A stretch of DNA of 64,000 nucleotides from assembly GCA_965205425.1 (NCBI GenBank), contig CBDBGZ010000009.1:544001-608000 (forward strand). The letters are read 5' to 3'. Shown here piece by piece: positions 1 through 64,000 of the stretch. The stretch comes from Nitrosopumilus sp. (GTDB taxonomy: Archaea > Thermoproteota > Nitrososphaeria > Nitrososphaerales > Nitrosopumilaceae). The position numbers and the translations under genes are program-made. Position 1 is the first letter of the stretch. Every line of letters begins with the position of its first letter. The notes under the pieces are model-generated. The model made no database searches. It was not told where the DNA came from and was given only the letters and a program-made list of their open reading frames with translations.

Positions 1-2
1 AT

Positions 3-1349
3 TCAGATGCTCCAATTCCAGAAAATAAAATTTTTGATATGAATCTACCATTACTTGGAATTTGTTATGGCCATCAGTTGATTGTTAACAAGTACGGTGG
101 GAAAGTAAAAAGAGCAAACAAGGAATATGGTTCATCATTACTAACAATTGACAGTGATGAAGATCTACTAAATGGAGTTGGAGAATCAGTAAGAGCATGG
201 ATGAGTCATGGTGATGAAGCAGAACAACTTCCAGAAGGATTCAAAGTAATTGGTCATACTGAAAGTGCAAAAGCAGCGGCAATTGCATCAGAAGAAAAAT
301 CAATTTATGGTATTCAATTTCATCCAGAAGTAGTTCATACTGAACAAGGTACAGAAATTTTGAAGAACTTTGTATTGAAAGTTTGTGGTGCAAAACAAGA
401 TTGGACTATGGAAGGCTTTATCGATACAGCAGTTGAAAAAATTTCAAAGATTGAAGGAAATGTACTCTGTGGAGTTAGTGGAGGCATAGATTCTACTGTT
501 GTTGCACTATTAATTCAGAAAGCAATTGGGGATAGGCTAAAGTGTGTTTTTGTAAATAATGGTCTCTTGCGACAAAATGAAGAAAATGAGGTCGAAGAAA
601 TGTTCAAAGATAATTTCAAAGTAAATTTTACAGCAATAAATGCGGCAAATTCATTTCTTGAAAAACTCAAAGGAATAGAAGATCCAGAGAAGAAAAGAAA
701 AATTGTAGGTGAAGAATTTATTCAAGTTTTTACAAAATTTGCGGAAGAGAATGGACCTTTCAAGTGGTTAGCTCAAGGTACACTGTATCCGGATGTGATT
801 GAAAGTGGAGTGTCGAAGGGACCTGCTGCAGTAATAAAATCACATCATAATGTAGGGGGATTACCAGATTGGCTCAATCTAGAAATTTTAGAGCCACTAA
901 GGGATTTGTATAAAGATGAAGTTAGAAAAATAGCTAAAATTCTTCAAGTTCCTGAAAAACTTTTCATGAGACATCCATTTCCAGGTCCAGGTTTGTCAGT
1001 TAGAATAATTGGAGAAGTAACTCCGACAAAGCTAGAGATTTGTAAAGTTGCTAGTAAAATTGTGGAAGAAGAATTAATGGAAGCGGGATTGTATGAAAAA
1101 GTTTGGCAAGCTTATGCTGCAGTAGGAGACGATAGAGCAGTAGGAGTTGTAGGAGATGAACGTAGATATGGGAACATAGTAATGATTAGAGTTGTAGATT
1201 CAGTTGACGCAATGACTGCAGATTGGACAAGATTACCACATGGATTATTAGAAAAAATGAGTAATAGAATAACAAATGAAATTGAAGATGTTACATGGGT
1301 TACCTATACCATTTCAAGTAAACCACCAGCAACCATTGAACCACAGTAG
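3..1349 (+). CDS. guaA: GMP synthase (glutamine-hydrolysing), 5' end outside the window
   Basis: GICYGHQ, QFHPEV, SGGIDS, IKSHHNVGGLP and KPPATIE motifs; frame is open back to position 3. Confidence 0.97.
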   Translation, partial: SDAPIPENKIFDMNLPLLGICYGHQLIVNKYGGKVKRANKEYGSSLLTIDSDEDLLNGVGESVRAWMSHGDEAEQLPEGFKVIGHTESAKAAAIASEEKSIYGIQFHPEVVHTEQGTEILKNFVLKVCGAKQDWTMEGFIDTAVEKISKIEGNVLCGVSGGIDSTVVALLIQKAIGDRLKCVFVNNGLLRQNEENEVEEMFKDNFKVNFTAINAANSFLEKLKGIEDPEKKRKIVGEEFIQVFTKFAEENGPFKWLAQGTLYPDVIESGVSKGPAAVIKSHHNVGGLPDWLNLEILEPLRDLYKDEVRKIAKILQVPEKLFMRHPFPGPGLSVRIIGEVTPTKLEICKVASKIVEEELMEAGLYEKVWQAYAAVGDDRAVGVVGDERRYGNIVMIRVVDSVDAMTADWTRLPHGLLEKMSNRITNEIEDVTWVTYTISSKPPATIEPQ

Positions 1350-1714
1350 TGATAAAAATGGAGTATGAAAAAATTTGTGATGAAATTTTAGAATGTGATA
1401 ATAAAATTAGATATGTAGGAATATATGATTATGGAGAACTATATGACAAAATACGACCTGGATTAAAAAGTCATTTATCAAGAGCAGAAACTGAGATGTC
1501 TTTGTCTCAAGCTGTCTATAGATGGTCTACCCGTAAAAAAACTACAGATAAAATTGGCAAACCAATTTTTGCACTCGCAAAATATGAAAAAATTTACAGA
1601 GTAACAATTCCAATTGGAGGTGCAGGATTAATTTTGATCAGTGTTGAATTAGATTCTGATATTAACACAATTGTAGAGAAAATTATAACAATTAAAAACC
1701 AATATTCATCATAA
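1349..1714 (+). CDS. Conserved thaumarchaeal hypothetical protein (roadblock/DUF6659-like)
   Basis: 121-aa ORF coupled to guaA; CDEIL..D.KIRYVG pattern recalled from this paralogue family. Confidence 0.7.
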   Translation: MIKMEYEKICDEILECDNKIRYVGIYDYGELYDKIRPGLKSHLSRAETEMSLSQAVYRWSTRKKTTDKIGKPIFALAKYEKIYRVTIPIGGAGLILISVELDSDINTIVEKIITIKNQYSS

Positions 1715-1717
1715 TTT

Positions 1718-1987
1718 GTGAACGATATGGATTTTCATGTTTTTGATACATATGTAAAAGCAAAAGATGGTCATACAATGCATTTTGATGTTGTTACAGA
1801 TAATAACGATATAGAAAAAGCAATTTCTTTTGCTAAAGAATGGTTGAAAACTATCGGAGAAGAATCTTCTACAGTTACAACAAACGAATGTAAATTTTGT
1901 CATACCCAATTTGTACCAGAAGACATGGAAATTGAAATTATGACTGATGGGTATTCTATTTCAAAGATGGAAGGATGTCCAGATTAG
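1718..1987 (+). CDS. DUF2024 family protein
   Basis: HVFDTYV..KDG.TMHFDV and ECKFCH motifs. Confidence 0.85.
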   Translation: MNDMDFHVFDTYVKAKDGHTMHFDVVTDNNDIEKAISFAKEWLKTIGEESSTVTTNECKFCHTQFVPEDMEIEIMTDGYSISKMEGCPD

Positions 1988-2078
1988 TTTTAATCCACAT
2001 TAAGAATTTCTTGAGAAATTAAATATTCTATTGCAGATAATAATTCAGTTTCTGAAATTGTTTCATCTGCATACCATA

Positions 2079-3224
2079 TAGTTTAGGCATATAAATTTTG
2101 AATAAACTGTCAAGTATTTTAACTCAAAAGATCTAGATCGTAGAATCAATTCATGAAACCATGTCAAAGAGTACAAGACAATCCAAGGTTTCCTCTGGAA
2201 ATCAATTCATGAAAGGTACAAGCATTAATTTTTTAAGAAAAGTATGCAAGAATGAAAAAAATGCAAAAGCAAAGATAAGATTAAAGGCTGCAATACTAAG
2301 AAAACAAAATATTCCGTATTCTGTGATATGTGCAAGTCTGGATGTCATACCATCAACTCTGTCCTACTGGCTAAATCGAATGGATGAAGAGGGAATATCT
2401 GCATCACACCGCAAGAAATATTCTGGTTCTAGATGTTTTCTAAATGAAAAACAGCTAGTATCATTAAGAAATGATCTAATTTCAGGTCCAGAAAAGTTTG
2501 GATTTAACCAATTCATGTGGAGTACAAGAATGGTAATTACACATGTGAATAAAAAATACAACACCCTATACTCTGCAAGAGGAATGCGTGAATTGCTGCA
2601 CAGAATTGGATTCTCATCAAAAAAACCACGTCCCACACATCACAAATCAGCCTCAAAAGAGGAACAAACCCGTTTTAAAAAAACGCAAAAAGGAGTATCA
2701 AAAAATATTCCAAATTGGGATACACCACACTATGTCTGGATGAGTCAACAAACAAGATAGCTCCAAATATCAAAAAAGGCTGGTATCTAAAAGGAAAAAA
2801 TACACAAACCAAAATCAACTATACTCGAGAAAAGTTTCAATCATTTGGTGCATTGGGGGATGACGGCGTATTTTTTTGCAGATTCTATGATAAATCAAAC
2901 ACAGACGCATTTCTTGATTTTTTAGAATCACTGCAAAAACAATTTGGTAAGAAATTGTTATTATTTGCAGATAATGCATCATACCACAAAAGTCTCAGAG
3001 TAAAAGAATTTCTCAAAGCATCAAAAAGAAAAGTAATAATTAGATATTTTCCTGCATACACCCCAGAACTCAATCCAATTGAGGTACAGTGGAGAGAAGA
3101 GAAAAATGGTAATGCCAATACATTCTTTGCAAATGGAACTAAGATGAGAAAACACATGCAGAAGAGACTAGATAATGGAGACGTTCGAGTTGTGAAATTA
3201 TTCAAATATTTAATGCCTTAACTA
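2079..3224 (+). mobile_element. IS630-family insertion sequence, copy 1 (1146 bp)
   Basis: Imperfect terminal IRs TAGTTTAGGCAT.../...ATGCCTTAACTA; TA duplication at 2077-2078 and 3225-3226; second copy at 15797. Confidence 0.96.
2161..3221 (+). CDS. IS630 transposase, two ORFs (HTH 2161-2760; DDE to 3221) joined by a -1 frameshift
   Basis: DES, DNASYH and PAYTPELNPIE motifs; slippery TTTTAAAAAAAC at 2673-2684 is present in both copies. Confidence 0.93.
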
Positions 3225-3867
3225 TACAAAGATATCATGAACCCAAATAGGTATTTTTGATTCAATTTCTTCGGTATTTTCAATTTCCAATAATTCAATC
3301 TCTTCATTATTTTCTAATTCTTCTTCAGGGATTTCTAATTCTTGAGCAGCATTCTGTGTAACAACTGGAGGTTTACTTGATTCAATAATTGTAAAAGTTG
3401 AAACAGCTTCACTTGGCCCATATTCAGAAAAAATTCTCAGCACATAATCACCTGTAATGTTGGTTTCCACATCCCCAGATTCAAGATAATGTAAGATTTG
3501 AACTCCCCATAAATTATCAACAATGATTTTTGGTAAGACTTCAGTAGTTTTGATAATTTCTCCATCACTTATTCGAGATATTTCCATGAAATGATAACCA
3601 TGTTGTGGATCATAGTTTTCAATTTGAATATCAGCTCGAATCATTTGTGGGTTTTTATCTAAATCAATAGTATCTCCAGATACAAAGTCAATGGTAATTA
3701 CAGGAAGTTCTTCAAGACCATAAACTGAATTTACATGAAATAATACAATATTGAGAAAAGTCCCAATAAAATCTTTGAAATCATATTCTATCTATAATTG
3801 ATAAGAATAGATTAGTTATATCTATAATCTACATTTTTTCTGTAAAATAGATACCAATTTGGAAAAA

Positions 3868-4734
3868 TCAAAGCATACAAGCACCAAAAACACCAGCTGA
3901 ATCACCTAACCGATTTTTTAGAATTGGAGTATCAACTAAATCTGAAAATACTTTATTGTATACTGATTTTTTTCCTTCGGTATACAAAAAATCAATGTTT
4001 GACAAACCTCCACCTAATACAATTGCATCTGGATCTAAAATATCAATTACATTTGCAAGACCATAACCAACATTTTCTAAAAATTCATCTTTCCATTGTT
4101 TTCCAATATCATTATCAATGTCAGTTATAATTTCTGGAAGTGATTTGGATTTTCCAGATAGTTTTGCCCAACTATTTTCAAGTGAAGGACCACTAATGTA
4201 CGTCTCCACACAACCAGTTTTACCACAATAACATTGATTTCCATTACGATGTAGTGTATGATGACCCCACTCACCACCGATATTGGTTCTTCCATAATGA
4301 AGTTTTTTATCAATTACAATACCACCTCCTACTCCAGTACCAAGAATTACACCAAATACTAAATCATAATCAATAGCAGCACCTATTGTTGCTTCTGCCA
4401 TTGTAAAACAATTAGCATCATTTTCCATAGAAATTTTTTTTCCGATTTTATTTTCCAAATCTTCTTTTAGAGATTTTCCAATCAAACATTGTGTATTACT
4501 ATTTTTGATTAATCCAGTTTTTTTAGAAATTGCACCAGGTGTACAAATACCTAATGAAAAATCAGATATATTTTCAGAAATTTCTGAAACTAGAGTTAAT
4601 ATAGAATCTAAAATTTCATGGTAATCATTTTGAGGAGTTGGAATTCTTTTTCTATTAATTACATCTAGATTTTCATCAAGTAGTATAGCTTCAGTTTTAG
4701 TGCCACCTAAATCAACACCAATTTTGTACAACAA
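3868..4734 (-). CDS. ROK family sugar kinase
   Basis: GVDLGGTK, ENDANC, GTGVGGG, GEWGH and CYCGKTGCVE motifs. Confidence 0.93.
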   Translation of the reverse strand: MLYKIGVDLGGTKTEAILLDENLDVINRKRIPTPQNDYHEILDSILTLVSEISENISDFSLGICTPGAISKKTGLIKNSNTQCLIGKSLKEDLENKIGKKISMENDANCFTMAEATIGAAIDYDLVFGVILGTGVGGGIVIDKKLHYGRTNIGGEWGHHTLHRNGNQCYCGKTGCVETYISGPSLENSWAKLSGKSKSLPEIITDIDNDIGKQWKDEFLENVGYGLANVIDILDPDAIVLGGGLSNIDFLYTEGKKSVYNKVFSDLVDTPILKNRLGDSAGVFGACML

Positions 4735-4775
4735 TATGTATGAAAAATTAAAACGCTTAAGCTTTAACTAAAATT

Positions 4776-6398
4776 TTAGCCCATTGGAGGCATACCGCCG
4801 CCACCTGGAGCTCCAGATATAGCGATGACATCATCAATTCTAAGAACCATACATGCAGCTTCAGTTGCAGATTTGATAATTTGTTCTTTAACAACAATTG
4901 GTTCAACTACATTGATTCCCATCATATCTGCAATCTTCATGTTTTTAGCATCAATACCGGTCCATTTTTGACCTTGGTTTTGTTTTGATCTTAAGTTAGC
5001 CATAGTATCAATAGGATCCATTCCAGCATTTTCAGCAATTGTAAGAGGAATTGTTTCTAATGCTTCAGCGTATTTTTTAATTGCAAGTTGTTCTCTACCA
5101 CTAAAGTTATCAGCCCATTCTTTTAGTCGTGCAGCAGCAAAAGCTTCAGGAGCACCTCCACCAGCCACTATGGATGGGCTTTCAACTACGTCTTTTACAA
5201 CCATTAAAGAATCATGAATTGAACGATCAACTTCATCAATTACTCTTTGGGTACCACCACGAATTAGCATTGTAACTGATTGTGGATGTTTGCATCCTTC
5301 AATGAATATCCATTTATCAGATTCAACTTTCTTTTGATGAGCTAATTCAGCAACACCAAGATCATTTTCTGAAAGATCATCTAAATTACTAACTACACGT
5401 CCACCAGTTGCTTTAGAGAGTTTAATCATATCACTTTCTTTGACACGACGTACAGCCATAATTCCATATTTTGCAAGATAGTGTTGTGAAATATCATCAA
5501 TTCCTTTTTGACAAATAAGGACATTTACTCCAACATCATGTAATTTATCAACCATTGATTTTAGCATCCTATTTTCTTCTTCTAAGAACATCTGCATTTG
5601 CGTAGGATCAGTAATTCTAATTTCAGAACTTAATTCAGTTTTTTCAATTTCTAAAGCAGAATTGATTAGAGCAATTTTTGCATTATTAATTTTTGTAGGC
5701 ATTCCACTATGAACAACTTCTTTATCCAAAACAATACCCTTTACAACTTGTGTATCATCAATTGATCCACCAGCTTTCTTTTCTATTTTGATATTTTCAA
5801 GATCAACAAAATAATCATCACCTTTTTTTGTTGCAATACTTAGAATAGCATCAACAATCATTTTAGAAAGTGGTCCACTATCTTCAGAGATTAATTTAGA
5901 TTGCATGCTAGTTGTAGCTATTTTCATAAGAGATTGTTTGTCATTAGGTTCTATTTTTTTAGCCAAGTCTGAATAAATTTCAAGAACATGATCTGATGCA
6001 AGTTGATAACCATCAATAATAGTTGAAGAATGTACTTCTTTGTTTAAAAGATCTTCAGCTCTTGCCAATAATGCACCACCAAAAATTACAGAAGATGTTG
6101 TACCATCTCCTACTTCATTATCTACAGTTTTAGAAATTTCAACCATCATTTTGGCTGCTGGATGTTGAACATCAATTTCTTTTAAAATTGTGGCACCATC
6201 ATTTGTAATAGTAACATCACCTAAGGAATCAACTAACATTTTATCAAGACCTCTTGGTCCAAGGCTACTTCTAACTAATTGTGCAACTAATTTTGCTGCA
6301 GCAATATTGTTTTGTTGAGCATCTTTGCCTTTTTGCTGTAATGCGCTCTCTTTAAGAACTAAAACAGGTCCATTTGGTCCTTGTTGAATTGATGCCAT
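4776..6398 (-). CDS. Thermosome (group II chaperonin) subunit
   Basis: [17 protein letters not shown] and GDGTTS motifs; GGM-rich tail. Confidence 0.97.
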
Positions 6399-6442
6399 TT
6401 AGATTCAGTTTCAATCCGCTAAATCCCCCTTTTTAACATTAC

Positions 6443-8206
6443 TTAGTTGATCGGCGAAATGTAGCTTCGTTTTTTCACATCTACAATTCCACCAGAAAGA
6501 ATTCTTACTGATGGTAAAGCAAGAAATGGTAAAAATAACGGAATTAAATGAGGTCTAGAAAATTTTGAGCCAGAATCTACAATAGTGTTATTGATTTTTT
6601 CAAAGTTAGATGAAACTTTTTCAAAAGAATCAGTTGAAATTATTCCTCCAAGTTGTAATGGTAAAGAAGCAAGAATTTTTCCAGATTTGACTGCTACAAG
6701 ACCTCCTTGATTCTTAATTAGATAGTTTGATGCTACTGCCATATCAAAATCATTTGAACCAATTACAATCATGTCATTTTCATGAAAACTCCAAGTTGAA
6801 GCAAAAGCTCCTATATCTGCTCCAAAATTTTCAAGAAATCCAATTGTACGTCTATTTGTTCCATAAATTCTATCAAATGCTGCAACTTTCCAGATATCAG
6901 AATCTAAAGAAGCAGATACATGTCCATCTTTAGGATAAAGTTCAACAGAACCTATCTTTGTAATTATTTCAGTTTGCATATTGATAGTATTTGCAATTAC
7001 ATCTTTCTTTTTTGATTTTATAAGAAAATCATTTTTTGAGAAATTTTTTAGTTTTACAGTTTTCTTGATCCAGGGAGAAATTGTTTTCTTTTTGATAGGA
7101 GTAACAATTTGCCCATTAGATACTACAAGTTTTCCTCCAACAAAGACTTTGTTTGGTTTGAATGATTTCAAATCATCAAAAATTAGAATATCTGCTAATT
7201 TTCCAGGTGCTATACCTCCAAGATCTTTTCCCATATTGTAATAATCAAAATTATTTTTTGAGGCCATCGTAATTGCATCTATTGGTTTGAGACCAAGTTT
7301 GATTGATTCACGGATACAGTGATCTATGTGCCCAAATTCAGAAATATCAAGAGGGTCAAGACCATCAGAACAAAACATTAAACGATTGAGATATGTTCCA
7401 TGGGATAAAACACGTGGAATTATTTCTTTCAAATCACGTCTTATAGAACCTTCTCGAATCATTATCCACATTCCAAGGCGTAATCTTTCTAAAACTTGAT
7501 CAAAATTGATTGGTTCATGACAAGATAGTACACCAGATGAAACGTACGCATTGAGTTTTTTTTCACTTGCGCCAGCAGTGTGGCCATTGATTATACAATC
7601 ACATTCCAACATTGCTGAAAGTGATTTCATAGTTTTTGGTTCACGTAGAGTAACTTTAGTCCATGAAAAAACCTCTCCCATTCCAAGAACATGTGGATGC
7701 TTTACTGCAGATTTTTCTTGTGATAAAGTTAATGATTTACTATTACTGAATTTTCCATCTACAGGTAAACCTCCTGGAACCACTTGAAAGATTCTGATTG
7801 GAAGATTTTCTCCCAGTTTAAGAAATTCTTGAAAACCACGATTTCCTGCAACACTAACAATATCAATCGGATCAGAAAACAGAGATGTAACACCACAGAG
7901 TAAAGCCTTTTTTGCAAATTCAGATGGCAATACAAATTGATCAATATGTAAATGCGGATCTGCAAACCCAGGACTAACATATTTTCCTTTTACATCAATT
8001 ACAATAGTTTTGGGACCAACTGCATGTGATGCGTCAGGACCAACATATGCAATTCTTTCATTGACAATAGCAATCTGAATTTTTGGAATGATTTCTCTAG
8101 TGTATACAGATAATAAATTACAATTTTTTAAAATCAGATCGGCTTTCTTATCACCCATTGCTACAGAGTTAAGATTAGAGATCGAATTTGCTAGGCTCGA
8201 AGTCAC
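6443..8206 (-). CDS. ade: Adenine deaminase family amidohydrolase
   Basis: PGFADPHLH, REGS and APGKLADI motifs; 587 aa. Confidence 0.85.
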   Translation of the reverse strand: MTSSLANSISNLNSVAMGDKKADLILKNCNLLSVYTREIIPKIQIAIVNERIAYVGPDASHAVGPKTIVIDVKGKYVSPGFADPHLHIDQFVLPSEFAKKALLCGVTSLFSDPIDIVSVAGNRGFQEFLKLGENLPIRIFQVVPGGLPVDGKFSNSKSLTLSQEKSAVKHPHVLGMGEVFSWTKVTLREPKTMKSLSAMLECDCIINGHTAGASEKKLNAYVSSGVLSCHEPINFDQVLERLRLGMWIMIREGSIRRDLKEIIPRVLSHGTYLNRLMFCSDGLDPLDISEFGHIDHCIRESIKLGLKPIDAITMASKNNFDYYNMGKDLGGIAPGKLADILIFDDLKSFKPNKVFVGGKLVVSNGQIVTPIKKKTISPWIKKTVKLKNFSKNDFLIKSKKKDVIANTINMQTEIITKIGSVELYPKDGHVSASLDSDIWKVAAFDRIYGTNRRTIGFLENFGADIGAFASTWSFHENDMIVIGSNDFDMAVASNYLIKNQGGLVAVKSGKILASLPLQLGGIISTDSFEKVSSNFEKINNTIVDSGSKFSRPHLIPLFLPFLALPSVRILSGGIVDVKKRSYISPIN

Positions 8207-8276
8207 GTATTTTTATTGGATTTTGCGCCTATTATAGATTCAATGCTTAAATTACGGATTGAGAGGTTTTGTTGAT

Positions 8277-8558
8277 ATGAACATCCCTAAGGTGATCCGA
8301 AAGTATTGTGCAAAATGTAAAACACATACTGAACAAAAGGTCTCCATTTACAAGGCTGGAAAAAGACGTGGCTCTGCAAGAGGTGAACGTAGACACGCAG
8401 AACGTAAACAGGGATATGGTGGACAAAAATTCCCAAAACTAGCAAAACCAGCCAAAGTTACAAAGAAAGTTACTCCTCTTATGACATGTACTGTTTGCAA
8501 AAAGAAATACAATAAAAAAGGTGTTAGAATTAAGAAATTCGAGTTGGTAGCAGCATGA
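8277..8558 (+). CDS. rpl44e: 50S ribosomal protein L44e
   Basis: YCAKCKTHT, GYGGQKFP, KVTKK and CTVC; ATG 8277 follows GAGG. Confidence 0.96.
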   Translation: MNIPKVIRKYCAKCKTHTEQKVSIYKAGKRRGSARGERRHAERKQGYGGQKFPKLAKPAKVTKKVTPLMTCTVCKKKYNKKGVRIKKFELVAA

Positions 8559-8752
8559 AAAAAGATCACGTCGAGATTCCAAAACCTTCAAGTAAGTTTC
8601 AAAAAGTCAATTGCAATGAATGTGGTGAATTACAAATAGTTTATTCACATGCATCAACACAGATTGCATGTAATTCTTGTGGTAATACTATTTCAGAGCC
8701 AACAGGATCAAAAGCTTTGATAAATGGTAAAATTTCAGGCAGTGCTGAGTAA
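8555..8752 (+). CDS. rps27e: 30S ribosomal protein S27e
   Basis: P.SKF.KV.CNEC...QIVYSHAST...CNSCG. Confidence 0.96.
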   Translation: MKKDHVEIPKPSSKFQKVNCNECGELQIVYSHASTQIACNSCGNTISEPTGSKALINGKISGSAE

Positions 8753-9319
8753 ATCATAATCTTGTTTTGAATTTAGATTAAAAGCAATTCTCTTATCATC
8801 AATAATTACATAATTTTCTTCTAAATTATCTAATGAAGAAATCTTTTTTGAATTAATTAAAGATACTCCAGTATAATGACATTTTTGTCCATCAACATTT
8901 ATAGAAAAATCAGATTCAAGACCAAGTGAAATCAAGAATTTATTAGTAACCAAAATACTGGTCCAGGTTTTTTTAGGATTATAATGAGCAAGAATACTTT
9001 GTATAATTTTCACATCCAAGAGAGGTAAATCTCCAGATGTAACTAGAACATCATCATGAATAGTTTTGAGTATTGAATTTAGATCTTCTACATAACCTAT
9101 TCCAGAAGTATCAAAAGTTTCAATATTATTTTCTTCAAGAAACTTTTTTGTTTTAGGGGAATTACAACTTGTAATGGCCAATATTTTTGAAAAGGAATTA
9201 GAATTTTGTAATGAATCAATTACATGTAGAATTACAGGCTTTTTGTATTTGAGTAATAATTTTTCATTGTCTAAATTCATTCTAGTACCCTTACCACCAG
9301 CCATTACAAGACCAATCAT
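8735..9319 (-). CDS. cobY: Adenosylcobinamide-phosphate guanylyltransferase (CobY-like NTP transferase)
   Basis: MAGGKGTRM...EKLLL and GYVEDL motifs; lies in the cob cluster. Confidence 0.85.
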   Translation of the reverse strand: MIGLVMAGGKGTRMNLDNEKLLLKYKKPVILHVIDSLQNSNSFSKILAITSCNSPKTKKFLEENNIETFDTSGIGYVEDLNSILKTIHDDVLVTSGDLPLLDVKIIQSILAHYNPKKTWTSILVTNKFLISLGLESDFSINVDGQKCHYTGVSLINSKKISSLDNLEENYVIIDDKRIAFNLNSKQDYDLLSTA

Positions 9320-10041
9320 ATTGAAACAAACACCATCAGAGAAGCTAATCGAGTAAATTCGTTTGTGGCACCAAGTACATCACCAGTTACACCACCAAAA
9401 CTACGTGTGGACAATGCTAATAGAAACAATGTCAGAATAATAGTTACACCAAGCATCACAAGTCCAGTAGTTTCACCAATCATTACTACCGGAATTAACA
9501 TTATGAAAAAAGCTGCTGAAAGTTTTTTCTTATCTTTCATAAATTCAAGAAATGGTGAATTTGAGCCTAATGAGGCAGATTTGCCTAAGCTAGCCATCAA
9601 TACCATTGAAAATTTTGCTAATATTTCACTAATCAAAATTGCTTTGAGTAAATCAAATCCACTTGTTAGAGAAATTGTGATTATCAAACCTACTAGATAC
9701 AAAACAATTGCAACAATACCAGCAGATCCTGTAGAAAGATCTTTCATAGCTTTAAGTTTTTTATCTTTTGAGCCTTTTACCATTAATCCATCTGCAAAAT
9801 CAGCTAAACCATCTGCATGATGTATTCCAGTTACAATTGCAATAGAAGCAACAACTAACAAACTAACTAACAATGGTTCCAAGATGAAAGATAAACCAAA
9901 TCCTAAGGAACCAATCAATAGACCAATTACAATTCCAACTATTGGAAAAACAAACATGTATTTTGCAATATTTTCTAAAGTTGCATTTGATGATGGAAAA
10001 ATTGTTAAAAATGAAAAAACAGATCCAATTTCTTTAAGCAT
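9316..10041 (-). CDS. cobS: Adenosylcobinamide-GDP ribazoletransferase
   Basis: FLTIFP, H.DGLADFADG, MKD..TG and FGGVTGDVLGA motifs. Confidence 0.95.
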   Translation of the reverse strand: MLKEIGSVFSFLTIFPSSNATLENIAKYMFVFPIVGIVIGLLIGSLGFGLSFILEPLLVSLLVVASIAIVTGIHHADGLADFADGLMVKGSKDKKLKAMKDLSTGSAGIVAIVLYLVGLIITISLTSGFDLLKAILISEILAKFSMVLMASLGKSASLGSNSPFLEFMKDKKKLSAAFFIMLIPVVMIGETTGLVMLGVTIILTLFLLALSTRSFGGVTGDVLGATNEFTRLASLMVFVSI

Positions 10042-10045
10042 GTAT

Positions 10046-11005
10046 TCACCATCCAGCAAGTGATAGAATAGAAATTATTGGAATAGTAACTATTCCAAAG
10101 AAAAGTATCGAAGTAAGTTTCATAATTGAAATTGCAGAAGAAACATGTTCTTTTGTAAGAATAATTTCGCCATCTCCCAGTTTGTAATGATCAATTTTTT
10201 CAAATTTTGTTTCTAAAGCTCCAGCTAAAGCAGCCATTGGATACCCAGCATTAGGACTTTCAGTTTTTTTACCATCTCGGAGCATAATTTTGTATGATTC
10301 TTTCCAATTATTTTGTAAAATAGCAGCTGAAATGATCATGATTAATCCCGTAAGTCTGGATGGGATGTAATTTAAAACACTATCACAGGTTGCTGCAAAC
10401 CAACCAACATTTTTGAAAATATTAGTCTTGTATCCTATCATTGAATCTGCAGTGTTAACTACACGATAAACAAATGCTCCAGGTAATCCAAAAAGAGCAT
10501 AGTAAAACAATGGCCCAGTGATTCCATCAACTGTATTTTCACTGATACTCTCAAGTACGCCTGATAAAATGTGATTTCGGTCTAAATTCTTAGTATTTCT
10601 CTTTACAATCATAGATAGATGGGTTCTGGCCAAATCTAGATTTTCATCTTCAATGGATTTCAATACAGATTTTGCATATTTTTCCATACCATGAATCGCA
10701 ATAGTGGTTTTTAATAATAATCCACCAACAATTACAGAAATAATTAATGAAACATAATCAATAGTTATCAAAGAAATTCCAATGTTCAAAACAAAAAGTA
10801 ACAAAATTACCAAGCCAGAAATAATTACAATAATGCCAATACCACCAAATTTTTCAATTGTTGAATTATCATTTTTTGCAATTGGTGTAAGTGTTGCAAT
10901 CAAAGTTCCAATCCAAGCTGTTGGATGATATTTATTTTTAGGATCTCCAAATTTGAAATCAAGTAAAATTGCAAAACCAACTACAAGTAAAGATTCTACA
11001 ATCAT
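10046..11005 (-). CDS. cbiB: Adenosylcobinamide-phosphate synthase
   Basis: GDP...HP, ESISENTVDG, YRVVNTADSMIGY and SPNAGYP motifs. Confidence 0.95.
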   Translation of the reverse strand: MIVESLLVVGFAILLDFKFGDPKNKYHPTAWIGTLIATLTPIAKNDNSTIEKFGGIGIIVIISGLVILLLFVLNIGISLITIDYVSLIISVIVGGLLLKTTIAIHGMEKYAKSVLKSIEDENLDLARTHLSMIVKRNTKNLDRNHILSGVLESISENTVDGITGPLFYYALFGLPGAFVYRVVNTADSMIGYKTNIFKNVGWFAATCDSVLNYIPSRLTGLIMIISAAILQNNWKESYKIMLRDGKKTESPNAGYPMAALAGALETKFEKIDHYKLGDGEIILTKEHVSSAISIMKLTSILFFGIVTIPIISILSLAGW

Positions 11006-11841
11006 TGTAGCATTCTCTCAATAGATTTTATGTCAATGTTAGATTTAACAGTTTTTGACAATTTGTTTAGTTCATTATCAATTTTTGAAAGATTTTTTTT
11101 AGTCCATTGAATTTCTTTTGGCTTTGCATTAAGTGAGTCTTCTTCTGGTAAATCCAATGTCATTAAGGGAATTGTCCCCAATACAGGTATTTTTGTAATA
11201 TTTTTGAGTTTTTGAAATCCAGGTTTTAAAACTTCTAAATCTCCTCTGAATTTGTTAAACACAAAACCTTTTACAAGTTTTTGATATTTTTTTTCAATTA
11301 AAGCCATAGTTCCCACAAGATTGGCAAAAGATCCACCTTTGTCAATGTCTGAAACTAATATTACAGAAGCATTAGCCTTATGAGCAATTTTCATATTTGC
11401 AATATCATATTTTTGTAAATTTATTTCAGCAGGGGAACCAGCACCTTCTAAAATTACTAAATCGTTATTTTTCTGTAATTTTTTTAGAGATTTTGTTGCA
11501 ATTTTGATTCCTTCACGATTTACAAATTTTTCATAGTATTCTTTTGCATGCATTTTCTTGTATCGTTTACCATTAAGATAGACAATACTATTGTAATTAC
11601 CAGTAGGCTTGAGTAAAATTGGATTGAGATCAGGAGTAATTTCACATCTTGAACCCATAGCCTGGATAGCTTGAGCACGAGATATCTCAAATTTGGGCGT
11701 AACATATCCAAAATTGGACATGTTTTGAGATTTGAAAGGTGCTACACGATAACCTTTGTCAGAAAAAATTCTACATAGTGCAGCTACCAATGTTGTTTTA
11801 CCTGCTCCAGATGAGGTACCCTGAATCATTAATGATTTCAT
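11002..11841 (-). CDS. cobQ: Cobyric acid synthase, short form without the glutaminase domain
   Basis: QGTSSGAGKT, PFKSQNMS, EGAGSPAEINL, NKFRGD and LPEEDS motifs; only 279 aa. Confidence 0.9.
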   Translation of the reverse strand: MKSLMIQGTSSGAGKTTLVAALCRIFSDKGYRVAPFKSQNMSNFGYVTPKFEISRAQAIQAMGSRCEITPDLNPILLKPTGNYNSIVYLNGKRYKKMHAKEYYEKFVNREGIKIATKSLKKLQKNNDLVILEGAGSPAEINLQKYDIANMKIAHKANASVILVSDIDKGGSFANLVGTMALIEKKYQKLVKGFVFNKFRGDLEVLKPGFQKLKNITKIPVLGTIPLMTLDLPEEDSLNAKPKEIQWTKKNLSKIDNELNKLSKTVKSNIDIKSIERMLQ

Positions 11842-12920
11842 TTAATATTCTCCAATGCTTTTACTAGTTTTAGATTATCCTTATGAGATTTAACAGCAAT
11901 ACGAATATGATGGTTGTTTAAACCTCTAAAATTTTTACAATCACGAATTAAAATTTTTTTTCCAAGTAATTTTTTTTGTAAATTTGTTGAATTTTTTTTT
12001 GTTTTAATTAGAATAAAATTTGTAGATGATTTATTGCAATCAAAACCATTTAATTTGCTAATTTTATTTGTTAAATAATTTAATTCTTTTTTGATTACTA
12101 AATTAGATTTTATAAGATGTGATTTATTATTAAGAGCAATGTTAGCTGCATCTTGAGCTAAGGAATTTACACTCCAGGGGATTTTAATTTTTTGTAATAT
12201 TGATATCATATGTTTTGATGATGCTGCATATCCAATACGTATTCCTGGTAATGCAAAAGATTTAGTTAATGAGCGTAAAACAAAAAGATTATCATATTTT
12301 TTAATATATGAAATTACAGATTCATTTGATTCTGGAACCATTTCAATAAAACATTCATCAACAAATACAATTGTAGAAAGTTTTTTTGCTTTTTTAATAA
12401 TTTGAAGTAATTGATTTTTTTCTAAAAGTTTTCCTGTGGGATTATTAGGATTGCAAATGAAAATACATCCATTTTTTGGAATCTTTGAAATAAATTGATC
12501 AAGATTTTCTGATAGATTCATTGTTTTAAAATATGAAATTTGGCAATTGTTTAGTTTAGCTGCTGTTTCATATTCTTGGAAGGTCGGAATTGGAATCAAA
12601 ATCTTAGTTTTTTTAGATAAAAATGCATAGCAGAAATTATAGATTATTTCAATTGCACCATTTCCAACCAAAAGATTTGATTTTTCTAAATGAGTGTATT
12701 TTTTTAGGCTCGAAATAACTGATGATGAACTATAATCAGGATAATTTTTGATATTATCAATATTTTTTGTAAGAATTTTTTTTACTGATGCTGGCGTTCC
12801 AATAGGGGAAATATTTGAGCTAAAATCAATAATGGTAGAATCAGTGCTTTGATCGAGATTTTTTCCACCATGAATTACAGGAATATGTCTAGTGATAGAG
12901 GATTTTGTTCGTATTTTCAC
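11838..12920 (-). CDS. cobD: L-threonine-O-3-phosphate decarboxylase (class I/II PLP enzyme)
   Basis: HGG, DFSSNISP, NPNNPTG, DECF and SLTKSFALPGIRIGY motifs; heads the cob cluster. Confidence 0.85.
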   Translation of the reverse strand: MKIRTKSSITRHIPVIHGGKNLDQSTDSTIIDFSSNISPIGTPASVKKILTKNIDNIKNYPDYSSSSVISSLKKYTHLEKSNLLVGNGAIEIIYNFCYAFLSKKTKILIPIPTFQEYETAAKLNNCQISYFKTMNLSENLDQFISKIPKNGCIFICNPNNPTGKLLEKNQLLQIIKKAKKLSTIVFVDECFIEMVPESNESVISYIKKYDNLFVLRSLTKSFALPGIRIGYAASSKHMISILQKIKIPWSVNSLAQDAANIALNNKSHLIKSNLVIKKELNYLTNKISKLNGFDCNKSSTNFILIKTKKNSTNLQKKLLGKKILIRDCKNFRGLNNHHIRIAVKSHKDNLKLVKALENIK

Positions 12921-13002
12921 AGTTCCAAATAGAATTCGCCGATTTAGTATGTTGTGGTAATTCAGAAAACGATTATTAATTGAAGGCGATCATAATTGAA
13001 TT

Positions 13003-14079
13003 ATGGATAAAAAAAGAGTAGCAATAATCGGGGTTACAGGTTCTGTAGGCCAGGAATTTGTACAGTCATTAAATAACCATCCATGGTTTGAAGTGACCCA
13101 AATTGCTGCATCTGAACGTTCAGCAGGGAAAAATTATCTTGATGCAATAAAGGATGCAAGTGGAATAGTAGCATGGGATGTAGGTGGTGAAATTCCAGAA
13201 TATATTAAAAAAATGACAGTAAAAAAAATTGATGAATTAGATGTTTCTCAATTAGATTTGGTATTTTCAGCAGTTGAATCAGTAGCTGCTAGAGACATCG
13301 AAACCAAAATGGCAGCAGATTTACCAGTAGTTTCAACTAGTTCAGCTTATAGATATGAAGATGATGTACCAATTCTAATTCCAGGTATCAATGATGAACA
13401 AACAGCATTACTTGAAACTCAAAAGAAGAATAGGAATTGGAAAGGTTTTGTAGCCCCATTACCAAATTGTACTACAACAGGTTTAGCAATTACACTAAAA
13501 CCATTACTTGAAAAATATGGGGCAAAAAAAGTTATGATGACTTCCATGCAAGCAATCTCCGGAGGCGGTAAATCAGGAGTTTCAGCAATGGGAATTACGG
13601 ATAACATAATTCCATACATTCCAAAAGAAGAAGGAAAAGTAAGATTAGAAACAAGAAAAATTCTAGGTAAACTAGTAGATGGTAAAATTGAAGATGCAGA
13701 TATTAGAATCAGTTGTACTTGTACCAGAGTTCCAGTAATTGATGGACATACAGAATCAGTCTTTGTTGAAACTAGTAAAGAAATTAGTCCCGAAACAGCA
13801 AAAGAAACCTACGATGAATGTAACAAGAATATTTCAGTTGCAGGTTTACCATCAGCTCCAGAAAAATATTATGCATTTCATGAAGATCCTACTAGACCTC
13901 AACCAAGAATGGAAAGAACAGTTGGTGATGGAATGACTACAACAATTGGAAGAGTAGAGAAAGAAGAATTATTTGATAATGGTTTAAAATACATGCTGTT
14001 CTCACATAATAAAAAAATGGGTTCAGCTAAAGGTGCAGTATTGTTAGCAGAGATGCTATACAAAAAAGGCAAGATTTAG
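13003..14079 (+). CDS. asd: Aspartate-semialdehyde dehydrogenase
   Basis: GVTGSVGQ, PNCTT, QAISGGG and RVPVIDGH motifs. Confidence 0.95.
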   Translation: MDKKRVAIIGVTGSVGQEFVQSLNNHPWFEVTQIAASERSAGKNYLDAIKDASGIVAWDVGGEIPEYIKKMTVKKIDELDVSQLDLVFSAVESVAARDIETKMAADLPVVSTSSAYRYEDDVPILIPGINDEQTALLETQKKNRNWKGFVAPLPNCTTTGLAITLKPLLEKYGAKKVMMTSMQAISGGGKSGVSAMGITDNIIPYIPKEEGKVRLETRKILGKLVDGKIEDADIRISCTCTRVPVIDGHTESVFVETSKEISPETAKETYDECNKNISVAGLPSAPEKYYAFHEDPTRPQPRMERTVGDGMTTTIGRVEKEELFDNGLKYMLFSHNKKMGSAKGAVLLAEMLYKKGKI

Positions 14080-14150
14080 ATAATTTTTTGCAATTTTTAC
14101 AATAATAACTTTATAAGATCCAGAAATCTAGATCGTCTCAGGTGTTTTAG

Positions 14151-14618
14151 ACGGCTAAAGTAGACGACTTAGATTTACAAATTTTATCAGAATTATCCAA
14201 TGATGCTTCAATTTCAGTTCCTCGTTTATCAAAAAAAATCAATGTTAACTCCTCGGTAGTATATTCAAGAATCAAAAGATTAGTAAAAAGGAAATTGATT
14301 GAACGATTTACAATCGATGTTAATGATGTAGAACTTGGCTATAATGTTAAAGCATTAACTGGAATTAACATGGATACAAAAAAACGAGATCATATCATTG
14401 AGGAATTATTCAAAATTGATGGAGTAAGAGAAGTTGCCGAAGTTACAGGTAGGTTTGACATTCTAGTAACAATGTATTCAAAATCATTGGATCAAATGCA
14501 TAAAATGGTCTCTGAACGAATTGGTAGAATTGAAGGAATACAGTCTTCAGAGTCATTCATTGAAATGAAATCACGAATGAAAGCAATGCCATATATGCCA
14601 TCAAAGGATAGTGACTGA
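14151..14618 (+). CDS. Lrp/AsnC family regulator; full-length frame starts at an ACG codon
   Basis: Frame from 14151 reads (T)AKVDDLDLQILSEL..SVVYSRIKRL (HTH) into a RAM domain (EVTGRFDI); in-frame TAG at 14148. Confidence 0.88.
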   Translation, partial: TAKVDDLDLQILSELSNDASISVPRLSKKINVNSSVVYSRIKRLVKRKLIERFTIDVNDVELGYNVKALTGINMDTKKRDHIIEELFKIDGVREVAEVTGRFDILVTMYSKSLDQMHKMVSERIGRIEGIQSSESFIEMKSRMKAMPYMPSKDSD

Positions 14619-14620
14619 TA

Positions 14621-15550
14621 TTGCAAAAGCAAAAGTCAGAATCAAGAATAGCAGTATATTATGAATTAACAAAGCCAAAAATTTGGTATTTACTAGTTTT
14701 TACTGCATTTGGCGCTGCATTAACTGCATCCAATATTTACGACATTGAAATTTCTCCAGCAACATGGCTTCTAATGTTATTTTCAGTTGCAGCTGGATCT
14801 GCTGCTGCAAATACTTTGACAAATTATCACGATAGGGATATTGACGCAATAATGGAGCGAACAAAAGATAGACCTTTACCATCAAAACGAATCTATCCTG
14901 CGGTAAAAGCAAGGAATTTTGGATTAGCATTAGCAGGCATATCATTAGTTTTAGCATTTGGAATTTCATTTACTACTACATTAGAACAAGGTGCATGGGC
15001 AACTGCATTCATTGCATTTGGATTAGTTAACAATATTCTAATTTACTCATATGTGTTAAAACGAAATTCACGAACAAACATAATTTTAGGCGGATTATGT
15101 GGTGGTTCACCACCAATGATTGGATGGGTAGCTGTAAGTATGTCAGATTTATGGACTATGGGTTTAGCAATGGCAGGCCTTGTATTCATTTGGATTCCAA
15201 TGCATATTTGGGCATTAACATTACATTTCAAAGAAGATTATAACAAAGTAAATGTCCCAATGTTAACTGCAGTTCAGTCAGAAAAAACTTCTGCTAGAGC
15301 CATTGCATTATCAACAGTTGTAATGGTAGTATTTTCTCTAGCTCCATTCTTTATCACAACACAAGATGGTGAAGAAATGGTTGGTGCAGTATATCTTTGG
15401 ACAGCAATTGCATCAGGCGCATTAATGCTGGGATTATCTGTATGGGTAATGATTAAACCTATGGAAAAAGCTGCATGGACATTGTTTAAATTTTCTAGTC
15501 CATATTTGGCAGTGTTGTTTATTGCACTAATGGTTGATTCTGCATTATAA
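14621..15550 (+). CDS. ctaB: Protoheme IX farnesyltransferase (heme o synthase)
   Basis: ELTKP, DRDIDAIMERTKDRPLPS and WIPMHIWAL motifs. Confidence 0.95.
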   Translation: MQKQKSESRIAVYYELTKPKIWYLLVFTAFGAALTASNIYDIEISPATWLLMLFSVAAGSAAANTLTNYHDRDIDAIMERTKDRPLPSKRIYPAVKARNFGLALAGISLVLAFGISFTTTLEQGAWATAFIAFGLVNNILIYSYVLKRNSRTNIILGGLCGGSPPMIGWVAVSMSDLWTMGLAMAGLVFIWIPMHIWALTLHFKEDYNKVNVPMLTAVQSEKTSARAIALSTVVMVVFSLAPFFITTQDGEEMVGAVYLWTAIASGALMLGLSVWVMIKPMEKAAWTLFKFSSPYLAVLFIALMVDSAL

Positions 15551-15754
15551 CAAACTACCTTTATCATCTAAACTGTTAAGTTCTTTTGTAATTTCAGAAT
15601 GATTCTCTACTAAAGTTTTAAGTTGATTTTTTATTTCTTCAGAGTTCCAATCAGAAGAAATGAGAGCGGTTAATTTTGCCACAATTTCCCATTGGAAATT
15701 ATTTTGATCATCAATTAATTTTAAAAATCGCTTTCCTTTTTCATCATCATTCAT
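15545..15754 (-). CDS. Small hypothetical protein
   Basis: Helical ORF; ATG 15754 lies ~25 bp downstream of a TATA-like TTTTTAT. Confidence 0.65.
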   Translation of the reverse strand: MNDDEKGKRFLKLIDDQNNFQWEIVAKLTALISSDWNSEEIKNQLKTLVENHSEITKELNSLDDKGSLL

Positions 15755-15796
15755 AATTTTTTGACATAAAACAATCATAAAAAGTTAGCATTGGTA

Positions 15797-16942
15797 TAGT
15801 TTAGGCATATAAATTTTGAATAAACTGTCAAGTATTTTAACTCAAAAGATCTAGATCGTAGAATCAATTCATGAAACCATGTCAAAGAGTACAAGACAAT
15901 CCAAGGTTTCCTCTGGAAATCAATTCATGAAAGGTACAAGCATTAATTTTTTAAGAAAAGTATGCAAGAATGAAAAAAATGCAAAAGCAAAGATAAGATT
16001 AAAGGCTGCAATACTAAGAAAACAAAATATTCCGTATTCTGTGATATGTGCAAGTCTGGATGTCATACCATCAACTCTGTCCTACTGGCTAAATCGAATG
16101 GATGAAGAGGGAATATCTGCATCACACCGCAAGAAATATTCTGGTTCTAGATGTTTTCTAAATGAAAAACAGCTAGTATCATTAAGAAATGATCTGATTT
16201 CAGGTCCAGAAAAGTTTGGATTTAACCAATTCATGTGGAGTATAAGAATGGTAATTACACATGTGAATAAAAAATACAACACCCTATACTCTGCAAGAGG
16301 AATGCGTGAATTGCTGCACAGAATTGGATTCTCATCAAAAAAACCACGTCCCACACATCACAAATCAGCCTCAAAAGAGGAACAAACCCGTTTTAAAAAA
16401 ACGCAAAAAGGAGTATCAAAAAATATTCCAAATTGGGATACACCACACTATGTCTGGATGAGTCAACAAACAAGATAGCACCTAACATAAAGCGCGGATG
16501 GTATCTTGCAGGCAATAACATTACCACACCAATTAATTACACTCGAGAAAAATTTCAATCATTTGGTGCATTGGGGGATGACGGCGTATTTTTTTGTAGG
16601 TTCTATGATAAATCAAACACAGACTCATTTCTTGATTTCTTAAAATCCTTGCAGAAACAATTTGGTAAGAAACTGTTATTATTTGCAGACAATGCATCAT
16701 ACCACAAAAGTGTCAGAGTAAAAGAATTTCTCAAGGTATCAAAAAGAAATGTAATCATAAGATATTTTCCTGCATACACCCCAGAACTCAATCCAATTGA
16801 GGTACAGTGGAGAGAAGAGAAAAATGGTAATGCCAATACATTCTTTGCAAATGGAACTGAGATGAGAAAACACATGCAGAAGAGATTAGATAATGGAGAC
16901 GTTCGAGTTGTGAAATTATTCAAATATTTAATGCCTTAACTA
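15797..16942 (+). mobile_element. IS630-family insertion sequence, copy 2 (1146 bp)
   Basis: Same ends as copy 1; TA duplication at 15795-15796 and 16943-16944. Confidence 0.96.
15879..16939 (+). CDS. IS630 transposase (frameshifted ORF pair)
   Basis: Same motifs and slippery site as copy 1. Confidence 0.93.
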
Positions 16943-16992
16943 TAATTACATTATTTCAAAGTTTTATTAACAAATAATAGGAATTTTTCATA

Positions 16993-17148
16993 TTGCAGTG
17001 TAGTATTTCAGAATGTAAACAAAAAGCAATAGAGACAGTACAAATTAGTTTTAGAGAAACAAGAAATCTGTGTAAGGAACATTACAAACTATTTCGAAAT
17101 AAGGATAAGAAACACATCCCAAAATTCTCTAAAGCATCAAAATCTTAG
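16993..17148 (+). CDS. Small putative zinc-binding protein (51 aa), not in the ORF track
   Basis: TTG start; MQCSISECKQKA...NLCKEHYKLF (C-x4-C...C-x2-H); TATA-like TTTTATTAA ~25 bp upstream. Confidence 0.7.
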   Translation: MQCSISECKQKAIETVQISFRETRNLCKEHYKLFRNKDKKHIPKFSKASKS

Positions 17149-17219
17149 AAAAAATTAAAATGTTATTCAAATTATGAAATAATTGAAAGATTTAACATCT
17201 ACTATTTTCAAATAAAATT

Positions 17220-17711
17220 ATGGCAGCCAAGGAAAAAAATGCTTTAAAAAAAACAGTAAAGAAAACAACTTCTAAACCAAAAAAACAGGTTAAAGCTATA
17301 AAAAAACAAGGTAAAACTACATCAAAAAAACCAGAATTTGAAAAAGCTTGGAAAGATTACAATTCTGCTTTGAATGGCTGGAAAGAATCTCTTGCACAAT
17401 GGCAAAAAGCTACAAATGAAACTTTGATGACATATCACGATGCTTGTCAAAAAGCATTAGAATCTGATGCTGAACTATTAAAAAAAGTTAGTTCAAGTTG
17501 GGAAAATACATGGGAAGAGATTGGTCCCGAATATATCAAACAACAAACAAAGATGATGGAAAATATCTTTAAAGAAACAAACATTGAATCAATAAAAAAA
17601 TTCAATGGCCAATGGGAAAAATTTCTCAAAACCTCTGGTGATGATTCTATAGTAGCATATCAAGAAGCCATCAAAAAATTCAATCAGGCATGGCAATCAG
17701 GACAAATGTGA
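17220..17711 (+). CDS. Hypothetical protein: Lys-rich N-terminal tail plus Trp-periodic amphipathic helices
   Basis: ORF translation and composition. Confidence 0.75.
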   Translation: MAAKEKNALKKTVKKTTSKPKKQVKAIKKQGKTTSKKPEFEKAWKDYNSALNGWKESLAQWQKATNETLMTYHDACQKALESDAELLKKVSSSWENTWEEIGPEYIKQQTKMMENIFKETNIESIKKFNGQWEKFLKTSGDDSIVAYQEAIKKFNQAWQSGQM

Positions 17712-17733
17712 TTTATTCACAAAGATAAATTTT

Positions 17734-18834
17734 TTATTTTTTCATTTTTCCTATTCGAAAAACTTTATAGTTACACACAGAACAAAAACCCTTAATCGCA
17801 GATCTACCATTTTTCATAATAGTTTCTTTAGGATTTTTTATAATTCTTTTAGTTTTACATTTAACACAGTATGCTTCTTGTGAAACTGAATTATGAATTT
17901 TATTTTCAACCACATCTGAAGTACGAAGTTTATTTTCAATATTATCAAGTTTTTTATTTTGTTTTCGTAAAGTTTGAATTATTTCAACATCAACAGCCTC
18001 AAGTTTTTCAATTTCTTTTTCTAATTCTTTAACTTTAGAAAATTGTTCAGGAGTAGCTTCTTCTTCCTCGGATTCTGTAACTGGTTCAGGGAATTTTTGT
18101 TTTGATAGAACATTTTCTAAATCATCAATTTGTTGTTGTAATTCATTAAGTTGAGATAATTGTTCAGGAGTAGCTTCTTCTTCCTCGGATTCTGTAACTG
18201 GTTCAGGTGCAAGATCTAACTCTTGAGGTAGTTCTTCTGCAGATTCTTTTGGTAATGAACCTCTAGGACTAGAAGGTGGTTCTGATTCTGTAACTGGTTC
18301 AGGTGCAAGATCTAACTCTTGAGGTAGTTCTTCTGCAGATTCTTTTGGTAATGAACCTCTAGGACTAGAAGGTGGTTCTGATTCTGTAACTGGTTCAGGT
18401 GCAAGATCTAACTCTTGAGGTAGTTCTTCTGCAGATTCTTTTGGTAATGAACCTCTAGGACTAGAAGGTGGTTCTGATTCTGTAACTGGTTCAGGTTGTG
18501 ATTCTAATTTTTTAATTGAAACAGATTCTTCAAATTTAGACTCAGGCAAGTCTCCCAAATAATCTAATTTTACTTTGTTACCATCTATACGAAGATATGG
18601 ACTTCCTCCAATTGAGAAAGTTTCAAGTTTGTGTCCTTTTCTCCAGGAATTATTTCCACTATAGATTGTAATGTAAAATATTCCATTCTTAATATCGGAT
18701 GCAATTGTTAAACGATCAACTGGTTTGCCTGGAGTAATCCCTTTATCAGTATCTTGATGTCTTGTAGCTACTAAGATCAAATGTTCAGAATCATAGCTAA
18801 CTTCAGAAATTAAGTAGTCAGCCCATTTCTTCAT
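17734..18834 (-). CDS. Repeat protein: DUF3892-like N-terminus, acidic Pro-rich repeats, C-terminal zinc ribbon (DUF5679-like)
   Basis: KWADYLISEVSY start; 32-aa repeats; AYCVKCK...KNGR.AIKG.CSVC tail. Confidence 0.8.
   Translation of the reverse strand: MKKWADYLISEVSYDSEHLILVATRHQDTDKGITPGKPVDRLTIASDIKNGIFYITIYSGNNSWRKGHKLETFSIGGSPYLRIDGNKVKLDYLGDLPESKFEESVSIKKLESQPEPVTESEPPSSPRGSLPKESAEELPQELDLAPEPVTESEPPSSPRGSLPKESAEELPQELDLAPEPVTESEPPSSPRGSLPKESAEELPQELDLAPEPVTESEEEEATPEQLSQLNELQQQIDDLENVLSKQKFPEPVTESEEEEATPEQFSKVKELEKEIEKLEAVDVEIIQTLRKQNKKLDNIENKLRTSDVVENKIHNSVSQEAYCVKCKTKRIIKNPKETIMKNGRSAIKGFCSVCNYKVFRIGKMKK
18188..18496. repeat. Perfect coding tandem repeat, 96 bp x ~3.2
   Basis: Units start at 18188, 18284, 18380 and 18476; a further 50-bp direct repeat at 18041-18090 and 18158-18207. 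Confidence 0.97.
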
Positions 18835-18987
18835 TATAAAAAATAATAATTTACTTCTACTAATTAAGCGATGATTTTAACAAAACAAGATTATTAAAAA
18901 TTGGAATTTCAAGGATCAAATTGAGTAAAAACTTCTCAAAATAGGCACAAATAGGATTATAATTGGTGCAATTCCTTGAATAGTTGA

Positions 18988-19371
18988 ATGGAAATTTCTA
19001 TTGAACCATGGAAAAAATTGATTATTCATGAAGTTATTGAATATAAATTTGAAGATTGGGTAAAACAAATTGCATTTAGTACACGTTCTTCAGGTGGAGG
19101 AATCCCTACTATGCAGTGGACAAACGGTATCGTATTCTCTCCAGCAAATTTTCCAACAACTAATTCTACAGTAGACGAACAGTTGAAAGGAACATTACAT
19201 TGGTCTTCAGTATCATTTGCAATTAAAGATAAATTTGAAAAACAAATTGTTAAAGAAAATGCAACAATAAATTTAGTTGATGTAAGCGTAAATGAGATTT
19301 TTAAGGAATTAGCTACCAGTTTAAAAGCACAATCAAAATATGCATTTTCAGAATTTGAAAAATACCAATGA
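18988..19371 (+). CDS. Hypothetical protein
   Basis: 127-aa ORF with an ATGA overlap to the next gene. Confidence 0.75.
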   Translation: MEISIEPWKKLIIHEVIEYKFEDWVKQIAFSTRSSGGGIPTMQWTNGIVFSPANFPTTNSTVDEQLKGTLHWSSVSFAIKDKFEKQIVKENATINLVDVSVNEIFKELATSLKAQSKYAFSEFEKYQ

Positions 19372-20051
19372 ACATAGAAGAAGAAATAGAAAAGTGTGAA
19401 ATTTATCTACAACAAATTAAACAATATGATCCTGATCCGTTTTATGTAAAGCATTTTTTTAATCAATTTATTCTTTCAATTAATAACATTATTTCAGGAA
19501 TTTTTGAAGAAGCAAATAGAGATTTTGGATTATTTGCATCCCAACCAATTTCAGAACAAAATTTTAACGAAAAATCAAAATTGAAAAATGATGAAAGTGC
19601 GTTAGAATTTTCTACTTGGTTTTCATTAAAATTTATAGAAGAACATGAAAATCCATACCCTAATTCAATCAAAAAAATTTGTGATTTTAGAAAAAAATTT
19701 GAAAAATTACCTGAAATTAAAATCATGATTAGGGCTTCTGACAGATACAAAGATGACATTAATCAACAAATCAAAGTAAATCTTAATCATGATAAAATAC
19801 GTTCAAAGGAGGAATTAGAAATTGAGATTAGAAGACAGTTACCAATATTTTTAGAAATTATTAATCATAAAAGACGAGATAAAAATGAGCCTAAAATAGA
19901 AGAAAATCAAGTAATAGCATCTACATTTGTCGATATTGGAAGTAAAGGAGACATTGAAATTGTATATGCAGCAGAAATTTACATTCCAGTATTGAAACGA
20001 TTAGTAGAAGAATCGAGAGAGAAAATTCAAGAATTAACTAGAAATCAATAA
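19368..20051 (+). CDS. Hypothetical protein
   Basis: 227-aa ORF. Confidence 0.75.
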   Translation: MNIEEEIEKCEIYLQQIKQYDPDPFYVKHFFNQFILSINNIISGIFEEANRDFGLFASQPISEQNFNEKSKLKNDESALEFSTWFSLKFIEEHENPYPNSIKKICDFRKKFEKLPEIKIMIRASDRYKDDINQQIKVNLNHDKIRSKEELEIEIRRQLPIFLEIINHKRRDKNEPKIEENQVIASTFVDIGSKGDIEIVYAAEIYIPVLKRLVEESREKIQELTRNQ

Positions 20052-20055
20052 GATG

Positions 20056-20721
20056 TCAATCATCTAATCCAAAAATAGAATGTTCAGTTTTAATTTTGAT
20101 GATTGGTAAATATGAAAAACCATGATCAAAATTATCTGAGAATTCTGGATCTTGGCCTTGGTTTCCTTGATATTTTACAAAATGTTTAGTGGGTTCAGAC
20201 TCCAATTCAACATAATTGAAGTTATAGTATACTTCATCCATTTCTAGAGTTGTAATGTAACCCATTACCCAAGAATTTTTGTGAGGTACTGCATAAAGTG
20301 TTAGATTTTGTTCATCTGGGAATTCTGGATCATATGTTAATCTGGCTAAACTTCCTAGATCTTTTACTTTAATGGGGTGAAATTGATCTGAGAGTTTTTT
20401 GGATTTTATTGGGAGTGATGAAATTTCAGAATCCATGTGAACAATAGGTGCATAATGTGAATTAATTTTTGTGGAATCTACAATATCACAAATTTCTTTT
20501 CCAGAATTTACTTGATACGATACATATCTACCTAATTTTGGCATTGGGGCATAAAAAACCATCAAAGTATTTGCTAAAGTAATACTGCTTGAAACAATTC
20601 TAGAGCCATCTAGATCCTGCGAATAAACTCGTTTAGGGTATTCTTGTAATGCACATGCAAATCGGGCCAAATCATCAAAACTTGATAATTCTACAAAGCA
20701 TTCATTTTGAGTAATTGACAC
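20056..20721 (-). CDS. Hypothetical protein with an internal two-fold repeat
   Basis: 221-aa ORF; V.L.S..DLAR / I.V.D...LAR halves. Confidence 0.75.
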   Translation of the reverse strand: MSITQNECFVELSSFDDLARFACALQEYPKRVYSQDLDGSRIVSSSITLANTLMVFYAPMPKLGRYVSYQVNSGKEICDIVDSTKINSHYAPIVHMDSEISSLPIKSKKLSDQFHPIKVKDLGSLARLTYDPEFPDEQNLTLYAVPHKNSWVMGYITTLEMDEVYYNFNYVELESEPTKHFVKYQGNQGQDPEFSDNFDHGFSYLPIIKIKTEHSIFGLDD

Positions 20722-20737
20722 AAAAATTGTTAATTCA

Positions 20738-20944
20738 TCATATTTTTATTCTTTCCACATTGTGACGATTTTTTCTATCAAAATATTCCATAATGAAATG
20801 GAAAATGATTAACTTTCCAAAAACAACTAATGAAATTAAAGATAGAATATACTCATCAAGATAATACAAATAACTAGTAACGCCTATTGCAGTCATTATT
20901 TCAATTGCAGTACAAGAACAAAAAAAGAGAAGTTTTTCTCTCAA
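20738..20944 (-). CDS. Small membrane protein
   Basis: 68 aa with two hydrophobic segments; co-oriented with neighbours. Confidence 0.55.
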   Translation of the reverse strand: MREKLLFFCSCTAIEIMTAIGVTSYLYYLDEYILSLISLVVFGKLIIFHFIMEYFDRKNRHNVERIKI

Positions 20945-20953
20945 TTCAACAAT

Positions 20954-21424
20954 TTATTGGGATTTTGGCCACATTGAAGTCCAAGTTTCAGCAAACTTTT
21001 TCATCATTTCACCATATGCATTCATTTGTTCTAATCCAGATGAACTAAGTGCTTTTTGCCAATTTTCAGTAAATTGTTTGAAGGTAGCAGTGTTAGTGTC
21101 ATTGAGAGCTTTTTGCCAATTCTCACCAAATTCTTTGAAAGAGTTCATTCCTGCTTCATTGAGAGCTTTTTGCCAATTCTCACCAAATTCTTTGAAAGAG
21201 TTCATTCCTGCTTCATTGAGAGCTTTTTGCCAATTCTCACCAAATAATTTCATGGTTTCAGCACTAGACTCAACAGTCGCTTTGTCCCAAACACTGTTGA
21301 ATTTAGATTGCATGTCATTACTTGCATTTTGAATTTGCTCAAAAAGTGATTTCCAATTTTCAAGAGATTTTGTATATTCTCCCCATAATGAATCCCATTC
21401 ATTATTTTTTCCTTGTTCGGACAT
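20954..21424 (-). CDS. Hypothetical protein with 19-aa Trp-periodic repeats (FGENWQKALNEAGMNSFKE)
   Basis: ORF translation and internal repeats. Confidence 0.8.
   Translation of the reverse strand: MSEQGKNNEWDSLWGEYTKSLENWKSLFEQIQNASNDMQSKFNSVWDKATVESSAETMKLFGENWQKALNEAGMNSFKEFGENWQKALNEAGMNSFKEFGENWQKALNDTNTATFKQFTENWQKALSSSGLEQMNAYGEMMKKFAETWTSMWPKSQ
21099..21245. repeat. Perfect coding tandem repeat, 57 bp x ~2.6
   Basis: Units start at 21099, 21156 and 21213. Confidence 0.95.
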
Positions 21425-21475
21425 TAACTAAAGATAAGATTCATTATTCTTAAAGGGATCTATGAGAAGTGCGGT

Positions 21476-21961
21476 TTATTTTTGACGATTTTTTAATCTG
21501 TTATCCATTCGGATTTTGCCTTCTTCAAATTTGATTCGATCATCATCTGTTTTGAGAGCTAACTTAGGAACAGGCATAGGATTTCCATTTTTATCAAGAG
21601 CTACAAATGTAACAAATGCGGTACCCGTAACAGTTCTAATTCCGGTTACTATATCTTCAGCTTCAGCTTTTACTTCAATTTCCATTGATGAATTATGGAC
21701 ATAGTTAATTCTAGCATTTAGAGTTAGAACATTTCCTACAAAAACAGGTTTCAAAAAATTGACGCTATCCATAGATACAGTTACTGCATTAGATTGAGAA
21801 TGACGTTGAGCAACTATACCTGCCACCATATCAATGTGTTTTAGAATTTCACCACCAAATACATTCCCAGCTGGATTTGCATCAGACGGGAACATTCGAA
21901 CAATTACTTCAGCATGTGACTCTGCAGGACTTTTTTCCCTAAGATGATTTTCAGATGACAT
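21476..21961 (-). CDS. Acyl-CoA thioesterase (hotdog fold, YciA-like)
   Basis: P.DANPAGNVFGG.IL..ID and FVALD..G.P.PVP motifs. Confidence 0.92.
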   Translation of the reverse strand: MSSENHLREKSPAESHAEVIVRMFPSDANPAGNVFGGEILKHIDMVAGIVAQRHSQSNAVTVSMDSVNFLKPVFVGNVLTLNARINYVHNSSMEIEVKAEAEDIVTGIRTVTGTAFVTFVALDKNGNPMPVPKLALKTDDDRIKFEEGKIRMDNRLKNRQK

Positions 21962-22019
21962 TTTTAATCTAATTTTTGTTCCTAAATCAAGGCAATTTAA
22001 TTTAATCAGTTGATTTTGT

Positions 22020-23351
22020 CTATTCGAAATATTTTTCTAGTTTAATTTTATCAATTTTTGGGATTTTAGCTAATTCAAATCCTTCAGGCCGTTTAGACAA
22101 AGACCTAGTTGCATCTATTCCCATTTTTGCAGTTTGTAATTTTTGTTGATTACTAGAAGGATCAAGACTAGAACCACGAACATTTTTGATAATTACAAGA
22201 TCCTTATCAGCTTGGAATCTTGTTGCCATAGCATATTCTACAGATTCAGCACTATTAACATCAATATCTTCATCAACTACTGTTACTTGTTTTAAAGAAC
22301 GATGAGATTCAAATGTTTTTTTAATAATTTTTTTCGGATCAGAATCATTTTTCTTTTTAATTTGCACTATTGCATGTAACCAATTACATCCACCATTTGA
22401 TAGTGAGACTTGTTTAGTTTGTGAGAAAGATTTTTTTAATTCACCATTTAGTTTGGATTCAATAGGCATTCCCATCAGTAATCTATGTTCTGAATATCCA
22501 GAAAGAACATCGTGGAAAATCGGATTATTTCTAAAAAACATATTTTCAATCTCAAAAACAGGTTGAGATCTTTTATGATCATATGTTTGCAGCATTTCAA
22601 CCATCCATTCAGGATGAGTTTTATCTTGAAGGATTTTTCCTTCCATTACAATTTCAGCACCAGATGGTACATTCAATCCAGAAAATGGTAATTTTGCCAA
22701 AGTCAATTTTCCACCCAAAAGTGAATTTGCAATATCGATTTCATCTTTGCCCCAATCAGCTTGATATGCACCTGCAATAGATACGGCCGGATGAACACCC
22801 ACAGTAATGGCAATTTTAAGATCCTCACCATGCTCTTTGGCATCAATAAAACATCTATGTGTATGACGACCTTCTACCATCCTTATAGAAAAATGAGTTT
22901 CATCAATAGGCATCATTCTATGAAAAGAAGAATTTTGTTTTCCAGTTTCAAGGTTTTTTGCATAGGCAACAGAAGATGTGATAAAGGGTCCAGATTCCTT
23001 TTCAAAATGAGTCACAATAGGCATAGAATGGATATTTTTTGATTTGTTTTCCATAAATTTTCCTGAAGAAATAATTTTGGGTTTTTTAGCTTTTTTGATT
23101 GCTGAAATTACTTTTTCATGAATATTAGATTCTGTACCACCAACTGCAATACCAAATCGTTTTCTAGTTCCAACTAGATTTGCAATTAATCTAAAATTAC
23201 TTTCTTTGATTTTTTCAAATAATACAGCATGTGAACCGTCAACTTTTGCAGTAATTCCAGCTATTTCAAATTTAGTAGAAACAGGAGTTTTTACAGTTTT
23301 GAGTTCATTGATTTTTTTAATTTGTGAAATGTAACTTCTTAAATCACTCAT
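22020..23351 (-). CDS. UbiD family prFMN-dependent decarboxylase (candidate anhydromevalonate-phosphate decarboxylase)
   Basis: AEIVMEG, VVDEDID, ATRFQAD.D, GSSLDPS and KMGIDAT motifs. Confidence 0.9.
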   Translation of the reverse strand: MSDLRSYISQIKKINELKTVKTPVSTKFEIAGITAKVDGSHAVLFEKIKESNFRLIANLVGTRKRFGIAVGGTESNIHEKVISAIKKAKKPKIISSGKFMENKSKNIHSMPIVTHFEKESGPFITSSVAYAKNLETGKQNSSFHRMMPIDETHFSIRMVEGRHTHRCFIDAKEHGEDLKIAITVGVHPAVSIAGAYQADWGKDEIDIANSLLGGKLTLAKLPFSGLNVPSGAEIVMEGKILQDKTHPEWMVEMLQTYDHKRSQPVFEIENMFFRNNPIFHDVLSGYSEHRLLMGMPIESKLNGELKKSFSQTKQVSLSNGGCNWLHAIVQIKKKNDSDPKKIIKKTFESHRSLKQVTVVDEDIDVNSAESVEYAMATRFQADKDLVIIKNVRGSSLDPSSNQQKLQTAKMGIDATRSLSKRPEGFELAKIPKIDKIKLEKYFE

Positions 23352-23688
23352 TCTCGATCATCTCCATTATCTCAGACATTAAGGCTTTTGCTGTTTCAGG
23401 TTCCAAAGGTTTTTGAATAAAAGTAGATACCAAGGCAATTCCTCTCATCCTAGTACTAATTCGTTCAGCAATAAGTTTTAGAAAAAGCGCTTCAGACCTA
23501 GATGGGATAATAGTTGTGGTAATTGGAGTAGGCCCTGTTGCTAATGAAACTACCATAGAACCTAATTTGTTAGAGCCTTCAGTTACTGAAATAAAATAAC
23601 CATTTTCAAATTTTTGAATTTGTAAAGAAAAACTTCGACTCTCCAAATTTACCATTTTCTGGAAAAATCCATTTGGAGAGGTCAACAA
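23344..23688 (-). CDS. Conserved hypothetical protein (proteasome assembly chaperone 4-like)
   Basis: 114-aa ORF overlapping the UbiD gene; family recalled, not verified. Confidence 0.6.
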   Translation of the reverse strand: MLTSPNGFFQKMVNLESRSFSLQIQKFENGYFISVTEGSNKLGSMVVSLATGPTPITTTIIPSRSEALFLKLIAERISTRMRGIALVSTFIQKPLEPETAKALMSEIMEMIENE

Positions 23689-23702
23689 GCTACGAACGAG
23701 TC

Positions 23703-24155
23703 TTATGCTTTTATTGCTATTGATTCACTCTTCTGGGAATCTACAACTTCAGGGTTCTTCTTGCAATTCTTCTCATGTTTGTCTGGATAAACAAAGAGTT
23801 TTTCACAGTGTTTGCATGGAGTTTTTTCCTTAGTTTTAGATTTTGTTGTTTTTGATTTAGCAGTTTTAGCTTTTGATTTAGATTTTGCTTTAACAGTTAC
23901 TTCTGGAACTTCTGATTCAATTTCAGTAGCTGCTGCAGCTTCCATAGAATCAGCCTCAACTCTAGCTCGCAATTTTGCTTTGTATTTCAAATTACGTGGT
24001 TTTGTTCTTAATCTATATCCACAACATGGACACCAAAGTCCTTCCCATTTGATGAATATTTCACAAATCTGGCATCGACGTTGTCCAGAAGCATATCTTC
24101 CAGTGCCAACAGGCTTTTGAGCCTTATATCTAACACAAATTCCTTTACAAGTCAT
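23703..24155 (-). CDS. Cys-rich zinc-binding protein with a Lys-rich linker
   Basis: CKGIC, RCQICE, WCPCCG and CKHC..H...C motifs. Confidence 0.8.
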   Translation of the reverse strand: MTCKGICVRYKAQKPVGTGRYASGQRRCQICEIFIKWEGLWCPCCGYRLRTKPRNLKYKAKLRARVEADSMEAAAATEIESEVPEVTVKAKSKSKAKTAKSKTTKSKTKEKTPCKHCEKLFVYPDKHEKNCKKNPEVVDSQKSESIAIKA

Positions 24156-24497
24156 CTTGGTATTACATTATAGATTTTATAACTATATAAGCATAGATCG
24201 ATAAAATCCATACTAAATCAATTAGAAAGTTGAAAATTTTCTATATTTTAAACCGATCAAAATAATTATTTTCAAATAAAAACCAAAAAACAACAATAAA
24301 TATGTATAGCTAATTCTAAAATTCAATTTTTTGAAATAATAACATGTTACAATATAGATGTTTAACAAAAAATTTCAAATTTTTAGAAGAAATTTATGAA
24401 AATTCATAATATTTTCATACTTTCATCGTTATTGATACGTGATAATGTAAAAGGATTTTGAATAAATTAGAATTTTTCCAATAAAATGATGAAAATA

Positions 24498-25151
24498 CTA
24501 ACCAGTGATAGATAATGGAAGAATAGATTGTCTATATCCTTCTCGTTGAGAAATATATTTTGCAGAAAGCATATCACGTTTTCCTCTTTGATTGAAATTT
24601 TTAATTTTTAAACTGGTTTTGCTTTCATCTACAAATTCTAATTCAAAAGATGAACAAAATTTCAAATTTAACATTGTGACGATTTGTTTTGCAATTTTCA
24701 TATTTCCATCTCCAATTTTTAGAATTTTTCTTTTTGCCCTAAGACCTCCTAAAATTCCTATTATGTGAAAAACTAATTCTTCAATTGAAGTATGAACTGA
24801 ACTCTCAATTTCCACACCATAATAAAAAATTGATAATCCCATTCTTTGGCCAGGATCAACTCCCAGAATTAGATTTTCTTCTTCAAAATTAAAACTCAAT
24901 TTTTGTATCATCATACCTCTGATTACAGTAGGATGATGTTCTAGAATATCTTCATGAAGTAAAATTTTTGTGCATTGCTTAGGTGACTCTTCTCTTGTAG
25001 TAAATACCAAATTGCCATCATAATCTAGGATTTCTTCAGGAAGTATTGAATCAAAGGAGAGATTTAGAAATTTTAGATAAGTTGAAAATCTATAGTATGG
25101 TTTACCATAAGTAGTTGCAAGTCCAATACGGTAATTTTGTAAGGGATCTAT
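24498..25151 (-). CDS. RNase H-like fold hypothetical protein; 5' end extends beyond the ORF-track start
   Basis: ILGVDPG..MG, IGDG and VDE..TS motifs; frame is open upstream of 25010 to ~25169 with no ATG/GTG/TTG. Confidence 0.7.
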   Translation of the reverse strand: MDPLQNYRIGLATTYGKPYYRFSTYLKFLNLSFDSILPEEILDYDGNLVFTTREESPKQCTKILLHEDILEHHPTVIRGMMIQKLSFNFEEENLILGVDPGQRMGLSIFYYGVEIESSVHTSIEELVFHIIGILGGLRAKRKILKIGDGNMKIAKQIVTMLNLKFCSSFELEFVDESKTSLKIKNFNQRGKRDMLSAKYISQREGYRQSILPLSITG

Positions 25152-25182
25152 AATTAATGGAATGAAATATTAGATTTAAGGT

Positions 25183-25518
25183 CTATGCCTTCAAAACAGT
25201 TGACACTACATGTTTGACTGCTTCATCAAAATTAGTATCAATATTAGATTGAATTTCAGACAATTTTGCATCCCCTTCTTGGGCAATTTTTGCAGATTCA
25301 GCAGTTGCCTTTTCTTTTGATGCGCTAATTATTACCTCAGCCTCTTTAGTAGCCATTTCTCTAGTTTTTTCTAATAAATTATCAATTTCAGATTGGCTCT
25401 TAATGGATAATTGTTTTTTCATATCTCCAACTTTACTAGTTAAGGTATCTAGATCATCTTCCAAAGCATTTAGAGACTTGATAATTCCCGTTACTTTGGA
25501 TTCAGCCATACTACTCAT
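25183..25518 (-). CDS. Coiled-coil hypothetical protein (ATPase subunit H-like pattern)
   Basis: 111-aa helical ORF rich in Ala/Glu/Lys. Confidence 0.7.
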   Translation of the reverse strand: MSSMAESKVTGIIKSLNALEDDLDTLTSKVGDMKKQLSIKSQSEIDNLLEKTREMATKEAEVIISASKEKATAESAKIAQEGDAKLSEIQSNIDTNFDEAVKHVVSTVLKA

Positions 25519-25590
25519 TATACACCAAATCTGATAATTCCATTACTTAAATCATTCATTTTTAGGCACAAAAACGAGGAATTTTGAACA

Positions 25591-25935
25591 TTATCCTGTA
25601 GTTAAAAGCAATATTGCTCTTGCTAAATCACCTTCGGCTTCTTCTAAAGCACTTTTTGCCTTTTCCTCATCAACTCCAGCTTGTTGACTAACTAACTGGA
25701 TATCTTCTTCTGAGAAAATTGGAACTTCTAATTCTCTTTCTTCATAACTATCAGCAGTTACTGTAAAAATTGAATTATCTTTTGCCTTCATTTCAGTAAC
25801 TGAAGGTTTTGAAATGATGATTTCTTTTTTATCAGTTTTAATTATTACTTCTTGAACATTAGATAATTCATTCATATCTAGACCCATCTTATCCATCATT
25901 CTTCGCATTTCGCGGTTTCCTCCTCCTCGCATCAT
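25591..25935 (-). CDS. nac: Nascent polypeptide-associated complex protein
   Basis: RMMDKMG, V.EVII and a UBA-like EEDIQLV.QQAGV...GDLARAI tail. Confidence 0.95.
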   Translation of the reverse strand: MMRGGGNREMRRMMDKMGLDMNELSNVQEVIIKTDKKEIIISKPSVTEMKAKDNSIFTVTADSYEERELEVPIFSEEDIQLVSQQAGVDEEKAKSALEEAEGDLARAILLLTTG

Positions 25936-26411
25936 GATTTTATTTCCTCACTACGACTTTTTAAACTATCTCTGACTTTGATGGCTACCCCTCTATCAAA
26001 ATCAGATATCATTTCTGAAGATAGTATTGCTCTTCCAACAGCTATTATTTGATTTTTAAACAGAACCGGAGTATCTGCAGCAATACGTACATTTTTCCCA
26101 CATGATACTACATGTTTACAAAAAACTGATCTTCCCTGTTCTACAAAGGGAGCAGCATCTGCATTTATCTCAATACAATTTTCTTTGAATTTTTTATTCT
26201 TCAGTAATGTCTGAGCAAAATGAGTACTAATGGCCAAACTACCATCAATCCGTAAAGTGCATAGTAATTTTCCTTTGTGTGAAACTGTTCTTATTCTACC
26301 AGTTTTTCGTGAAAATGTCATTTCAGCATCTTTTGGTAATGATTTTGATGTACCACTTCCAAATAATGCATCTAGAGTTTGCTGAAGTTTAAGGATATGA
26401 TCCATACGCAT
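25932..26411 (-). CDS. PUA-domain protein (archaeosine TGT C-terminal-like)
   Basis: SRKTGRIR, GRSVFCKHV and GVAIKVR motifs. Confidence 0.85.
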   Translation of the reverse strand: MRMDHILKLQQTLDALFGSGTSKSLPKDAEMTFSRKTGRIRTVSHKGKLLCTLRIDGSLAISTHFAQTLLKNKKFKENCIEINADAAPFVEQGRSVFCKHVVSCGKNVRIAADTPVLFKNQIIAVGRAILSSEMISDFDRGVAIKVRDSLKSRSEEIKS

Positions 26412-26496
26412 AGTAAAATCGGTTCTAAATATTAGTTGAATGCTAGTCTATACCATAAAGATCAATCTATATAGAAAAGAATTTTCCCTTTAGATC

Positions 26497-27543
26497 ATGG
26501 AAGATGGAGGAGAAACTCGAAAAATTCAGTTTACTGGAAAATCATCATACATAGTTTCATTACCAAAACAATGGATTATGGAATTGGGTCTTAAACAAGG
26601 AGATCAAATCAGAATGGTTAGAAAAGGTTCATCAACATTGGAACTATATCCACCAAAATTTGAATCTAGAACTCAGAAAAAAGAAGATGCCGTAATTGAA
26701 ATTGATGGAGAGGAAGAAGCATCTTCAATTGTTAGAAAATTAATTTCATTATACTTTTTAGGATTCAAGACAATTAATGTAAAACCTAAAAATGGTAGAT
26801 TAAGTGCTCATCAAAGAAACACAGTAAAAGAAGCTGTAAAACGAATGCTAATGGGTTCAGAAATAATTGCCGATTCAAGTGGTGGAATTATAGTTCAGGT
26901 ACTTGTCAATTTATTAGAATTATCAGTAGATGGCGCTTTCAAACGAATGATTCACTTAGCAAAGTCAATGTCAAGTGATGCAATCTTGGCAGTTAAAGAA
27001 AATAATTTAGAATTAGCACAAGAAGTAATCAATACAGATGATGAAGTGGACAGATTTGGATTTTACATTATTCGACAATTGAAAATTGCAATTCAAAATG
27101 AACATATGTTAAAAGAGATGGGTTTCAGAAATGCCAGGAATTGTTTAGGATACAGACTAGTTGTGAAAAATATAGAGAGAACCGGTGATCATGCTGCATT
27201 CATAGCAAAAGATCTGATTGAATTTAAAAAACCTGTGAAAAAAGAGATTTTACAAAAATTACAAGAAATGAATGAATTTTGCTTGTCTGTTTTAGACGAT
27301 TCATGTCTTGCATTATTCAAAGAAGACTATAATCAGGCTGAAAAGACAATTACAAAAATTGATGAAATATCAAAATTTGAGAAAAAAGTCAGAGATGCAT
27401 CAAAATCACTAAAAGATGATGAGGAAATCTACAGAGTAAGAAGAATGACTGAGAATATTAGAAGAGTTGCTGAATATGCTAGTGATATAGCTGAAATAGT
27501 TTTGAATATGAATATAGAAAAAACACTAAAAAAATCTGATTAA
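26497..27543 (+). CDS. phoU: AbrB-PhoU phosphate uptake regulator
   Basis: RKIQFTG.SSYIVSLPK.W, DDEVDR and IERTGDH motifs. Confidence 0.92.
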   Translation: MEDGGETRKIQFTGKSSYIVSLPKQWIMELGLKQGDQIRMVRKGSSTLELYPPKFESRTQKKEDAVIEIDGEEEASSIVRKLISLYFLGFKTINVKPKNGRLSAHQRNTVKEAVKRMLMGSEIIADSSGGIIVQVLVNLLELSVDGAFKRMIHLAKSMSSDAILAVKENNLELAQEVINTDDEVDRFGFYIIRQLKIAIQNEHMLKEMGFRNARNCLGYRLVVKNIERTGDHAAFIAKDLIEFKKPVKKEILQKLQEMNEFCLSVLDDSCLALFKEDYNQAEKTITKIDEISKFEKKVRDASKSLKDDEEIYRVRRMTENIRRVAEYASDIAEIVLNMNIEKTLKKSD

Positions 27544-27599
27544 TTTCCAAATAATGTCCAATACAATTATCTTAGATTCAATTAGAAAAATGAATTAGA

Positions 27600-28721
27600 A
27601 TGAATTCTGCAATTTTAATCACATATGATCAAGAGGATGCCATTAATGAAGCAAAAGGACTATGTGATGCTGCAGGATATGAAGTAGTCCACATAATCAA
27701 ACAAAATTTTCTCCAGAAACCAAAATATGGTATTAGTGGAGGAGTAGTAGAACAATTAGAAGAAATATCTGACAAACTAAGACCAGATGTCATCATATAT
27801 GATGAGATTCTAAAACCAAGTCAAAACTATAATCTTGCAACTGTGTTACATAGAGAAGTATTAGATAGAGAAGCACTGATTCTTGAGATTTTTGAAAGTA
27901 GAGCATCAAGTGCAGAATCAAAATTACAAGTGAAATTAGCACAGTTGAGATATGAAATGGCAAGAGCTAAAGAAAAAGTTAGACTTGCAAACTTGGGAGA
28001 ACAGCCAGGATTTATGGGAATAGGAAAATTCGAAGTAGATGTGTATTATAATGATATCAAACATAGAATGCAAACAATAAGATCCAAGCTTGAAAAAGCT
28101 GGAAAACAAAGAGAACTTCACAGGCAAGGAAGAAAGAGAATGGGATTCAAGACAATATCACTTGCAGGATACACTTCTGCAGGAAAAACTACATTATTTA
28201 ACAAAACAACAGGTGAAACAAGAACTCAAAGTAAAGAGTTGTTCACAACTCTTACTACAACTACCCGAAGATTAATGATTAATCAAGAACCATTTTTGAT
28301 TGCAGATACAGTTGGCTTTATCAGTAAATTACCAGCCTACATGATTGATGCATTCAAATCAACATTAGAAGAATTGACACATACTGATGTAATTATTCTT
28401 GTAATTGACATTAATGATTCAATTACAGAATTAAAAAAGAAATTTTCTAGCTGTATGAGAACTCTAAGTGAATTAGGTGTACAACAAGACAAAGTAGTTT
28501 ACGCTCTAAATAAATCAGATTTATTAAAAGATGAAGAAATTAAACGAAAAATAGAATTTCTTAATTTAACTGAAAATAAAAAACTAGTTTCAGTTTCAGC
28601 AAAAACTGGAAAAAATATCACGCAATTAAAAGAATTAATTAAAGAAATTATAGAAAATCAGGGTTTTCATAAACCAAAAAATAATGCATGGGAAGGAGCT
28701 GAAAAAACATTTGGTAATTGA
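27600..28721 (+). CDS. hflX: GTPase HflX
   Basis: LILEIF..RA...[21 protein letters not shown] and NKSD motifs. Confidence 0.95.
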
Positions 28722-29244
28722 AGTAGTAAGAATTGGACAACGTCTAGTAAGAGATGATAGAGTAACAACACATGTTGCACTAGTTTCTCGAGGATTTGGT
28801 GCAGAGCGAATTTACATGACAGAGATAAATCCAGAAATTAAGGATACTATTGAAAAAATTAACAATACATGGGGAGGAAATTTTGAGATAGAATTTATTG
28901 AAAAATGGAAACCAATTGTAAAAAAGAAGAAAGATGAAGGATTCAAAATTGTTCATCTTTCAATGTATGGTGAAAGTATCAATGAGGCTCAAGAAAAAAT
29001 TCAAGACGAAGAAAATCTATTAGTTGTTGTAGGAGCTGAAAAAGTTCCAAGAGAGATTTATGAATTAGCAGATTACAATATTGGTGTTGGAAGTCAACCT
29101 CATTCAGAGATTAGTGCTTTAGCAATTCTTTTAGATCGAATACAAAAAGGCAAACAATTTGAAAAAGAGTTTCCCAATGCAAAAAGAAAGATCATTCCTA
29201 CCAAAAATGGTAAAAATGTGCAAGTAAAAGAAACAAGGGATTAA
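28711..29244 (+). CDS. tRNA (cytidine(56)-2'-O)-methyltransferase
   Basis: [25 protein letters not shown] and [10 protein letters not shown] motifs. Confidence 0.93.
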
Positions 29245-29270
29245 TAGTAGAAAATCAGGAGTCATTAGAG

Positions 29271-29786
29271 TTGGTAGACAAATACGAGGATCCTTTTGTT
29301 AGAATTGCTTCAATGATTGGAGGAGATGAATATCTCAAAGTAGCAAGATCTCTTCTAAAAGCCGAAGATGCTACTGATGAAGAAATTGCTAGTTCTACAG
29401 GTCTCAGAATCAATATGGTAAGAAAAGTATTGTATGATCTATTTGGGAAATCTCTAATTACGGGTATCAGAGTCAAAGATGAAAGAAAAGGATGGTTTGT
29501 CTATAGATGGAGAACTAGAAGAGAAGAAGTAGAACATTTTATTGAAAATCAAAAAAAGAAAATTGATGAAAGATTACAACAAAGATTAGATTATGAAAAT
29601 GCTTCAGATTTCTATCATTGTGGAAATGAAGATTGTCCTAGGGTAACATTTGAAAATGCTCTTGATGGAATGTTCAAATGCCCATCATGTCAGAATGTCT
29701 TGAATCTAAAAAAGAATGATAAATCTAAAAAAGCATATCAAAAGAAAATTGATGAGATCAAAAAAGATATGCAACAAACTTTTTGA
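29271..29786 (+). CDS. tfe: Transcription factor E alpha
   Basis: TDEEIA...N.VRKVLY.L, GWFVY.W and FKCPSC motifs. Confidence 0.93.
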   Translation: MVDKYEDPFVRIASMIGGDEYLKVARSLLKAEDATDEEIASSTGLRINMVRKVLYDLFGKSLITGIRVKDERKGWFVYRWRTRREEVEHFIENQKKKIDERLQQRLDYENASDFYHCGNEDCPRVTFENALDGMFKCPSCQNVLNLKKNDKSKKAYQKKIDEIKKDMQQTF

Positions 29787-29866
29787 TTTATTTTTGAAAT
29801 TATATTAAATAGAAAATTTGAAAAATAGGTTACTAGAATAAATAGGAGAAAATCATCCGAATATCC

Positions 29867-31258
29867 TTGAGTCAAATATCTACAGTAAATCCAGCTACCG
29901 GAGAAGAAATTAATACATTTTCTGCAATGGATAAAAATCAAGTATTTGATTTGGTAGGAAAAGCAAAAAGAGCATATCCTGAATGGAAGAAAGATTATGA
30001 GAAACGCAGAAGTTACATTTACAATTTAGTTGAATATCTAAAGAAAAACAAAACAAGACTAGCAACAGTGGCAACATCTGAAATGGGTAAACCGCTCAAA
30101 GAATCAATTGGAGAGATTGAAAAATGTGCATGGGCTTTAGAATTTTATGCAGATCATGGAGATAGTTTTCTTTCTGATGAAGTATTGAACACAGATGCAA
30201 GAAAGAGTTTTCTAACTTTTGAACCACTTGGGGTTATAGGCTCAATTATGCCATGGAATTTTCCTTATTGGCAAGCATTAAGATTTGCAGCTCCTTGTCT
30301 AATGGCTGGAAATGTGATTGTTATGAAGCCATCTAGAGTTACAATGCAATCAGGTATTGAAATTGAAAAAGCATTTACTGAATCTGGAATACCTGATGGA
30401 ATTTTTCAAACTGTTGTTGGAAGCGTGGAATCTGCAAATCATCTTATAGACTCAGATGTTAATGCTGTAACCTTTACTGGTAGTACCAATGCAGGGGCAA
30501 AAGTAGGTGAAAGAGCAGCAAAGAACTTGAAGAAATGTGTTTTAGAATTAGGTGGAAGTGATCCTTTCATAGTATTAGATGATGCAATTATTGAAAATGC
30601 AGCAGAGGGTGCAGTTAAAGGTAGATTCATCAATTGTGGTCAAAGTTGTGTTGCATCAAAAAGATTTTTTGTTGGAAAAAATATTGCAGACGAATTTATT
30701 GAATTATTTATTAAAAAAGCATCTCAGCTCAAAGTAGGAAATCCTATGTCGATTGAAACAGATGTTGGGCCATTATCAAGTAAAGACGGTTTAGAAACAA
30801 TTTCTGGAATAGTTGAAGATGCAAAAGAAAAAGGTGCAGAAATTCTTCTAGGAGGATCTGAAATAGATGGAAAAGGATTCTTCTACAAACCAACAATTCT
30901 TAGAAATGTCAAATCAAATATGAGAATAGCACAAGAGGAAACTTTTGGGCCAGTAGCTCCAATCACAATTGTTGAAAATGAAAGTGAGGCAGTGAAATTA
31001 GCTAATGAAAGTGAATTTGGTCTTGGTGCAAGTATTTGGACAAAAGATCTTGCTAAAGCAGATAAAATGTCTAGACGTATAGAATCTGGAATAGTGAGTG
31101 TCAACAATGTGGTAATTTCAGACCCACGAATTCCATTTGGAGGAATAAAACATAGTGGATTTGGAAGAGAATTATCAAGATATGGTATGTTAGAATTTGT
31201 AAATTTGAAATCAGTTAGATTTTATGATAATTTAACACATCATCACTACGTAGAGTAA
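29867..31258 (+). CDS. NAD(P)-dependent aldehyde dehydrogenase (succinate-semialdehyde dehydrogenase family)
   Basis: IMPWNFP, FTGS, LELGGSDP, GQSC and EETFGP motifs. Confidence 0.93.
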   Translation: MSQISTVNPATGEEINTFSAMDKNQVFDLVGKAKRAYPEWKKDYEKRRSYIYNLVEYLKKNKTRLATVATSEMGKPLKESIGEIEKCAWALEFYADHGDSFLSDEVLNTDARKSFLTFEPLGVIGSIMPWNFPYWQALRFAAPCLMAGNVIVMKPSRVTMQSGIEIEKAFTESGIPDGIFQTVVGSVESANHLIDSDVNAVTFTGSTNAGAKVGERAAKNLKKCVLELGGSDPFIVLDDAIIENAAEGAVKGRFINCGQSCVASKRFFVGKNIADEFIELFIKKASQLKVGNPMSIETDVGPLSSKDGLETISGIVEDAKEKGAEILLGGSEIDGKGFFYKPTILRNVKSNMRIAQEETFGPVAPITIVENESEAVKLANESEFGLGASIWTKDLAKADKMSRRIESGIVSVNNVVISDPRIPFGGIKHSGFGRELSRYGMLEFVNLKSVRFYDNLTHHHYVE

Positions 31259-31278
31259 ATTATTTGAATAAAAGAAGA

Positions 31279-31578
31279 TTATTCCTCTGAATCATCAAAT
31301 TCATCATCTTCTTCTGAATCATCATCCTCATCATCACATTCCTCTAATTCAACATGTGTTGGATTACCATCATCGCCAAAGAATATCTCAATACAGGTAT
31401 CAGTAGCTAAAGTGGGAACTAAAATTTCAATTAATTCTTTAGGAAAATTTCCCAATCTACTTGGATCAGAAGAATAGCGATATGTGGTTAATTCTTCTTC
31501 ATGATAAAAATCAATTTCAATATCACCAGTAGTAAATTTTCTTACTGTTGTTACTTGACCAAATATGCTGTAAGACAA
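31279..31578 (-). CDS. Hypothetical protein with an acidic tail
   Basis: 99-aa ORF. Confidence 0.7.
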   Translation of the reverse strand: MSYSIFGQVTTVRKFTTGDIEIDFYHEEELTTYRYSSDPSRLGNFPKELIEILVPTLATDTCIEIFFGDDGNPTHVELEECDDEDDDSEEDDEFDDSEE

Positions 31579-31580
31579 AA

Positions 31581-32138
31581 TTAACTTCCTTGTTCAGAGA
31601 CATCTTTTGTGAGATTTTCAGCTAATTGTTCATAATGATCTCTTGTTTTACCAATCTCATCAAGTTTTGATTTTTCAATTTCAGTAAGTTCCTTGTCAAC
31701 TTTTTCAGAAACATATTGTAATCTTGCTTCTGCCATCATGAATAATTTATTATTCTCTTTCCATAAATGCTCAGTGATATGTTCAACATATTGTTGCATA
31801 TCACTAACCAATTTTGTCGGATCACCAGATGAAAGGTAATTTTTTGCTGACACTTCCATTTCAGCACCGATTTCTCGTGAACGTTGATGATCAATTAACA
31901 TCATTGCAATAGGTCCCATGTTAGTAGGCAAACCAGCTTGCTCTAAAGCAGGAAATAGTGATTTTTCTTCTTTACTATGATGACAGACATCTGTAAAGTT
32001 TTTTGAAAAATCAATTACGGGTAATAGTATTGATTCAGGGATTTGTTTACCATCATTAAGTAATTGAATAGTAGATTCCATTGCTTTGATGACTTTTTCT
32101 ATTAATTCATGATCGCGTCTTAATGATGTAGTGGACAT
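31581..32138 (-). CDS. Hemerythrin/HHE domain protein
   Basis: DH..I, CHHSKEE..LFP, DH and H..KENNKLF motifs. Confidence 0.9.
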   Translation of the reverse strand: MSTTSLRRDHELIEKVIKAMESTIQLLNDGKQIPESILLPVIDFSKNFTDVCHHSKEEKSLFPALEQAGLPTNMGPIAMMLIDHQRSREIGAEMEVSAKNYLSSGDPTKLVSDMQQYVEHITEHLWKENNKLFMMAEARLQYVSEKVDKELTEIEKSKLDEIGKTRDHYEQLAENLTKDVSEQGS

Positions 32139-32236
32139 ATTTTATTAAAATTAAATCCAATATCTATACCTTATTCATTTTAGAAAAATAATTAAAAGAT
32201 AGAAATTAGTTAACGATGATTCGTTAACATGTGGAT

Positions 32237-32458
32237 TTAACGATTAGAAAGGCTATTTGATTTTACAAATGCCCAAATCTTTTTAGTCATCTCACTTGGT
32301 GCAATTGGTTTCTTACCAAAGACTTGTTCTACTGTTTCAGAACGTCCTGCAAAACTAATTGCATATCCACCAAATGCTGGTTTTTTAGATTTTGATTTGG
32401 TTGCTTTCTTTTTTGGAGCTGCTTTCTTTTTTGTTGTAGTTTTCTTTTTTATTGCCAA
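32237..32458 (-). CDS. Small basic protein with a Lys/Ala-rich tail and a SWIB-like half domain
   Basis: KKKAAPKKKA tail; VFG.KPI.PSEMTKKIWAFVK.N.L. Confidence 0.75.
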   Translation of the reverse strand: MAIKKKTTTKKKAAPKKKATKSKSKKPAFGGYAISFAGRSETVEQVFGKKPIAPSEMTKKIWAFVKSNSLSNR

Positions 32459-32494
32459 TTTCTTGTAATTTTATTTCAAAGAAAGTATAATAAC

Positions 32495-33151
32495 TTACAC
32501 TTTTAGATAATTCAACACAAGATGGTTTTTGAGCCTCTTGACAGATTTGAGTTGAAGATTAGGAGATTTGGAAATTTTATCAAATCCACTACCTTGAATA
32601 AAAGATATCGAATCAGTTCCTCCAATTACAAACGGAGAAAGGGTAACAATTAATTCATCAAAAAGATTTTGTTTTATAAATTCCCAATTTACAGTTCCAC
32701 CACCTTCAACTAATATTGTTTCAATTTTTTTCTCTGAAAGTTTTTTCAATAGTGATTTTATATTTACTGACTTTTCTCCAGTAATAATTACTTCAACTGG
32801 AAATTTGTTTAATTTTTGTAGATTTGATTTTGTAATGTTTTTTGATACAGCTATTATGGTTGGAATATTATTACATGTCTGTAGAATTTTTGATTTTATA
32901 GAAATATCACCTTTAGAATCCAATATTATTCTAATAGGATTTTTCTCTTTAGTATATCGTACAGTTAACAAAGGATCATCTTGAACTAGTGTATTTTTTC
33001 CAATAATTATTCCATCTACTTTAGTTCTTAGTTTGTGCAATCTATGAAAATCTTGTTTTGAAGAAAGTTTTGAGTCACCTGTTCGAGTAGCAATTTTTCC
33101 ATCAACAGATATTGCTGCACTTAAAATTACATACGGCTTATATTTTTCCAT
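32495..33151 (-). CDS. 2,5-diamino-6-(ribosylamino)-4(3H)-pyrimidinone 5'-phosphate reductase
   Basis: AISVDGKIA, DDPLLTVR and VEGGG motifs; riboflavin cluster. Confidence 0.92.
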   Translation of the reverse strand: MEKYKPYVILSAAISVDGKIATRTGDSKLSSKQDFHRLHKLRTKVDGIIIGKNTLVQDDPLLTVRYTKEKNPIRIILDSKGDISIKSKILQTCNNIPTIIAVSKNITKSNLQKLNKFPVEVIITGEKSVNIKSLLKKLSEKKIETILVEGGGTVNWEFIKQNLFDELIVTLSPFVIGGTDSISFIQGSGFDKISKSPNLQLKSVKRLKNHLVLNYLKV

Positions 33152-34328
33152 ATACTATTTTCCCTCCAATCATTACTGCCTTGATTGCAGATTCAGATGC
33201 TCTATGTACAATTGATGCATGTGGATCATGCATTGGTTCTAAATCTAATGCATGTTTATCTAAGAATATACAATCAGCAATTTTTCCAGATTCAATACTT
33301 CCAATATTTTTATTTAAAATTTTTCCACCATTTACTGTTGCCATTTTAAGAATTTCTTTCGCGTCAATTCTTTTTTTGTGTAACCCCATAGTTACTTTCC
33401 AAATAAAATCCATTTCTCTAAACATATCAGGAGAGTTTATCATCACATTATCTGTGCCTAAAGCCAGTATACAACCTGCTTTTTGCATTAAATCAATATC
33501 AGGAATTCCTTCAGCAAGTGAAGAATTTGCTCTAGGGCAAATTACAATACCTCTTGTTTTTTTAGACGCTATTTTGAGATCAGATTTTGAAGCATATGTC
33601 ATATGAACTAAAAAATCAGGTTTCAGAGCTAAAGCTCGAATGATTTCAGATTTTCCAGTTATTTTTTTTGATTGAGTAATACTTTGTTTAGTTTCAGCAG
33701 AATGAATTGCTCTAATCTTTGATGTTTTTGAATAATAGTTCAATACAGCATTACTATTTTCATTGGCACCACTAACACCAATACCATCACATTTTTTGAG
33801 TAATTTTGTTAATTCATAAGACTTTGTGCTTGGGAATACTGAATTTTTTTTAATGTTTTTGGCATCATGGTATAATTCCATTCTACCTAAAATTATTGAG
33901 CGTAATGGAATATCTTTTAGAACTTTTTTTAATAAAATCACACCATCTAATCCACCTTCTCTAAAATCAACAAAAGTAGTAACTCCTTTTCTAAGCATTG
34001 AATAACACGTATTTTTCATAAAATTTCCTAAAATTTCATTTGATGTATTTTTGAGGATTTTTGATTTTGCTCCAAAGACTGGATGGATTTTTTCATCAAC
34101 TGTATTGTTTAAAGAAATATCTTTTCCAATAGAATCCCCAATATGCGTATGAGCATTTATAAATCCAGGTATTATTAATAATCCTTCACAGTCTAGAGTT
34201 TCTTCTTTTATTATTGGTTTAATTTTTGAATATATTTTTTTAAATTTATCATTTTTAATTTGGATGTCAGTATTCGAAATAAAATCTAAATTTTGACCTG
34301 CTAAAACACTGATATTTTTAATTAACAT
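33138..34328 (-). CDS. Metal-dependent amidohydrolase in the riboflavin cluster
   Basis: PGFINAHTH, HSAET, ICPRAN and LGTDN motifs. Confidence 0.88.
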   Translation of the reverse strand: MLIKNISVLAGQNLDFISNTDIQIKNDKFKKIYSKIKPIIKEETLDCEGLLIIPGFINAHTHIGDSIGKDISLNNTVDEKIHPVFGAKSKILKNTSNEILGNFMKNTCYSMLRKGVTTFVDFREGGLDGVILLKKVLKDIPLRSIILGRMELYHDAKNIKKNSVFPSTKSYELTKLLKKCDGIGVSGANENSNAVLNYYSKTSKIRAIHSAETKQSITQSKKITGKSEIIRALALKPDFLVHMTYASKSDLKIASKKTRGIVICPRANSSLAEGIPDIDLMQKAGCILALGTDNVMINSPDMFREMDFIWKVTMGLHKKRIDAKEILKMATVNGGKILNKNIGSIESGKIADCIFLDKHALDLEPMHDPHASIVHRASESAIKAVMIGGKIVYGKI

Positions 34329-35074
34329 GATAATTCATAAACTTCAGGTTTTTCCTTGCCTGAATCTCGAATTTCTCTTATAGTATCAAGTGATTGTGTG
34401 GCTAATTTTACAGCCTCTCTTCCAGATTTTGCATTACCTATTCCACAATTCAAAGAAATTTGATCATTATTTTTTACAATATTGATGAAATCTTGTACAG
34501 AATTCTTTGCTTCATTATTTGCTACTACCATAAAATTATCACCACCCATAAAAAATGTAAGAGAGTTTTTTTCTAGAAAATATTTTGACATTTTAGAATA
34601 TAATTCAAAAATTATTGATGAAATTTCATAAGGAGAATCTGTTTTCCTTCTAGAAGTAAGATCATCTACGTCTAAATGCATTATTGAAATTTCTGAATCA
34701 GTTGTATCGTGTACAAATCCAAAAATATTATGTTCTGTGTTTAAAATAATTTTATTTTTCTTTCCTTCATATGCTTTCAAATTTGCTTCAAATGGAGTAC
34801 TTCCAAAACCAATTGAAATTGTTAGTCCAACATCAAATGATTTTTCAAGAATTTTTTGGATTTGAATATGATCCTCCAAAGTAAGGCCATTTGAGACAAC
34901 AAAAAATTCATCAGCCCGATTGAGAAATACCATACAACTTTTATCAGAAAATAATTTTTGAACTTCCTTGTAGAGTGATGCCTGTAGCATTTGAAGTTCA
35001 TGTTCTCTATCACTACCTAATGTTAGTGTCCAAGGACCATATTCAGTGATTTTTAAAATACTTAATTGAATCAT
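34322..35074 (-). CDS. gch3: GTP cyclohydrolase III (IIa)
   Basis: YGPWT.TLG.DRE..LQ.LQ and FMGGDNF motifs. Confidence 0.92.
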   Translation of the reverse strand: MIQLSILKITEYGPWTLTLGSDREHELQMLQASLYKEVQKLFSDKSCMVFLNRADEFFVVSNGLTLEDHIQIQKILEKSFDVGLTISIGFGSTPFEANLKAYEGKKNKIILNTEHNIFGFVHDTTDSEISIMHLDVDDLTSRRKTDSPYEISSIIFELYSKMSKYFLEKNSLTFFMGGDNFMVVANNEAKNSVQDFINIVKNNDQISLNCGIGNAKSGREAVKLATQSLDTIREIRDSGKEKPEVYELSC

Positions 35075-35487
35075 TTTTGAATCCTTTTTAGTTCTTCAGA
35101 GATTTTTACAACAGCTTCTACTGCACGTTCTGCAACAGGTCTAATTCTAGCATAAGCATGTCTTTCCTGCATTCCAGGACCTGAAATTCCTAAAGAAACT
35201 GGTTTTTCGTATTTTAGTGACAGATTAGTCAAGGCTTGTGCCGCTGCATGAGAGATAACTTCATCGTGTTTTGTTTGACCCTTAATGATAGCACCTAAGG
35301 TGACTACAGCATCAACATCTTTTTTGTTCAATAGTGCATCAACAATTATAGGCATATCATAGGCTCCTGGAACCATACAAGTATGAGTAATTTTTAATTT
35401 CAATAATTCTGCTTTTTCTTTAGCTATAGAAAGCATCCTAGACGTCACTTCCTCATTAAATTCCGAAAATACTATGGCAATATTCAA
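35071..35487 (-). CDS. ribH: 6,7-dimethyl-8-ribityllumazine synthase
   Basis: EFN, VPGAYDMP and LGAIIKGQT.HD motifs. Confidence 0.95.
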   Translation of the reverse strand: MNIAIVFSEFNEEVTSRMLSIAKEKAELLKLKITHTCMVPGAYDMPIIVDALLNKKDVDAVVTLGAIIKGQTKHDEVISHAAAQALTNLSLKYEKPVSLGISGPGMQERHAYARIRPVAERAVEAVVKISEELKRIQK

Positions 35488-35489
35488 AA

Positions 35490-36155
35490 TTAATTCACCT
35501 TAGCATATTCTAATAATTCTTTTCCATCAATTAATGGAATTCCATTTTGTTTTGCAAATTTTTCAGCCTTATCAACAGATAGGGCAGCATAAGTTTCAGC
35601 ATCCATCATTTCACAAATTGCAGTAACAGGCGTTAAACCTGCAACTTGAGCTAAATAAACGGACATTTCTGTATGTCCTTGGCGTGCAGCTAACAAACCT
35701 TTGGATGCAATTAACAATGGAACATGTCCTGGAGTTTTAAAAGAAGAAGCAAACTTTTTCTGTTTATTTTCAACATTATAGATTTTAGCCATTTCACTAA
35801 TTGTTAAAGATCTATCTTTATCGGTAATTCCAGTGTATGTTTGATAATGATTTACAGACAATGAAAAAGTAGGATGATCGCCATATGGTGTCAATCCCAT
35901 TATCATTTCTTTATTGGAAATTGATGATTCTGAAAGAATTTCATGCATGTATTGTAACTCGAGTGACGTTGCAAAATTATTATCAATTGCAATGCATAAT
36001 AATCCACCAGCATTTTGACGCATTCGGGCTATATGTTCAGGTGTGACAAATTCTGCAGCTACTACCATATCAATTTCATTTTCTCTACCTGCTGAATCAA
36101 ACAACAAAACAAATTCACCACATTTCAATGATTGCAGTGCAGATTCAAGTGACAT
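35490..36155 (-). CDS. ribB: 3,4-dihydroxy-2-butanone-4-phosphate synthase
   Basis: RENE.D, TGITDKDR, PGHV, RQGHTE and ICEMM motifs. Confidence 0.95.
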   Translation of the reverse strand: MSLESALQSLKCGEFVLLFDSAGRENEIDMVVAAEFVTPEHIARMRQNAGGLLCIAIDNNFATSLELQYMHEILSESSISNKEMIMGLTPYGDHPTFSLSVNHYQTYTGITDKDRSLTISEMAKIYNVENKQKKFASSFKTPGHVPLLIASKGLLAARQGHTEMSVYLAQVAGLTPVTAICEMMDAETYAALSVDKAEKFAKQNGIPLIDGKELLEYAKVN

Positions 36156-36232
36156 ATGGAAAAACTTCATAATCTAATTATAAAGTTTACTAAAAAAATA
36201 GTAATTACCACTAAAATTGTAGATAATTGGCT

Positions 36233-36817
36233 TTATTTTAGAATGTATTTTCCAAGAATGTCAGTTTCAATATTAACTTTGTCGCCTATCTTTTTAGTTT
36301 GAAAATTTGTTACATCAATAGTATGTGGAATTAATGAAACTGATGCAAGAGAATTTTTAACATTAACAACTGTTAAACTAATTCCATCAATTGCAATAGA
36401 ACCCTTTTTCACAACATATTTGGACAATTTTTTAGGAACATTAAACCATACTTGTACTTCTTTAGGTTTTTTTACAATTTTTTTAATTATTCCTACACCA
36501 TCAACATGACCCAAAACAAAATGTCCCTCTAAACGTTCACCAGCTTTCAAACTACGTTCAATATTTACAATTCCTCCAACTTTTAAATTTCCAAGATCAG
36601 TTTTTTTAGTAGTTTCCTCAATCATTTCAAAAATACAACTAGATTTAGAAAGTTTTGTTGCGGTAAGACAAACTCCATTTAATGCAACACTTTGTCCAAT
36701 TTTTAATCCCTTTCCATATTTTCCTAAATTTACAGTCATTTGAATAGCACTACGGTTTTTAGTATTTTTAGAAATTTTTTCTACTTTACCAATTCCTTCA
36801 ACAATTCCTGTAAACAT
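36233..36817 (-). CDS. ribE: Riboflavin synthase (bacterial-type alpha chain)
   Basis: MFTGIVE, NGVCLT, GHFVLGHVD and DGISLT motifs. Confidence 0.95.
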   Translation of the reverse strand: MFTGIVEGIGKVEKISKNTKNRSAIQMTVNLGKYGKGLKIGQSVALNGVCLTATKLSKSSCIFEMIEETTKKTDLGNLKVGGIVNIERSLKAGERLEGHFVLGHVDGVGIIKKIVKKPKEVQVWFNVPKKLSKYVVKKGSIAIDGISLTVVNVKNSLASVSLIPHTIDVTNFQTKKIGDKVNIETDILGKYILK

Positions 36818-36885
36818 GGATCAACTATGAATATTGTGTATAAAATTCTTCATATAGATATACGGATTAATTTTAATGAGAATGA

Positions 36886-37047
36886 CTATTTTCTACTTAA
36901 TTTATCAGTATGACTAGGATCATTTTCTACCGCGTCACGTACTCGTTTTTCTATTGAAGAAATGTGGGAATATCTACATGTATTACTACAGAATTTTTCA
37001 TTTTTACCTTCAAAATTATTACAACAATATTCACAAACAAGTTTCAG
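36886..37047 (-). CDS. Small zinc-finger protein (53 aa), CTG or ATA start, not in the ORF track
   Basis: LKLVCEYCCNNFEGKNEKFCSNTCR...; CxxC-x-FCS..C motif. Confidence 0.65.
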   Translation of the reverse strand: MKLVCEYCCNNFEGKNEKFCSNTCRYSHISSIEKRVRDAVENDPSHTDKLSRK

Positions 37048-37183
37048 GGTTATATATCATCAATAAAGTATTTTTAAGATTAAAAAATTCATGGTTAAAA
37101 AAATATCAAATATTGTGAAATATTTCTATTTGAGACAAGTTTTATTCTGAAATCGTGACTAGAATGAAGTTATTTGGGTTTAG

Positions 37184-37882
37184 TCAATTTGATTGTTCAA
37201 ATTCATCATCACAAAATTGATGGAAAACAGAGCAATTGTTTTCTTTAGCATCATTTTTTATTTTTTCCATATCTTTGTTAAGAATTCCCTGTGCAGCTAA
37301 AAATGCATTATCAGTCAGCCCCAATTTTTCATACAGGTGAGATTTTGCCAGAGATAATTCTTTTAATTTAGAATCAATTGTTTGTGCTTTATCATAATAG
37401 TCAATGGCATCTTGATAATTTCCCAGATGACTAAGAGAAATAGCCTTATTCATTAATGCAGTAATATCATTAGGATCAATTAGAAGAGATGTGTTATAGC
37501 ACTCAAGAGCTTCTTGATGACGACTTAGTTCATTAAGGGATAGCCCCATACTGTTTAGAACCCATATGTCTTTTGGATTAGTTGAAAGGATTTGTTGGCA
37601 CAATTCCAAAACTTGTTCATATTGTTTTAAATTTTCTAGTGCGAAAATCTTATTTTTTAATGCATAAATATCGGAATTTTTAATTTTTAGAACTTTATCA
37701 CAATATTGAATAGATTCATCGTATTTTTTTAAATAAATTAAAGATAATGAAATATTTTGTAGTGCCACCATATCATTTGGGATTTTTTCAAGTAGATTCT
37801 TACAATAATTATACATTTCATCATATTTTTCAGCATTAAACAATCTAGTAATTACATTTGAAGGATCAAGGAGATCAACCAT
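37184..37882 (-). CDS. Tetratricopeptide repeat protein
   Basis: Repeated AL.NK..SL..L..Y..A..YY units. Confidence 0.9.
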   Translation of the reverse strand: MVDLLDPSNVITRLFNAEKYDEMYNYCKNLLEKIPNDMVALQNISLSLIYLKKYDESIQYCDKVLKIKNSDIYALKNKIFALENLKQYEQVLELCQQILSTNPKDIWVLNSMGLSLNELSRHQEALECYNTSLLIDPNDITALMNKAISLSHLGNYQDAIDYYDKAQTIDSKLKELSLAKSHLYEKLGLTDNAFLAAQGILNKDMEKIKNDAKENNCSVFHQFCDDEFEQSN

Positions 37883-37952
37883 ATACTATTATTGGAAATT
37901 CATTATTCTTTAACCTATTCTAATTAAAATTAATTTTAAAGAAATGAAATAA

Positions 37953-38096
37953 TTATTTTAAAACTTTACGAAGGGTTTCATTCAAAACTTTAGAATAACT
38001 ATATGATGCCTGTTCTTGCTGAATTAGTTTGGCTTGACGTAGTCGAAGTTTTTTATCAAGATCTTCATCAATCATGATTGTTACGCGTTTACTCAT
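37953..38096 (-). CDS. Small ribbon-helix-helix-like protein
   Basis: MSKRVTIMIDEDLDKKLR...SYSKVLNETL. Confidence 0.75.
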   Translation of the reverse strand: MSKRVTIMIDEDLDKKLRLRQAKLIQQEQASYSYSKVLNETLRKVLK

Positions 38097-38271
38097 CGAT
38101 ATCATCAATTTTGTATGAATTTTACAATATAACATTATATGAAAAGTTCCAAAAATGGGATTTTAATTGAAATATTACATGAAACCACATGCTCATGAAA
38201 AATGTAAGCTTTAGCTAGAAGTGATTACAGATCAATGACTGTCAAAATTGATCTTAAGTAAAAAAATGATT

Positions 38272-38622
38272 TTAGTTTTGAATGATAGAAATTACTTGAT
38301 CCATTTTGAATGGTTTTTGAATTAGAGGAATGTTTAGTTTTTCTAATTTTTCTTCAGTCGCAAAACTTCCATCAGCAGTTACAGCAATTATTCGTGCTTT
38401 GGGATCAATATCTTGAATTTTTTTAATTGCATAAAATCCACTTCCATTTGGCATATTTAGATCAATTAACACAACATCAGGTTTTGTTTCTTTGAATAAT
38501 TTAACTGCAGTAACACCATCAAATCCATTACCAATTACATTAATCTCATTTTCTTCAAGGAATTCACTGAATAATCTAACAGTGTCTTCATCATCATCAA
38601 TTACTATTACAGATTTAGGCAT
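38272..38622 (-). CDS. Single-domain response regulator
   Basis: VIDDD, DLNMP..SG, T and KP motifs. Confidence 0.93.
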   Translation of the reverse strand: MPKSVIVIDDDEDTVRLFSEFLEENEINVIGNGFDGVTAVKLFKETKPDVVLIDLNMPNGSGFYAIKKIQDIDPKARIIAVTADGSFATEEKLEKLNIPLIQKPFKMDQVISIIQN

Positions 38623-38680
38623 ATCTAGTCATATTACAAAGAGCAGTGCTTTAATATTTTCCATCATTTACAATTTTTGT

Positions 38681-39292
38681 ATGGGTGGTATTGATAGATT
38701 GATTGCATCTGCACTATCATCTGAGATTAAAAAATATCTAGATTTGGAAATTCTAAGGGCCACTGAACGGGAATTATTTTTAGAACATGGAATGTCAATC
38801 AAACTATCAATTGAACATTTTCATAAATTTTCAAGTATTCTTAGAAAAAATTCAAGATTGGATGTAAAGAAATTTGAAAAAGATTGTATTAATAAAATTC
38901 TTAAAATAAAAAAAAGAGATGATAAATTTTTAGTGACAATTATTAATCATGATTTAAGGGATTTAATTTTAGAATTATTTGGGGAAGTTGAAACAAGGAA
39001 AATCATTTCTGTTCTTTTAGAAAATGAATATACTATACCGGAAATTTTGAAAGAATCTAAAGTTCCTAAAACATCTGGCTATAGAAAAATTGAAAATTTA
39101 ATACTTCATGGATTAATTATTGAATCTGGAAAAGTACTGAGCGAAAGTAAAAAAATATCCAAACTACAATGTGTTTTTGAAGAAATAAAATTAGATATAA
39201 AAAAAGATAAAATCCTAGTAATCGGAATGGTAAACGAAAAAATGTTTGAAAAGAGTACTAGTATGAAAATAATTTTAGAATCATTTGAGTAG
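38681..39292 (+). CDS. Winged-helix transcriptional regulator
   Basis: TIPEIL....VPKTSGYRKIENL...GLI; ATG 38681 avoids overlap with the response regulator. Confidence 0.82.
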   Translation: MGGIDRLIASALSSEIKKYLDLEILRATERELFLEHGMSIKLSIEHFHKFSSILRKNSRLDVKKFEKDCINKILKIKKRDDKFLVTIINHDLRDLILELFGEVETRKIISVLLENEYTIPEILKESKVPKTSGYRKIENLILHGLIIESGKVLSESKKISKLQCVFEEIKLDIKKDKILVIGMVNEKMFEKSTSMKIILESFE

Positions 39293-39310
39293 TTTTAGTA
39301 GGAAAAAATA

Positions 39311-40165
39311 TTATTTTACAAGATTTAGGAGAGCTTTTGCTTGTTTGAAATGTACTTCATCAATCATTTTCCCATCAACAGTAGTAGCACCTTTACCTTT
39401 CTTTGTGGATTCAAGATAAATTTTGCATACTTTTTCAGCCCAAGATATCTCACTTTTGTTTGGATGAAATAATTTGTGTACAACTGGAATTTGATCAGGA
39501 TGTATGATACTTTTTCCTGTATAACCTAGACTTTTTCCTAATTTACAATCTTTTTCTAATCCCTTAGGATCTTTGAGATCTTGCCAAATAGCATCAATGA
39601 CTGCAATTCCTGCTGCATGAGCATCTACAGATATTTTTCTTCTAGAATATTTTTCGCCTTCAGAATCTTTAGTATATTCAACACCCAAATCATTCAATAA
39701 ATCAAAAACTCCAAAAACCACGGCAGGCACTCTCTTTCCAAAAGATGCAATTTCATACGTGTTTACAACACCTTCTGCAGATTCAATTGATGGAATAATT
39801 AGGATCGGTTTTAGTTTTCGAGTTTTTTCCAAGCTATAAAGAATTTTATCAATTTTTTTCATTTCTTTAATATTATTTACTTTGGGGATTACAATTCCAT
39901 CAACTCCTTTTTGTACAATTTCTTTAAGATCAGTTGGAATTTTTCCAGAACTTGGAGAGTTTGTTCTAACAAAAATTGAAGATTTGTATAGTTTTCTAGA
40001 TTTTAATGCAGTTTTGATTAGTTTTCTAGCATTAGATTTTTCATTATCTGGAACAGAGTCTTCTAAATCAAAACAAACAATGTCAGATTGAAGGTTCTTA
40101 GCTTTTTCTAAGAATCTGGAATTATTTCCAGGTACAAAAATGAGACTACGGAAGAGCTGAGTCAT
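39311..40165 (-). CDS. CitE/HpcH family CoA ester lyase
   Basis: RSLIFVPG, DLEDSV, GK..IHP.Q and DGKMID motifs. Confidence 0.92.
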   Translation of the reverse strand: MTQLFRSLIFVPGNNSRFLEKAKNLQSDIVCFDLEDSVPDNEKSNARKLIKTALKSRKLYKSSIFVRTNSPSSGKIPTDLKEIVQKGVDGIVIPKVNNIKEMKKIDKILYSLEKTRKLKPILIIPSIESAEGVVNTYEIASFGKRVPAVVFGVFDLLNDLGVEYTKDSEGEKYSRRKISVDAHAAGIAVIDAIWQDLKDPKGLEKDCKLGKSLGYTGKSIIHPDQIPVVHKLFHPNKSEISWAEKVCKIYLESTKKGKGATTVDGKMIDEVHFKQAKALLNLVK

Positions 40166-40172
40166 TAAATGA

Positions 40173-41252
40173 CTAAGCGCCTTCAGGCTTTAGTAAGATT
40201 TTACCAAAGAGTCCCTTACCGGTTAACATCTTTGTGTGTGCTTCTGCTGCTTGCTCAAATGTATAAGTTGAGTCAATTGCAGCTTTAATCTTACCTTGAC
40301 CCATCCAATAGAGACCTTGATCAAGTTCAGCTTTAGTTCCTTGTGTTGAACCTAAGACGTTAATTCCCTTAAAGAATATGTGTCTAAGATCTATCTGTGC
40401 ATCATACCCTGTTGTAGCACCACATGAAACAAGTGATGAACCATACTTTAACAACTGTAATTGTTTGTTGAAGTGGGTTTGACCAATATGATCAAATGCA
40501 ATATCAATTCCAGGTGCTTCACCTTTTGTTTTTGCTATTTCTTTTGAAATTTTAAAGACTTCTTTACTCCAATCGGGTTGTCTATGATCAACTGCATAAT
40601 CAGCACCCAATTCTTTACATTTATCTAGTTTGTCTGGACTTGCAGTTGCAATAACATCACAGTTGTATAATTTTGCGATTTGAATTCCAAAACTTCCAAC
40701 TCCAGAACCACCACCCATAATGAGTACTGTTTGACCTGGAGTGATTTTTGCTCTTCCTACCAACATGTGCCAGGAAGTAAGAAGTGTCATGGATGCAGCA
40801 GCTGCATCATCATATGAAACTCCTTCAGGAATTTTTGAAACATTAACTTCTGGTAAATGTATTTGTTCAGAGTATGCTCCCCATAAAGGTCCAGTTTGGA
40901 AACCCCAAACTTGTCTTTTCACACAATCAAATTCTCTTCCATCAGTACATGCTTTACAAACTCTGCATGAAAGATTAGAATGAGAAACTACTCGATCTCC
41001 AACTTTGAAATTTGTTACATCTTCACCTACGGCTATTACATCTCCAGCTACATCAGAACCAGAAACGTGTGGAAGAGGAACTGCAACTGGCACTCCTCTC
41101 ATTCCCCAAATATCATTATAATTTAGGGCAGATGCTTTATTGGTAAAAATTACCTCATCTGACTTTGGTTTTGGTTCATCTATATCCTGGACTTTGAGGA
41201 TTTTAGCATAATTATCATCTGGTGCATATTCATTGTATACAACGGCTTTCAT
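40173..41252 (-). CDS. Zinc-binding MDR family oxidoreductase
   Basis: GDRV, C..C..C...C structural Zn loop, GGGSGVG and FGKILL motifs. Confidence 0.92.
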   Translation of the reverse strand: MKAVVYNEYAPDDNYAKILKVQDIDEPKPKSDEVIFTNKASALNYNDIWGMRGVPVAVPLPHVSGSDVAGDVIAVGEDVTNFKVGDRVVSHSNLSCRVCKACTDGREFDCVKRQVWGFQTGPLWGAYSEQIHLPEVNVSKIPEGVSYDDAAAASMTLLTSWHMLVGRAKITPGQTVLIMGGGSGVGSFGIQIAKLYNCDVIATASPDKLDKCKELGADYAVDHRQPDWSKEVFKISKEIAKTKGEAPGIDIAFDHIGQTHFNKQLQLLKYGSSLVSCGATTGYDAQIDLRHIFFKGINVLGSTQGTKAELDQGLYWMGQGKIKAAIDSTYTFEQAAEAHTKMLTGKGLFGKILLKPEGA

Positions 41253-41293
41253 GAGTTAACGAAAATTGTTTCTAAATTTAAATTTTTTCTGAT

Positions 41294-41578
41294 TTATACT
41301 CGATTTATCTTAAAATCACGTTTTGGTTGCTGTGTAGAGAGTAAAATTTGCTTTAATTGATCGTCACTAATTTGGCCAGGTAACTTTCCTTGAGTTGCCA
41401 TACCGATCAAATATTGTTCAACCATATCAGATAACTCAGGTTTCACCATTTTGATATTGTTTAGTCTACTTCGAGCTTCAGGGGTTAGAACTTGCTTTAG
41501 AATTTGCTCTTTTTGTGCAGCTAATTCATGATTAGTGTTATCGATAGGTGGTTGTTCGTTAGAATCTGGAAAATCCAT
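41294..41578 (-). CDS. PDCD5-like DNA-binding protein
   Basis: ILKQVLTPEARSRL.NIKMVKPE and I.DDQLK.IL motifs. Confidence 0.92.
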   Translation of the reverse strand: MDFPDSNEQPPIDNTNHELAAQKEQILKQVLTPEARSRLNNIKMVKPELSDMVEQYLIGMATQGKLPGQISDDQLKQILLSTQQPKRDFKINRV

Positions 41579-41585
41579 TTTTAAT

Positions 41586-42038
41586 CTAAGAATATACTTT
41601 TAGTTGTGGGTTTTCAACAATTAGTTCTTTAAGAATTTCTGTTGATAGTCTATCAAGTTTTTGCATTCCTTGTTTAGAAACTATACGGCCTTTCTTCTCA
41701 ACTTTTTCTAAATAGCCAAGTTTTTCTAGTCCTTGAATTGCATTTCTAATAATTGCACCACTAGCATCTTTATGATGTGCAGCGCCATATCCAGAAGGTT
41801 TACCACCGCCATAATCATTTCTTAAAGCATTAATTCCAATTGGACCATTAAGGTAAATTTTTCTCAAAATTGAAGCACATCTTGTATGCCACCATTCTCT
41901 ATTTTGTGGAGGTTTATCTGCATGAGCTCCAGTTTTAACAAATGGAGTCCATGAAGGTGCAGGAATATCTTCATTCTTTAATGCTGAAGATAGTCTTTCT
42001 ATCAATACATCTGCGGGTACATCGTATACCTTTGCCAT
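41586..42038 (-). CDS. rps19e: 30S ribosomal protein S19e
   Basis: VYDVPA, FVKTG, WW.TR.ASILRKIY and GR..S..G...LD motifs. Confidence 0.97.
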   Translation of the reverse strand: MAKVYDVPADVLIERLSSALKNEDIPAPSWTPFVKTGAHADKPPQNREWWHTRCASILRKIYLNGPIGINALRNDYGGGKPSGYGAAHHKDASGAIIRNAIQGLEKLGYLEKVEKKGRIVSKQGMQKLDRLSTEILKELIVENPQLKVYS

Positions 42039-42069
42039 AGAGTGAAAAACTCGATAATCGTCTTATAAA

Positions 42070-42372
42070 TCATTGAGATATAATTTTACGATAAGTATGC
42101 CCACACAAGTTACAAGAAATTCTGATCGACTTGACTGACGCCCTACCTAAACGAATTCTAGAATTTATTCCAGGTGCAATAAAGGATTTACATTTTTTAC
42201 AGAAAACCATTCTAAGATAATATGGCATTCTAATTTTATGTCTGGTGCTAATTCTTCTAGCAATAGATGCTTGCCTCTGAGAAAGTTCAGGATTTATCCT
42301 TGCATTACTAATTGCATTTTCGATAAGAATTTCCATTCTCTCCATTGCAATTTTTTTTGTTCCAAGTTTCAC
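42070..42372 (-). CDS. rnp4: RNase P protein component Rpp21
   Basis: IA.ERM..L, FCKKC...PG and C.LCG..YR motifs; GTG 42372 avoids overlap with the tRNA. Confidence 0.9.
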   Translation of the reverse strand: MKLGTKKIAMERMEILIENAISNARINPELSQRQASIARRISTRHKIRMPYYLRMVFCKKCKSFIAPGINSRIRLGRASVKSIRISCNLCGHTYRKIISQ

Positions 42373-42423
42373 AATGGTATCTAAAAGTAGACCTAAAAAT
42401 TGGTTCTTATAAGAATTGAAAAA

Positions 42424-42497
42424 TGCAGTCAGCGGGATTCGAACCCGCGTCACAGGGTTGGAAACCCCGAATACTAACCAGGCTATACTATGACTGC
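42424..42497 (-). tRNA. tRNA-Gly(TCC), intronless, CCA not encoded
   Basis: Acceptor stem GCAGTCA/TGACTGC, anticodon arm CGGGG-TTTCCAA-CCCTG, T loop GGTTCGAATCC. Confidence 0.97.
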
Positions 42498-42716
42498 AAT
42501 AGAATGCAAATTTTATTTCCTACATAAAAATTTTGTACTGTTACAGAAAATTCAAATTCATCTAGATAATATTGTTGTATAAAATTGATATAATAATTTG
42601 ATAATTGTATCACGTATTTATTAGATTCCTAGATTGTATTAAGTCTTTTTTCTAGTCTTGTTTGTATTACAATATTTTTTCTTCTATTCATACAAAACAA
42701 TCACCAACGAAAATAA

Positions 42717-42875
42717 ACTCCAACAATTATTTTTTCCAAAATATTTCCAATAAACCTAACCAATGCGTTGGAGTTTGTTGGAGTGATTTTCTATGCCTAC
42801 AAAATCTGTATTTCTATGCCTAGAAGTCCAAGTTAGTAATGTTTCAACGAATGACAATAAAGTTGGAACTCCAAC
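42717..42875. repeat. Cluster of short repeats near the left end of the element
   Basis: ACTCCAAC at 42717 and 42868 (+) and at 42767 and 42777 (-); TTTCTATGCCTA at 42788 and 42811. Confidence 0.75.
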
Positions 42876-43016
42876 AAAATTCAGTTTTTTATTAGTGATG
42901 ATGTTAAAAATGATTTATTCTTCATTGTAATTCCAAATAATATTTCATACAAAATAAAACAAATGTATTTTTTCCAATGCTATCTAAATATTCGAGTTGT
43001 AAATTATTTATTGATT

Positions 43017-43685
43017 TTATGTATCTGTTTGTAAGATTTGTTTTTGTATTGTGTCTTGTTTTTCTTTCTCTTTTTCTCTCCTTTTCATATCTCGTTTCTT
43101 CATAATATTTTTTATCGTTACACCAAGCATACCTGCTCCTCCAAATATTTTTTTGATTTTTGGATCATTGATTTTATCACCCAATAACAGCTTCAAAGAA
43201 GCAACAAGATCTTTTTCTTCACTTTCTGTCAATTCTTCATTGTCTGGAAACATTATAGATATTAACGAATTTACAACTCTTGCTATGCTGGAATAATCTT
43301 CTTCATTTGTACTAGTTTCTGATAGTTTGATGGTTTTAGGTATGGTTACAATAGAACCAGATGTATTTTCAGATGGCTCACAAACTAGTTTAGATGATTT
43401 ATCGTTTATTGTTACTGGCTTTGTGTCCACTTTGATATCTAATGTATTACTGTATCTTTTTGCCTGTCTTTGTGGAAAAAATTCATTCATATCCATGCCA
43501 TCTTTTTTGACTAGTTTTTTTAGTTCTCGATTGAAGATTGAAGCCACACTAGCACGATTTTTTTCTTGTTCCTGTGCTATTTTCTCAATATGATTAGCTT
43601 TTTCTCTAGGATTTACAAGATGGTTTAGATCATCAATATTTGATAAATAATCTCGGATTATATCAGTTAGAGATTCATTTTTCAT
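43017..43685 (-). CDS. Hypothetical protein (element cargo)
   Basis: 222-aa ORF with no recognised motif. Confidence 0.7.
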   Translation of the reverse strand: MKNESLTDIIRDYLSNIDDLNHLVNPREKANHIEKIAQEQEKNRASVASIFNRELKKLVKKDGMDMNEFFPQRQAKRYSNTLDIKVDTKPVTINDKSSKLVCEPSENTSGSIVTIPKTIKLSETSTNEEDYSSIARVVNSLISIMFPDNEELTESEEKDLVASLKLLLGDKINDPKIKKIFGGAGMLGVTIKNIMKKRDMKRREKEKEKQDTIQKQILQTDT

Positions 43686-43739
43686 TTGATCTTTTCTTCT
43701 CCGTCATTTCGGCATAGTTGATTCATCATTGATATATAT

Positions 43740-43766
43740 TAGTAGACTTTTAATATATGTCTACTA
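43740..43766. promoter_or_regulatory. Putative operator between divergent genes
   Basis: Perfect 8-bp inverted repeat TAGTAGAC-N11-GTCTACTA with a TATA-like spacer TTTTAATATAT. Confidence 0.6.
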
Positions 43767-43777
43767 TTTTTTAGATA

Positions 43778-44452
43778 ATGGAACATGAATTAACAGCATT
43801 TGAGAAAAAGATATTGGATTTTCTCAAAGGTCATTATAACCAACAATTTGCCATTGGAAAACAAACAAAGACTGAAACCAAAAGACTATCCAAAGCAAAA
43901 AACGACATCATATCCAAAATGACAAGTTCTATGAATGCATTTATGATATTATCTGAGATAATTAGAATATCTAACACAACATCAGATAGAATATCTGAAA
44001 ATTCAAATAGATACATCAGGCAAAACTTTTCAAATTTACCTGATAGTATCATCAAATCTACATTGAGCTTTGATCTTGTAGGTGAAGAATATACTCTACA
44101 ACATTTTAAGAACATACAAAGAAACCTTGCACAAGATGTCTTTAGCTTGGATAAAGTACAAAATCTCCTAGATGCCATCTTTGTATTTCATCCACAGGGG
44201 ATATCTTCACAATCTATTGGAAGAGATGTTACATACAAAAACACGATAGATGTCAATGATGACCAATACAGGGATTCTCATAAAAAATACTATAGAGATT
44301 TGGCAGGGTTGTTAGTAGAATCTGGAATTAGTCAGATAAAAAAGAACCTTCATCCAGAAAAAGATAAAATGCTAATCAATAATCTAGATTTTACTGTAAA
44401 TATTATTAGAAAATTAGACTATCATGTAGAGAAAATTGAGAAAAAAAGATAG
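43778..44452 (+). CDS. Hypothetical protein (element cargo)
   Basis: 224-aa ORF with no recognised motif. Confidence 0.7.
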   Translation: MEHELTAFEKKILDFLKGHYNQQFAIGKQTKTETKRLSKAKNDIISKMTSSMNAFMILSEIIRISNTTSDRISENSNRYIRQNFSNLPDSIIKSTLSFDLVGEEYTLQHFKNIQRNLAQDVFSLDKVQNLLDAIFVFHPQGISSQSIGRDVTYKNTIDVNDDQYRDSHKKYYRDLAGLLVESGISQIKKNLHPEKDKMLINNLDFTVNIIRKLDYHVEKIEKKR

Positions 44453-44571
44453 ATCAACAATAAAATAATTCAAATGTAATATTTTATCTCATAATTAGGA
44501 TATCATAAAAATATTCAAATGAAGAATCTCACAAATCACTTCTGACATAAAAGATAATGCATGCTTGATTT

Positions 44572-45504
44572 CTATTGGATTTCATTTTTATGCATTATCT
44601 TTTTGAATTCTTCAAACATCTCATCTATAGTTGGAGTAAAATAAACTCCGTCAAGGCCATTTTTGTGTCCTAGCAGTTTTTCAGCAATATTATAATTTAT
44701 TGAATTGTCAAGCTTGAGAATAGTGTTGAATCGTTTTCTAAATCCATGATCTATTTGTACATCATAACGATTATCTTGCTTGCATTTTCTTATGTTACTT
44801 TTTGATACTGCCCTATACACAACACTTCTGCTGCCGCTCCATCCAAGCTGTTTCATAGTTTTTCCTATTGTAAAAATCGGAGCATTACTGTCAAATATTT
44901 TGTTGCTTTTTCTGCGTTGATCATGATATGTATCTAATAATCTTGATGCTTGTGGAGTGAGAAATGCCCAGTATTCTTCTATGTGTCCTGCATACAACAA
45001 TATTGCATAACAACCACATGGCATTTTTTTCATATGTCTAATAGCTAATGGATGATCAAAGACTCCTATTCTTGCTCCAGTTGATGCAAGAAAATGAATC
45101 AATGCTTTGTCTCTAATGTTTTTTGTATTGTACAGTATCTCTTTGATTTCATTTGTTGTATATGCCCTCAAGCTAGGTGTCTTTTGTTTTTGTGGAAACA
45201 TCTTGTATATTATGTTCCAATTAAGATTGATTCTATTCATCACAAAAAAATGCTTTATTCCTCTAAACTTTGATGGTATGGAATTTGGGTTTGCAGTATG
45301 TTTCAAGTATAAAATATAATTTTCCAACATAACCTGCAAATCATTTGTGGGAAATTCTAACCATTGATTCTCATCATGTATACCAGTAAATTTTTTGAAT
45401 TGATTAAGATGCGATATATAATTTTGCTTAGTATATTTTGATCGTATAGATTCCTCAAATAAGATCATGCTTCTTTGTGATATATTTTTGATCAAGTACC
45501 ACAT
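44572..45504 (-). CDS. Tyrosine recombinase (internal; candidate invertase)
   Basis: STGARIG, HGFRKRF, LLGH and GVY give a complete R-H-R-H-Y set. Confidence 0.92.
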   Translation of the reverse strand: MWYLIKNISQRSMILFEESIRSKYTKQNYISHLNQFKKFTGIHDENQWLEFPTNDLQVMLENYILYLKHTANPNSIPSKFRGIKHFFVMNRINLNWNIIYKMFPQKQKTPSLRAYTTNEIKEILYNTKNIRDKALIHFLASTGARIGVFDHPLAIRHMKKMPCGCYAILLYAGHIEEYWAFLTPQASRLLDTYHDQRRKSNKIFDSNAPIFTIGKTMKQLGWSGSRSVVYRAVSKSNIRKCKQDNRYDVQIDHGFRKRFNTILKLDNSINYNIAEKLLGHKNGLDGVYFTPTIDEMFEEFKKIMHKNEIQ

Positions 45505-45552
45505 TCTGGAGGAATTTTTATTTTTGTTAATATGTTAAATTTCTTACAGGTC

Positions 45553-45790
45553 TCATGTTATCAATTTATTTTCATAATCATCAACAAACTTTTCTCTAGA
45601 TATCTCGACATCAGATAGTATTCCATGTTGAGTTCCAACTGGTAGTAATCTATTTCCAGCTGGCACAGTTGTAAACACTGTTTTGTTTCTTAATGTTGCA
45701 TGACTTCCTTTTCGTCTGGTAATGGCAAACCCTTTTCGCTGCAGATATCTTATCATTTGATTTCCAGATACCTTTTGGTATCTTTGACAT
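45553..45790 (-). pseudogene. hicA: HicA family toxin with a +1 frameshift near codon 6
   Basis: GF...RRKGSH..L, TVP and GT..GIL motifs; ATG 45790 overlaps the hicB stop (TAATG) but is 1 nt out of frame. Confidence 0.82.
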
Positions 45791-46002
45791 TATTGCTCTA
45801 TTATGAGCATGTTAAAGTCCGTTGGACTTTCACACTCTTCGGCTGCAAGATCCACTGCCTCTTTCATGTTTTCCATTATCTCTCCAAATGTATCGCCTTC
45901 TGAGTTTGCATGTAGTTCATCACATCTTCCAACAAATCCCCCGCCCTCAAGATCTTTGGTTATGATAACTGTGTATGTCTTTTTTTGTAGGGTTGTACTC
46001 AT
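45790..46002 (-). CDS. hicB: HicB family antitoxin (short form)
   Basis: Y.VII..D..GGFVG.C.EL...SEGDT..E..ENMKEAV. Confidence 0.9.
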   Translation of the reverse strand: MSTTLQKKTYTVIITKDLEGGGFVGRCDELHANSEGDTFGEIMENMKEAVDLAAEECESPTDFNMLIIEQ

Positions 46003-46352
46003 GTTATTTGTAATCTAGAAAGTGTTAAAAATATTGCTAGTCTTATGCATTTTTTTATGGTAATACATATCCTACAACAAGAATTTGGTGTTCAACTCCA
46101 AAGAAAATAGCTGAAAAAGATGATTTGTTGTTATCAGTACGTGCTCCTGTAGGTTCTACAAACTTAAGCTCTGAACAATGTTGTATAGGTAGAGGATTAG
46201 CTGCAATCAGACCTATGGATAAAAATATGAATGTAATATTTTTCTTTCATTTTTTTAGACACATTGAACATCATTTGGAAAGTTTAGGAACAGGAACTAC
46301 ATTCAAAGCAATTTCAGGTAAACAAATAAGAGAATTATCTATAACTTTACCT

Positions 46353-46625
46353 CCACTAAACGAACAAAAACGCATCGTCTCAAAAATTGAATCAATCTTC
46401 ACACAGATTGATGCAGCAAAGATACAGCTTGAGATGTTATCATCGCAGGTCAAGTCATCTTCTAGTAGCTTGAATATGTTGAAGAACAGCGTGCTAAAGC
46501 AAGCCTTTGAAGGTAAGCTTGTTCCACAGGATCCAAATGACGAATCAGCAGAAGTCTTGTTGAAGAAAATTCATGGCGATTCAAAGGAATTGAAATTTAA
46601 GAAAGAGAATCTTCCAAAAGGATGG
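46353..46625. repeat. 273-bp perfect inverted repeat, left arm (partner 52895-53167)
   Basis: Base-by-base reverse-complement match by eye. Confidence 0.95.
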
Positions 46626-47069
46626 GTAAAAACAAAGATAGAATTGATTTGTGATCTCATAGGTGGTGGCACTCCTTCAAGGAAAAATTTAGAATATTTT
46701 AAAGATGGTCAAATAATTTGGTTAACACCAACTGAAATCAATAAAGAGAAAATATTAAAAATTAATTCTTCTAAAGAAAATATTACAGAATTAGGATTAA
46801 CAAAAAGTTCCGCTAAATTAATACCTAGAAATGCAGTTTTATTAACATCTAGAGCTAGTATAGGATATGTTGCAATAGCAGAAACAACAGTTACAACAAA
46901 TCAAGGATTTGCTTCATTCATATGCTCTAAAATTATCCATAATTATTTTTTAGCTTATTGGTTAAAGAGTAATAAAAATGTCTTAGAAGAACATGCAACA
47001 GGAACAACATTTAAGGAAATTCCCAAATCTGTGATCAAAAAACTATCTATTGAAATTCCACCATTTTCT

Positions 47070-47124
47070 GAACAAAAACGCATCGTCTCAAAAATTGAAT
47101 CAATCTTTGATAAGATTGATGCAA
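47070..47124. repeat. 55-bp perfect inverted repeat, left arm (partner 52402-52456)
   Basis: GAACAAAAACGC...GATTGATGCAA matches the reverse complement of 52402-52456. Confidence 0.95.
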
Positions 47125-47349
47125 AACAAAAAGAGATTGCAATCTTAGAATCCAAATTAAAAAATATACCTGATAGCATAAATGCCATAAAAAGCAGTAT
47201 TTTGAAGCAAGCTTTTGAGGGAAAATTAGTTCCACAAGATCCAAATGATGAACCCGCATCAATTCTATTAGAAAAAATAAAATCTCAAAAATGCAGATCA
47301 TAAATATAATTACTACTGAAATAATTGATGGTAATTTTTGAATAAATAA

Positions 47350-48828
47350 TTATTTTGGAATTTCTTTAGATATGATATTCTTTACATCCTCAAACGCTTT
47401 GATTATATCTTTTCTTATACTGATGAATGAATCTATCAATTCATCTGGTGGCAGTACAATTGTTTCTGTCACATCGTTTGGATTATTGGAATCAAGATTA
47501 TAATCTTGAATATCTTTGATATTTACTTTCCATGCATTTTTATTTGTCTTTTTATTTTTAAACCATTTTTCAATCTCTGAAAAATCCTCATATGCAATTG
47601 GATTTGATTTAGTATATTTTGGATTTTTTGCACGGGTGACTCCTCTTAATCGCTCATTTACATGCATCTGATAATACCATATTTCTTTGGTAGGAGTGGT
47701 TTTATCAAAAAATAAAATATTTGTGGCAATTGTTGTATATGGTTCGAAAACGGTTCTAGGAAGTCTAATTATTGTATGCAAGTTAAATTCTTCAATTAAT
47801 TTTTTCTTGATCTTGGCAGCCATTCCTCCTGCAAACATTGGACCATCTGGAAGAATAATCCCACAACGCCCTCCATCTTTTAATGAATACATGATATACA
47901 ACAAAAATGCAAGTGCAGTGTCTGATGTTTGAAAACCAACAGGCAAATTAGATGATATTCCTTCTTCTTCTTCTCCACCAAATGGAGGATTTGTGATGAT
48001 GATATCATATTGATTGTTTACAGATATTTCTCTTAATGGTTTAGCTAGTGTATTAGTTCTGATAATGTTTGGTTTGTCAAGTTCATGTAATAATGAATTC
48101 ATCATCCCCAATAGATATGGCATTGGTTTTTTCTCAATTCCAAATAATGTCTTGGTTGTTAATTTTTTCAAGTCATGTTTTGTCTTTTGTTCATTTCTTA
48201 GAAATTCTAGAGATTCTATCAAAAATCCTCCTGTGCCACATGCAGGATCCAATATTTTTTCAGATTTTTTGAGACTTGGGTTAATTTGATTGACAATAAA
48301 TCTAATCACAGGTCTTGGTGTATAAAATTCGCCATTAGAACCAGCAGCATCTCTCATTTCTACTAACATATCTTCATAGAGTTTTGCCATTGTGTGAATA
48401 TCATCAGTATTTACAAAATTTACTTTGTCTATCAGATTTAGAATTTGTCTAAGAACATATCCACTTAATATCCTGTTGTTTAATTCTTTAAAGATTGATG
48501 CAAGTACATCTCTTTGTTCAAAACCCTCTCCTCCTACCAATTTTGCAAGTTTAGGAAATAATTCATTATTGACAAAAGAAATTAGATCAGGGCCTGTCAA
48601 AGATTTACTTTTATCTTCAGCCCAATCTCTCCATTGTAATCCTTTGGGAATTGCCTCGACATATTTTTTATTCAATGCTGTTCTTTCTTTTTCAAAATCA
48701 TCAAAACTCTTTAAAAATAAAATCCATGCAATTTGAGGGATTCTATCGACATCCGTATTAAGACCTGCATCTTTTCTCATTAGATCTCTTGCAGATTTTA
48801 TTATAGAACGAAGTGTTTGTGCATCCAT
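47350..48828 (-). CDS. hsdM: Type I R-M N6-adenine methyltransferase
   Basis: GEFYTPR, DPACGTGGF and NPPF motifs. Confidence 0.96.
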   Translation of the reverse strand: MDAQTLRSIIKSARDLMRKDAGLNTDVDRIPQIAWILFLKSFDDFEKERTALNKKYVEAIPKGLQWRDWAEDKSKSLTGPDLISFVNNELFPKLAKLVGGEGFEQRDVLASIFKELNNRILSGYVLRQILNLIDKVNFVNTDDIHTMAKLYEDMLVEMRDAAGSNGEFYTPRPVIRFIVNQINPSLKKSEKILDPACGTGGFLIESLEFLRNEQKTKHDLKKLTTKTLFGIEKKPMPYLLGMMNSLLHELDKPNIIRTNTLAKPLREISVNNQYDIIITNPPFGGEEEEGISSNLPVGFQTSDTALAFLLYIMYSLKDGGRCGIILPDGPMFAGGMAAKIKKKLIEEFNLHTIIRLPRTVFEPYTTIATNILFFDKTTPTKEIWYYQMHVNERLRGVTRAKNPKYTKSNPIAYEDFSEIEKWFKNKKTNKNAWKVNIKDIQDYNLDSNNPNDVTETIVLPPDELIDSFISIRKDIIKAFEDVKNIISKEIPK

Positions 48829-48862
48829 TAGTGATATTTCCTATATCCTCATTAAATATGAT

Positions 48863-51229
48863 TCAATTATTCAAGTACAATTCTTTTGTTAATTGTACTA
48901 TGGCATCATCATATTGATCACCATCTTTGAATCTATCATTAATAATTTCTACTGGACCTCCAAACTGTTTGAATTGTGGCAATTTCAAAATATCTCTTTC
49001 TTCTAATTCTTGATATCCATGATCAGCATAATGATCTAAAATTATCTCAAGAACTTCTCGTGCCTTATCTGGATATTTCTCCAAAAAGGGTTTTTTACGC
49101 ACAGAATTTACTCTTTCTAAACGAGTTTTTGCATCTGCATTAAATGCAAAATGAAGTAACAAATCAAATGCATCTGCTTTAAACATCTGTGTAATTTCTC
49201 TTAGATGTTCAAAATTTATTCCTCTAGTTTTTAATTTTTCGACAAAATGTTTTCGATTTTCAGGATTCGTCCAAAGTTTGTATAGTTCTGTTTGATCATC
49301 ATTAATCAAACGACGTACAGTCTCTTTTGTATAATTCTGATAAGTAATTAATCTGTTACCATCTATTGATTGATCAAATATCAATACAGATTCACCTATA
49401 ATCTTAACTTCATGTCCTTCAATATGATAAGTTTCAATATTTGTTGGATCTCTGGATGTAGAGGATATTCCTTCTTCTATCTTCCTTCTTTCTTCTTCCA
49501 TTCTCTTTTTTACTTTTTCCTTCATCCTGTCTTCTTTTTCTCTGGTAATTCTTTCTTGACCTTCATCTGTTTCAGCAGCAGGTGGACCATCCCATTCTAC
49601 ATCTTCAAATAATCGAGTTGTTTTCCTATAATCTATAATAGAAAACCACATCTTGTCCTTCGGTTCATACACACGTGTGCCACGTCCTATTATCTGTTTA
49701 AATTCGGTCATAGAGTTAATGCTTTTATCTAATGCAATTATTTTACATGTAGGTACATCTACACCAGTAGACATCAATCTAGATGTTACTGCAACAACTG
49801 GAAAATCTCTATTAGGTTCTTGAAAATGATCTAAATGTTCACGACCTATTTCTCCTTCAGCAGAGACTATTCTAACACAATAATCATGTTTTTCTCCAGA
49901 ATAATTTCTGATCAATTTAGTCATTTCAAGTGCATGTTCAGAATTCTGGCAAAATAGAATTGTTTTATTATATTTTTGATTATTTTTTTCTAAAAAGTTT
50001 ACCAGATGCATTGCAACTGCTTTTCGTCTTTCATTTACTCTTAAAATTCTGTCAAAATCTTTGTATGTATACAATCTATCTTCCAATATTTTTCCATCAA
50101 GATCTTTTTCACCTGGTTTTGGTTTGTATCCTTGTATATCAATTTCAAGATTTACTCTATGAATCATGTATGGTGCTAAAAAGCCATCCTCAATTCCTTG
50201 TTTAAGGCTGTACGTGTATACAGGTGTGCCAAAATAATCATAGGTGTCTTTGCTTTCATCATTTCGTTTAGGTGTTGCAGTCATACCTATGTGGATTGCA
50301 TTAGAAAAATGATCCAGTATCTTCCTCCAATTCCCAGATTCATTTGAGCTTCCACGATGACATTCATCTATTATAACATAATCAAAAAAATCTGTTGGAT
50401 ATTGTTTGTATAATTCACCGTTTTCTTTTTCTACATCAAGTGCTTGATATAATGCAAAATACATTCCAAATGCAGTTTGTACAACTCTTTGGATTTTATG
50501 TCTTGCTTCACCAAAATTTGCAAATGCATTATTTCTTGCTTGATCCAATAAAATAGTTCTATCTGCTAAAAATAAGATTTTTGGATGTGGTTTATCTTTA
50601 TTCCATAATTTTTGTGCAATTTGATAAGCAATGAAGGTCTTGCCTGTTCCTGTTGCAAGATTCAACAAAATTCGTTTCTTTCCTGCAAAGATTGATGTTA
50701 ATGCTGCATTGATTGCAATTTCTTGATAATATCTTGGTTCCATAGGTGACCCACCAGGATCTTTTGAGCTTCTATCTAATGGTTCCAACAGAACATTCAT
50801 TTGTTTTTCATCAAAATTCTTATGTCCGTTATATCTTTTTTGTAACTCTTCGGGTGTTGGGAATTTATCAATTGTTCTTTGTTGTTTTGTTGTAACATCA
50901 TATTCTTCAATTTTTTGTCCATTAGTTGCATATGCAAATTGTAGGTTTAGTTTTTCTGCATATATCAAAGCTTGTTGCATTCCTTCATCATGAGGTTTAT
51001 CCCATGCCTTTGCTTCGATCACTGCAATTTTAAAATCAAGTCCTAGTTTTAAAATATAATCTGCTTTATTTGGATCATTCCGTTTTCCTGTACGACCCTC
51101 TGGAATGATTTTTCCTTTATTAATATAATATTCACGAACGATTTTATCTAATTCCCATCCAGAATCTTTCAATTTTGGATCAATAAAACGCATACAAGTA
51201 GTTGATTCTGAAATCTTTTCGTTGCTCAA
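48863..51229 (-). CDS. hsdR: Type I restriction subunit R (EcoAI/type IB-like)
   Basis: ADY...IEAK nuclease; ATGTGKT, DECH, TATP and QIIGRGTR helicase motifs; 788 aa. Confidence 0.95.
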   Translation of the reverse strand: MSNEKISESTTCMRFIDPKLKDSGWELDKIVREYYINKGKIIPEGRTGKRNDPNKADYILKLGLDFKIAVIEAKAWDKPHDEGMQQALIYAEKLNLQFAYATNGQKIEEYDVTTKQQRTIDKFPTPEELQKRYNGHKNFDEKQMNVLLEPLDRSSKDPGGSPMEPRYYQEIAINAALTSIFAGKKRILLNLATGTGKTFIAYQIAQKLWNKDKPHPKILFLADRTILLDQARNNAFANFGEARHKIQRVVQTAFGMYFALYQALDVEKENGELYKQYPTDFFDYVIIDECHRGSSNESGNWRKILDHFSNAIHIGMTATPKRNDESKDTYDYFGTPVYTYSLKQGIEDGFLAPYMIHRVNLEIDIQGYKPKPGEKDLDGKILEDRLYTYKDFDRILRVNERRKAVAMHLVNFLEKNNQKYNKTILFCQNSEHALEMTKLIRNYSGEKHDYCVRIVSAEGEIGREHLDHFQEPNRDFPVVAVTSRLMSTGVDVPTCKIIALDKSINSMTEFKQIIGRGTRVYEPKDKMWFSIIDYRKTTRLFEDVEWDGPPAAETDEGQERITREKEDRMKEKVKKRMEEERRKIEEGISSTSRDPTNIETYHIEGHEVKIIGESVLIFDQSIDGNRLITYQNYTKETVRRLINDDQTELYKLWTNPENRKHFVEKLKTRGINFEHLREITQMFKADAFDLLLHFAFNADAKTRLERVNSVRKKPFLEKYPDKAREVLEIILDHYADHGYQELEERDILKLPQFKQFGGPVEIINDRFKDGDQYDDAIVQLTKELYLNN

Positions 51230-51344
51230 TTTATACTCCTAATTTTTAGATTTATGATGGTTATAAAATAAATCATTATTAATACAACATATTTGTGACA
51301 TCCTAAAAATATTTTAGATGATTTAATGAAAAATATAATATAAA

Positions 51345-52274
51345 TCAAATATTATGTCCATAAATTTGAGAAAATGAATGATATGTTTTATGGCCTTGTA
51401 GAAACCATGATAAAATAACAAAATCTAATTTTCTAATCCTGTAAGCATTGTATGCAATTAACCTGTACAACATCTCATTGTCCTGAGTTGTAACATTTCT
51501 TGATGTGACATCTCCTGACATTATCTGTTTGATCACAAAAAAGATTGTTTCAGATTTGTTTCTCTGATGGTACAATTGTACAGGAAAGTTCCTCTTCATC
51601 TCCTTTCTGTGAATTCCGCTGGTTCTGTAAATTGGAACTGTTCCATATCGAGTTGGAATTATTGCAGCTGTGTTGATCTGTTCTGCACCAACATGGTTAT
51701 TCTCATCATCAAAACCCATGTCACCTAACACAATATCAACTGGAACAATATTGTTGGTTTTGTACAACAATGGCAGAAAATCAGGATTATCATGTTGCAT
51801 GTTGTGGTGTGTCATGACACAGCAAACAAGCTGTGTATTCATGTCAGCACAAACAACAACTTTTAGGAAATTCCTGCGTAACTGTACTCTTTTTGTATAA
51901 TAGTATGATGCTGTACTGTAACTGAATCCGCTACCATCAATTCCAGCTAGAACCAGTCTGACTTTTTTGTACAAAATGAATTCCTGCAACATTTTATGTA
52001 ACAGATTTCCTTCCAGTCTTGCAGCTGCCTTTTGTAGTGTGGTGTAATGTGGAATGGTATACAAACCAAGATATTCCTGAATTCCTACACATTCTTCTAA
52101 AAATTCTGTAAATCTTCTATAACTCTTTGATTCGTACTGTCGTATTGTCAAGAGTATGAGATGTGTCCAAACAGAATAGATATGATTTGATTTTGGATGT
52201 AAGAACCTAGGAATTCTGCATCTGGTGATTATATTGAGTAGTGTTTTGCACATTTTGACGTATGATGAGACCAT
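51345..52274 (-). CDS. IS5-family DDE transposase
   Basis: IDGSG, GDMGFD and YHQR..SET.F..IK motifs; reads through the TIR to an external stop. Confidence 0.92.
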   Translation of the reverse strand: MVSSYVKMCKTLLNIITRCRIPRFLHPKSNHIYSVWTHLILLTIRQYESKSYRRFTEFLEECVGIQEYLGLYTIPHYTTLQKAAARLEGNLLHKMLQEFILYKKVRLVLAGIDGSGFSYSTASYYYTKRVQLRRNFLKVVVCADMNTQLVCCVMTHHNMQHDNPDFLPLLYKTNNIVPVDIVLGDMGFDDENNHVGAEQINTAAIIPTRYGTVPIYRTSGIHRKEMKRNFPVQLYHQRNKSETIFFVIKQIMSGDVTSRNVTTQDNEMLYRLIAYNAYRIRKLDFVILSWFLQGHKTYHSFSQIYGHNI

Positions 52275-52362
52275 ACTGTAATCTGCAAATACAATCCTAA
52301 TGGATCTAAATTAGCTAAAATGTATCACAATTGGGTTAAAATCAGATGGTTTCTACAAGGCC
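51392..52362 (-). mobile_element. IS5-family insertion sequence (971 bp)
   Basis: Perfect 17-bp TIR GGCCTTGTAGAAACCAT (51392-51408 and 52346-52362); 9-bp TSD ATGTTTTAT (51383-51391 and 52363-52371). Confidence 0.95.
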
Positions 52363-53629
52363 ATGTTTTATAAATTATTTTATCTCTCATAGATACTATA
52401 CTTGCATCAATCTTATCAAAGATTGATTCAATTTTTGAGACGATGCGTTTTTGTTCGTTTAGTGGTGGAAGTGGAACCACTACTTGTTTTATTTTTTCTT
52501 GGCTAATGTTTTTTTGAGCTCCTCCAAAACCAATTCTTATCAAATCATTTCTTATTGATTTTAAAAATAAAAATAAATATGAATTGCTTATTATTTTTTG
52601 ATTATTAAATATTGCACATATTGCTTGATTAGTTGATGCGGGAAAACCAAGAATTGATAATTTGCCTATAGTAGCTCCATACATTGCCATTAAAATGGTA
52701 TTTTTAGGATGAAGCACAGCATTGGATTTTTCTAGACCCAATTGACTAATTCTTTCTTCACACTCTAAGATTATAGAATCATTTAACTCTCCTGATTTGA
52801 TCCACGGCACATCTCCTTCAAAATAATTTGAATTCTTTCGTGATGGTGTACCCCCACTTTTTGTTGTACAAATCTCATCAATAGTTGTTTTAATCCATCC
52901 TTTTGGAAGATTCTCTTTCTTAAATTTCAATTCCTTTGAATCGCCATGAATTTTCTTCAACAAGACTTCTGCTGATTCGTCATTTGGATCCTGTGGAACA
53001 AGCTTACCTTCAAAGGCTTGCTTTAGCACGCTGTTCTTCAACATATTCAAGCTACTAGAAGATGACTTGACCTGCGATGATAACATCTCAAGCTGTATCT
53101 TTGCTGCATCAATCTGTGTGAAGATTGATTCAATTTTTGAGACGATGCGTTTTTGTTCGTTTAGTGGTGGAAGTGGAACCACTACTTGTTTTATTTTTTC
53201 TTGGCTAATGTTTTTTTGAGCTCCTCCAAAACCAATTCTTATCAAATCATTTCTTATTGATTTTAAAAATAAAAATAAATATGAATTGCTTATTATTTTT
53301 TGATTATTAAATATTGCACATATTGCTTGATTAGTTGATGCGGGAAAACCAAGAATTGATAATTTGCCTATAGTAGCTCCATACATTGCCATTAAAATGG
53401 TATTTTTAGGATGAAGCACAGCATTGGATTTTTCTAGACCCAATTGACTAATTCTTTCTTCACACTCTAAGATTATAGAATCATTTAACTCTCCTGATTT
53501 GATCCACGGCACATCTCCTTCAAAATAATTTGAATTCTTTCGTGATGGTGTACCCCCACTTTTTGTTGTACAAATCTCATCAATAGTTGTTTTAATCCAT
53601 CCTTTTGGAAGATTCTCTTTCATATCCAT
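52325..53629 (-). CDS. hsdS: Type I R-M specificity gene hsdS2: start codon, TRD-A, central region, identical TRD-A; C-terminal conserved region missing
   Basis: MDMKENLPKGW start; HsdS similarity stops at KIDA (52402). Confidence 0.9.
   Translation of the reverse strand: MDMKENLPKGWIKTTIDEICTTKSGGTPSRKNSNYFEGDVPWIKSGELNDSIILECEERISQLGLEKSNAVLHPKNTILMAMYGATIGKLSILGFPASTNQAICAIFNNQKIISNSYLFLFLKSIRNDLIRIGFGGAQKNISQEKIKQVVVPLPPLNEQKRIVSKIESIFTQIDAAKIQLEMLSSQVKSSSSSLNMLKNSVLKQAFEGKLVPQDPNDESAEVLLKKIHGDSKELKFKKENLPKGWIKTTIDEICTTKSGGTPSRKNSNYFEGDVPWIKSGELNDSIILECEERISQLGLEKSNAVLHPKNTILMAMYGATIGKLSILGFPASTNQAICAIFNNQKIISNSYLFLFLKSIRNDLIRIGFGGAQKNISQEKIKQVVVPLPPLNEQKRIVSKIESIFDKIDASIVSMRDKIIYKTWPCRNHLILTQL
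52419..53621. repeat. 501-bp perfect direct repeat (52419-52919 = 53121-53621)
   Basis: Offset 702 bp; identical translation of both TRDs. Confidence 0.95.
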
Positions 53630-53690
53630 GCTTCCAGAGTCATAATTTCTATTTTTACCTAAATCATTCAATATTAACTGTGTAACAACT

Positions 53691-53837
53691 ATTAAAGAAC
53701 AAAAGCAAATTGTATCAATCCTGTCTGGAGTTGATGCATACATTCAGAAAAACCAAGAATATAAGGAAAAGCTGGAGATTCTAAAAAAAGGACTTATGCA
53801 AAAATTGCTAACTGGAAAGATCCGCGTAAAGGTATGA
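53691..53837 (+). pseudogene. hsdS: Orphan 3' end of a third, different-subfamily hsdS
   Basis: Translates IKEQKQIVSILSGVDAYIQKNQEYKEKLEILKKGLMQKLLTGKIRVKV*. Confidence 0.85.
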
Positions 53838-53928
53838 CTCTGCAAGGACATGGCTACCATGCAGGGCAGATTATCATCAAATTCTAAGGAAATTTCTAAA
53901 ACTCACTATACAAATTATAATTCTAACA

Positions 53929-54092
53929 AGCTACGAAAAAGCTATAACATGTTAGAGAAAGCTATGACCTTAGACCTTGAAAGCTAGTCGTCAATAGCTT
54001 GTTAAAATAACGCCTGTTAACACATTCTAGCTTCTATTGACGCTCAAAAACAGCTAGCTCACTAGCTTTAACAAAAAAGCTATAACAAAGCT
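53929..54092. repeat. Non-coding array of 11 AGCT (AGCTA/TAGCT) motifs
   Basis: AGCT at 53929, 53940, 53960, 53982, 53996, 54029, 54052, 54056, 54064, 54078 and 54089. Confidence 0.85.
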
Positions 54093-54152
54093 AGTGACGC
54101 CTAAAACTGCATAAATTTCTAAGTGAGAAAAGACAGGTAATTTGTACATATT

Positions 54153-54320
54153 ATGAATGGTGTAAAGCCCAGCACTAGACCATATGCTAGAAAAATCCAG
54201 GAATTAATCGATGATCATATTCGCTCTTTGCATATTTCAGAATTAATTGACCCAATGGAGATTACCTATGAGAATTTCCTTGCATTTGTTAAAAAGAAAG
54301 TAAAAAGTAAGAGAGCTTAA
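54153..54320 (+). CDS. Possible small protein (55 aa)
   Basis: MNGVKPSTRPYARKIQELIDDHIRSLHISELIDPMEITYENFLAFVKKKVKSKRA; fills the gap before the integrase. Confidence 0.4.
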   Translation: MNGVKPSTRPYARKIQELIDDHIRSLHISELIDPMEITYENFLAFVKKKVKSKRA

Positions 54321-54381
54321 ACTGCATTAATTAAAAACAAGGTAATCCAAGTAATTGAGGAATTAAGGGGACCAAAACAAT

Positions 54382-55341
54382 CTAATTGCTGATTTTTTCA
54401 TTTATCAGCAAATCAGATTCAAATTCAATATATTTTTTCAACTTTTCATCTAATGTCAATCTATCATACACTAACAAATCTCTTGCCTGCTCTTGTCCTG
54501 CAAAATATTTTGCTAGATTTGGATCATGTCTTGATACTTTGGTTATAAAAAATGCCCTAAAACTGTGAGTTGTTATCTTGTGACGACCTGATTCATATTT
54601 TTGATCGAGGTTAATTCGTTTAAGATATTTGGTTAATATCAACTGATAATGATTACTAACATTTGTAGGCTTTGTCTTGCCACGGAAAAATACATAGTTC
54701 TCATCATTCAATCTTTTCAGAATTGGTTTTAGCAAAGGTGTAACCTCTTTGCTAAAAAAAGTCACTCTTGATTTCTTTGTTTTAGTTATGCTGGCAGGAA
54801 CATTTACTATTATCCTCTCCTGCGTAGTATCTAGATCTATTTTTCGTAACTGCAACAATTCTCCTCTTCTTAATCCACTGGATAGTTGTGCTAGGATTTT
54901 CAATCTATTTTTATTGTTACTCACCTCCAATATTCTTCTAATCTCTTCTTTTACTAGGGGATATTTTTCCTCATTAACTTGATGTGGAAAGTTTAGCTCA
55001 TCTGCTACATCTTCTTTTGTGATTTTTATATTATGATATCTGAGATATTTTTTCATATATGAAAAAACTGTAGGGATACTGTTTGGATAGATTCTCTTGT
55101 TATTCCAGTTGAGCCATTCTTGCAAGGATTCATAGACTGTTTCCATCTCGACTTTTTGATATTCTGTTATGGTCTCATCAATTGTTTTACCATATTTTTC
55201 CTTGCAAAATATCTCAAAATTCTTTATTGCTGATCTTATAGAATTTTGTGTACTTGTTGCTTTTGTTTGTATCATTTCCTCAAAACTCTTGCGATCTTTG
55301 GACTTTCGTAGAAAGGTAGACATTTTATTAATATCTACCAT
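54382..55341 (-). CDS. Tyrosine integrase of the element
   Basis: SGLRRGE, KT, HSFR, FAGQ and VY motifs; starts 36 bp from the att repeat. Confidence 0.93.
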   Translation of the reverse strand: MVDINKMSTFLRKSKDRKSFEEMIQTKATSTQNSIRSAIKNFEIFCKEKYGKTIDETITEYQKVEMETVYESLQEWLNWNNKRIYPNSIPTVFSYMKKYLRYHNIKITKEDVADELNFPHQVNEEKYPLVKEEIRRILEVSNNKNRLKILAQLSSGLRRGELLQLRKIDLDTTQERIIVNVPASITKTKKSRVTFFSKEVTPLLKPILKRLNDENYVFFRGKTKPTNVSNHYQLILTKYLKRINLDQKYESGRHKITTHSFRAFFITKVSRHDPNLAKYFAGQEQARDLLVYDRLTLDEKLKKYIEFESDLLINEKISN

Positions 55342-55377
55342 AATACCTTAAAAAGATGCCTAAAACGATTGATTTAC

Positions 55378-56046
55378 CTACATAAAAATGGTTTTTTCGT
55401 ACTCATATAGCATTCTAGCTACTACAACATGTCCTTCAAATGGTTTATCATCAACTGAATAAAGATCTGAAATTTTATTTTGAATTGAATCAGAAAAATG
55501 TCCTTTTTGGAATCCTCCAATTACAATACAAGCATCATCCTCAACCTCTCCTGCAATTTTTTCATATGAAGATCTGTTACCTTTTGTAGAAAAACCAATC
55601 ACTTTTGATGGTTTTATTTCATCAAGTAATTCAGAAAATGTTTTATCTTCAATTTTTAATAAAATATCATCATTTGTTTTTATTTGTTTTTCTTTATACA
55701 ACTTTTCTATAACTCCCTCAAATCTATGATATGATTTAGGAATGTGAACATTTTCACTAAAAGAAATTACTTTGTCATCAAGAGTATGAACGTAAAGTTT
55801 CATTTTATTTGTAAGATATAATGGAATTGTTGTAGCTTCAAGAATTGAAAAATGTACAAGATCCGGTCGACCTCTTTTCATTTCATTTTCAATTCCTTTC
55901 ATAGCTGCAAAATGCCAAGAATTATCTAGTAAAATTTCTGACGAGTGTTTGCCAAGTTTTCTTGCATGTGAGATAACTGATGGATGATGTATTAATTCAG
56001 AAGGAATAAGTTCTAATGAAGATTCAGATAATATTAAAGAAATCAT
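55378..56046 (-). CDS. nep1: rRNA small subunit pseudouridine methyltransferase Nep1
   Basis: ES.LE..P, ILLD.S.H, RGRPDLVH, P.SY.RF.G and IGGFQKGHF motifs. Confidence 0.93.
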   Translation of the reverse strand: MISLILSESSLELIPSELIHHPSVISHARKLGKHSSEILLDNSWHFAAMKGIENEMKRGRPDLVHFSILEATTIPLYLTNKMKLYVHTLDDKVISFSENVHIPKSYHRFEGVIEKLYKEKQIKTNDDILLKIEDKTFSELLDEIKPSKVIGFSTKGNRSSYEKIAGEVEDDACIVIGGFQKGHFSDSIQNKISDLYSVDDKPFEGHVVVARMLYEYEKTIFM

Positions 56047-56047
56047 T

Positions 56048-57169
56048 TTAGTTTATCATTTCAATTTGTGTCTTAAATTCATTCCATCCAGGTTTTGGAT
56101 TTCCATCTACTTCAATAAGACCAGATTTACAAACGTAGTGATTTAATCTTTCAATTGTGTACTCACTACTTCCTAATCCAAAACCTCCTCCAATTCCAAC
56201 ACTTTCACCATCAATATCTTGTTGTGCTGGAATGCAAGTACCTTCAGGTCTATCTGAATACCTATACCAAGTTAAAAATTCAATTTCAGATTCATTTTCT
56301 GAATAGAAATTAAATAATTTTTCTAAAAATGATTTCTGAGAAGTAGAATTTCCACCTACAAAATCAGAGGAACTCCAACTAACCTCAAAAAATGCAATTT
56401 TTTTATCAGATACAATCTCAAATGCTTGTTTCAAATCCTCTGTAGCGTTTTGTGGGGTTTTTGTAATATCATTTAGATTATCGACTGGAAAATATGAGAA
56501 TGCAACAAAATCTCCAATTGCCAATTCATTAACGATATGACCTAAATCTTTATTCAATACTTGATGTAATGCAAATGAATTTCCAAACTGCACATCAGGA
56601 TGTTTGTCTTTTAGTTTATCATAAACTCTAGAAAACAACTCTTTGTAAACAGGAATATTTTGTTCATTATAACGGAATTGGGATTCTGTTTCCCCTGAAA
56701 TAATTACAGAATCAACTATATGATATCGTGAAAGTATTACATCAAGAGCACTAACAAGTCTATCTTCTCCAATTGAGTTAATTGTAGGCTTTCCAATCCA
56801 ATTCGGAAATGGTCCTAGTGAATTTCCATTAATCACTGAAAAGAAAAGGGTAACCTTAAGATTATTTTTTTCGTTTAATCCCATCAAAACATCAGATTGA
56901 CTCCAATCAAATTCTCCTCTTACAGGTTCAAGTAAATTCCAAAAAAGATATACATTGCTTCTACCAATCCCAGTGTTAGCAGATTTAGAATAAATTTCAT
57001 CTAACTCTTGTAATGTAGTAGATTGATTTGGAGAATTAATTACAAGGCCAATTTTTTCATTAGTTTGTTGAGGAGAAATAATATCTGAATTAGGAATAGA
57101 CATTGCCAGTGCTGCTACAGCAATAATTACAATTATGCCTGTGATTACGCCTAGGGATTTGTTATTCAT
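56048..57169 (-). CDS. Membrane-anchored glycoside hydrolase-like TIM-barrel protein
   Basis: N-terminal TM helix; W..LEP..G.FDW..SD and GL....G.PKP.W motifs. Confidence 0.7.
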   Translation of the reverse strand: MNNKSLGVITGIIVIIAVAALAMSIPNSDIISPQQTNEKIGLVINSPNQSTTLQELDEIYSKSANTGIGRSNVYLFWNLLEPVRGEFDWSQSDVLMGLNEKNNLKVTLFFSVINGNSLGPFPNWIGKPTINSIGEDRLVSALDVILSRYHIVDSVIISGETESQFRYNEQNIPVYKELFSRVYDKLKDKHPDVQFGNSFALHQVLNKDLGHIVNELAIGDFVAFSYFPVDNLNDITKTPQNATEDLKQAFEIVSDKKIAFFEVSWSSSDFVGGNSTSQKSFLEKLFNFYSENESEIEFLTWYRYSDRPEGTCIPAQQDIDGESVGIGGGFGLGSSEYTIERLNHYVCKSGLIEVDGNPKPGWNEFKTQIEMIN

Positions 57170-57215
57170 ACAGATTGGAAAATAAAAGAAAGTAAAAAAG
57201 TTGTGATTCTGTTAT

Positions 57216-59867
57216 TTATCCAGAAGTACAACCACTATACCCACATTCAATGCAGGTACTACAACCTTCAACAAAGACAAGAGCATTTTTACATGTTGGA
57301 CATAATTTGTCCTCAGGAATTTCTTCAATCTTTGGAGTTTCTATTTGAATCTCTTCGTCATGAACCTTTAATGCTAATGCAGCATTGACTTGAGATTTGA
57401 TGTATGGATTTGTAATGTTTTTGGTTACAAACTCATTCATGTAATCACTTGGTGTAACCTCAAAGGTCTTTGTTGCATTCTCACTTGTCATGTGAAGAAC
57501 TTGTTTGTGTCTTGAACCATCACGATAAACAGTCATTCCTTTTAGACCAATTTCATGTGCCAACAAGTATGCAGATTTTACATCCTCTACTGTTACATCA
57601 TATGGCATATTGATTGTTTTTGCAATTGCATTTCCAATCCAATCTTGCCATACACCTTGAGCCATCAAATGATCAGCCCAATGGATATCCATTGCTGTAA
57701 CAAATACATCTTGCATCCATTGTGGAATCTCATCAATTCCTTTCAATGAACCATAGTTGTCTGCAATCTTTTCAAGGATTTCATCTGTGTAAAGACCCTC
57801 TTCTTTTAGCGCTTCTTCAAGAATCTTGTTTGTATAGAAGAATCTTCCAACAGTAACTCTCTTCTCAAACACTAGAGCAAATGCAGGTTCCATTCCGTTT
57901 GAACAGTCTGCAATCATAGATAGTGTTCCAGTTGGGGCTACTGTAGTAGTCAAGACATTTCTAATACCATGTTTCTTGATTTTTGCAATCAGTGGATCCC
58001 ATTCATAAGAATGAGCATCTTTTGATTTCTCATAATATCCAGATACTGGGATCTTTCCTTCAGGAAATTCAGTCTTTGCACATAGTGGGAATTCGCCACG
58101 AGCATTTGCTAGTGCCACACTCTCTTCCATGGAATAGTATGTTAGGGCTTCAGATAATTTTGATTGTAGTTCGTATCCTTCTTTGGAATTGTATGGGATT
58201 TTTAGTCTGTATAGTAAATCAGCTACTCCCATTACTCCTAATCCAATTCTTCTAGATTCTTTTGAGGCTACATTGATTTCTTGAACTGGATAATTGTTTA
58301 CATCAATGATATTATCCAAGAATCGCGTTGTCTTTCTGATTATCTCTTCATATCCTTGCCAATCAAATTCATAAGAACCATCAGCTTGCCTTTTTGCAAG
58401 ATTTGCCAAGTTGATAGAACCCAAGTTACATGATTCGTATGGATAGAGACTTTGTTCACCACATGGATTTGTTGCTCTTAATGGTGCTTGTCTGGCTTTA
58501 GCAAACACATTGTATTTGTTAATTTGATCAAAGAAGATCAACCCAGGCTCTGCACTTTTCCATGCAGATAATGCAATTAGATCAATTAGTTGGTGTGCAT
58601 TAATTTCTTTAACAGGTTTTTTGTCACGTGGACTACGTAAGACATAGTTTCCATCAGTTGTGTTTACAAGTGCATGCCAAAAGTCTTCCCAGATTCCAAC
58701 ACTTATGTTGAAATTCTCTAAAACTCCAGCTTCTGTCTTGTTTGTGATGAATTTTTCTACATCAGGATGCCATGCTTCAATGATTCCCATGTTTGCACCA
58801 CGTCTTTTTCCTCCTTGTTTTACGACTTCAGTTACTGTATTGATGATATTCATGAATGATACTGGACCGGATGCAACACCAGATGTTGATGCAACAATGT
58901 CACCTTCTTCACGAAGATCAGAATAGTTGATACCAACTCCACCACCAGACTTGAAGATTAATGCTGCATCAGAAGTTGATTTCATGATTTCTTCCATGCC
59001 ATCATTCATGCCAAGTACAAAGCATGCTGAGAGTTGTCCTAATCTTCCTCCTGCATTCATCATTGTTGGTGAATTTGGCAAAAAGTCTTGTGCAGTCATC
59101 ATCTCAAAGTATTCAGTAATTTTATCTGAATAACTTTCGAGTTTCTTTCCTGCTAGGAGTGTCAAAAGATCTTTGAAACTAATTTTCATTTGACCTTTGT
59201 TTGCAAGGGTCACATAGTGATTGATTAAAGATCTAAAATGCCATTTGTTGAAGAAATAGTCTCCAACTTTGAATTTATAATCAAAGGCATCTAGTTTTTC
59301 AAGATAAGAGTTTGCTTGTTCAATGTCTTGTTTGTTACTTCCAGATTTGTCAAAAATCTGTGAATCATATAGCATATCACCAATACCGACTAGAATTGCT
59401 ACTCGCTCAAACATTTGAGTAGGAGATTCAATAATCTCACTTTTTGAATTTCTGAATAGATATCTTGAGGCTAGTACTCTAAGACAGTTCAAGTCAAATT
59501 TTTTGGAGACTGGATCAAGGGCTTTAAGATTTAAGACCTTCATTTTTTCATCCCTTAATTTTCTTCTCTCGTGTCTGTAAACGATGTATGCTTTTGCAAT
59601 ATCACTATTGCCGCTATCGATTAAAGTTGACTCTACAATATCTTGAATATCTTCAACTGTAGGTGATCTAGAGCTTGTAAATCCCTGCTCTACTAACTTG
59701 TTAACTACATCTTCTGCTAGTTTGTCGGCAACGCCACGATCGGCTTTAGAGGTGGCTGCCAATGCCTGGTAAATGGCATTTGAAATTTTATCTTTATTGA
59801 AAGCCGTTACTGCGCCACTGCGCTTACGGATCTCACTGATCGTATTTTCTATTTGTGAATTGTCCAT
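57216..59867 (-). CDS. nrdJ: Adenosylcobalamin-dependent (class II) ribonucleotide reductase with ATP cone
   Basis: IRKRSG ATP cone; PNSPT, SACF, TNPCGE, APTGT and YRDGSR motifs; CxxC tail; GGGGAG RBS before ATG 59867. Confidence 0.96.
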   Translation of the reverse strand: MDNSQIENTISEIRKRSGAVTAFNKDKISNAIYQALAATSKADRGVADKLAEDVVNKLVEQGFTSSRSPTVEDIQDIVESTLIDSGNSDIAKAYIVYRHERRKLRDEKMKVLNLKALDPVSKKFDLNCLRVLASRYLFRNSKSEIIESPTQMFERVAILVGIGDMLYDSQIFDKSGSNKQDIEQANSYLEKLDAFDYKFKVGDYFFNKWHFRSLINHYVTLANKGQMKISFKDLLTLLAGKKLESYSDKITEYFEMMTAQDFLPNSPTMMNAGGRLGQLSACFVLGMNDGMEEIMKSTSDAALIFKSGGGVGINYSDLREEGDIVASTSGVASGPVSFMNIINTVTEVVKQGGKRRGANMGIIEAWHPDVEKFITNKTEAGVLENFNISVGIWEDFWHALVNTTDGNYVLRSPRDKKPVKEINAHQLIDLIALSAWKSAEPGLIFFDQINKYNVFAKARQAPLRATNPCGEQSLYPYESCNLGSINLANLAKRQADGSYEFDWQGYEEIIRKTTRFLDNIIDVNNYPVQEINVASKESRRIGLGVMGVADLLYRLKIPYNSKEGYELQSKLSEALTYYSMEESVALANARGEFPLCAKTEFPEGKIPVSGYYEKSKDAHSYEWDPLIAKIKKHGIRNVLTTTVAPTGTLSMIADCSNGMEPAFALVFEKRVTVGRFFYTNKILEEALKEEGLYTDEILEKIADNYGSLKGIDEIPQWMQDVFVTAMDIHWADHLMAQGVWQDWIGNAIAKTINMPYDVTVEDVKSAYLLAHEIGLKGMTVYRDGSRHKQVLHMTSENATKTFEVTPSDYMNEFVTKNITNPYIKSQVNAALALKVHDEEIQIETPKIEEIPEDKLCPTCKNALVFVEGCSTCIECGYSGCTSG

Positions 59868-60071
59868 TATAATCTCCCCGACATGGGTAAAACGAATATG
59901 GATATAACTGATTCCACAATTTTTTCTTAAAGCTCGGTTCAAAAATATTGACACCACTACTATGAAGTTCATACTGGCGTAAGATCTATAACAGTTGACG
60001 ATGATCGCGATATCTGAAACTGATCAAAAAGTTTTGAAAAATGATCGGAATTAGTTTTTCATTTACGATTT

Positions 60072-62246
60072 TCAGACAACATAAGGTGACTTACACTTTG
60101 GACACTTGTCATCAAATGGTTCATCTTTGAAACCACATTCACCACAAATTGCAGTATGTCTTACAGGTTTGAAAGAATGTGCAAGTTCTGATGTTTTCTC
60201 AATGGATTTTTTGATATCCTCAACCTTTGCATCTTTATCAATATCTAATGTTACTAATAATCCGCCATTAAGTAATTTTGAGAGTTTGTTACACTCAGAG
60301 ATTGGCTCACTCTTGTTAGTATAATCAAAAACTTCTGAAGCATTAACTATGATTCCTTGGGAATAGAATTCAGTATCCATTGAGTTTAGGCTGGAATTTT
60401 TACCATATTTTTCACCATCAAGAGTAGCAAAACGAACAGAGCCTTCAGTATTAGTCATGGAAATAGCCACTGTGTCGCCTAATTCTTTGCCTTTTTTGGC
60501 TCCAACGTCTACGGCTGTTTCAATGACTTTGTGTAGAATATCCCTGCCTTCTTTATTGTCTTGGAATCCAAGTATGTTAAAGACAGCCTCTTTGAGGCCC
60601 ACTAAATTTACTACAAGGGATACAGAGCTTCTTTGCATGTATTGGGTATTCTTTGCAAGAATAGGGTTAAGTCCTCTTCGAGTTAAATCTGAGATTTCTT
60701 TCTTTCTTAATGCCATTGAAGCTAAAGCTGGTTTCATTAACAAAGCTAGTCTTGCTCTAAAATAAGTCTCATCTTTGTTTGATTCAAAGGCTAATCTTGG
60801 AAGGTTAATTGAAACTGATTGTAAGGTAATTGAAAGAGGACCAGAGGTTTTTGTAGATCCATTTGTGATACCATAACTAGATGTTTGACCTTTAGCAAAC
60901 ATTACTTTTCCCCCAAGAGAAATTATTTCAGATGCTGCTTGTGATACATCAGTTATCTTTCCTTTATCAGCATCAATTATCAAACCAATTTTTGGAATTG
61001 GAGTAATTTTTGTATAATTTTTGTATGCATTAATAATTGAATTAATTATTTTTGTATCAGTTCCTAATTGTAAACGGATTGAAACGTTGGTACTAGTTTT
61101 ATTATATTTTGCAGTTGTAGATGCTGTAGCAAAAGCCTCAGTTAATTTTTCTTCAAGTTCTGGAAGTGATTTTGAATGTTTCGTAAATAATGCAACTAAT
61201 CCATCAAGTACAATCTCTTGAGAAGCTTCTTTTGAAAGAAGAGCAATAATAATAGATAATGCACTAGTGATCTCACCTAATTGTTTTGATGCAGGAATTC
61301 TTGATACATCTAGATATTTTCCACCAAGTTCAATTCCATCATCAATTAATTCTTTAACGTTAACAAATATTGTATCAGGAATCATGGACCAAATTCCAGG
61401 ATTAGAAATGTGCAAGTCTCCAGATAAATGTGAATCAGCTACATCTTTAGGTAAAACATTTGTAAGAAGATGTTCAGCAAATACTCTTTGACCTGTGTTA
61501 AACAAAAGACCTTCAGCACCATTATCTACATTATCTAAATTAGATATCATCTCTTGAACATCATAAACAGGTATGCCTAGGCGTGCGAGTTTGTTTCTAT
61601 ATTCCTCGTGACCGTGCTCAAGCAGGACAGAATTAACCATTTCACGAATTAATGCACCTGTAAGATAGGTAGTCTGATATTTGTAAATTCTATTTTCAAC
61701 TTCTTCAGTAATTTTTTGTGCAAGTTCTAATGGAAGGCTTCCTTCACGAACTAATGATTGAATAATTTTGTGTGAGTTAAATTCTTCAATAGATTCAGAG
61801 GATGTTCTAACATACATTTTTCCACTTTCAATAATTGATCTTTCTTCAATTTGTCTTGCTAAACTTAAAACAAGTTTTCCAAGATTTGTAATGGTGTAAC
61901 GTCTTTCTGATTTGTTTAAAGCAACAAGTGATTGTCTAAGTAATTTTCTCAAGTGGTATGCAAATTTCCCACTTTCTTTTTTTGATTTGAATCCGGCAAG
62001 TGATTTTAATTCTGAATAAGTTAATGGACCTTTAGAATTTAAGATTCTAAGGATATCAATTCTGTTTGGACTTGCCATGACAGAAAATATCATTCTTACA
62101 CGTTTTGAGGTAGATTGTAAGATTCCACCTCGTTTTGGATCTGAATCATCTTCGTCGCCATCTAGATCTATATTCAATTCAGAATCATCGTCTAGATCAG
62201 CATTAACGTCTAGATCTAATTCTAAATCTTCTTCGGTTTGTTTCAC
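60072..62246 (-). CDS. ArsR-type wHTH + ATP cone + NrdD-like fold protein lacking the glycyl-radical loop
   Basis: SPNRIDILRIL...FAYHLRKL wHTH; ATP cone; H.SGDLHI and SINLPR motifs; ends right after the CGEC..CPKC zinc ribbon. Confidence 0.85.
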   Translation of the reverse strand: MKQTEEDLELDLDVNADLDDDSELNIDLDGDEDDSDPKRGGILQSTSKRVRMIFSVMASPNRIDILRILNSKGPLTYSELKSLAGFKSKKESGKFAYHLRKLLRQSLVALNKSERRYTITNLGKLVLSLARQIEERSIIESGKMYVRTSSESIEEFNSHKIIQSLVREGSLPLELAQKITEEVENRIYKYQTTYLTGALIREMVNSVLLEHGHEEYRNKLARLGIPVYDVQEMISNLDNVDNGAEGLLFNTGQRVFAEHLLTNVLPKDVADSHLSGDLHISNPGIWSMIPDTIFVNVKELIDDGIELGGKYLDVSRIPASKQLGEITSALSIIIALLSKEASQEIVLDGLVALFTKHSKSLPELEEKLTEAFATASTTAKYNKTSTNVSIRLQLGTDTKIINSIINAYKNYTKITPIPKIGLIIDADKGKITDVSQAASEIISLGGKVMFAKGQTSSYGITNGSTKTSGPLSITLQSVSINLPRLAFESNKDETYFRARLALLMKPALASMALRKKEISDLTRRGLNPILAKNTQYMQRSSVSLVVNLVGLKEAVFNILGFQDNKEGRDILHKVIETAVDVGAKKGKELGDTVAISMTNTEGSVRFATLDGEKYGKNSSLNSMDTEFYSQGIIVNASEVFDYTNKSEPISECNKLSKLLNGGLLVTLDIDKDAKVEDIKKSIEKTSELAHSFKPVRHTAICGECGFKDEPFDDKCPKCKSPYVV

Positions 62247-62359
62247 TGATGTTTCTAAAATTAATGCAGTAAATAAGACTTGTGACTAGAACATTATTTC
62301 ATATTCTTGATCAGATTTTTTTGAAAATGGGAAAATGATCTTTAAAGAAGATCAATTAG

Positions 62360-62521
62360 TTATTTCTCTTGTACATCAAGTGAAAATTCTGATGTAGATA
62401 GTTTCTGTCCACATGATGGACATTTGCCATTTGATGGATTTAGTACATCTTTTAGAGATTTTAACATTTTCATGTTTGTGATCTTTTTTCCACATTTACC
62501 ACAGGTTATTTCTACTGACAT
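62360..62521 (-). CDS. Small zinc-ribbon protein (53 aa), not in the ORF track
   Basis: MSVEITCGKCG...KCPSCGQKL. Confidence 0.8.
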   Translation of the reverse strand: MSVEITCGKCGKKITNMKMLKSLKDVLNPSNGKCPSCGQKLSTSEFSLDVQEK

Positions 62522-62590
62522 GAATAGATCAGATATGTAAAATAATTAAGAAAAGATTTTGATTTTTTTTAATAATTCAAGCAAATTATT

Positions 62591-62956
62591 TTACTGTTTT
62601 TCGATGAGAATTCCGCGTTCGTCAAAACCAGCAATTTTTGCTCTTGTTCCAACAGGAAGATCAGCCGGAGTAGCAATATTTGGCATAAATCCAGATATCC
62701 TCAAATCTGTGTTATCTACTTGCATGACAACAAAGGCATATGGAGTATATTTCTCAAAGCCAGCAGGAGCTACCGTGATTATAGTATAAGTGGCAACTGA
62801 GCCTACACCATCTAAAATAGTATCCTCAAATCCCTTACTCCCACATTTTATACAATAATACGCTGTAGACAAATGAAGAAATCCACATTCAGTACATTTG
62901 TGAGTTAAGAGTTTGCCTTCTTTGGCATAATCAATTAGTTGTTCTTCAATAGTCAT
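62591..62956 (-). CDS. DUF35 family Zn-ribbon/OB-fold thiolase partner
   Basis: KCTECG...CIKCG and G.V.TYTII.VAP.GF..PY motifs; adjacent to the thiolase. Confidence 0.9.
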   Translation of the reverse strand: MTIEEQLIDYAKEGKLLTHKCTECGFLHLSTAYYCIKCGSKGFEDTILDGVGSVATYTIITVAPAGFEKYTPYAFVVMQVDNTDLRISGFMPNIATPADLPVGTRAKIAGFDERGILIEKQ

Positions 62957-62957
62957 C

Positions 62958-64000
62958 TTACACACTTTGGAATACATGAACAGCACAACTTGCACCTGTT
63001 GCACCAAAGTTATGAGTTAAACCAATTTTTGCATCTTTAACAGTTCTGTCACCGGCTTTTCCAGTTAGTTGATCAAATACTTCTACTACTTGTCCAACAC
63101 CTGTTGCACCAATTGGATGTCCTTTTGATTTTAGACCACCTGATGGATTAATTGAAATATCAGAATTTAATTTTGTTCTACCTTCACGAACAGCTTGAAT
63201 ACCTTGTCCTTTATCAAAGAATCCCAAGTCTTCAGTGTCAACAACTTCTGCAATTGTAAAACAATCATGTACTTCTGCAAAGTCAACATCTTTTGCAGTG
63301 ATACCTGCCATTTTGTATGCATCTGCTACTGCAAGTTTTGTACTAGGAATTGTTGTCATGTGTTCACGTCCTTGTAATGCAGCAGGTGAACCACCTCTAC
63401 CAGAACCAATTACTTCAACATAGTCACCACCATGTTCTTTTGCAAATTTTTCAGAACAAAGAATTACAGAGCTTGCACCATCAGAGAATGGGCAGCAATC
63501 ATAAAGTTTTAGTGGACTTGCAACTACTGCAGATTTCATTACATCATCAACTGTAATTTTCTTTTGCATGTGTGCTTTTGGATTAAGAACACCGTTATCA
63601 TGATTCTTTACTGCAACTGCTGCAAAATCTTCTTCAGTTGCATCAAACTCTGTCAAGTAAGCTCTTGCCATTGATGCAAACAAACCTGGAAATGATGCAC
63701 CAGCTTGGCCTTCATAGAAAAAGTCAGAACAATATGCAAAGTAAGTTGTAGTCCATTCAGTTCCAGTGTGAGTTACTTTTTCAACGCCGGTAACAACAAG
63801 ACAATCATAAAATCCAGCTGCAACATTGGCATATGCCTCTCTAAAAGATACAGAGCCACTGCCACATGCAGACTCTATTGTTAGTGATGGTTTATCAGGA
63901 ATTCCTAATCTACTCATTAAGACAGGACCAATATGGACTTGTTTGTCAGCTACGCCGAAAACGTTTGAAATGTAAGATGCTTGGATGTCTTTTGGAGATA
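62958..64000 (-). CDS. Thiolase (acetyl-CoA C-acetyltransferase), 5' end outside the window
   Basis: ESACGSG, EVHDCFT and KGHPIGATG motifs; frame is open to the window edge. Confidence 0.94.
   Translation of the reverse strand, partial: SPKDIQASYISNVFGVADKQVHIGPVLMSRLGIPDKPSLTIESACGSGSVSFREAYANVAAGFYDCLVVTGVEKVTHTGTEWTTTYFAYCSDFFYEGQAGASFPGLFASMARAYLTEFDATEEDFAAVAVKNHDNGVLNPKAHMQKKITVDDVMKSAVVASPLKLYDCCPFSDGASSVILCSEKFAKEHGGDYVEVIGSGRGGSPAALQGREHMTTIPSTKLAVADAYKMAGITAKDVDFAEVHDCFTIAEVVDTEDLGFFDKGQGIQAVREGRTKLNSDISINPSGGLKSKGHPIGATGVGQVVEVFDQLTGKAGDRTVKDAKIGLTHNFGATGASCAVHVFQSV

Follow-up and report, generated by a model that had tools for sequence, protein, structure and literature searches.

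Programmed inversion of hsdS genes is well studied in host-associated bacteria. The hsd loci of Mycoplasma pulmonis carry opposed hsdS genes around hsdR-hsdM, with sites at the 5′ end and within the genes, and the expression of hsdR and hsdM depends on the orientation. The movement of TRDs within the hsdS genes of Helicobacter pylori is an evolutionary exchange and not a recombinase-driven inversion. In M. pulmonis, the hsdS inversions are catalysed by a tyrosine recombinase and lead to new specificities or to a loss of activity (PMC4948785); the recombinase, HvsR, is encoded away from its target loci (PMC7672463). For SpnD39III/Spn556II (cod, ivr; PsrA/CreX), a locus-encoded tyrosine recombinase, inverted repeats in hsdS and a combinatorial exchange of TRDs are described (PMC4948785, PMC7394358). 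The supplements of Huang 2020 (PMC7672463) and Atack 2020 (PMC7394358) also list archaeal type I loci with several hsdS genes and repeats, namely four euryarchaeal entries with an invertase as well as Nitrosopumilus maritimus SCM1. Our literature search found no characterised archaeal hsdS inverton, only such untested listings; the earlier note on this DNA, which knew of no characterised example, agrees with this, but candidates had already appeared in these two studies. Finally, archaeal Xer sites are also dyads, of the 11-6-11 type (PMC8371274), and hsdS is a frequent cargo of thaumarchaeal integrated elements (PMC6563490).

The locus described here lies in a 64,000-nucleotide stretch of Nitrosopumilus DNA, the window (Table 1). 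We propose, with a probability of roughly 65%, that it is a type I R-M locus which switches by site-specific inversion, with the adjacent tyrosine recombinase Int1 as the probable catalyst. Its gene content is that of a type I system, hsdR, hsdM and hsdS with intact motifs, and the genes follow each other in the order hsdS2, IS5, hsdR and hsdM on the minus strand, then hsdS1 on the plus strand. The description from which we started, hsdR-hsdM between two opposed hsdS genes, was thus reproduced in order and in strands, and its five perfect inverted repeats proved exact and maximal, with 0 mismatches and none extending further (sequence comparison within the window). It made no mention of the IS5, the two tyrosine recombinase genes on either flank, the further hsdS remnant or the dyad sites. 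Two or more hsdS genes with inverted repeats, and an invertase homologue at the locus (here the candidate int1, which adjoins it), are also among the features of an epigenetic inverton as defined by Huang 2020, another being the presence of both orientations within a population. A search for HsdM in 61 relatives gave distant matches only, in 5 of the 61 including this genome.

Table 1. Coordinates of the features of the locus and of its surroundings in the window.
Feature	Position	Strand	Remarks
left att-like 13-bp direct repeat	42519..42531		just upstream of tRNA-Gly(TCC), 42423-42498
int1, tyrosine recombinase, candidate invertase	44572..45504	-	PF00589; R..HxxR..GH..Y motifs
HicA-like toxin gene	45553..45756	-	PF07927, E 3.7e-7
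small gene upstream of hicA	45790..46002	-	homologues beside int1 in many loci
hsdS1	46059..47303	+	TRD B 5′-truncated (to 46352), then central region (46353-46625) and TRD C (46626-47069); C-terminal helix complete
central dyad site of hsdS1	46387..46416	+	11-8-11, core TTCACACA
3′ dyad site of hsdS1	47095..47124	+	core TTTGATAA; last base is the end of the 55-bp repeat
hsdM	47350..48828	-	492 aa; DPACGTGGF and NPPF motifs; PF02384, PF12161
hsdR	48863..51229	-	788 aa; EcoAI/FtnUII family; NF046051 above cut-off; nuclease and helicase motifs
IS5-family element	51392..52362	-	NF033579; 9-bp target duplication 51383-51391/52363-52371
hsdS2	52325..53629	-	with start; TRD A at 53168-53596 and again, identical, at 52466-52894, on either side of the central region (52895-53167); C-terminal helix lacking
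hsdS2 non-HsdS tail after 3′ site	52325..52401	-	in contigs of 3/3 runs
3′ dyad site of hsdS2	52402..52431	-	core TTTGATAA; partner of 47095
central dyad site of hsdS2	53104..53133	-	core TTCACACA; partner of 46387
3′ remnant of second HsdS type	53646..53837	+	orphan site inside, 53710-53739, core CTGTCTGG
int2, other tyrosine recombinase	54382..55341	-	PF00589; separate clade; adjoins right att repeat
right att-like 13-bp direct repeat	55377..55389		beside int2
273-bp inverted pair	46353-46625/52895-53167
55-bp inverted pair	47070-47124/52402-52456
47-bp inverted pair	46353-46399/52419-52465
38-bp inverted pair	47070-47107/53121-53158
25-bp inverted pair	46601-46625/53597-53621
501-bp exact direct repeat	52419-52919/53121-53621
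38-bp exact direct repeat	46362/47070

The two hsdS genes are incomplete at opposite ends, hsdS2 having a start and no C-terminal region and hsdS1 a C-terminus and no start, as had been noticed from the sequence alone. The open frame of hsdS1 begins at 46041 without an ATG, its sole own start being an internal TTG at 46125, and its first TRD is about 55 residues short of that of its closest full relative (83% identical). The nearest solved relative of HsdS1 is 1YF2. For hsdS2, translation can start at an ATG at 53629 or 53623, and the homology to HsdS ends right after 52402. In the structure model of HsdS2 the full 51-residue central helix is retained and runs on into the foreign tail with falling confidence. 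The first 13 codons of this tail match L019, the locus of genome G153; IS5, of which the genome holds many near-identical copies, is absent from this position in L019. Insertion of the IS as the cause of the hsdS2 truncation was therefore ruled out.

Could the 273- and 501-bp repeats have been misassembled into an opposed layout, an outcome which the earlier note named as refuting its reading? The assembly consists of 9 contigs with 5.2% contamination, and several strains are present within the source runs. All 10 source runs are available as assembled contigs, in which repeats of at least 31 bp yield identical contigs in either orientation. Depth and junctions were taken from the contigs of four of the six runs holding the locus and of the replicate X4, with X1 (share 0.06) left out. 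However, depth is doubled across the common central repeat (1600 in run X3 and 2200 in X4, for 737-835 and 1087-1145, respectively, in the single-copy parts) and across TRD A, the bins of which reach about 1800 in X3. Depth over the repeats thus supports two real copies. The B, A, C and tail-less junctions are all present in run contigs. The TRD C contig begins at 46596 in all three runs, as expected if a junction between the start and TRD C is not common. Other genomes have the same layout, including G153, where it stands on a single-contig chromosome with an inner unit 99.3% identical to ours, against about 90% for ordinary genes; this near-identity stops with the 3′ repeats. We consider a mis-assembly extremely improbable.

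Each hsdS gene carries two 30-bp dyad sites, and a common core is found only within the central/central and the 3′/3′ pairs. Predicted from sequence, these candidate crossover sites consist of dyad arms around a 6-8-bp core that is the same in both partners. The site is read as 11-8-11, a match being demanded for the inner 6 bases, and not as 11-6-11, since the outer core bases differ between partners in L012, L018 and L022. The 2.2-Mb genome contains six such sites, five of them at this locus and one in another hsdS remnant. The orphan site of the second HsdS type has an inverted partner in L019 and none in the window. The 47- and 38-bp repeat pairs stop at the second base of an 8-bp core whose sequence is not the same in the two partners, and the 25-bp pair has no dyad site.

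How much of the dyad is due to the protein it encodes? In each site 9-10 of the 11 arm bases are paired, for a mean of 5.1-7.5 of 11 under synonymous recoding (P 0.01-0.12 per site); the dyad alone is only weakly above this null, as the peptide itself favours it. The same DNA motif is nevertheless encoded in two HsdS protein types, as ESIF..IDA and ASIL..VDA, and over 43 unique sites the arm codons are nearly invariant: Ser TCA in 43/43 (genome usage 0.38), Ile ATC in 42/43 (0.17) and Ile ATT in 43/43 (0.58). An Ile ATC immediately outside the site is also found in 39/43, and the fixed codons and matched cores partly reflect common descent and repeat homogenisation. Of the 53 motif loci in the GTDB species genomes, 48 bear the title of Nitrosopumilus or a near relative, and the 11 of these checked separately all lie in hsdS or hsdS fragments. 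Four of the five bacterial-titled matches are outside hsdS and look like chance; the fifth (L096) is in hsdS at a contig end. In metagenome contigs the exact 3′ site had 0 matches and the loose motif five loci, two of them in hsdS; viral contigs gave 0 matches to the dyad site.

The layout, which the earlier note suggested looking for in relatives, recurs in Nitrosopumilus, and at least one core-matched opposed site pair (identical inner 6 bases) is present in 17 of the 25 tallied opposed-hsdS loci (14 genomes). Core sequences differ between the central and 3′ pairs and from locus to locus. In all 17 site-bearing loci exactly one hsdS runs into the conserved helix past the 3′ site, and the other passes into unrelated sequence at this site or a few codons beyond. 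An int1-clade gene accompanies 16 of the 17 (one locus is cut by a contig end), and none of the eight opposed loci without sites or of the four co-oriented pairs. Since repeats break short-read assemblies, the family is probably under-counted.

The proteins of the int1 clade are 61-76% identical and stand beside paired sites. In the PDB, a sequence search with Int1 gave no match, and its look-alikes are generic integrases only. The XerA model NF040815 scores 51 (int1) and 63 bits against a cut-off of 220, and XerA membership is thus not assigned. Upstream of hicA, the small gene, which had no Pfam or NCBIfam match, is presumably HicB-like, a label we take from its position. In five loci a dyad site precedes the hicB-like start by 77-88 bp, in the manner of an att site. 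Int1-clade genes also occur at 16 further places, 10 of which lack a dyad site in the region examined. The second recombinase, Int2, is likely the integrase of the 12.9-kb island in which the R-M locus sits: the integrase and the flanking 13-bp repeat, of which the genome has two copies only, are those expected of a thaumarchaeal integrated element, and in X3 one contig passes from sequence like that upstream of the tRNA directly to 55377, as expected of an empty site.

One could suppose that inversion proceeds by homologous recombination or through another recombinase (Int2 or the host XerA), the dyad being a by-product of conserved helix codons and Int1 a passenger integrase. The part of the peptide in the dyad and the int1 homologues without hsdS fit this view, as do five opposed loci (L009, L010, L011, L026 and L027) with shared repeats and no site. 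TRDs also move from one of the two positions to the other, a change beyond the reach of site-specific inversion by itself: TRD C of this locus and TRD1 of L019 are 99% identical, and TRD A is duplicated. Yet the 3′ shared repeats measure only about 20-56 bp in most loci, the tail-less ends begin at the site or a few codons past it throughout, int1 is associated with the sites, and int2 is missing from most site-bearing loci. We regard this alternative as quite unlikely, and retain Int1 as the probable catalyst.

In the proposed mechanism, the two facing hsdS genes would share a single C-terminal helix through two nested pairs of dyad sites. What the window itself shows are the genes, a single true tail and four sites, which form two inverted pairs with matching cores. 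A flip at the central pair would exchange TRD2 together with the tail; one at the 3′ pair would exchange the tail alone and turn hsdR-hsdM around. These two genes likely keep a promoter of their own within the flipped unit; a sigma-70 scan gave 36 matches for 43.8 expected, under a promoter model that is not meaningful for archaea. Four states are predicted for the start-bearing gene. The assembled one, A-A without tail, has 432 aa (from the second ATG); the others would be A-A with tail (466 aa), A-C with tail (468 aa) and A-C without tail (434 aa). The A-A form with tail would methylate and restrict a palindromic (A/A) bipartite site, the A-C form with tail an asymmetric (A/C) one, and the tail-less forms would probably be inactive or work as A/A dimers. 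This scheme is narrower than that of the earlier note. An invertible archaeal type I hsdS locus with a tyrosine recombinase is supported as probable, and the A-A and A-C variants are kept. The five repeats are not all switch points: given the mismatched cores of the 47- and 38-bp pairs and the lack of a site in the 25-bp pair, the A-A-C, half-size A and half-size C variants are not predicted by site-specific inversion and would need ordinary homologous recombination. Nor would every product have the proper C-terminus, as two of the four states put the tail-less end on the start-bearing gene.

Public proteins allowed this scheme to be compared with a relative, L008. The simulated 3′, central and double flips of this locus correspond letter for letter to P0121, P0026 and P0015, respectively, and its assembled state to P0019 and P0127, so that proteins exist for all four predicted states. 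In addition, P0124 and P0126 are identical over 409 residues and switch tails at the dyad site, and a central swap between P0014 and P0129 gives P0012. As the L008 flips match three independent public proteins, the site-bearing family probably undergoes inversion. These alternatives are known as proteins from ENA contigs, and may be artefacts of joining by the assembler, chiefly across the 186-bp central repeat, or come from differently fixed strains.

In the strain studied here no flip is seen, its contigs reading alike in either orientation. Protein searches gave no A-C or A-A-tail product of this strain among the matches listed, which suits the idea that the locus descends from an invertible system and is now frozen or nearly so, with a tail-less expressed hsdS locked in place and a decaying partner. 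The 5′ deletion of hsdS1 extends to a point some 60 bp away from the hicB-like start, the outer site has lost its partner, and the 3′ site has an IS5 insertion 30 bp away, in an IS-rich genome. On the other hand, int1, hsdR and hsdM are all open with their catalytic motifs, none of the four inner sites is damaged and their cores match, an upstream AT-rich stretch persists before hicB, and proteins without TRD1 recur in another allele family (P0122, P0123 and P0125). We hold a frozen locus to be unlikely. A locus that still inverts would, through the deletion of the hsdS1 start, have fewer outputs than those relatives in which both hsdS retain their N-termini.

A further question is whether there is an OFF state at all. 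The tail-less HsdS2 could dimerise through its central helix, retained in full in the model, and read an A/A palindrome, in which case only the specificity would change. Indeed, active homodimers are formed by EcoDXXI with Tn5 inserted in its C-TRD and by the delta-50 mutant of EcoR124I (PMC3874165). But pneumococcal truncated hsdS alleles are described as giving no methylation, and activity is lost in some M. pulmonis rearrangements (PMC4948785); moreover, the retention of exactly one tail in each of the 17 loci suggests that the tail matters. Switching of specificity alone is a minority possibility, compatible with our preferred reading save for the OFF step.

More tentatively still than inversion itself, these observations may be joined in one view: a Nitrosopumilus-specific hicB-hicA-recombinase module, aimed at a site in the helix codons of hsdS, might have been domesticated as a tail-swap switch, in which both hsdS are made and the holder of the helix alone works, the same site also moving TRD cassettes and whole hsdR-hsdM units between species. 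If so, marine ammonia oxidisers would possess an integron-like platform on which restriction specificities are exchanged and switched; as far as our literature search goes, it would also be the first archaeal hsdS phase-variation system with its alternative alleles known. Inversion, if true, would imply clonal populations of a major nitrifier group with mixed methylomes and mixed barriers to viruses. The family offers a named candidate enzyme, a defined 30-bp site, an exact prediction of alleles and matching public proteins in a relative, and archaeal phase variation is thereby open to direct testing. A recombinase with several orthogonal cores could also serve as a tool.

How does this locus compare with known systems? 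As in the domain movement of H. pylori, a given TRD can occupy either of the two positions, in each case between short flanks that are shared. With archaeal XerA/dif and integrase att sites it shares 11-bp dyad arms, a short core and tyrosine recombinase chemistry (PMC8371274), but its sites are in coding sequence, with several core variants per locus, and Int1 scores far under the XerA cut-off. The archaeal loci of Huang 2020 and Atack 2020 are listings, whose tables contain no thaumarchaeal invertase clade; the N. maritimus SCM1 entry has a single 39-bp 5′-end repeat and no invertase, and the repeat printed there does not include the dyad site described here.

The resemblance to SpnD39III/Spn556II of Streptococcus pneumoniae lies in a tyrosine recombinase at the locus and in inverted repeats within hsdS. 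In the pneumococcal descriptions there is one expressed gene, which takes up 5′ and 3′ TRDs from silent copies by way of repeats before TRD1 and between the TRDs. Here, unlike in SpnIII/ivr, hsdS has no 5′ site: the 25-bp repeat is site-less and the 5′ end of hsdS1 is gone. In most relatives, in contrast to S. pneumoniae, both genes retain their N-termini, and what varies is the gene to which the tail belongs; at this locus hsdR-hsdM is inside the inverted unit. The layout agrees with that of M. pulmonis hsd, where opposed hsdS likewise flank hsdR-hsdM. However, HvsR is encoded elsewhere in the genome whereas the candidate int1 adjoins its locus, and the 5′ and internal sites of M. pulmonis are replaced here by central and 3′ sites around one shared C-terminal helix.

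The inverted repeats that an earlier note had read between hsdS1 and hsdS2 are all borne out by sequence comparison within the window, each of the five being exact and maximal. The 501-bp direct repeat of TRD A (A, B and C denote TRD types) and a further direct repeat of 38 bp are also exact. hsdS1 lacks about 55 N-terminal residues and holds the tail, the conserved C-terminal helix, and hsdS2 reads start, A, central region, A and then 25 unrelated residues. As to whether this opposed layout is a mis-assembly at the repeats, contig depth indicates that the duplications are real: in X3 and X4, two sequencing runs of one sample, it is 737-835 and 1087-1145 over the single-copy parts of the locus, against 1600 and 2200 over the central repeat and, in X3, ~1800 over TRD A. 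X2, the third run, mixes strains and has uneven depth.

Features of the hsd locus and its island (window coordinates)
Feature	Coordinates	Strand	Remarks
ORF	43017-43685		222 aa
ORF	43778-44452		224 aa
int1	44572-45504	-	candidate invertase gene; downstream of hicB-like and hicA genes that lie next to hsdS1
hsdS1		+
hsdM		-
hsdR		-	EcoAI/FtnUII family
IS5 element			inside locus, between hsdR and hsdS2
hsdS2		-
Fifth dyad copy	53710		in hsdS remnant
int2	54382-55341	-	likely island integrase; at right island boundary
273-bp inverted repeat	46353-46625/52895-53167
55-bp inverted repeat	47070-47124/52402-52456
47-bp inverted repeat	46353-46399/52419-52465
38-bp inverted repeat	47070-47107/53121-53158
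25-bp inverted repeat	46601-46625/53597-53621

A 30-bp dyad, TTGAATCAATC-N8-GATTGATGCAR, sits in the conserved helix codons of each hsdS. Besides four copies across hsdS1 and hsdS2 and the one in the neighbouring remnant, the genome has a single further match, within an hsdS remnant on another contig (C5). The central sites have the core TTCACACA in common and the 3′ sites the core TTTGATAA; the last base of the 3′ site is the end of the 55-bp repeat, and the 47- and 38-bp repeats stop two bases inside the core, at the point where central and 3′ cores diverge. Tyrosine-recombinase chemistry leads one to expect efficient recombination for core-matched pairs only. The view that every repeat pair is a switch point is thus not supported, as the 47- and 38-bp partners mismatch in the core. 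Taken alone, the dyad is weak evidence for a site, because under random recoding with synonymous codons P is 0.01-0.12 per site. The motif is common to two HsdS protein types, its wobble bases are almost invariant across 43 unique sites, and its family is that of Nitrosopumilus, judged by the titles of the records carrying it. One further dyad site (L096) lies within an hsdS on a short contig titled Sneathiellales bacterium, either by mis-binning or by transfer. The geometry of dif sites is treated in the accessible part of PMC8371274.

Recombined alleles of relatives are present among the protein matches listed (the best 120 of 2903 in the first search). Simulated inversion of one related locus, L008, at its two matched pairs gave exactly the public proteins P0121, P0026 and P0015, found on separate ENA contigs of 5.5, 16 and 111 kb, and its assembled state is represented by P0019 and P0127. 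P0124 and P0126 share 409 identical residues before their tails change at the site, and P0012 is the first half of P0014 joined to the second half of P0129. These alternative alleles are known here as protein sequences only. An assembler error could account for those joined at the 186-bp central repeat, less easily for those joined at the 38-bp 3′ repeat. Inverted hsdS alleles are often left as separate small contigs, according to the portion available of Huang 2020 (PMC7672463). We therefore put the probability that the paired-site hsdS family inverts at about 0.85, and the proposal of an invertible hsdS in an archaeon stands to that extent.

For this strain itself no flip is seen in the assembled contigs, in which repeats of at least 31 bp look identical whatever the orientation. 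The 25-bp repeat is below that length, and the TRD C contig begins at 46596 in all three runs; a start-C junction (start codon joined to TRD C) is therefore unlikely to be common. Judged from sequence, the locus of this strain rather probably still inverts through int1.

PF01420 matches occur in 45 of 151 genomes of the genus. The 40 regions fetched around matches yielded 25 opposed-hsdS loci, window included, the remainder being single genes, co-oriented genes or overlaps. The layout does recur. Of the 25, 17 loci from 14 genomes carry one or more opposed pairs of sites whose inner 6 bases are identical. Each of these 17 has one hsdS, and one only, with a true tail, and TRD1 looks intact in both genes except in the window, in L028, whose partner has one TRD, and in L019, where one copy is frameshifted. 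Among these genomes, which are relatives and cannot count as independent cases, 16 of the 17 paired-site loci have an int1-clade gene (61-76% identity, support 100/99), against none of the 8 opposed loci that lack sites and none of the 4 co-oriented pairs examined. The association has exceptions, since 16 further int1-like places comprise 6 with a site nearby and 10 without. A tail-less site lies 77-88 bp upstream of a hicB-like start in five loci, which suggests that a small hicB-hicA-int1 element may once have used it for attachment, as an att site.

L019 (genome G153) has three nested site pairs, of which the outer, a remnant of a second HsdS type, would flip the entire hsdS-R-M-S block; an extra hicB/hicA-like pair, read from the DNA, appears to precede its recombinase operon. 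L009, L010, L011, L026 and L027 have opposed hsdS genes whose inverted repeats measure 22-110 bp, with neither dyad site nor int1; they may represent a distinct second kind of switch within the genus. In L113 (genome G163) the int1 homologue is more distant (54%), and its neighbours encode a 1202-aa Eco57I-type methylase and a PLD-SNF2 helicase.

The likeliest mechanism is inversion, by int1, of the DNA that core-matched sites enclose. This would make the expressed gene cycle through A-A and A-C, each with and without the tail (tail-less A-A being the assembled state); the proper C-terminus, which all inversion products had been thought to keep, is missing from two of these four predicted states. 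Tail-bearing forms would recognise a palindromic or asymmetric bipartite site (PMC3874165, available part). The structure predicted for HsdS2 has two confident TRDs, a 51-residue central helix and a shorter second helix, with confidence dropping from 85 to 45 within the foreign tail. Truncated S subunits can work as dimers (PMC3874165), and truncated pneumococcal hsdS alleles gave no methylation (PMC4948785), as far as the accessible parts of both papers go; tail-less forms may be off or may act as dimers. Because an AT-rich stretch with a TATA-like word upstream of hsdR lies within the flipped unit and would turn along with it, hsdR-hsdM may be transcribed in either orientation.

TRDs also change position and pass between species by a second, slower process. 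TRD C and TRD1 of L019 are 99% identical, and over the inner unit identity to L019 reaches 99.3%, against ~90% in the flanking genes of that genome. P0002 and P0009 carry the same two TRDs in opposite order, with near-duplicate helices. When contigs of X2-X4 were compared with window 46000-47330, one with a different hsdS 3′ end shared the 38-bp repeat and 46506-46544; its depth is 636 and 1188 in X3 and X4 and 70 in X2, it is absent from the genome assembly, and it derives either from another strain or from a locus left unassembled. Unknown TRDs inside the same flanking repeats occur in two contigs of low depth (573 bp, 13-15x; 513 bp, 3x and 14.7x), and a 56-bp contig of the 55-bp repeat differs by two letters (19.5x, 37x); such variants are probably minor strains sharing cassette borders. 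In X2 a second path meets the hsdS1 tail at 47196, and depth rises from 173 just upstream to 343 over hsdM-hsdR, which points to a strain that combines this hsdRM with a different hsdS.

The locus lies within a 12.9-kb island between tRNA-Gly and the EMG1 gene, bordered by a 13-bp direct repeat with two copies genome-wide and carrying two tyrosine recombinase genes. A 9-bp target duplication flanks the IS, and L019 lacks the element at the corresponding position; IS5 has ~30 near-identical full or partial copies in the genome of this strain, pointing to a recent expansion. The two divergent ORFs at the island's left have no match in Pfam or NCBIfam, and the longer travels with hsd islands (C5, L019). 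In a decayed related island (L039, C5:116000-120800) that ORF has a homologue, alongside half of an hsdS gene with the orphan-type core of the remnant at 53710, fragments of hsdM and of an integrase gene, and a copy of IS5.

A characterised archaeal hsdS switch was not found in the literature outside subscription papers and bioRxiv supplements, in keeping with the novelty supposed earlier, but archaeal candidates are already listed in the accessible parts of Huang 2020 (PMC7672463) and Atack 2020 (PMC7394358), among them one in N. maritimus that lacks an invertase and has a 5′ repeat of 39 bp. hsdS is a frequent cargo of thaumarchaeal elements (Krupovic 2019, PMC6563490), and in the available text of that paper three matches to "inver" refer to other repeats. 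A 2024 archaeal R-M review gives no text match to "inversion" or "phase vari", and the Asgard element paper and the accessible parts of a 2026 review and of Milman 2023 hold nothing further on archaeal hsdS switching. The earlier note's archaeal equivalent of the M. pulmonis and pneumococcal loci needs qualifying in its architecture: the position of the recombinase differs from that in the M. pulmonis hsdS invertons, and the 5′ exchange repeat of the pneumococcal ones is absent, although the proposed working mode is the same as in both.
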